Shown here piece after piece: positions 1-6,886 of a DNA stretch of 6,886 nt. The translations under genes and the position numbers were made by a program. This DNA is from a virus (lineage: Duplodnaviria > Heunggongvirae > Uroviricota > Caudoviricetes). The stretch lies in IMG/VR virus record IMGVR_UViG_2731957842_000003. One strand, given 5' to 3'. The notes under the pieces are model-generated. The model was not told where the DNA came from. It worked only from the letters and a program-made list of their open reading frames with translations, and made no database searches. How positions within the stretch are numbered: position 1 is the first letter of the stretch; the number at the start of each line of letters is the position of its first letter.

Positions 1-1241
1 CCCCTGAGCGCGGTTGGTGCTGTTGGCGTTCCGGTCAGTGCCGGACTGTCCAGTGGGGCTTTTCTGTTCGTTTCATCCATTACCACCTTAACCGCCTTTG
101 GCGTTGCAGCAAGCGTTTCAGACGTGCTGTTGGTTGCACTGCTGAGCTGCACTATCCCCTTTCTCGTTGTGTCCGCATCCTCAAGCGCGACAGCTGAAGC
201 TATATCTTCTGCACGTTTTGCCGAATTTTCTGCACGTATTGCCGCCGCTTCTGCCGCACTTTTGCTCTGCGATGCTGATACCGCACTTCCCGCAGCCTCT
301 GTCGCCTTCGTGGATGCCGTTGACGCACTCCCCGCCGCCGCTGTTTTTGCGTCTGCCGCGGCAGAGGCGCTCCGTTCCGCTGCTGTTTCAGATGACCTGG
401 CATTCGTCTCGGACGTTTTTGCCGCCCTGGCAGAATGTTCTGCCGCCGTTGCCGAGGAAGCTGCACGACCGGCACTTGATGATGCGTTCGTTTCTGATGA
501 TTTTGCTGCCTCTTTTGAGGCCACCGCATCTCGTGCTGAAGTGGCGGCCTCTGACGCTTTCGTGGCCGCGGTGGAGGCAGACGTGGCGGCTGATTGTTGT
601 GACGCTGCAGCATTCGTTTCTGACGTTTTCGCCGCACCGGCACTGGTGGCCGCCGCGTTTTTTGAGGACTCTGCGGCTGCGGCACTTTTTTCCGCTTCAG
701 TGGCCTTTGCTGATGCCGCTTCTGCGCCGGAGGACGCTTCCTGAGCTGACGATGCAGCCTGTCCGGCGGACGTGCTGGCGGCGCGTGCTGAGTCAGTTGC
801 ATCAGTCACAAGGGCCGCGACCTGAGCAGCTGATGCACTGGCATCGCCGGCTGATTTCTTCGCGTCTGCCGTACTCTGTGCCACCACGGACGCGTTACGC
901 GCCACCTCTTCCACCATCAGTTCAAGACGACGCAGCACCTCCGGCCGGGCATCATCCTCCGTCATGGCACAGAGAAAATCATTCAGCGTCCCCGGTTGTG
1001 AATCTTCATACACGGTGATGGTCCCGGCGTGCGATGGTGGAAAACCGTCAACCTGCAGGATGACACTGTACTGACCGTACTCCACATCCATGCTGTAACG
1101 CCCGGCTTCATCCGGATTCTCTGAGCCCACCGTGTTCACCACCACCGTGGTGCTGTTACGTCTGGCTTTCAGCTGAATGGTGCAGTTCTGTACCGGTTTT
1201 CCTGTGCCGTCTTTCAGGACTCCTGAAATCTTTACTGCCAT
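1..1241 (-). CDS. stf: Side tail fiber protein Stf, N-terminal 413 codons; the gene continues past the left edge of the window
   Basis: Minus-strand ATG at 1241-1239 (purine-rich GGGGTG 5 nt upstream). My in-frame translation runs MAVKISGVLKDGTGKPVQNCTIQLKARRNSTTVVVNTVGSENPDEAGRYSMDVEYGQYSVILQVDGFPPSHAGT...KAPLDSPALTGTPTAPTALRG with no stop down to position 3. It matches recalled lambda Stf (orf-401) N-terminus almost residue for residue. It is absent from the ORF track because there is no stop inside the window. Confidence 0.9.
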   Translation of the reverse strand, partial: MAVKISGVLKDGTGKPVQNCTIQLKARRNSTTVVVNTVGSENPDEAGRYSMDVEYGQYSVILQVDGFPPSHAGTITVYEDSQPGTLNDFLCAMTEDDARPEVLRRLELMVEEVARNASVVAQSTADAKKSAGDASASAAQVAALVTDATDSARAASTSAGQAASSAQEASSGAEAASAKATEAEKSAAAAESSKNAAATSAGAAKTSETNAAASQQSAATSASTAATKASEAATSARDAVASKEAAKSSETNASSSAGRAASSATAAEHSARAAKTSETNARSSETAAERSASAAADAKTAAAGSASTASTKATEAAGSAVSASQSKSAAEAAAIRAENSAKRAEDIASAVALEDADTTRKGIVQLSSATNSTSETLAATPKAVKVVMDETNRKAPLDSPALTGTPTAPTALR

Positions 1242-1252
1242 ATTCACCCCAC

Positions 1253-1278
1253 AAAAAAGCCCACCGGTTCCGGCGGGC
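1253..1278 (-). terminator. Rho-independent terminator between the lom remnant and stf
   Basis: On the minus strand: GCCCGCCGG-aa-CCGGTGGGC (9-bp stem with one G-U pair, plus-strand 1259-1278) followed directly by TTTTTT (plus-strand A-run 1253-1258). It lies 17 nt after the lom stop region and 12 nt before the stf start. Confidence 0.55.
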
Positions 1279-1305
1279 TGTCATAACACTGTGTTACCTG
1301 GCTAA

Positions 1306-5638
<4,333 letters not shown>

Positions 5639-5667
<29 letters not shown>

Positions 5668-6187
5668 CAATCCACCCGCCTACGTTCTCACCAGCTTTAG
5701 CTGCAACGTTGGAGGCTTTTGCGATTTCAGTTTTCACCACATCAAGGTGTGACGGTGAAATATCCGGATATTTACGCTGTAATGTCAGCGGCACACGTAC
5801 AAGTATCCCCGAAATCTCCTGTGCCACACGTTGCAGAATGAAGGTAAACAATTCCGTTTCCAGTACCAGCCCTTCTTCGCGGGCATTTTTCAGTTCCTGT
5901 GCATCAGCCTGTGCTTTTGTGAGTCGGTAGCGCTCATAGTCAATGGTGCCGGGTTGTAAATCTGATTCCGCAGCCGCACGCAAATCCTCGGTCTCTTTGC
6001 GGAGTTTTTCGTTTTCAATATCGGCTTCGCGCTGCGCATACCACTGAATTGCCATGGCGGTATCAAATACAGATTCAACCCCCTTACTACCACCAGAGAC
6101 ACAAGAGAGCCCTTGAGACTGCCAGCGTTCAATCGTTCGTGGATCCACGTTGAAAATTTCCGCGAGCTTCTTTTTATTAACCTTCAT
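5639..6187 (-). CDS. nu1: Terminase small subunit (gpNu1-like), apparently full length (182 aa)
   Basis: ATG at 6187-6185 gives [26 protein letters not shown]...[10 protein letters not shown]...[28 protein letters not shown]..., matching recalled lambda Nu1 (MEVNKKQLADIF...IENEKLRRE...[28 protein letters not shown]) at roughly 55-60% identity. The track ORF runs 18 nt further to a TTG at 6205. Stop at 5641-5639. The start lies about 180 bp from the putative cosN, as in lambda. Confidence 0.9.
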
Positions 6188-6212
6188 AAAACATTTCCAT
6201 ATCAAATGCAGG

Positions 6213-6265
6213 GTCCGACATGGAAGTGCTCAAAAACGTCTTTTTCGGGCACTTTCATGTCGGAC
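6213..6265. promoter_or_regulatory. Putative cosB: inverted pair of 16-bp repeats, candidate terminase (Nu1) R-sites
   Basis: GTCCGACATGGAAGTG at 6213-6228 and its near-perfect inverted copy (reverse complement of 6250-6265 is GTCCGACATGAAAGTG), 15 of 16 identical. A weaker related motif GTACCGACACG sits at 6313-6323. An A-tract (6285-6292) lies between repeats and cosN. The position between cosN and the Nu1 start matches lambda cosB organisation. Confidence 0.4.
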
Positions 6266-6363
6266 CTTTTACGGATGTGATTGATGAAAAAACAATGAGT
6301 TATACACGAGAAGTACCGACACGCTTTTTCCCGAAAAATTTTCATAAATAGCGAAAATCCGCG

Positions 6364-6375
6364 CCGCTGCCGCCC
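6364..6375. other. Putative cosN cohesive-end sequence of a lambdoid cos site, with a cosQ-like flank at 6391-6406
   Basis: Plus strand 6344-6380 ATAAATAGCGAAAATCCGCG|CCGCTGCCGCCC|CGTGG is collinear with the reverse complement of the recalled lambda cos junction (ATAAATAGCGAAAACCCGCG|AGGTCGCCGCCC|CGTAAC). The implied 12-nt 5' overhang is GGGCGGCAGCGG versus lambda GGGCGGCGACCT. Adjacent 6391-6406 (reverse complement ACGGGTCCTTCCGGTG) resembles the recalled lambda right-end sequence ACGGGTCCTTTCCGGTG. Confidence 0.6.
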
Positions 6376-6729
6376 CGTGGCAGACCACCCCACCGGAAGG
6401 ACCCGTACAAATAGAGTTATTATTAATTACATTTACAGTAGGAATGATGTACATCATTGAAACACCATTCAGTCATATACCGACAGCATTCGGTGTTGCA
6501 CTTCATAACTCTGCGACTACGGTTATAAAAGCATTGGCTACTTTTGCCACCGGCAAATCTTCAATGGATTTCCCCTGCCGGTTTTTTATTTTCATCGATG
6601 CATAACATTGCTTTTACATCAATAGCAGCTATTGTCAGTAGTATGTTGTATCGATGCATGGGTGGTATTGGCGATCTTCGCCGACCGGTTCTGTGTAGCT
6701 CCCTATGACCGGTTTTTTTATTTCTAAGA

Positions 6730-6766
6730 TTATAGAAGTCCTTCACTGTATGAAGGACTTCTATAA
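6730..6766. repeat. Perfect 16-bp inverted repeat with 5-nt loop; possible terminator or protein-binding palindrome
   Basis: 6730-6745 TTATAGAAGTCCTTCA pairs perfectly with 6751-6766 TGAAGGACTTCTATAA, loop CTGTA. T-rich DNA flanks it on the plus strand (GGTTTTTTTATTT upstream, CTTCTTACTTTGTAATTTT downstream). Confidence 0.5.
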
Positions 6767-6831
6767 CGCTTCTTACTTTGTAATTTTCGCACCTTCCGGT
6801 AATTCCATAGGTTAAAAAAACCTCATAATCT

Positions 6832-6860
6832 CTGACAATTTGATCCTACCCACGTAATAT
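6832..6860 (+). promoter_or_regulatory. Weak sigma70-like promoter candidate reading rightward out of the window
   Basis: CTGACA (6832-6837), 17-bp spacer, TAATAT (6855-6860), in AT-rich intergenic DNA. The match to the TTGACA / TATAAT consensus is partial only. Confidence 0.2.
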
Positions 6861-6886
6861 GGACACAGGCCTTAGCGAGGTTCTGG

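Follow-up and report, generated by a model that had tools for sequence, protein, structure and literature searches.

The locus analyzed here raises the question whether a cos site that stands beside a broken packaging module is still a genuine packaging signal and, if it is, which terminase would recognize it and whether a helper phage could mobilize the DNA attached to it. The window, that is, the whole stretch of 6,886 nucleotides of viral DNA under analysis, had been read from its letters as carrying an apparently intact cos site next to a defective packaging module, and this original prediction held in addition that the cohesive end differs from that of lambda in a way that would affect cos compatibility and specificity. 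Comparison with phage 21, with lambda and with complete prophages of Escherichia coli leads us to conclude that the region is very probably a genuine cos, intact in sequence, from a lambda-like prophage whose packaging specificity is that of phage 21.

Results

Organization of the locus

The minus strand carries all the relevant features, which, read from the highest coordinate downward, are arranged in the order IS3 end, right arm, cos, Nu1, gpA/J fusion, lom, and stf. The positions of these features are listed in Table 1, in which the subsites of cos were placed by projecting the phage 21 annotation onto the window. As predicted, cosQ, cosN and a cosB with inverted R repeats were all found on this strand beside an intact Nu1 gene. 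The insertion point of IS3 is located 436 bp upstream of cosQ, and the J fragment is marked as incomplete in the annotation of E. coli strain VG48B2 (see below).

Table 1. Features of the window and the evidence for their assignment
Feature	Position	Strand	Evidence
IS3 element end	6841..6886	.	Terminal inverted repeat TGATCCTACCCACG...; IS3 transposase annotated there in VG48B2 and ARS-C101
Phage right-arm DNA	about 430 bp between IS3 end and cosQ
cosQ (GGGTCCT), packaging-termination subsite	6398..6404	-	Matches annotated cosQ of phage 21 and of lambda
cosN (5'-GGGCGGCAGCGG-3' on the minus strand)	6364..6375	-	8/12 identical to phage 21
cosB R3, predicted TerS-binding box, phage 21 type	6311..6326	-	15/16 identical to phage 21 R3
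cosB I1, predicted IHF-binding site	6290..6302	-	11/13 identical to phage 21 I1
cosB R2, predicted TerS-binding box, inverted relative to R3 and R1	6253..6268	-	16/16 identical to phage 21 R2
cosB R1, predicted TerS-binding box	6209..6225	-	14/17 identical to phage 21 R1
Terminase small subunit gene, intact (Nu1/phage 21 gp1 homologue, 182 aa)	5639..6187	-	Pfam PF07471
Terminase large subunit gene, truncated	4327..5667	-	gpA residues 1-431 of 642, then 15 out-of-frame codons
Tail tip protein J fragment, without N-terminus and without C-terminus	1482..4376	-	Pfam gpJ domains; BLAST to the J gene of ARS-C101
lom remnant	1306-1440	-	Annotation of the 100%-identical VG48B2 stretch
Side tail fibre gene (stf)	1-1241, running off the window edge	-	Annotation of the 100%-identical VG48B2 stretch

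The reading frame of the IS3 transposase crosses the terminal inverted repeat (from 6841) and meets a stop codon only at 6823, in the flanking phage DNA. Within the right-arm DNA between IS3 and cos, a hairpin with a perfect 12-bp stem (AGAAGTCCTTCA ctgt aTGAAGGACTTCT region) is located at 6730-6770; it was not flagged by the terminator scan of 6100-6886. The scan of this same segment for promoters and terminators gave nothing above chance, the sole terminator-like match being the hairpin region of R1, and an Rfam scan of the whole window detected no RNA family. Two small open reading frames that lie over cos on the minus strand (6202-6393 and 6269-6457) gave no Pfam match and were treated as chance ORFs.

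Register and subsites of the cos site

In a BLAST search against phage records, phage 21 was 87.4% identical to the window over 775 nt. Base 6375 of the window corresponds to base 1 of the phage 21 virion record OL657228.1, where, by the annotation of that record, the cohesive end begins. The window, the phage 21 cos junction (M81255.1) and the lambda prophage junction were then aligned three ways by MAFFT, and neither in this alignment nor in the pairwise ones was a single gap found from cosN to R3, indicating that the register of the overhang is correct. A mis-registered indel at 6364-6375, the objection that had been named beforehand, is excluded by the gapless alignment with both phages between the nick and R3, and homology places this block at the predicted nicking position. 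The cos and terminase of HK97 are of a different type, for which an alignment would not be informative.

The 12-mer stands in the context ACG-GGGCGGCAGCGG-CGCGG, and its positions 1-7 are the same as in lambda and 21. The sequence features of a lambda-like cos, as defined for phages with 12-nt 5' cohesive ends (PMC4669245), are all represented: the left half GGGCGG and the CG dinucleotides flanking both nick positions are kept, the 7-bp cosQ is located about 30 bp upstream of cosN, and a complex cosB, composed of R3, an IHF site, inverted R2, and R1, is inserted between cosN and the small terminase gene. The distance from cosQ to the nick, measured upstream of the top-strand nick, is 29 nt in the window and 30 nt in lambda and 21.

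Within cosB, R3 lies at the same distance from cosN as in phage 21 (positions 50-65), and R1 and R2 form the arms of an inverted repeat of 25 nt with 88% complementarity. Three copies of the R-box core TGTCGGNMC were found in the window, each of them within cosB, where 0.47 would be expected by chance; at least three were found in 7 of 200 shuffled sequences. The R-box segments of lambda are clearly unlike those of the window in the three-way alignment. The window and phage 21 thus agree in the order of the subsites, the spacing from cosN to R3 and the R boxes (Table 1), but the window differs by a 1-nt insertion between I1 and R2, a diverged cosQ-cosN segment in which cosQ is 1 nt nearer to cosN, a cohesive end changed at positions 8, 9, 11, and 12, and a truncated large subunit.

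Terminase genes and proposed mode of action

The Nu1 protein is full-length (Pfam Phage_Nu1, E=2.3e-83). Over this length it shares 94% identity with phage 21 gp1, as compared with 53% identity to lambda Nu1. Its residues 1-27, which include the DNA-recognition helix, differ from those of phage 21 gp1 by a single change, K7 for R7. The R boxes and the winged helix-turn-helix of TerS are, therefore, both of the phage 21 type.

The gpA fragment, in contrast, is 89% identical to residues 1-431 of the 642 residues of phage 21 gp2 and then continues into unrelated codons, and Pfam analysis recognized only the first third of its nuclease domain. The terminase A gene and the virion module had been predicted to be destroyed, and this is what was found: gpA ends at residue 431 of 642, and 14.36 kb between gene A and gene J is deleted. 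Since the large subunit has lost its C-terminal third through this deletion, and with it most of the nuclease domain, the element is unable either to cut or to package its own DNA.

To judge by its homologues in lambda and 21, the small subunit (Nu1/gp1) would bind as dimers to R3, R2, and R1, and IHF would bend the DNA at I1. A large subunit would thereby be placed to nick cosN at positions 12 nt apart, as set by homology, leaving the 5' overhang GGGCGGCAGCGG, and cosQ would direct termination at the end of the packaged unit.

Origin of the locus

E. coli VG48B2 (farm environment, Switzerland) is devoid of window positions 3430-5066 but is otherwise 100% identical to the window over the corresponding stretch. 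None of the complete E. coli genomes in the collection has the exact configuration of the window. The same arrangement of IS3, cos, and Nu1 is present in E. coli ARS-C101 (beef cattle, Texas), in which it is followed by a complete structural set from A to stf (A-W-portal-protease-D-E-FI-...-H-M-L-K-I-J-lom-stf). The prophage of ARS-C101 also has int, xis, a dicA/dicC-type regulatory region, Q, and the lysis genes.

Two deletions distinguish the window from ARS-C101. The larger one, of 14.36 kb, extends from residue 431 of gpA to a point within J, and the two sides overlap by 2 bp where they meet at 4375/4376; all that lay from W up to the beginning of J was lost with it. Through the smaller one, of 0.84 kb and located at window 1487-1490, J has lost its end and lom its start. 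On the other hand, the 220-bp block from cosQ to the start codon of Nu1 shows zero differences from ARS-C101, and the segment cos-Nu1-A is approximately 99.8% identical to that of this complete prophage. In viral contigs with the same cos, or with a cos differing at one to three positions, a 639-aa ORF for gene A is followed by portal, protease, decoration, and capsid genes. The differences of R1 from phage 21 (3 of 17 positions) and the cosQ-cosN spacing shorter by 1 nt are both common to the complete relatives. Because the cos block is shared with complete relatives, nothing in cos looks like decay. These sequence comparisons altogether indicate that the prophage is one that has lost most of its head and tail genes recently.

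Two further observations concern the history of this group of prophages. The further loss of 1.64 kb from VG48B2 (window 3430-5066) points to stepwise decay among near-identical strains. The IS3 element is oriented like the late operon and, whether the prophage is deleted or complete, is found between the lysis genes and cos. Since both versions thus have an IS3 in the late operon, upstream of cos, the complete sister prophage, too, may be inactive.

The cohesive-end allele and its distribution

The predicted overhang GGGCGGCAGCGG differs from GGGCGGCGACCT, the end of lambda, 21, and phi80, at positions 8, 9, 11, and 12, while position 10 is the same. The claim that the last five bases are all unlike lambda is, therefore, correct for four of the five. 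The exact 12-mer, with the same ACG and CGCGG flanks, is present in the cos region of Salmonella phage Fels-1, although the cosB of Fels-1 is unlike that of the window and its small subunit belongs to the DUF1441 family. The changes at positions 8, 9, and 11 are present in the end of Gifsy-1, GGGCGGCAGCGT (see also PMC4669245), and the change at position 12, T to G, is present in that of N15, GGGCGGCGTCCG; both of these phages differ from the window in having cosB sequences of their own, and N15 has its own packaging specificity.

Viral contigs of IMG/VR were scanned with the 18-mer GGGGCGGCAGCGGCGCGG, and filtering of the matches by context left 69 lambda-like contigs with the AGCGG allele, in which it is joined to at least three types of cosB. 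In genome contigs, this 18-mer is a G+C-rich pattern that gives chance matches in unrelated high-GC genomes. A degenerate scan, with the left half and both nick flanks fixed, identified at least 10 further alleles of the right half. Altogether at least a dozen forms of positions 8-12 were observed (contigs L006-L092 and L217-L381), including GACCT, AGCGG, GCGCT, GGACT, GGCAT, TGGCT, and GAACT. R3 boxes of the 21 type were seen with both the GACCT and the AGCGG alleles. With GACCT, cosQ is located 30 nt from the nick; with other alleles the distance is 28-29 nt, 29 nt being usual for the non-GACCT alleles. Judged by this distribution, enteric lambda-like prophages commonly carry this overhang as a natural allele, and it is not a product of decay.

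In VT1-Sakai and a Stx2a-converting phage (L215 and L216, positions 290-330), the sequence is ACG-GGGCGGGCGGG-CGCGG, with only 11 nt between the conserved flanks, and the length or the register of this overhang departs from the 12-nt model.

A mosaic joint was observed in another viral contig (L018; IMG/VR UViG_2737471866_000003). Its positions 10500-11291 contain an IS3 end, right arm, cosQ, and cosN, 99.6% identical to window 6358-6884, and directly past cosN follow a different cosB, a small terminase of the DUF1441 family, and a 700-aa large terminase of the gpA type. As the shared sequence stops at cosN, the mosaic joint is located exactly at cosN and is later than the IS3 insertion.

Among the isolated phages of INPHARED, none pairs a 21-type cosB with GGGCGGCAGCGG, the only match being PhiR5_1, which has the canonical end; the combination has, therefore, not been observed in virions. 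A literature search for the 12-mer and its complement yielded unrelated papers only, and no publication spelling out this overhang was found. The locus was not counted as already known because no paper gives the 12-mer and no isolate pairs it with a 21-type cosB.

Discussion

Packaging specificity

The overhang had also been proposed as a determinant of cos specificity. Positions 7-12 of cosN vary naturally and commonly among lambda-like phages, and alterations in cosN's right half do not measurably affect cos cleavage (Feiss et al. 2015, PMC4669245). The terminases of lambda and of N15 hybrids show no cosN specificity, and packaging specificity resides in cosB and the small subunit TerS (PMC4669245). 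Since cosB and TerS set the specificity and both are of the phage 21 type in the window, the overhang would not set it here, and this part of the prediction is not upheld. A mismatch of 2 nt between cohesive ends is tolerated, with a decrease in yield of about four-fold (PMC4669245). The overhang would matter only for annealing, if the other end came from a cos with a different overhang.

Relation to known systems

The closest parallel in organization is the K-12 prophage DLP12 (MG1655, L386 4080-5163). DLP12-type remnants combine a complete cos and an intact Nu1 homologue with a truncated gpA and deleted head and tail genes, and the window shows the same combination. In DLP12 this same layout consists of borD and ybcV (DUF1398) upstream, a complete cosQ-cosN-cosB, the intact Nu1 homologue nohD, and a gpA fragment (the aaaD pseudogene) fused to tail-fibre DNA. 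It differs from the window in its lambda-type R boxes, its canonical GGGCGGCGACCT end, a larger deletion, and the absence of IS3 at this place. The prophages of O157 Sakai are different in that they are near full length and their packaging has been measured, whereas the element of the window has lost about 15 kb and is known from its sequence.

The cos sites of Gram-negative PICIs (Fillol-Salom et al.; PMC9026076) share with the window a conserved cosQ and cosN with lambda-like spacing, and PICI packaging depends on the helper terminase (PMC9026076). The PICI cosB, however, is proposed to have just one R3-like site, which a heterodimer of Rpp and TerS would read (PMC9026076), whereas the window contains the full R3-I1-R2-R1. 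With three R boxes and an ordinary Nu1 gene, instead of an Rpp gene, next to cos, the locus is not a cos of the PICI or satellite type.

Competence and use of the cos site

Departures from phage 21 could be taken to mean that the cos is non-functional by its sequence, as a result of the four overhang changes, the cosQ-cosN spacing shorter by 1 nt, and the three changes in R1. It is at these positions that the window departs from the experimentally characterized cos of phage 21, and the exact combination is present in no isolated phage record of INPHARED. The same bases are found, however, in prophages whose packaging and head modules are complete; both the 29-nt spacing and the AGCGG allele are widespread and occur in Fels-1 as well; and right-half changes leave cleavage unaffected (PMC4669245). 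Loss of function is, therefore, highly improbable, and the cos, as judged from these comparisons, is real and probably competent. A different matter is whether such a cos is used. It could be an inert relic that is intact merely because the deletion is recent, and that no terminase in nature uses. The remnant is 100% identical to VG48B2 and, in cos-Nu1-A, about 99.8% identical to ARS-C101, leaving too little time for decay, and the intactness of cos thus says nothing about selection. VG48B2 contains the remnant only and is without a further cos-Nu1 copy of the 21 type to serve as a resident helper, and the estimated size of the deleted element is under the usual range of lambda packaging. This reading concerns the use of cos and not its competence, since no sequence feature disables it; moreover, possible helpers are common (see below), and packaging in trans of defective lambdoid prophages has been seen in O157 Sakai (PMC2669165). 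We give it a little less than an even chance.

The opposite proposal is that cos and Nu1 are kept by selection, the remnant being a satellite-like hitch-hiker that exploits helper capsids in the manner of PICIs. What survives beside the deletion is precisely cos and the small subunit gene, and the same pattern of survival is found in DLP12. Yet the three R boxes and the ordinary Nu1 are unlike a PICI cos with its single R3-like site and Rpp, pseudogene debris persists in the form of the A, J, and lom fragments, and the deletion is confined to very few, near-identical genomes. No gene for capsid-size control or packaging redirection was seen when the ORFs of the window were scanned against Pfam. 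Such a role for the remnant is scarcely credible.

Possible mobilization by helper phages

Cutting or packaging of the locus by the terminase of a helper phage is mechanistically plausible: a phage with a 21-type terminase, whether co-resident or superinfecting, may still find a competent substrate in this cos. Packaging of passive prophages by a helper has precedent (PMC4669245). In O157 Sakai, prophages with defects in head formation or packaging are packaged (Asadulghani et al. 2009, PMC2669165), among them Sp4, in which Nu1 is disrupted by ISEc8 and the cos is identical to that of Sp14 (PMC2669165), and the cos sites of PICIs are a further precedent (PMC9026076). A search at a query coverage of at least 80% found a 21-type cos-Nu1 block in some 630 of the 5426 complete E. 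coli genomes, in most of them with 80-90% identity. This indicates that candidate helpers, as counted by sequence match, are common.

The prophage of ARS-C101 is roughly 43 kb, from which the deleted element can be roughly estimated at about 28-29 kb. This size is below the range that lambda packages efficiently. Lambda packaging without a downstream cos is likewise inefficient and gives the so-called doc particles. Downstream of the prophage, potB, potA, pepT, roxA, phoQP, and purB are located in the VG48B2 annotation, and packaging started at the cos of an unexcised prophage would pass Nu1 and the debris of the tail genes before it enters these genes. Because the element is short and no downstream cos is known at which packaging of an unexcised copy would terminate, actual mobilization is probably rare or inefficient.

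A far-reaching extension would be that GGGCGGCAGCGG marks a separate sticky-end compatibility group across phages of the Nu1 and the DUF1441 types, that cosN is the exchange point between right-arm and packaging modules, and that 21-type helpers start packaging at the remnant cos into pot, pepT, phoPQ, and purB. We regard this combination as very unlikely. If it were true, remnant cos sites would give rise to a cos-driven form of lateral transduction.

Significance

The locus is in a familiar state and adds one more case to a known pattern, together with K-12 DLP12 and the O157 Sakai prophage pool, from which it is distinct by its predicted phage 21 specificity and its Fels-1-type overhang. 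In nature, the lambda-type sticky end is highly polymorphic in its right half, and cosN seems to be the place where mosaic joints fall; both points agree with published genetics and add no new principle. The value of the finding is mostly for annotation, in that a decaying E. coli prophage can retain a fully intact packaging signal, a signal at which, in principle, the chromosome could be cut by a 21-type phage resident in the same cell.

What the first reader, a model, noticed from the sequence alone, without database searches (positions are those of the whole stretch)
6213..6265. 15/16-matched inverted repeats GTCCGACATG(G/A)AAGTG in the cosB position
Two near-identical 16-mers in opposite orientation, centres about 37 bp apart, lie between cosN and the Nu1 start. 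This is the geometry expected for binding of a Nu1 dimer (R-sites). The sequence differs from the lambda R-site consensus I recall (CGTTTCC-type), consistent with the diverged Nu1 and a distinct packaging specificity. A third degenerate copy is at 6313-6323.
Basis: seen in the sequence. Interest (0 to 1): 0.4.

Follow-up and report, generated by a model that had tools for sequence, protein, structure and literature searches.

The report
Phage 21-type cosB terminase-binding sites
The two inverted 16-mers are the already-described R2 and R1 small-terminase binding boxes of a phage 21-type DNA-packaging site (cosB), here in a decaying lambdoid prophage of E. coli, so the finding is correct but ordinary.

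Summary
The 16-mers at 6213-6228 and 6250-6265 are inverted copies matching at 15/16 positions, and 0 of 1000 shuffles reach this. The symmetry extends to 25-nt arms.

The window is a deleted lambdoid prophage of E. coli. Read on the minus strand it has cosQ, cosN, R3, an IHF site (I1), R2, R1 and the Nu1/TerS gene, in the same order and spacing as lambda and phage 21. The curated phage 21 genome (OL657228) annotates R3, I1, R2 and R1. Transferred to the window, R2 is 16/16 identical, R3 15/16 and R1 14/17.

The Nu1 homologue is 94% identical to phage 21 gp1. It carries the published 21-specificity residues (E20, S24), and R3 carries the matching base pairs (G56, G59).

In 76 loci chosen by Nu1 similarity alone, the R-box cores are almost invariant while the spacers diverge. 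No covariation supports a hairpin.

[quoted passage not shown] Binding was not tested here. Novelty: already known. Interest: low.

The parts
6394..6406 (-). cosQ / 'R4' conserved block (minus strand ACGGGTCCTTCCG; GGGTCCT is at 6404-6398), about 29 nt upstream of the nick position
   Evidence: Transferred from the M81255 feature 'R4 (R box) recognition for terminal cos cleavage'. GGGTCC is nearly invariant in the 47 distinct upstream regions. PMC4669245 states that the 7-bp cosQ is highly conserved among lambda-like phages. In the window type it lies 1 bp closer to cosN than in phage 21.
6364..6375 (-). cosN cohesive-end equivalent, GGGCGGCAGCGG on the minus strand. It differs from lambda/21 (GGGCGGCGACCT) at positions 8, 9, 11 and 12.
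   Evidence: Alignment A1. The variant is shared by 19 of the 76 related loci, so it is not a private mutation. PMC4669245 reports that differences at bp 7-12 are common and tolerated.
6327..6363 (-). I2 segment (positions 13-49), the spacer between cosN and cosB, including CTATTTATGAAAATTTTT
   Evidence: 33/37 identical to phage 21. 27/37 invariant among the four subtype representatives. I2 is described in PMC4856287.
6311..6326 (-). R3 box, AAGCGTGTCGGTACTT (positions 50-65).
   Evidence: 15/16 identical to the annotated phage 21 R3. It starts at position 50 as in lambda, 434 and 21. bp 56 and 59 are G and G, as in 21 (lambda/434: T and C).
6290..6302 (-). I1, the putative IHF site. TAACTCATTGTTT on the minus strand; AAACAATGAGTTA on the plus strand.
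   Evidence: Maps onto the annotated I1 of phage 21 and of 434. It matches WATCAANNNNTTR with 1 mismatch, and is the only such match between cosN (6364-6375) and the Nu1 start. 11/13 invariant among subtypes.
6253..6268 (+). R2 box (minus strand AAGGTCCGACATGAAA), inverted relative to R3 and R1.
   Evidence: 16/16 identical to the annotated phage 21 R2. 16/16 invariant among the four subtype representatives.
6226..6252 (.). R2-R1 spacer. It holds the T-tract flanks of both boxes, which form the inner part of the 25-nt palindrome.
   Evidence: Only 18/27 identical to phage 21 and 11/27 invariant among subtypes. The T-tract + (C/G)(G/A)G flank is shared by all R elements, including R3.
6209..6225 (-). 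R1 box, TTCCATGTCGGACCCTG.
   Evidence: 14/17 identical to the annotated phage 21 R1. The CATGTCGG core is invariant in all 47 distinct sequences.
5639..6187 (-). Small terminase subunit gene (Nu1 / phage 21 gene 1 homologue), 182 aa, apparently intact
   Evidence: Pfam Phage_Nu1, E = 2.3e-83. 171/182 identical to phage 21 gp1, with residues 20 and 24 being E and S. Residues 1-54 are 49/54 identical to PDB 7LWR, whose sequence equals phage 21 gp1 residues 1-54.
4327..5670 (-). Truncated large terminase subunit (gpA'): 434 homologous residues, then 13 unrelated residues. It is joined at about 4368/4369 to a 5'-truncated J gene.
   Evidence: Pfam GpA_ATPase is complete, but GpA_nuclease covers only profile positions 2-115 of 294. 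tblastn identity to related loci stops at residue 434. The junction is not found contiguous in any of 5426 complete E. coli genomes.

Best explanation
The inverted 16-mers are R2 (6253-6268) and R1 (6209-6225). Together with R3 (6311-6326) and the IHF site I1 (6290-6302) they make up a complex lambda-like cosB of the phage 21 specificity class.

Inferred mechanism, taken from the lambda/21 literature:
- IHF bends the DNA at I1, so R3 and R2 face each other and a TerS domain dimer docks across them.
- R1 provides a further TerS site for assembly of the terminase oligomer.
- This anchors the large subunit so that it nicks cosN at a fixed distance from R3.

The 25-nt palindrome arises because two copies of an element of roughly 28 bp (T-tract flank plus core) lie head to head.

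In this particular prophage the site cannot act for its own genome, because the large terminase is truncated and the head genes are deleted. It could only be used in trans by a co-resident phage with 21 specificity.

Shown here: sequence, position, orientation, spacing, homology, the conservation pattern and the specificity determinants. Inferred: actual binding by TerS and IHF, and cos activity.
For: The architecture is colinear with lambda-type (434) and phage 21 cos. R3, I1, R2 and R1 fall in the same alignment columns as the annotated features.

Identity to the annotated phage 21 boxes is R2 16/16, R3 15/16 and R1 14/17. The flanking spacers are only 67-73% identical.

R3 starts at position 50, as in lambda, 434 and 21.

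The specificity determinants named in PMC4669245 (R3 bp 56 and 59; TerS residues 20 and 24) are G/G and E/S, as in phage 21. Phage 434 (lambda-type cos) has T/C at bp 56/59 and Q at residue 20; residue 24 of lambda TerS is Glu according to PMC4669245.

The cognate TerS is 94% identical to phage 21 gp1 and matches the solved phage 21 and lambda DNA-binding domains.

Unbiased conservation test: 76 usable IMG/VR loci, selected only by Nu1 protein similarity, give 47 distinct upstream regions in four subtypes. Invariant positions among the subtype representatives are R2 16/16, R3 14/16, R1 14/17 and I1 11/13, against 11/27, 11/20 and 8/22 in the spacers.

R3 takes no part in the palindrome, yet it carries the same core and the same T-tract flank.

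The literature states that 21, phi80 and Gifsy-1 share the R3-I1-R2-R1 order with R2 inverted (PMC9026076, PMC4669245).
Against: No binding or packaging experiment exists for this sequence. M81255 itself labels the phage 21 R boxes 'putative', so direct genetic evidence covers mainly R3. The cohesive-end sequence differs from lambda/21 at 4 of 12 positions, and cosQ lies 1 bp closer to cosN, so cos activity of this subtype is unproven. No isolated phage in the INPHARED collection carries this exact subtype; the best matches are 79-81% identical. The role of R1, and of the R2-R1 pairing specifically, is the least understood part of the model.
Confidence: 0.92

Rival explanations
1. The 25-nt-arm palindrome acts as a nucleic-acid structure rather than as protein sites. 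It could be an RNA hairpin in the late transcript leader that modulates Nu1 translation or stability, an intrinsic terminator, or a DNA cruciform.
For: The minus-strand RNA folds at -34.7 kcal/mol with z = -8.6 against shuffles. In subtypes A and C, two inner pairs differ on both sides (GT/AC versus AC/GT).
Against: Any long inverted repeat folds well, so stability does not discriminate. On 15 distinct sequences the covariation score (0.099) is below the shuffled mean (0.121; 491 of 500 shuffles are at least as high), and no pair counts as changed on both sides. Subtype B breaks columns 17/43 and 18/42 outright. The arms are conserved in sequence, not merely in pairing. R3, which is unpaired, carries the same core and flank. 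No T-run follows the stem; the terminator scan did not call it and found only one weak site against 0.6 expected. Rfam gave no match.
Confidence: 0.04
2. The boxes are homologous to phage 21 R sites but are dead relics. The cos of this prophage subtype, with its altered cosN right half and cosQ spacing, is no longer a substrate for any terminase.
For: The prophage is defective: gpA is truncated, the head genes are deleted and an IS3 lies upstream. cosN differs at 4 of 12 positions. No isolated phage has this subtype.
Against: The same cos (100% over 217 nt) sits in a prophage with a full-length terminase and a complete head gene set in strain EC11. 19 IMG/VR loci share this cosN variant, some on contigs of 39-47 kb. 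Changes in bp 7-12 of the cohesive end do not measurably affect cos cleavage (PMC4669245). The R cores are as intact as in phage 21.
Confidence: 0.1
3. The repeat is a chance inverted repeat, or an operator for an unrelated DNA-binding protein.
For: None beyond the existence of dyad symmetry.
Against: 0 of 1000 shuffles reach the observed match. Position, orientation and sequence correspond to the annotated TerS sites of phage 21. No other regulator gene is adjacent.
Confidence: 0.01

Closest known systems
cosB of coliphage 21 (GenBank OL657228 and M81255: R3 50-65, I1 74-86, R2 107-122, R1 150-166; gene 1 TerS; DNA-binding domain structure PDB 7LWR)
   Same: Same order, orientation and spacing. 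R2 is identical, R3 15/16 and R1 14/17. The CATGTCGG core is the same. The specificity base pairs (G56, G59) and TerS residues (E20, S24) are the same. TerS is 94% identical.
   Different: The R2-R1 spacer is only 18/27 identical and the I1-flanking region 30/41. There is one extra base between I1 and R2. The cohesive end is GGGCGGCAGCGG instead of GGGCGGCGACCT. cosQ is 1 bp closer to cosN. The site lies in a deleted prophage, not a viable phage.
cosB of phage lambda / 434 (R3-I1-R2-R1; Nu1; PDB 1J9I)
   Same: Same tripartite architecture with an IHF site. R3 is at position 50 and R2 is inverted. A T-tract flank lies 5' of each core. The TerS fold and gene position are homologous.
   Different: The recognition core is CGTTTCC instead of CATGTCGG. 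bp 56 and 59 are T and C. The TerS recognition-helix residues are Q20/E24. According to PMC4669245, lambda and 21 each package their own DNA more than 1000-fold better than the other's.
Simple cosB of phage N15 (single R3 plus remote rR2) and the complex cosB of Monarch
   Same: They belong to the lambda-like cos family, with TerS bound at the R3 position.
   Different: N15 has one R box and no IHF site, with a different core sequence. The window has the full three-box form.
cos of Gram-negative PICIs (Rpp-redirected TerS)
   Same: A cos is retained on a non-autonomous element that depends on helper terminase.
   Different: PICI cos sites lack R repeats and use Rpp to retarget helper TerS (PMC9026076, PMC6739421). 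The window has canonical R boxes and its own TerS gene, and no rpp was seen.

Membership tests
Complex lambda-like cosB (R3-I1-R2-R1) | Lies between cosN and the start codon of the small terminase gene | tested here: met
   cosN is at 6364-6375, the R boxes span 6209-6326 and the Nu1 ATG is at 6185-6187, all read on the minus strand.
Complex lambda-like cosB (R3-I1-R2-R1) | Three repeated R boxes, with R2 inverted relative to R3 and R1 | tested here: met
   R3 and R1 have the same orientation and R2 is opposite. This matches the annotation notes for 434 and 21 and PMC9026076.
Complex lambda-like cosB (R3-I1-R2-R1) | IHF site between R3 and R2 | tested here: met
   6290-6302 matches WATCAANNNNTTR with one mismatch and coincides with the annotated I1 of 21 and 434. 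This is sequence-level evidence only. The motif count in the whole window is not above chance (3 found, 4.1 expected), so the evidence lies in the position.
Complex lambda-like cosB (R3-I1-R2-R1) | [quoted passage not shown] | tested here: met
   R3 starts at position 50 in the window, in phage 21 and in 434. PMC4669245 states that this spacing is critical.
Complex lambda-like cosB (R3-I1-R2-R1) | R boxes bound by TerS and I1 bound by IHF; required for cos cleavage and packaging | not testable with these tools
   Needs EMSA or footprinting and packaging assays.
Phage 21 packaging-specificity class | R3 base pairs 56 and 59 of the 21 type (G, G) rather than the lambda type (T, C) | tested here: met
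   These positions are named as critical in PMC4669245, which cites Sippy et al. 2015.
Phage 21 packaging-specificity class | TerS recognition-helix residues 20 and 24 of the 21 type | tested here: met
   E20 and S24, as in phage 21 gp1. Residues 8-27 are identical to gp1.
Phage 21 packaging-specificity class | cosN and cosQ identical to lambda and 21 | tested here: not met
   The cohesive end matches at 8/12 positions, differing at 8, 9, 11 and 12. The cosQ heptamer is present but 1 bp closer to cosN. PMC4669245 reports that such right-half differences are common and do not create cosN specificity, so this does not affect cosB class membership.
Structured RNA / intrinsic terminator | Base pairing maintained by compensatory change; a T-run after the stem for a terminator | tested here: not met
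   Covariation is not above the shuffles. There is no T-run, and the scan did not call the stem. Rfam gave no match.

The most novel reading that the evidence does not exclude
The prophage remnant keeps an intact cosQ-cosN-cosB and an intact TerS gene, although it has lost the TerL nuclease domain and all head genes. It might therefore be cut and packaged in trans by a co-resident phage with 21 specificity. That would mobilise the remnant and the adjacent chromosome (the potAB/pepT side) in a cos-dependent, PICI-like or lateral-transduction-like way. A smaller, separate possibility is that the R elements are really bipartite sites of about 28 bp. Their T-tract + (C/G)(G/A)G flank is shared by the lambda and 21 types, which would make it a specificity-independent contact.
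Probability: 0.1. Interest if true: 0.4.

Novelty: already known. Interest (0 to 1): 0.1.

Why it matters
It matters little as a discovery. It shows that reading the sequence alone can correctly pick out cosB R sites, and it assigns this prophage remnant to the phage 21 packaging-specificity class. That class is widespread in E. coli: 1139 of 5426 complete genomes have a match covering at least 80% of this cos region.

The useful by-products are modest:
- a four-subtype comparison showing which cosB positions are constrained (R cores, I1 and the T-tract flanks) and which are free;
- a catalogue of cohesive-end variants attached to the same cosB/TerS;
- one subtype with an unrecognised cosN.

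Tried and rejected
1. Hairpin or terminator reading. It was folded, scanned and tested for covariation. It was rejected because the conservation is of sequence, not of pairing, and because R3 shares the element without a partner.

2. Rfam search of the whole window at gathering threshold: no match.

3. Scan of one genome per species (genome contigs) for TCCGACATGAAA-N24-34-CATGTCGG. It gave 8 hits, all in unrelated MAGs (Verrucomicrobiota, Bacteroidota and others). My own estimate of the chance expectation is about 12 (596 Gb x 2 strands x 11 gap lengths / 4^20). The scan is therefore uninformative about taxonomic range, and the species-representative enterobacterial genomes evidently lack the exact pattern.

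4. The key primary papers on lambda/21 specificity (Sippy et al. 2015, PMC5006951; Feiss et al. 2010, PMC2815929) are not held in the library. Their content is cited only as relayed by PMC4669245.

5. The IHF consensus count over the whole window is not above chance. Only the coincidence with the homologous I1 position counts as evidence.

6. I looked for the window's gpA'-J' junction in complete E. coli genomes and found none contiguous, so the exact source strain remains unidentified.

Full report
**1. The observation**

The two 16-mers are present as described. 6213-6228 reads GTCCGACATGGAAGTG. The reverse complement of 6250-6265 reads GTCCGACATGAAAGTG, so there is one mismatch, and the centres are 37 bp apart. 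No other copy with three or fewer mismatches occurs in the window on either strand. None of 1000 shuffles of the intergenic region 6188-6400 produced a 16-nt inverted repeat with one mismatch or fewer.

The arms 6212-6236 and 6242-6266 are 25 nt long, 88% complementary and separated by 5 nt. The third copy is real and has the orientation of the 6213 copy (pair I2).

**2. What the window is**

All genes lie on the minus strand. From low to high coordinates they are:
- a side-tail-fibre fragment;
- a Lom C-terminal fragment (1306-1485);
- a 5'-truncated J gene (1482-4400);
- a truncated large terminase gene (4327-5670), with the GpA ATPase domain complete and the nuclease domain cut at profile position 115 of 294;
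- an intact 182-aa Nu1 homologue (5639-6187; Pfam Phage_Nu1, E = 2e-83).

The right part of the window (5600-6886) is 100% identical to bovine and farm E. coli chromosomes. There it sits next to potAB/pepT, with an IS3-family element just upstream of cos.

Strain EC11 has the same cos (100% over 217 nt) and the same IS3, but with a full-length terminase and a complete head gene set. The window is therefore a deletion derivative of that prophage type. Its gpA'-J' junction at about 4368/4369 is not found contiguous in any of 5426 complete genomes. Sister strains carry other deletions at the same locus (hits H1, H8, H9).

**3. What the repeats are**

Read on the minus strand, the intergenic region aligns colinearly with the left ends of phage 21 and of phage 434, which has a lambda-type cos. 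The curated complete genomes of 434 and 21 annotate cosN 1-12, R3 50-65 and I1 74-86. R2 is at 108-123 in 434 and 107-122 in 21, noted as being in opposite orientation to R3 and R1. R1 is at 151-166 in 434 and 150-166 in 21. The older phage 21 record M81255 carries the same R boxes plus R4/cosQ, I2 and I0.

Transferring the phage 21 features by pairwise alignment gives:

| Feature | Window coordinates | Minus-strand sequence | Identity to phage 21 |
|---|---|---|---|
| R3 | 6326-6311 | AAGCGTGTCGGTACTT | 15/16 |
| I1 | 6302-6290 | TAACTCATTGTTT | 11/13 |
| R2 | 6268-6253 | AAGGTCCGACATGAAA | 16/16 |
| R1 | 6225-6209 | TTCCATGTCGGACCCTG | 14/17 |

The start codon falls at position 189, as in phage 21.

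The plus-strand reading of I1 (6290-6302, AAACAATGAGTTA) matches the IHF consensus WATCAANNNNTTR with one mismatch. It is the only such match between cosN and the Nu1 start.

**4. Specificity class**

The Feiss laboratory papers state three relevant things (PMC4669245, PMC9026076):
- lambda, 21, phi80 and Gifsy-1 share the R3-I1-R2-R1 architecture;
- lambda and 21 each package their own DNA more than 1000-fold better than the other's;
[quoted passage not shown] TerS residues 20 and 24 are E and S, as in phage 21. Phage 434 has Q at residue 20, and PMC4669245 gives Glu24 for lambda TerS.

The whole TerS is 171/182 identical to phage 21 gp1. Its first 54 residues are 49/54 identical to PDB 7LWR, whose sequence equals gp1 residues 1-54 as translated. 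They also match the lambda Nu1 DNA-binding domain 1J9I.

**5.

To avoid selecting on the repeat itself, I collected loci by Nu1 protein similarity only. This gave 80 IMG/VR loci with 93-100% identity. Of these, 76 had enough upstream sequence, yielding 47 distinct upstream regions in four subtypes:
- subtype A, the window type;
- subtype B;
- subtype C;
- subtype D, the phage 21 type.

Positions invariant among one representative per subtype:

| Region | Invariant positions |
|---|---|
| R2 | 16/16 |
| R3 | 14/16 |
| R1 | 14/17 |
| I1 | 11/13 |
| R2-R1 spacer | 11/27 |
| Region 87-106 | 11/20 |
| Region 167-188 | 8/22 |

The cores CCGACATG and CATGTCGG are invariant in essentially all sequences.

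The 21-type cos is common: 1139 of 5426 complete E. coli genomes have a match covering at least 80% of the 217-nt cos query. The window's own subtype is rare there (40 records at 95% identity or more) and is absent from isolated phages, whose best matches are 79-81% identical.

**6. Hairpin versus protein sites**

The RNA would fold at -34.7 kcal/mol (z = -8.6), but any 25-nt inverted repeat does so. On 15 distinct R2-to-R1 segments the covariation score (0.099) is below the shuffled mean (0.121). No pair counts as changed on both sides, and subtype B breaks two inner pairs. No T-run follows the stem and the terminator scan does not call it. Rfam finds nothing.

The extension of the palindrome beyond the 16-bp boxes has a simpler explanation. 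Every R element carries a T4-5 tract followed by (C/G)(G/A)G about 6 nt 5' of the core. This holds in all four subtypes, including the unpaired R3, and in the lambda-type boxes of 434. Two such elements placed head to head give the inner CCCGAAAAA...TTTTTGAG symmetry. R3 also changes in step with R2 and R1 between the lambda and 21 types, although it has no pairing partner. Only the protein-site model predicts that.

**7. Mechanism**

This is inferred from the family, not shown here. TerS reads the R cores through its winged helix-turn-helix domain. IHF bends I1 so that R3 and R2 face each other and a TerS domain dimer docks across them (PMC4856287, PMC9026076). Further protomers assemble, possibly as a TerS ring on cosB (PMC10810279). 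TerL is thereby positioned to nick cosN.

In this window the site cannot serve its own genome, because TerL lacks most of its nuclease domain and the head genes are gone. It could only be used in trans.

**8. Verdict**

Interest is low (0.1).

Side observations are listed separately. They include variation of the cohesive-end right half among loci with the same cosB/TerS, and a subtype with an unrecognised cosN.

Noticed in passing
L028, L030, L031, L033, about 1400-1440 in each locus (roughly 190-220 nt upstream of the Nu1 start at 1501): Four IMG/VR loci have a 21-type R3/I1/R2/R1, an intact cosQ, Nu1 98% identical and the TerL N-terminal 434 aa 97% identical to the window. In place of the cosN stretch ACGGGGCGGCGACCTCGCGGTTTTTC they read C(G/C)G(G/A)GGGTCATAGCACGCGCAAAAACGCG. 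No isolated phage in the INPHARED collection matches that stretch. This may be an undescribed cohesive-end type attached to a 21-type cosB.
   Followed up: partly
window 6364-6375, and the cosN region of L006-L085: [quoted passage not shown] In the window type cosQ is also 1 bp closer to cosN.
   Followed up: partly
window 6226-6252 and 6327-6340; the same positions in phage 21 and 434: Every R element (R3, R2 and R1, in four 21-type subtypes and in lambda-type 434) has a conserved T4-5 tract plus (C/G)(G/A)G about 6 nt 5' of the specificity core. This suggests the functional element is longer than the annotated 16 bp and partly independent of specificity.
   Followed up: partly
window about 4368/4369: The large terminase gene is cut after residue 434 and joined to a 5'-truncated J gene, deleting all head genes and most tail genes. 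This junction is not found contiguous in any of 5426 complete E. coli genomes. Sister strains at the same potB/pepT locus carry different deletions (H1, H8, H9). Strain EC11 has the undeleted head region.
   Followed up: partly
window 6730-6766: A perfect 16-nt inverted repeat, TTATAGAAGTCCTTCA / TGAAGGACTTCTATAA, with a 5-nt loop, lies between cosQ and the IS3-family element (pair I3). Its function was not examined.
   Followed up: no
window about 6823-6886: The end of an IS3-family element: the transposase CDS is annotated from the equivalent of about 6823 onward in NZ_CP128584, and TGATCCTACCCACGTAATATGGACACAGG lies at about 6841. It is inserted about 420 bp upstream of cosQ and is shared with EC11 and other bovine strains.
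   Followed up: no
window 6195-6225: A weak stem pairs the R1 flank TTCCAT with ATGGAA just before the Nu1 start codon and is followed by ATGTTTTATG. It was called terminator-like, but 1 site was found against 0.6 expected by chance (pair I14, 37), so it is probably fortuitous.
   Followed up: no

Follow-up and report, generated by a model that had tools for sequence, protein, structure and literature searches.

What is a perfect 16-bp palindrome doing in AT-rich DNA beside the cos site of a phage? The question is raised by a 6,886-nucleotide stretch of Caudoviricetes DNA (IMG/VR record IMGVR_UViG_2731957842_000003; the whole stretch is referred to below as the window). A first-pass annotation made from the letters alone picked out an inverted repeat at 6730-6766 as unlikely to have arisen by chance, and offered three explanations for it: a plus-strand or bidirectional terminator, an operator for a dimeric regulator, or a recombination site. 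The two 16-nt arms, TTATAGAAGTCCTTCA at 6730-6745 and TGAAGGACTTCTATAA at 6751-6766, are 100% complementary and are separated by a 5-nt loop at 6746-6750. This is the longest inverted repeat of the whole window, and when we counted perfect inverted repeats with loops of 3-12 nt in 300 dinucleotide-Markov randomisations of the window, none was longer than 11 bp. Folding the RNA of both strands, a check that had been called for, gave stable structures of -24.2 kcal/mol (z = -6.7) for the plus strand and -25.7 kcal/mol (z = -9.3) for the minus strand. The surroundings are indeed AT-rich, with a GC content of 38.5% at 6400-6840 vs 54% over the entire window. The view of the palindrome as a non-random, structure-forming element is thus borne out. 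On the minus strand, the 16-bp stem is extended by G·U and U·G closing pairs to a stem-loop at 6728-6768, hereafter H, and the strand reads CGUUAUAGAAGUCCUUCA-UACAG-UGAAGGACUUCUAUAAUC across the palindrome.

The genomic setting of the palindrome is that of a decayed prophage. The window is 100% identical to sequence in E. coli chromosomes, and in E. coli VG48B2 it belongs to a badly degraded lambdoid prophage adjoining potB. In window orientation, the left part of this prophage carries tail-fibre genes, a lom fragment, a truncated J and a Nu1-type gene fused directly to the J fragment, while the right part carries cos, the palindrome, an IS3 copy from 6841, DUF1398 and bor on the plus strand, and then the lysis genes, Q and the rest on the minus strand. 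The direction of late transcription is therefore right to left, along the minus strand. Downstream of H, the first packaging gene on this strand encodes the terminase small subunit (Nu1 family; 5639-6205, minus strand; Pfam Phage_Nu1, E = 2.6e-83). This gene overlaps the truncated J tail-tip pseudogene (window 1-6205 corresponds to L001 5858-8888) in a prophage that is heavily deleted, and the large terminase gene, the head genes and most tail genes are therefore gone. The palindrome was placed to the right of cos by the first-pass annotation, correctly so: besides the position of the Nu1 gene, the right end of the deposited genome of phage cdtI aligns exactly to window 6376, and the surrounding cosN-like region (6340-6380, minus strand) reads GGGGCGGCAGCGGCGCGGATTTTCGCTATTTATGAAAA, which we take to resemble the cos of lambda.

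On its other side, the palindrome is now cut off from the rest of the prophage by IS3. The left end of the IS3 copy occupies 6841-6886, with the transposase on the minus strand; the insertion point is 74 bp to the right of H, which is now split from the DUF1398, bor and lysis genes. The insertion is recent, since the relatives C41 (99% identity) and 357900 (91%) are uninterrupted, and the uninterrupted contigs L002 and L003 continue past 6840. In C41 and 357900, DUF1398 starts about 95 nt past the position of window 6840, and IS3 occupies the region formerly upstream of DUF1398. The single sigma-70-like site in 6100-6886 (CTGACA, 17 nt, TAATAT, at 6832-6860) spans the junction of phage DNA and IS3 end and is therefore a hybrid made by the insertion. 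Far to the left, in the tail-fibre region, a weak isrG-like Rfam match at 548-661 (16.5 bits vs a gathering score of 100, E = 0.34) is almost certainly noise.

Directly upstream of H on the minus strand lies what is left of a gene. Translations, an alignment of relatives (A1) and a PHROG match identify the last 11 codons and stop of a late accessory gene of the PHROG 1935 family (MELPEGAKITK) at 6773-6808, the TAA stop at 6775-6773 being 4 nt before H. The corresponding full-length gene of a relative ends in MELPEGAVVTE and a stop. Consistent with this, the distant relatives STEC409 and RM10740 carry a 98-aa minus-strand gene of PHROG 1935, a family without assigned function, whose stop lies a few nt before the hairpin. 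Only the 11 terminal codons are left in the window, so the body of the gene upstream of the hairpin has been replaced in the window lineage, and the replacement breakpoint falls within the C-terminus of the PHROG 1935 gene.

Conservation of the palindrome among relatives, a further check that had been proposed, turned out strongly positive. The cos-side flank is common to 71 IMG/VR contigs and several E. coli genomes. When the 18 distinct hairpin variants from these contigs and E. coli loci were aligned (A2), 89% of the cells were paired and five pairs were changed on both sides; pairing intermediates are found as well, such as a G·A mismatch in L003 that is compensated in L042. A manual tally of the wobble cells in the same alignment gave about 17 on the plus strand vs 20 on the minus strand. 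A dispersed repeat was also considered and rejected, since there is just one copy of H in the window and in each of the E. coli cos-type loci; the covariance model R1, described below, finds no second copy in the window. One 20-mer of the cos-side flank, ATGCATGGGTGGTATTGGCG, also occurs in three contigs of Sphingomonas type and Legionella (L077-L079), and these are chance matches rather than homologues, because the sequence diverges right after the 20-mer.

The same relatives bear on an open reading frame at 6561-6746 (61 aa) whose start lies in the hairpin loop. It had been dismissed as a spurious frame seeded by the palindrome, and rightly: in 52 of the 71 relatives a G>A change at window 6653 creates a TGA just after the internal ATG, and out-of-frame indels occur among relatives at 6699-6713. 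The related remark, that the palindromic motif reads as MKDFY on both strands, needs a minor correction. On the plus strand the start is an ATG at 6750, and on the minus strand, where the listed frame 6561-6746 begins, it is a GTG at 6746 instead of an ATG.

Between cos and H lie further elements that call for description. Two copies of GACCGGTT at 6683-6690 and 6707-6714 and a T7 run at 6713-6719 are found exactly where they had been reported, and the terminator-like arrangement suggested for them is plausible on the plus strand, as judged by the fold. The hairpin (6683-6720, plus strand) converges on H from the cos side; the segment 6670-6730 folds at -18.7 kcal/mol on the plus strand, a value that includes a hairpin at 6670-6682 as well. 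Its stem is well formed in some relatives, and a mismatch breaks it in the commonest variant. Counting a second element at 6549-6592, there are two plus-strand terminator-like hairpins with T-runs, both pointing away from cos and antisense to the late operon.

Overlapping these is a conserved 131-bp block at 6578-6724 with 16-nt direct repeats at its ends (CCGGTTTTTTATTTTC at 6578-6593 and CCGGTTTTTTTATTTC at 6709-6724). The block is missing from L159, L096 and L120 and, judging by spacing, from cdtI, with H lying 131 bp closer to cos. In relatives without it the hairpin joins the left repeat directly, and elsewhere the block is almost invariant; it looks like an indel arising by repeat-mediated deletion or insertion. 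Within it, at 6594-6708, relatives differ mainly at every third base (10 of 17 substitutions in 6594-6653 on recount). Candidate reading frames over this pattern are a hydrophobic 36-aa frame on the plus strand (MHNIAFTSIAAIVSSMLYRCMGGIGDLRRPVLCSSL, 6598-6708) or a 25-32-aa frame on the minus strand; the pattern fits either, because the two share their third codon positions. Neither small frame has a Shine-Dalgarno sequence or a Pfam or PHROG match, and a protein search with the 36-aa frame returned only four unnamed database entries.

Searches beyond the close relatives revealed that the palindrome of the window is a derived member of a conserved family of stem-loops of about 37-41 nt, to which we extend the name H. 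Phages of E. coli, Salmonella, Klebsiella and Edwardsiella carry upwards of 300 instances of it, which fall into 211 distinct contexts. The PHROG 1935 gene led to 80 further loci and the stem motif to more than 240, and a pattern that excluded the E. coli upper-stem sequence found H in at least 120 contigs. A 62-nt query matched phiP27, cdtI, phi458, Salmonella Fels-1, ten Klebsiella phages and Edwardsiella EPP-1. In all six annotated loci, H is located between the lysis genes and the terminase/cos region. It lies between lysis and terminase genes in phiP27, Fels-1 and a Klebsiella phage, and about 220 bp from the genome end in cdtI.

The canonical element reads CAUUA-CA-upper stem-GA-UAAUG, in which the upper stem consists of 10 variable base pairs, usually closed by a 3-nt loop. 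The base of H is often extended by G-G...C-Y, and conservation of the flanks is confined to positions -3 to -1 (AGG) and +1 to +2 (C/T, T/C). Members were gathered with sequence patterns that fixed the basal stem and left the upper stem unconstrained, so the invariance of the basal stem is partly a matter of ascertainment and only the upper stem provides an unbiased test. The conserved 3' end UAAUG (window 6730-6734, minus strand) has the form of a stop-start overlap motif, and a GAGG-like run is present in the 3' arm about 8 nt before it. This resemblance is probably a by-product of the CAUUA/UAAUG stem, because the AUG is out of frame with the downstream gene in all three loci checked.

The window copy is homologous to canonical H copies by flank alignment. 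R1, trained on 70 rows of which the window sequence is one, gives 6728-6768 a score of 36.7 bits (E = 1.9e-6) when read on the minus strand and one of 30.7 bits when read on the plus strand. Its position is that of the family: 4 nt after a same-strand stop codon, and between the lysis genes, now past IS3, and cos and Nu1. It departs from the canonical form in its pairing. The CA/GA 2x2 internal loop is replaced by U-A and A-U pairs and the habitual wobbles by Watson-Crick pairs, leaving no wobble within the 16 bp. The perfect palindrome in the window is therefore the outcome of closing the internal loop and correcting the wobbles.

We then asked of the family what the window copy cannot tell; a perfect palindrome is symmetrical and so by itself says nothing on strand. 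In an alignment of 70 distinct variants (A3), nine of the 10 pairs of the upper stem have been altered on both sides, and 95% of the cells are paired; none of 500 shuffles reached the covariation score, and slid registers collapse. On the gene-sense strand we counted 108 G·U cells vs 15 A·C cells, with one pair most often U·G (47 of 70 variants), although many variants are related by descent and the cell counts, like the binomial p-value, overstate their independence. The sense-strand fold is the more stable in 21 of 26 variants as scored (22 with the L085 row reoriented) and in nearly all of 60 listed variants, and R1 gives the sense strand the better score wherever a copy is confidently matched in the window and 15 annotated loci. 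Long reading frames lie on the strand of the hairpin in 196 of 210 contexts, and the direction of the strand bias is consistent across genera. These comparisons establish H as a discrete conserved unit on the late-operon strand, its pairing kept by compensatory changes and sense-strand G·U. The question of strand, undecided by the close relatives, is resolved by the wider family in favour of the minus, late-gene strand.

H is also tightly placed with respect to genes. A reading frame of at least 50 codons ends 0-11 nt upstream of H in 153 of the 211 contexts (73%; mode 2 nt), vs 5.8% of random positions in the same loci. At least six unrelated families of reading frames precede H, and in about a quarter of the contexts no reading frame ends just upstream. 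A stable, GC-containing hairpin directly 3' of stop codons, with five G-C pairs in the stem of the window copy as befits an intrinsic terminator, raises the possibility that H is an intrinsic and perhaps bidirectional terminator of non-antiterminated accessory ('moron') transcription, or a backup for the plus-strand hairpin at 6683-6720. Morons were reportedly described with flanking stem-loop terminators by Juhala et al. in 2000. The plus-strand tail is pyrimidine-rich in the clade of the window, and T-rich tails follow H in a few contexts, for example L088 and L100 (TTTTTGGTTTTTGG).

Most of what follows H, however, argues against termination. A T-rich tail, taken as at least 5 T in 8 nt, is present in only 21 of 211 contexts (10%). 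The window itself has 4 T in 8 nt on the plus strand and 3 on the minus strand, in agreement with the earlier remark that a clean U-tract is lacking, and a terminator scan of the window reported nothing at H. A separate canonical terminator adjoins H in L084, L108, EPP-1 and the 'b' variant. In several other loci the next late gene, with its ribosome-binding site and ATG, comes directly after H, and its start lies within about 20 nt. The same-strand genes after H are terminase, HNH or cos-Nu1, so that H does not mark the end of a transcription unit, and these essential late genes need read-through. In the PHROG 1935 loci, H is followed by the cos-proximal module, by HNH or terminase genes or by a second canonical terminator, and rarely by a U-rich tail. 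Moreover, the strand asymmetry of H speaks against any plus-strand function. A plus-strand or bidirectional terminator is thus not supported, wobble asymmetry and reading-frame positions both pointing to the minus strand, and we regard a terminator role of any of these kinds as distinctly unlikely.

The operator proposal fares worse. It is suggested by the perfect dyad symmetry of the window copy and by its location, H being about 170-205 bp upstream of the DUF1398 start codon in uninterrupted relatives, as might suit a dimeric regulator of the divergent DUF1398 and bor genes. Across the family, however, the arm-to-arm spacing varies from 3 to 13 nt and the arm sequence of the upper stem changes with pairing kept. 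Most copies are asymmetric because of their G·U pairs and CA/GA internal loop, and most have no DUF1398 neighbour; in the window, the promoter scan found no promoter-like site overlapping H. An operator is the least tenable of the rival readings and already disfavoured; we consider it highly improbable.

The third proposal, a recombination site, is partly upheld. About 18 upstream and 20 downstream flank types surround H, and homology between phages stops exactly at the base of the stem on either side. In one instance, L105 (982-1853) differs from L120 (at 944) by an 834-bp insertion that holds a reading frame of about 200 aa and is bounded by two H copies, with the same flanks. The insert contains a 3'-end remnant of PHROG 1935 beside its own H copy, which points to ordinary or relaxed homologous recombination, for which there is background in phages (PMC3945230), rather than to site-specific exchange. 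A search for empty sites of H-bounded arrays yielded this one case, L105 (duplicated in L258) vs L120, too few to argue for site-specific mobility. What stands is an evolutionary junction; a dedicated recombinase is not implied.

H also occurs in arrays. In many Klebsiella-type contigs, two to three co-oriented H copies about 311 nt apart bracket a DUF2560-like gene. L346 (6083-6764), L335 and L300 each contain three co-oriented copies about 311-330 nt apart, one interval with the DUF2560-like gene and another with a small antisense reading frame and its own terminator. The middle copy of L346 keeps its orientation though it is preceded by the antisense mini-cassette, which fits a cassette boundary at the DNA level better than a 3' UTR element. 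H might accordingly be asked to act primarily as DNA, as a single-stranded hairpin or a short homology patch for the capture and shuffling of cassettes, with the RNA structure as a by-product. The arrays around single small genes, the copy behind the antisense cassette, the breaks of homology at the stem base and the indel between two copies all agree with such a role, and the G·T pairs of the sense strand would be tolerable in single-stranded DNA too. On the other hand, the six annotated loci showed no conspicuous recombinase gene beside H, the remnant in L105 is what ordinary homologous or relaxed recombination would leave, and the tight spacing to stop codons suits an mRNA element better. 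We therefore hold a primarily DNA-level role to be unlikely. A bolder version would make H the boundary signal of a new late-operon cassette system, in which units of a gene and its H are captured, duplicated and exchanged and H also shapes late mRNA processing. Exchange would then proceed through the folded hairpin in single-stranded DNA, or through a factor recognising the invariant CAUUACA/GAUAAUG base, and H would be a functional counterpart of the attC sites of integrons or the PeSL motifs of T4-type phages. We mention this version as a long shot.

The reading we prefer, at roughly even chances on the strength of the sequence comparisons, is that H functions as an intercistronic hairpin in late mRNA, read from the late strand and passed by polymerase without termination, and doubles as a joint for module exchange, and that the window copy is an inactive relic. 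There, H would protect the 3' end of the message of the upstream accessory gene from decay or mark a site at which that message is processed, and Q-modified polymerase would read past it into the packaging genes. Its proposed part in module exchange follows from its being about 40 nt common to many phages. A generic decay barrier is weakened as a reading, because it leaves the near-invariant base and the CA/GA loop unexplained; these two features suggest a specific recognising factor. In the window lineage, the gene of H has been replaced by the oppositely oriented DUF1398-bor module, and IS3 now stands between H and the late promoter. With the gene lost, IS3 and opposed genes in between, and a prophage without most morphogenetic genes, the window H is most likely an inactive relic.

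A stronger claim about the window copy is that it is functionless altogether and owes its symmetry to correction of a quasipalindrome by intra-strand template switching, persisting in a dead prophage. The state of the prophage, heavily deleted and disrupted by IS3 with the hairpin's gene down to 11 codons, is in line with this. So is the fact that all wobble and internal-loop positions were 'corrected' at once in the clade, since simultaneous correction of a quasipalindrome is the expected mark of template switching (PMC8794818). Against it, relatives that look intact have the identical perfect form, and clade members differ by at least three more steps, each fully compensated (L016, then the window; L003, then L042). 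It also covers the derived copy only and leaves the conserved H family unaccounted for. We judge this explanation improbable as a whole; the perfect symmetry of the window copy could equally reflect selection for pairing or template-switch correction.

For the window, then, the message is modest: the palindrome is probably a relic in a dead prophage and not a new regulatory site. The family has wider consequences. The region between the lysis and packaging genes is a site of accessory cargo in temperate phages of E. coli, Salmonella and Klebsiella, and H is a strand-specific 40-nt delimiter of the cargo genes that coincides with recombination breakpoints, for which a consensus, a structure and a covariance model are now available. 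It offers a handle on how late polycistronic mRNA is partitioned and how modules are exchanged in mosaic genomes. It also helps annotation, by explaining spurious reading frames that start in the palindrome and by marking the ends of small genes.

The H family appears to be undescribed so far; it belongs to a known kind of element, the conserved intergenic stem-loop at cassette borders. A literature search by sequence strings gave only unrelated primer matches, and one for boundary stem-loops in lambdoid phages found no description of H. The covariance models of Rfam 15, which include AgvB, AsxR, STnc100 and isrG, gave no match at H in the window (E up to 1) or at canonical H in the phiP27, Klebsiella, Fels-1 and EPP-1 loci (E up to 5). 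The prophage small RNAs AgvB, AsxR, PasA, PasC and PasD were considered as identities for H and rejected, each mapping to another position: AgvB and AsxR downstream of pR' (PMC4104026), the three Pas RNAs close to the Q and holin genes (bioRxiv 10.64898/2026.05.13.724894). Fels-1 does have a strong match to the STnc100 small RNA (L265 559-777; 82.7 bits), just upstream of the holin gene and about 1.7 kb before the hairpin.

Several known systems resemble H in part. Like the attC sites of integrons, H copies are imperfect hairpins at the 3' ends of cassettes, occur in co-oriented arrays, are strand-asymmetric, and have a conserved base and a variable middle. Unlike attC, the H consensus has no R''/R' core sites (RYYYAAC/GTTRRRY), and H is much shorter and lies in a phage late operon; in the six annotated loci, the 2-9 kb that flank H contain no annotated integrase. 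The intrinsic terminators that flank morons share with H the position of a stem-loop just past the stop codon of an accessory gene, downstream of the lysis genes, and differ from it in that about 90% of H copies have no U-tract and are followed by late genes that must be transcribed.

Two RNA-level systems resemble the role that we favour. REP elements share with H an imperfectly palindromic sequence, a length of about 35-40 nt and a place within operons directly after a stop codon, and the malE-malF REP reportedly forms an intercistronic hairpin that blocks 3'-5' exonucleases without terminating transcription (work of Newbury et al., 1987). In contrast to H, REPs are chromosomal, are present in hundreds of copies, follow another consensus and are linked to RAYT transposases, whereas H is phage-borne, occurs in one to three copies per genome and has its own basal motif, CAUUACA...GAUAAUG. 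The RNase III sites of T7, such as R0.3 and R1.1, are likewise hairpins between cistrons, interrupted by an internal loop, in a long polycistronic mRNA of a phage, and cleavage there reportedly leaves a protective 3' hairpin on the upstream message (Dunn and Studier, 1983). H is shorter (about 7 bp, a 2x2 internal loop and 10 bp) and bears no sequence similarity to these sites; its predicted geometry of about 17-19 bp with an internal loop is only compatible with an RNase III processing site.

A parallel for H as a junction is found in a different kind of phage. The PeSL motifs of T4-type phages are promoter-early stem-loops between small accessory genes in hyperplastic regions (PMC2839356, PMC4122927). 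A PeSL combines an early promoter with a terminator-like stem-loop, whereas H has no conserved promoter-like flank and no hexamer pair. PeSLs belong to lytic T4-like myoviruses and H to the late operon of temperate siphovirus-type phages, and the sequences are unrelated. Nevertheless, both are short, conserved, repeated stem-loops at the borders of insertions, deletions and replacements, and PeSLs have been proposed to mediate modular shuffling (PMC2839356, PMC4122927).
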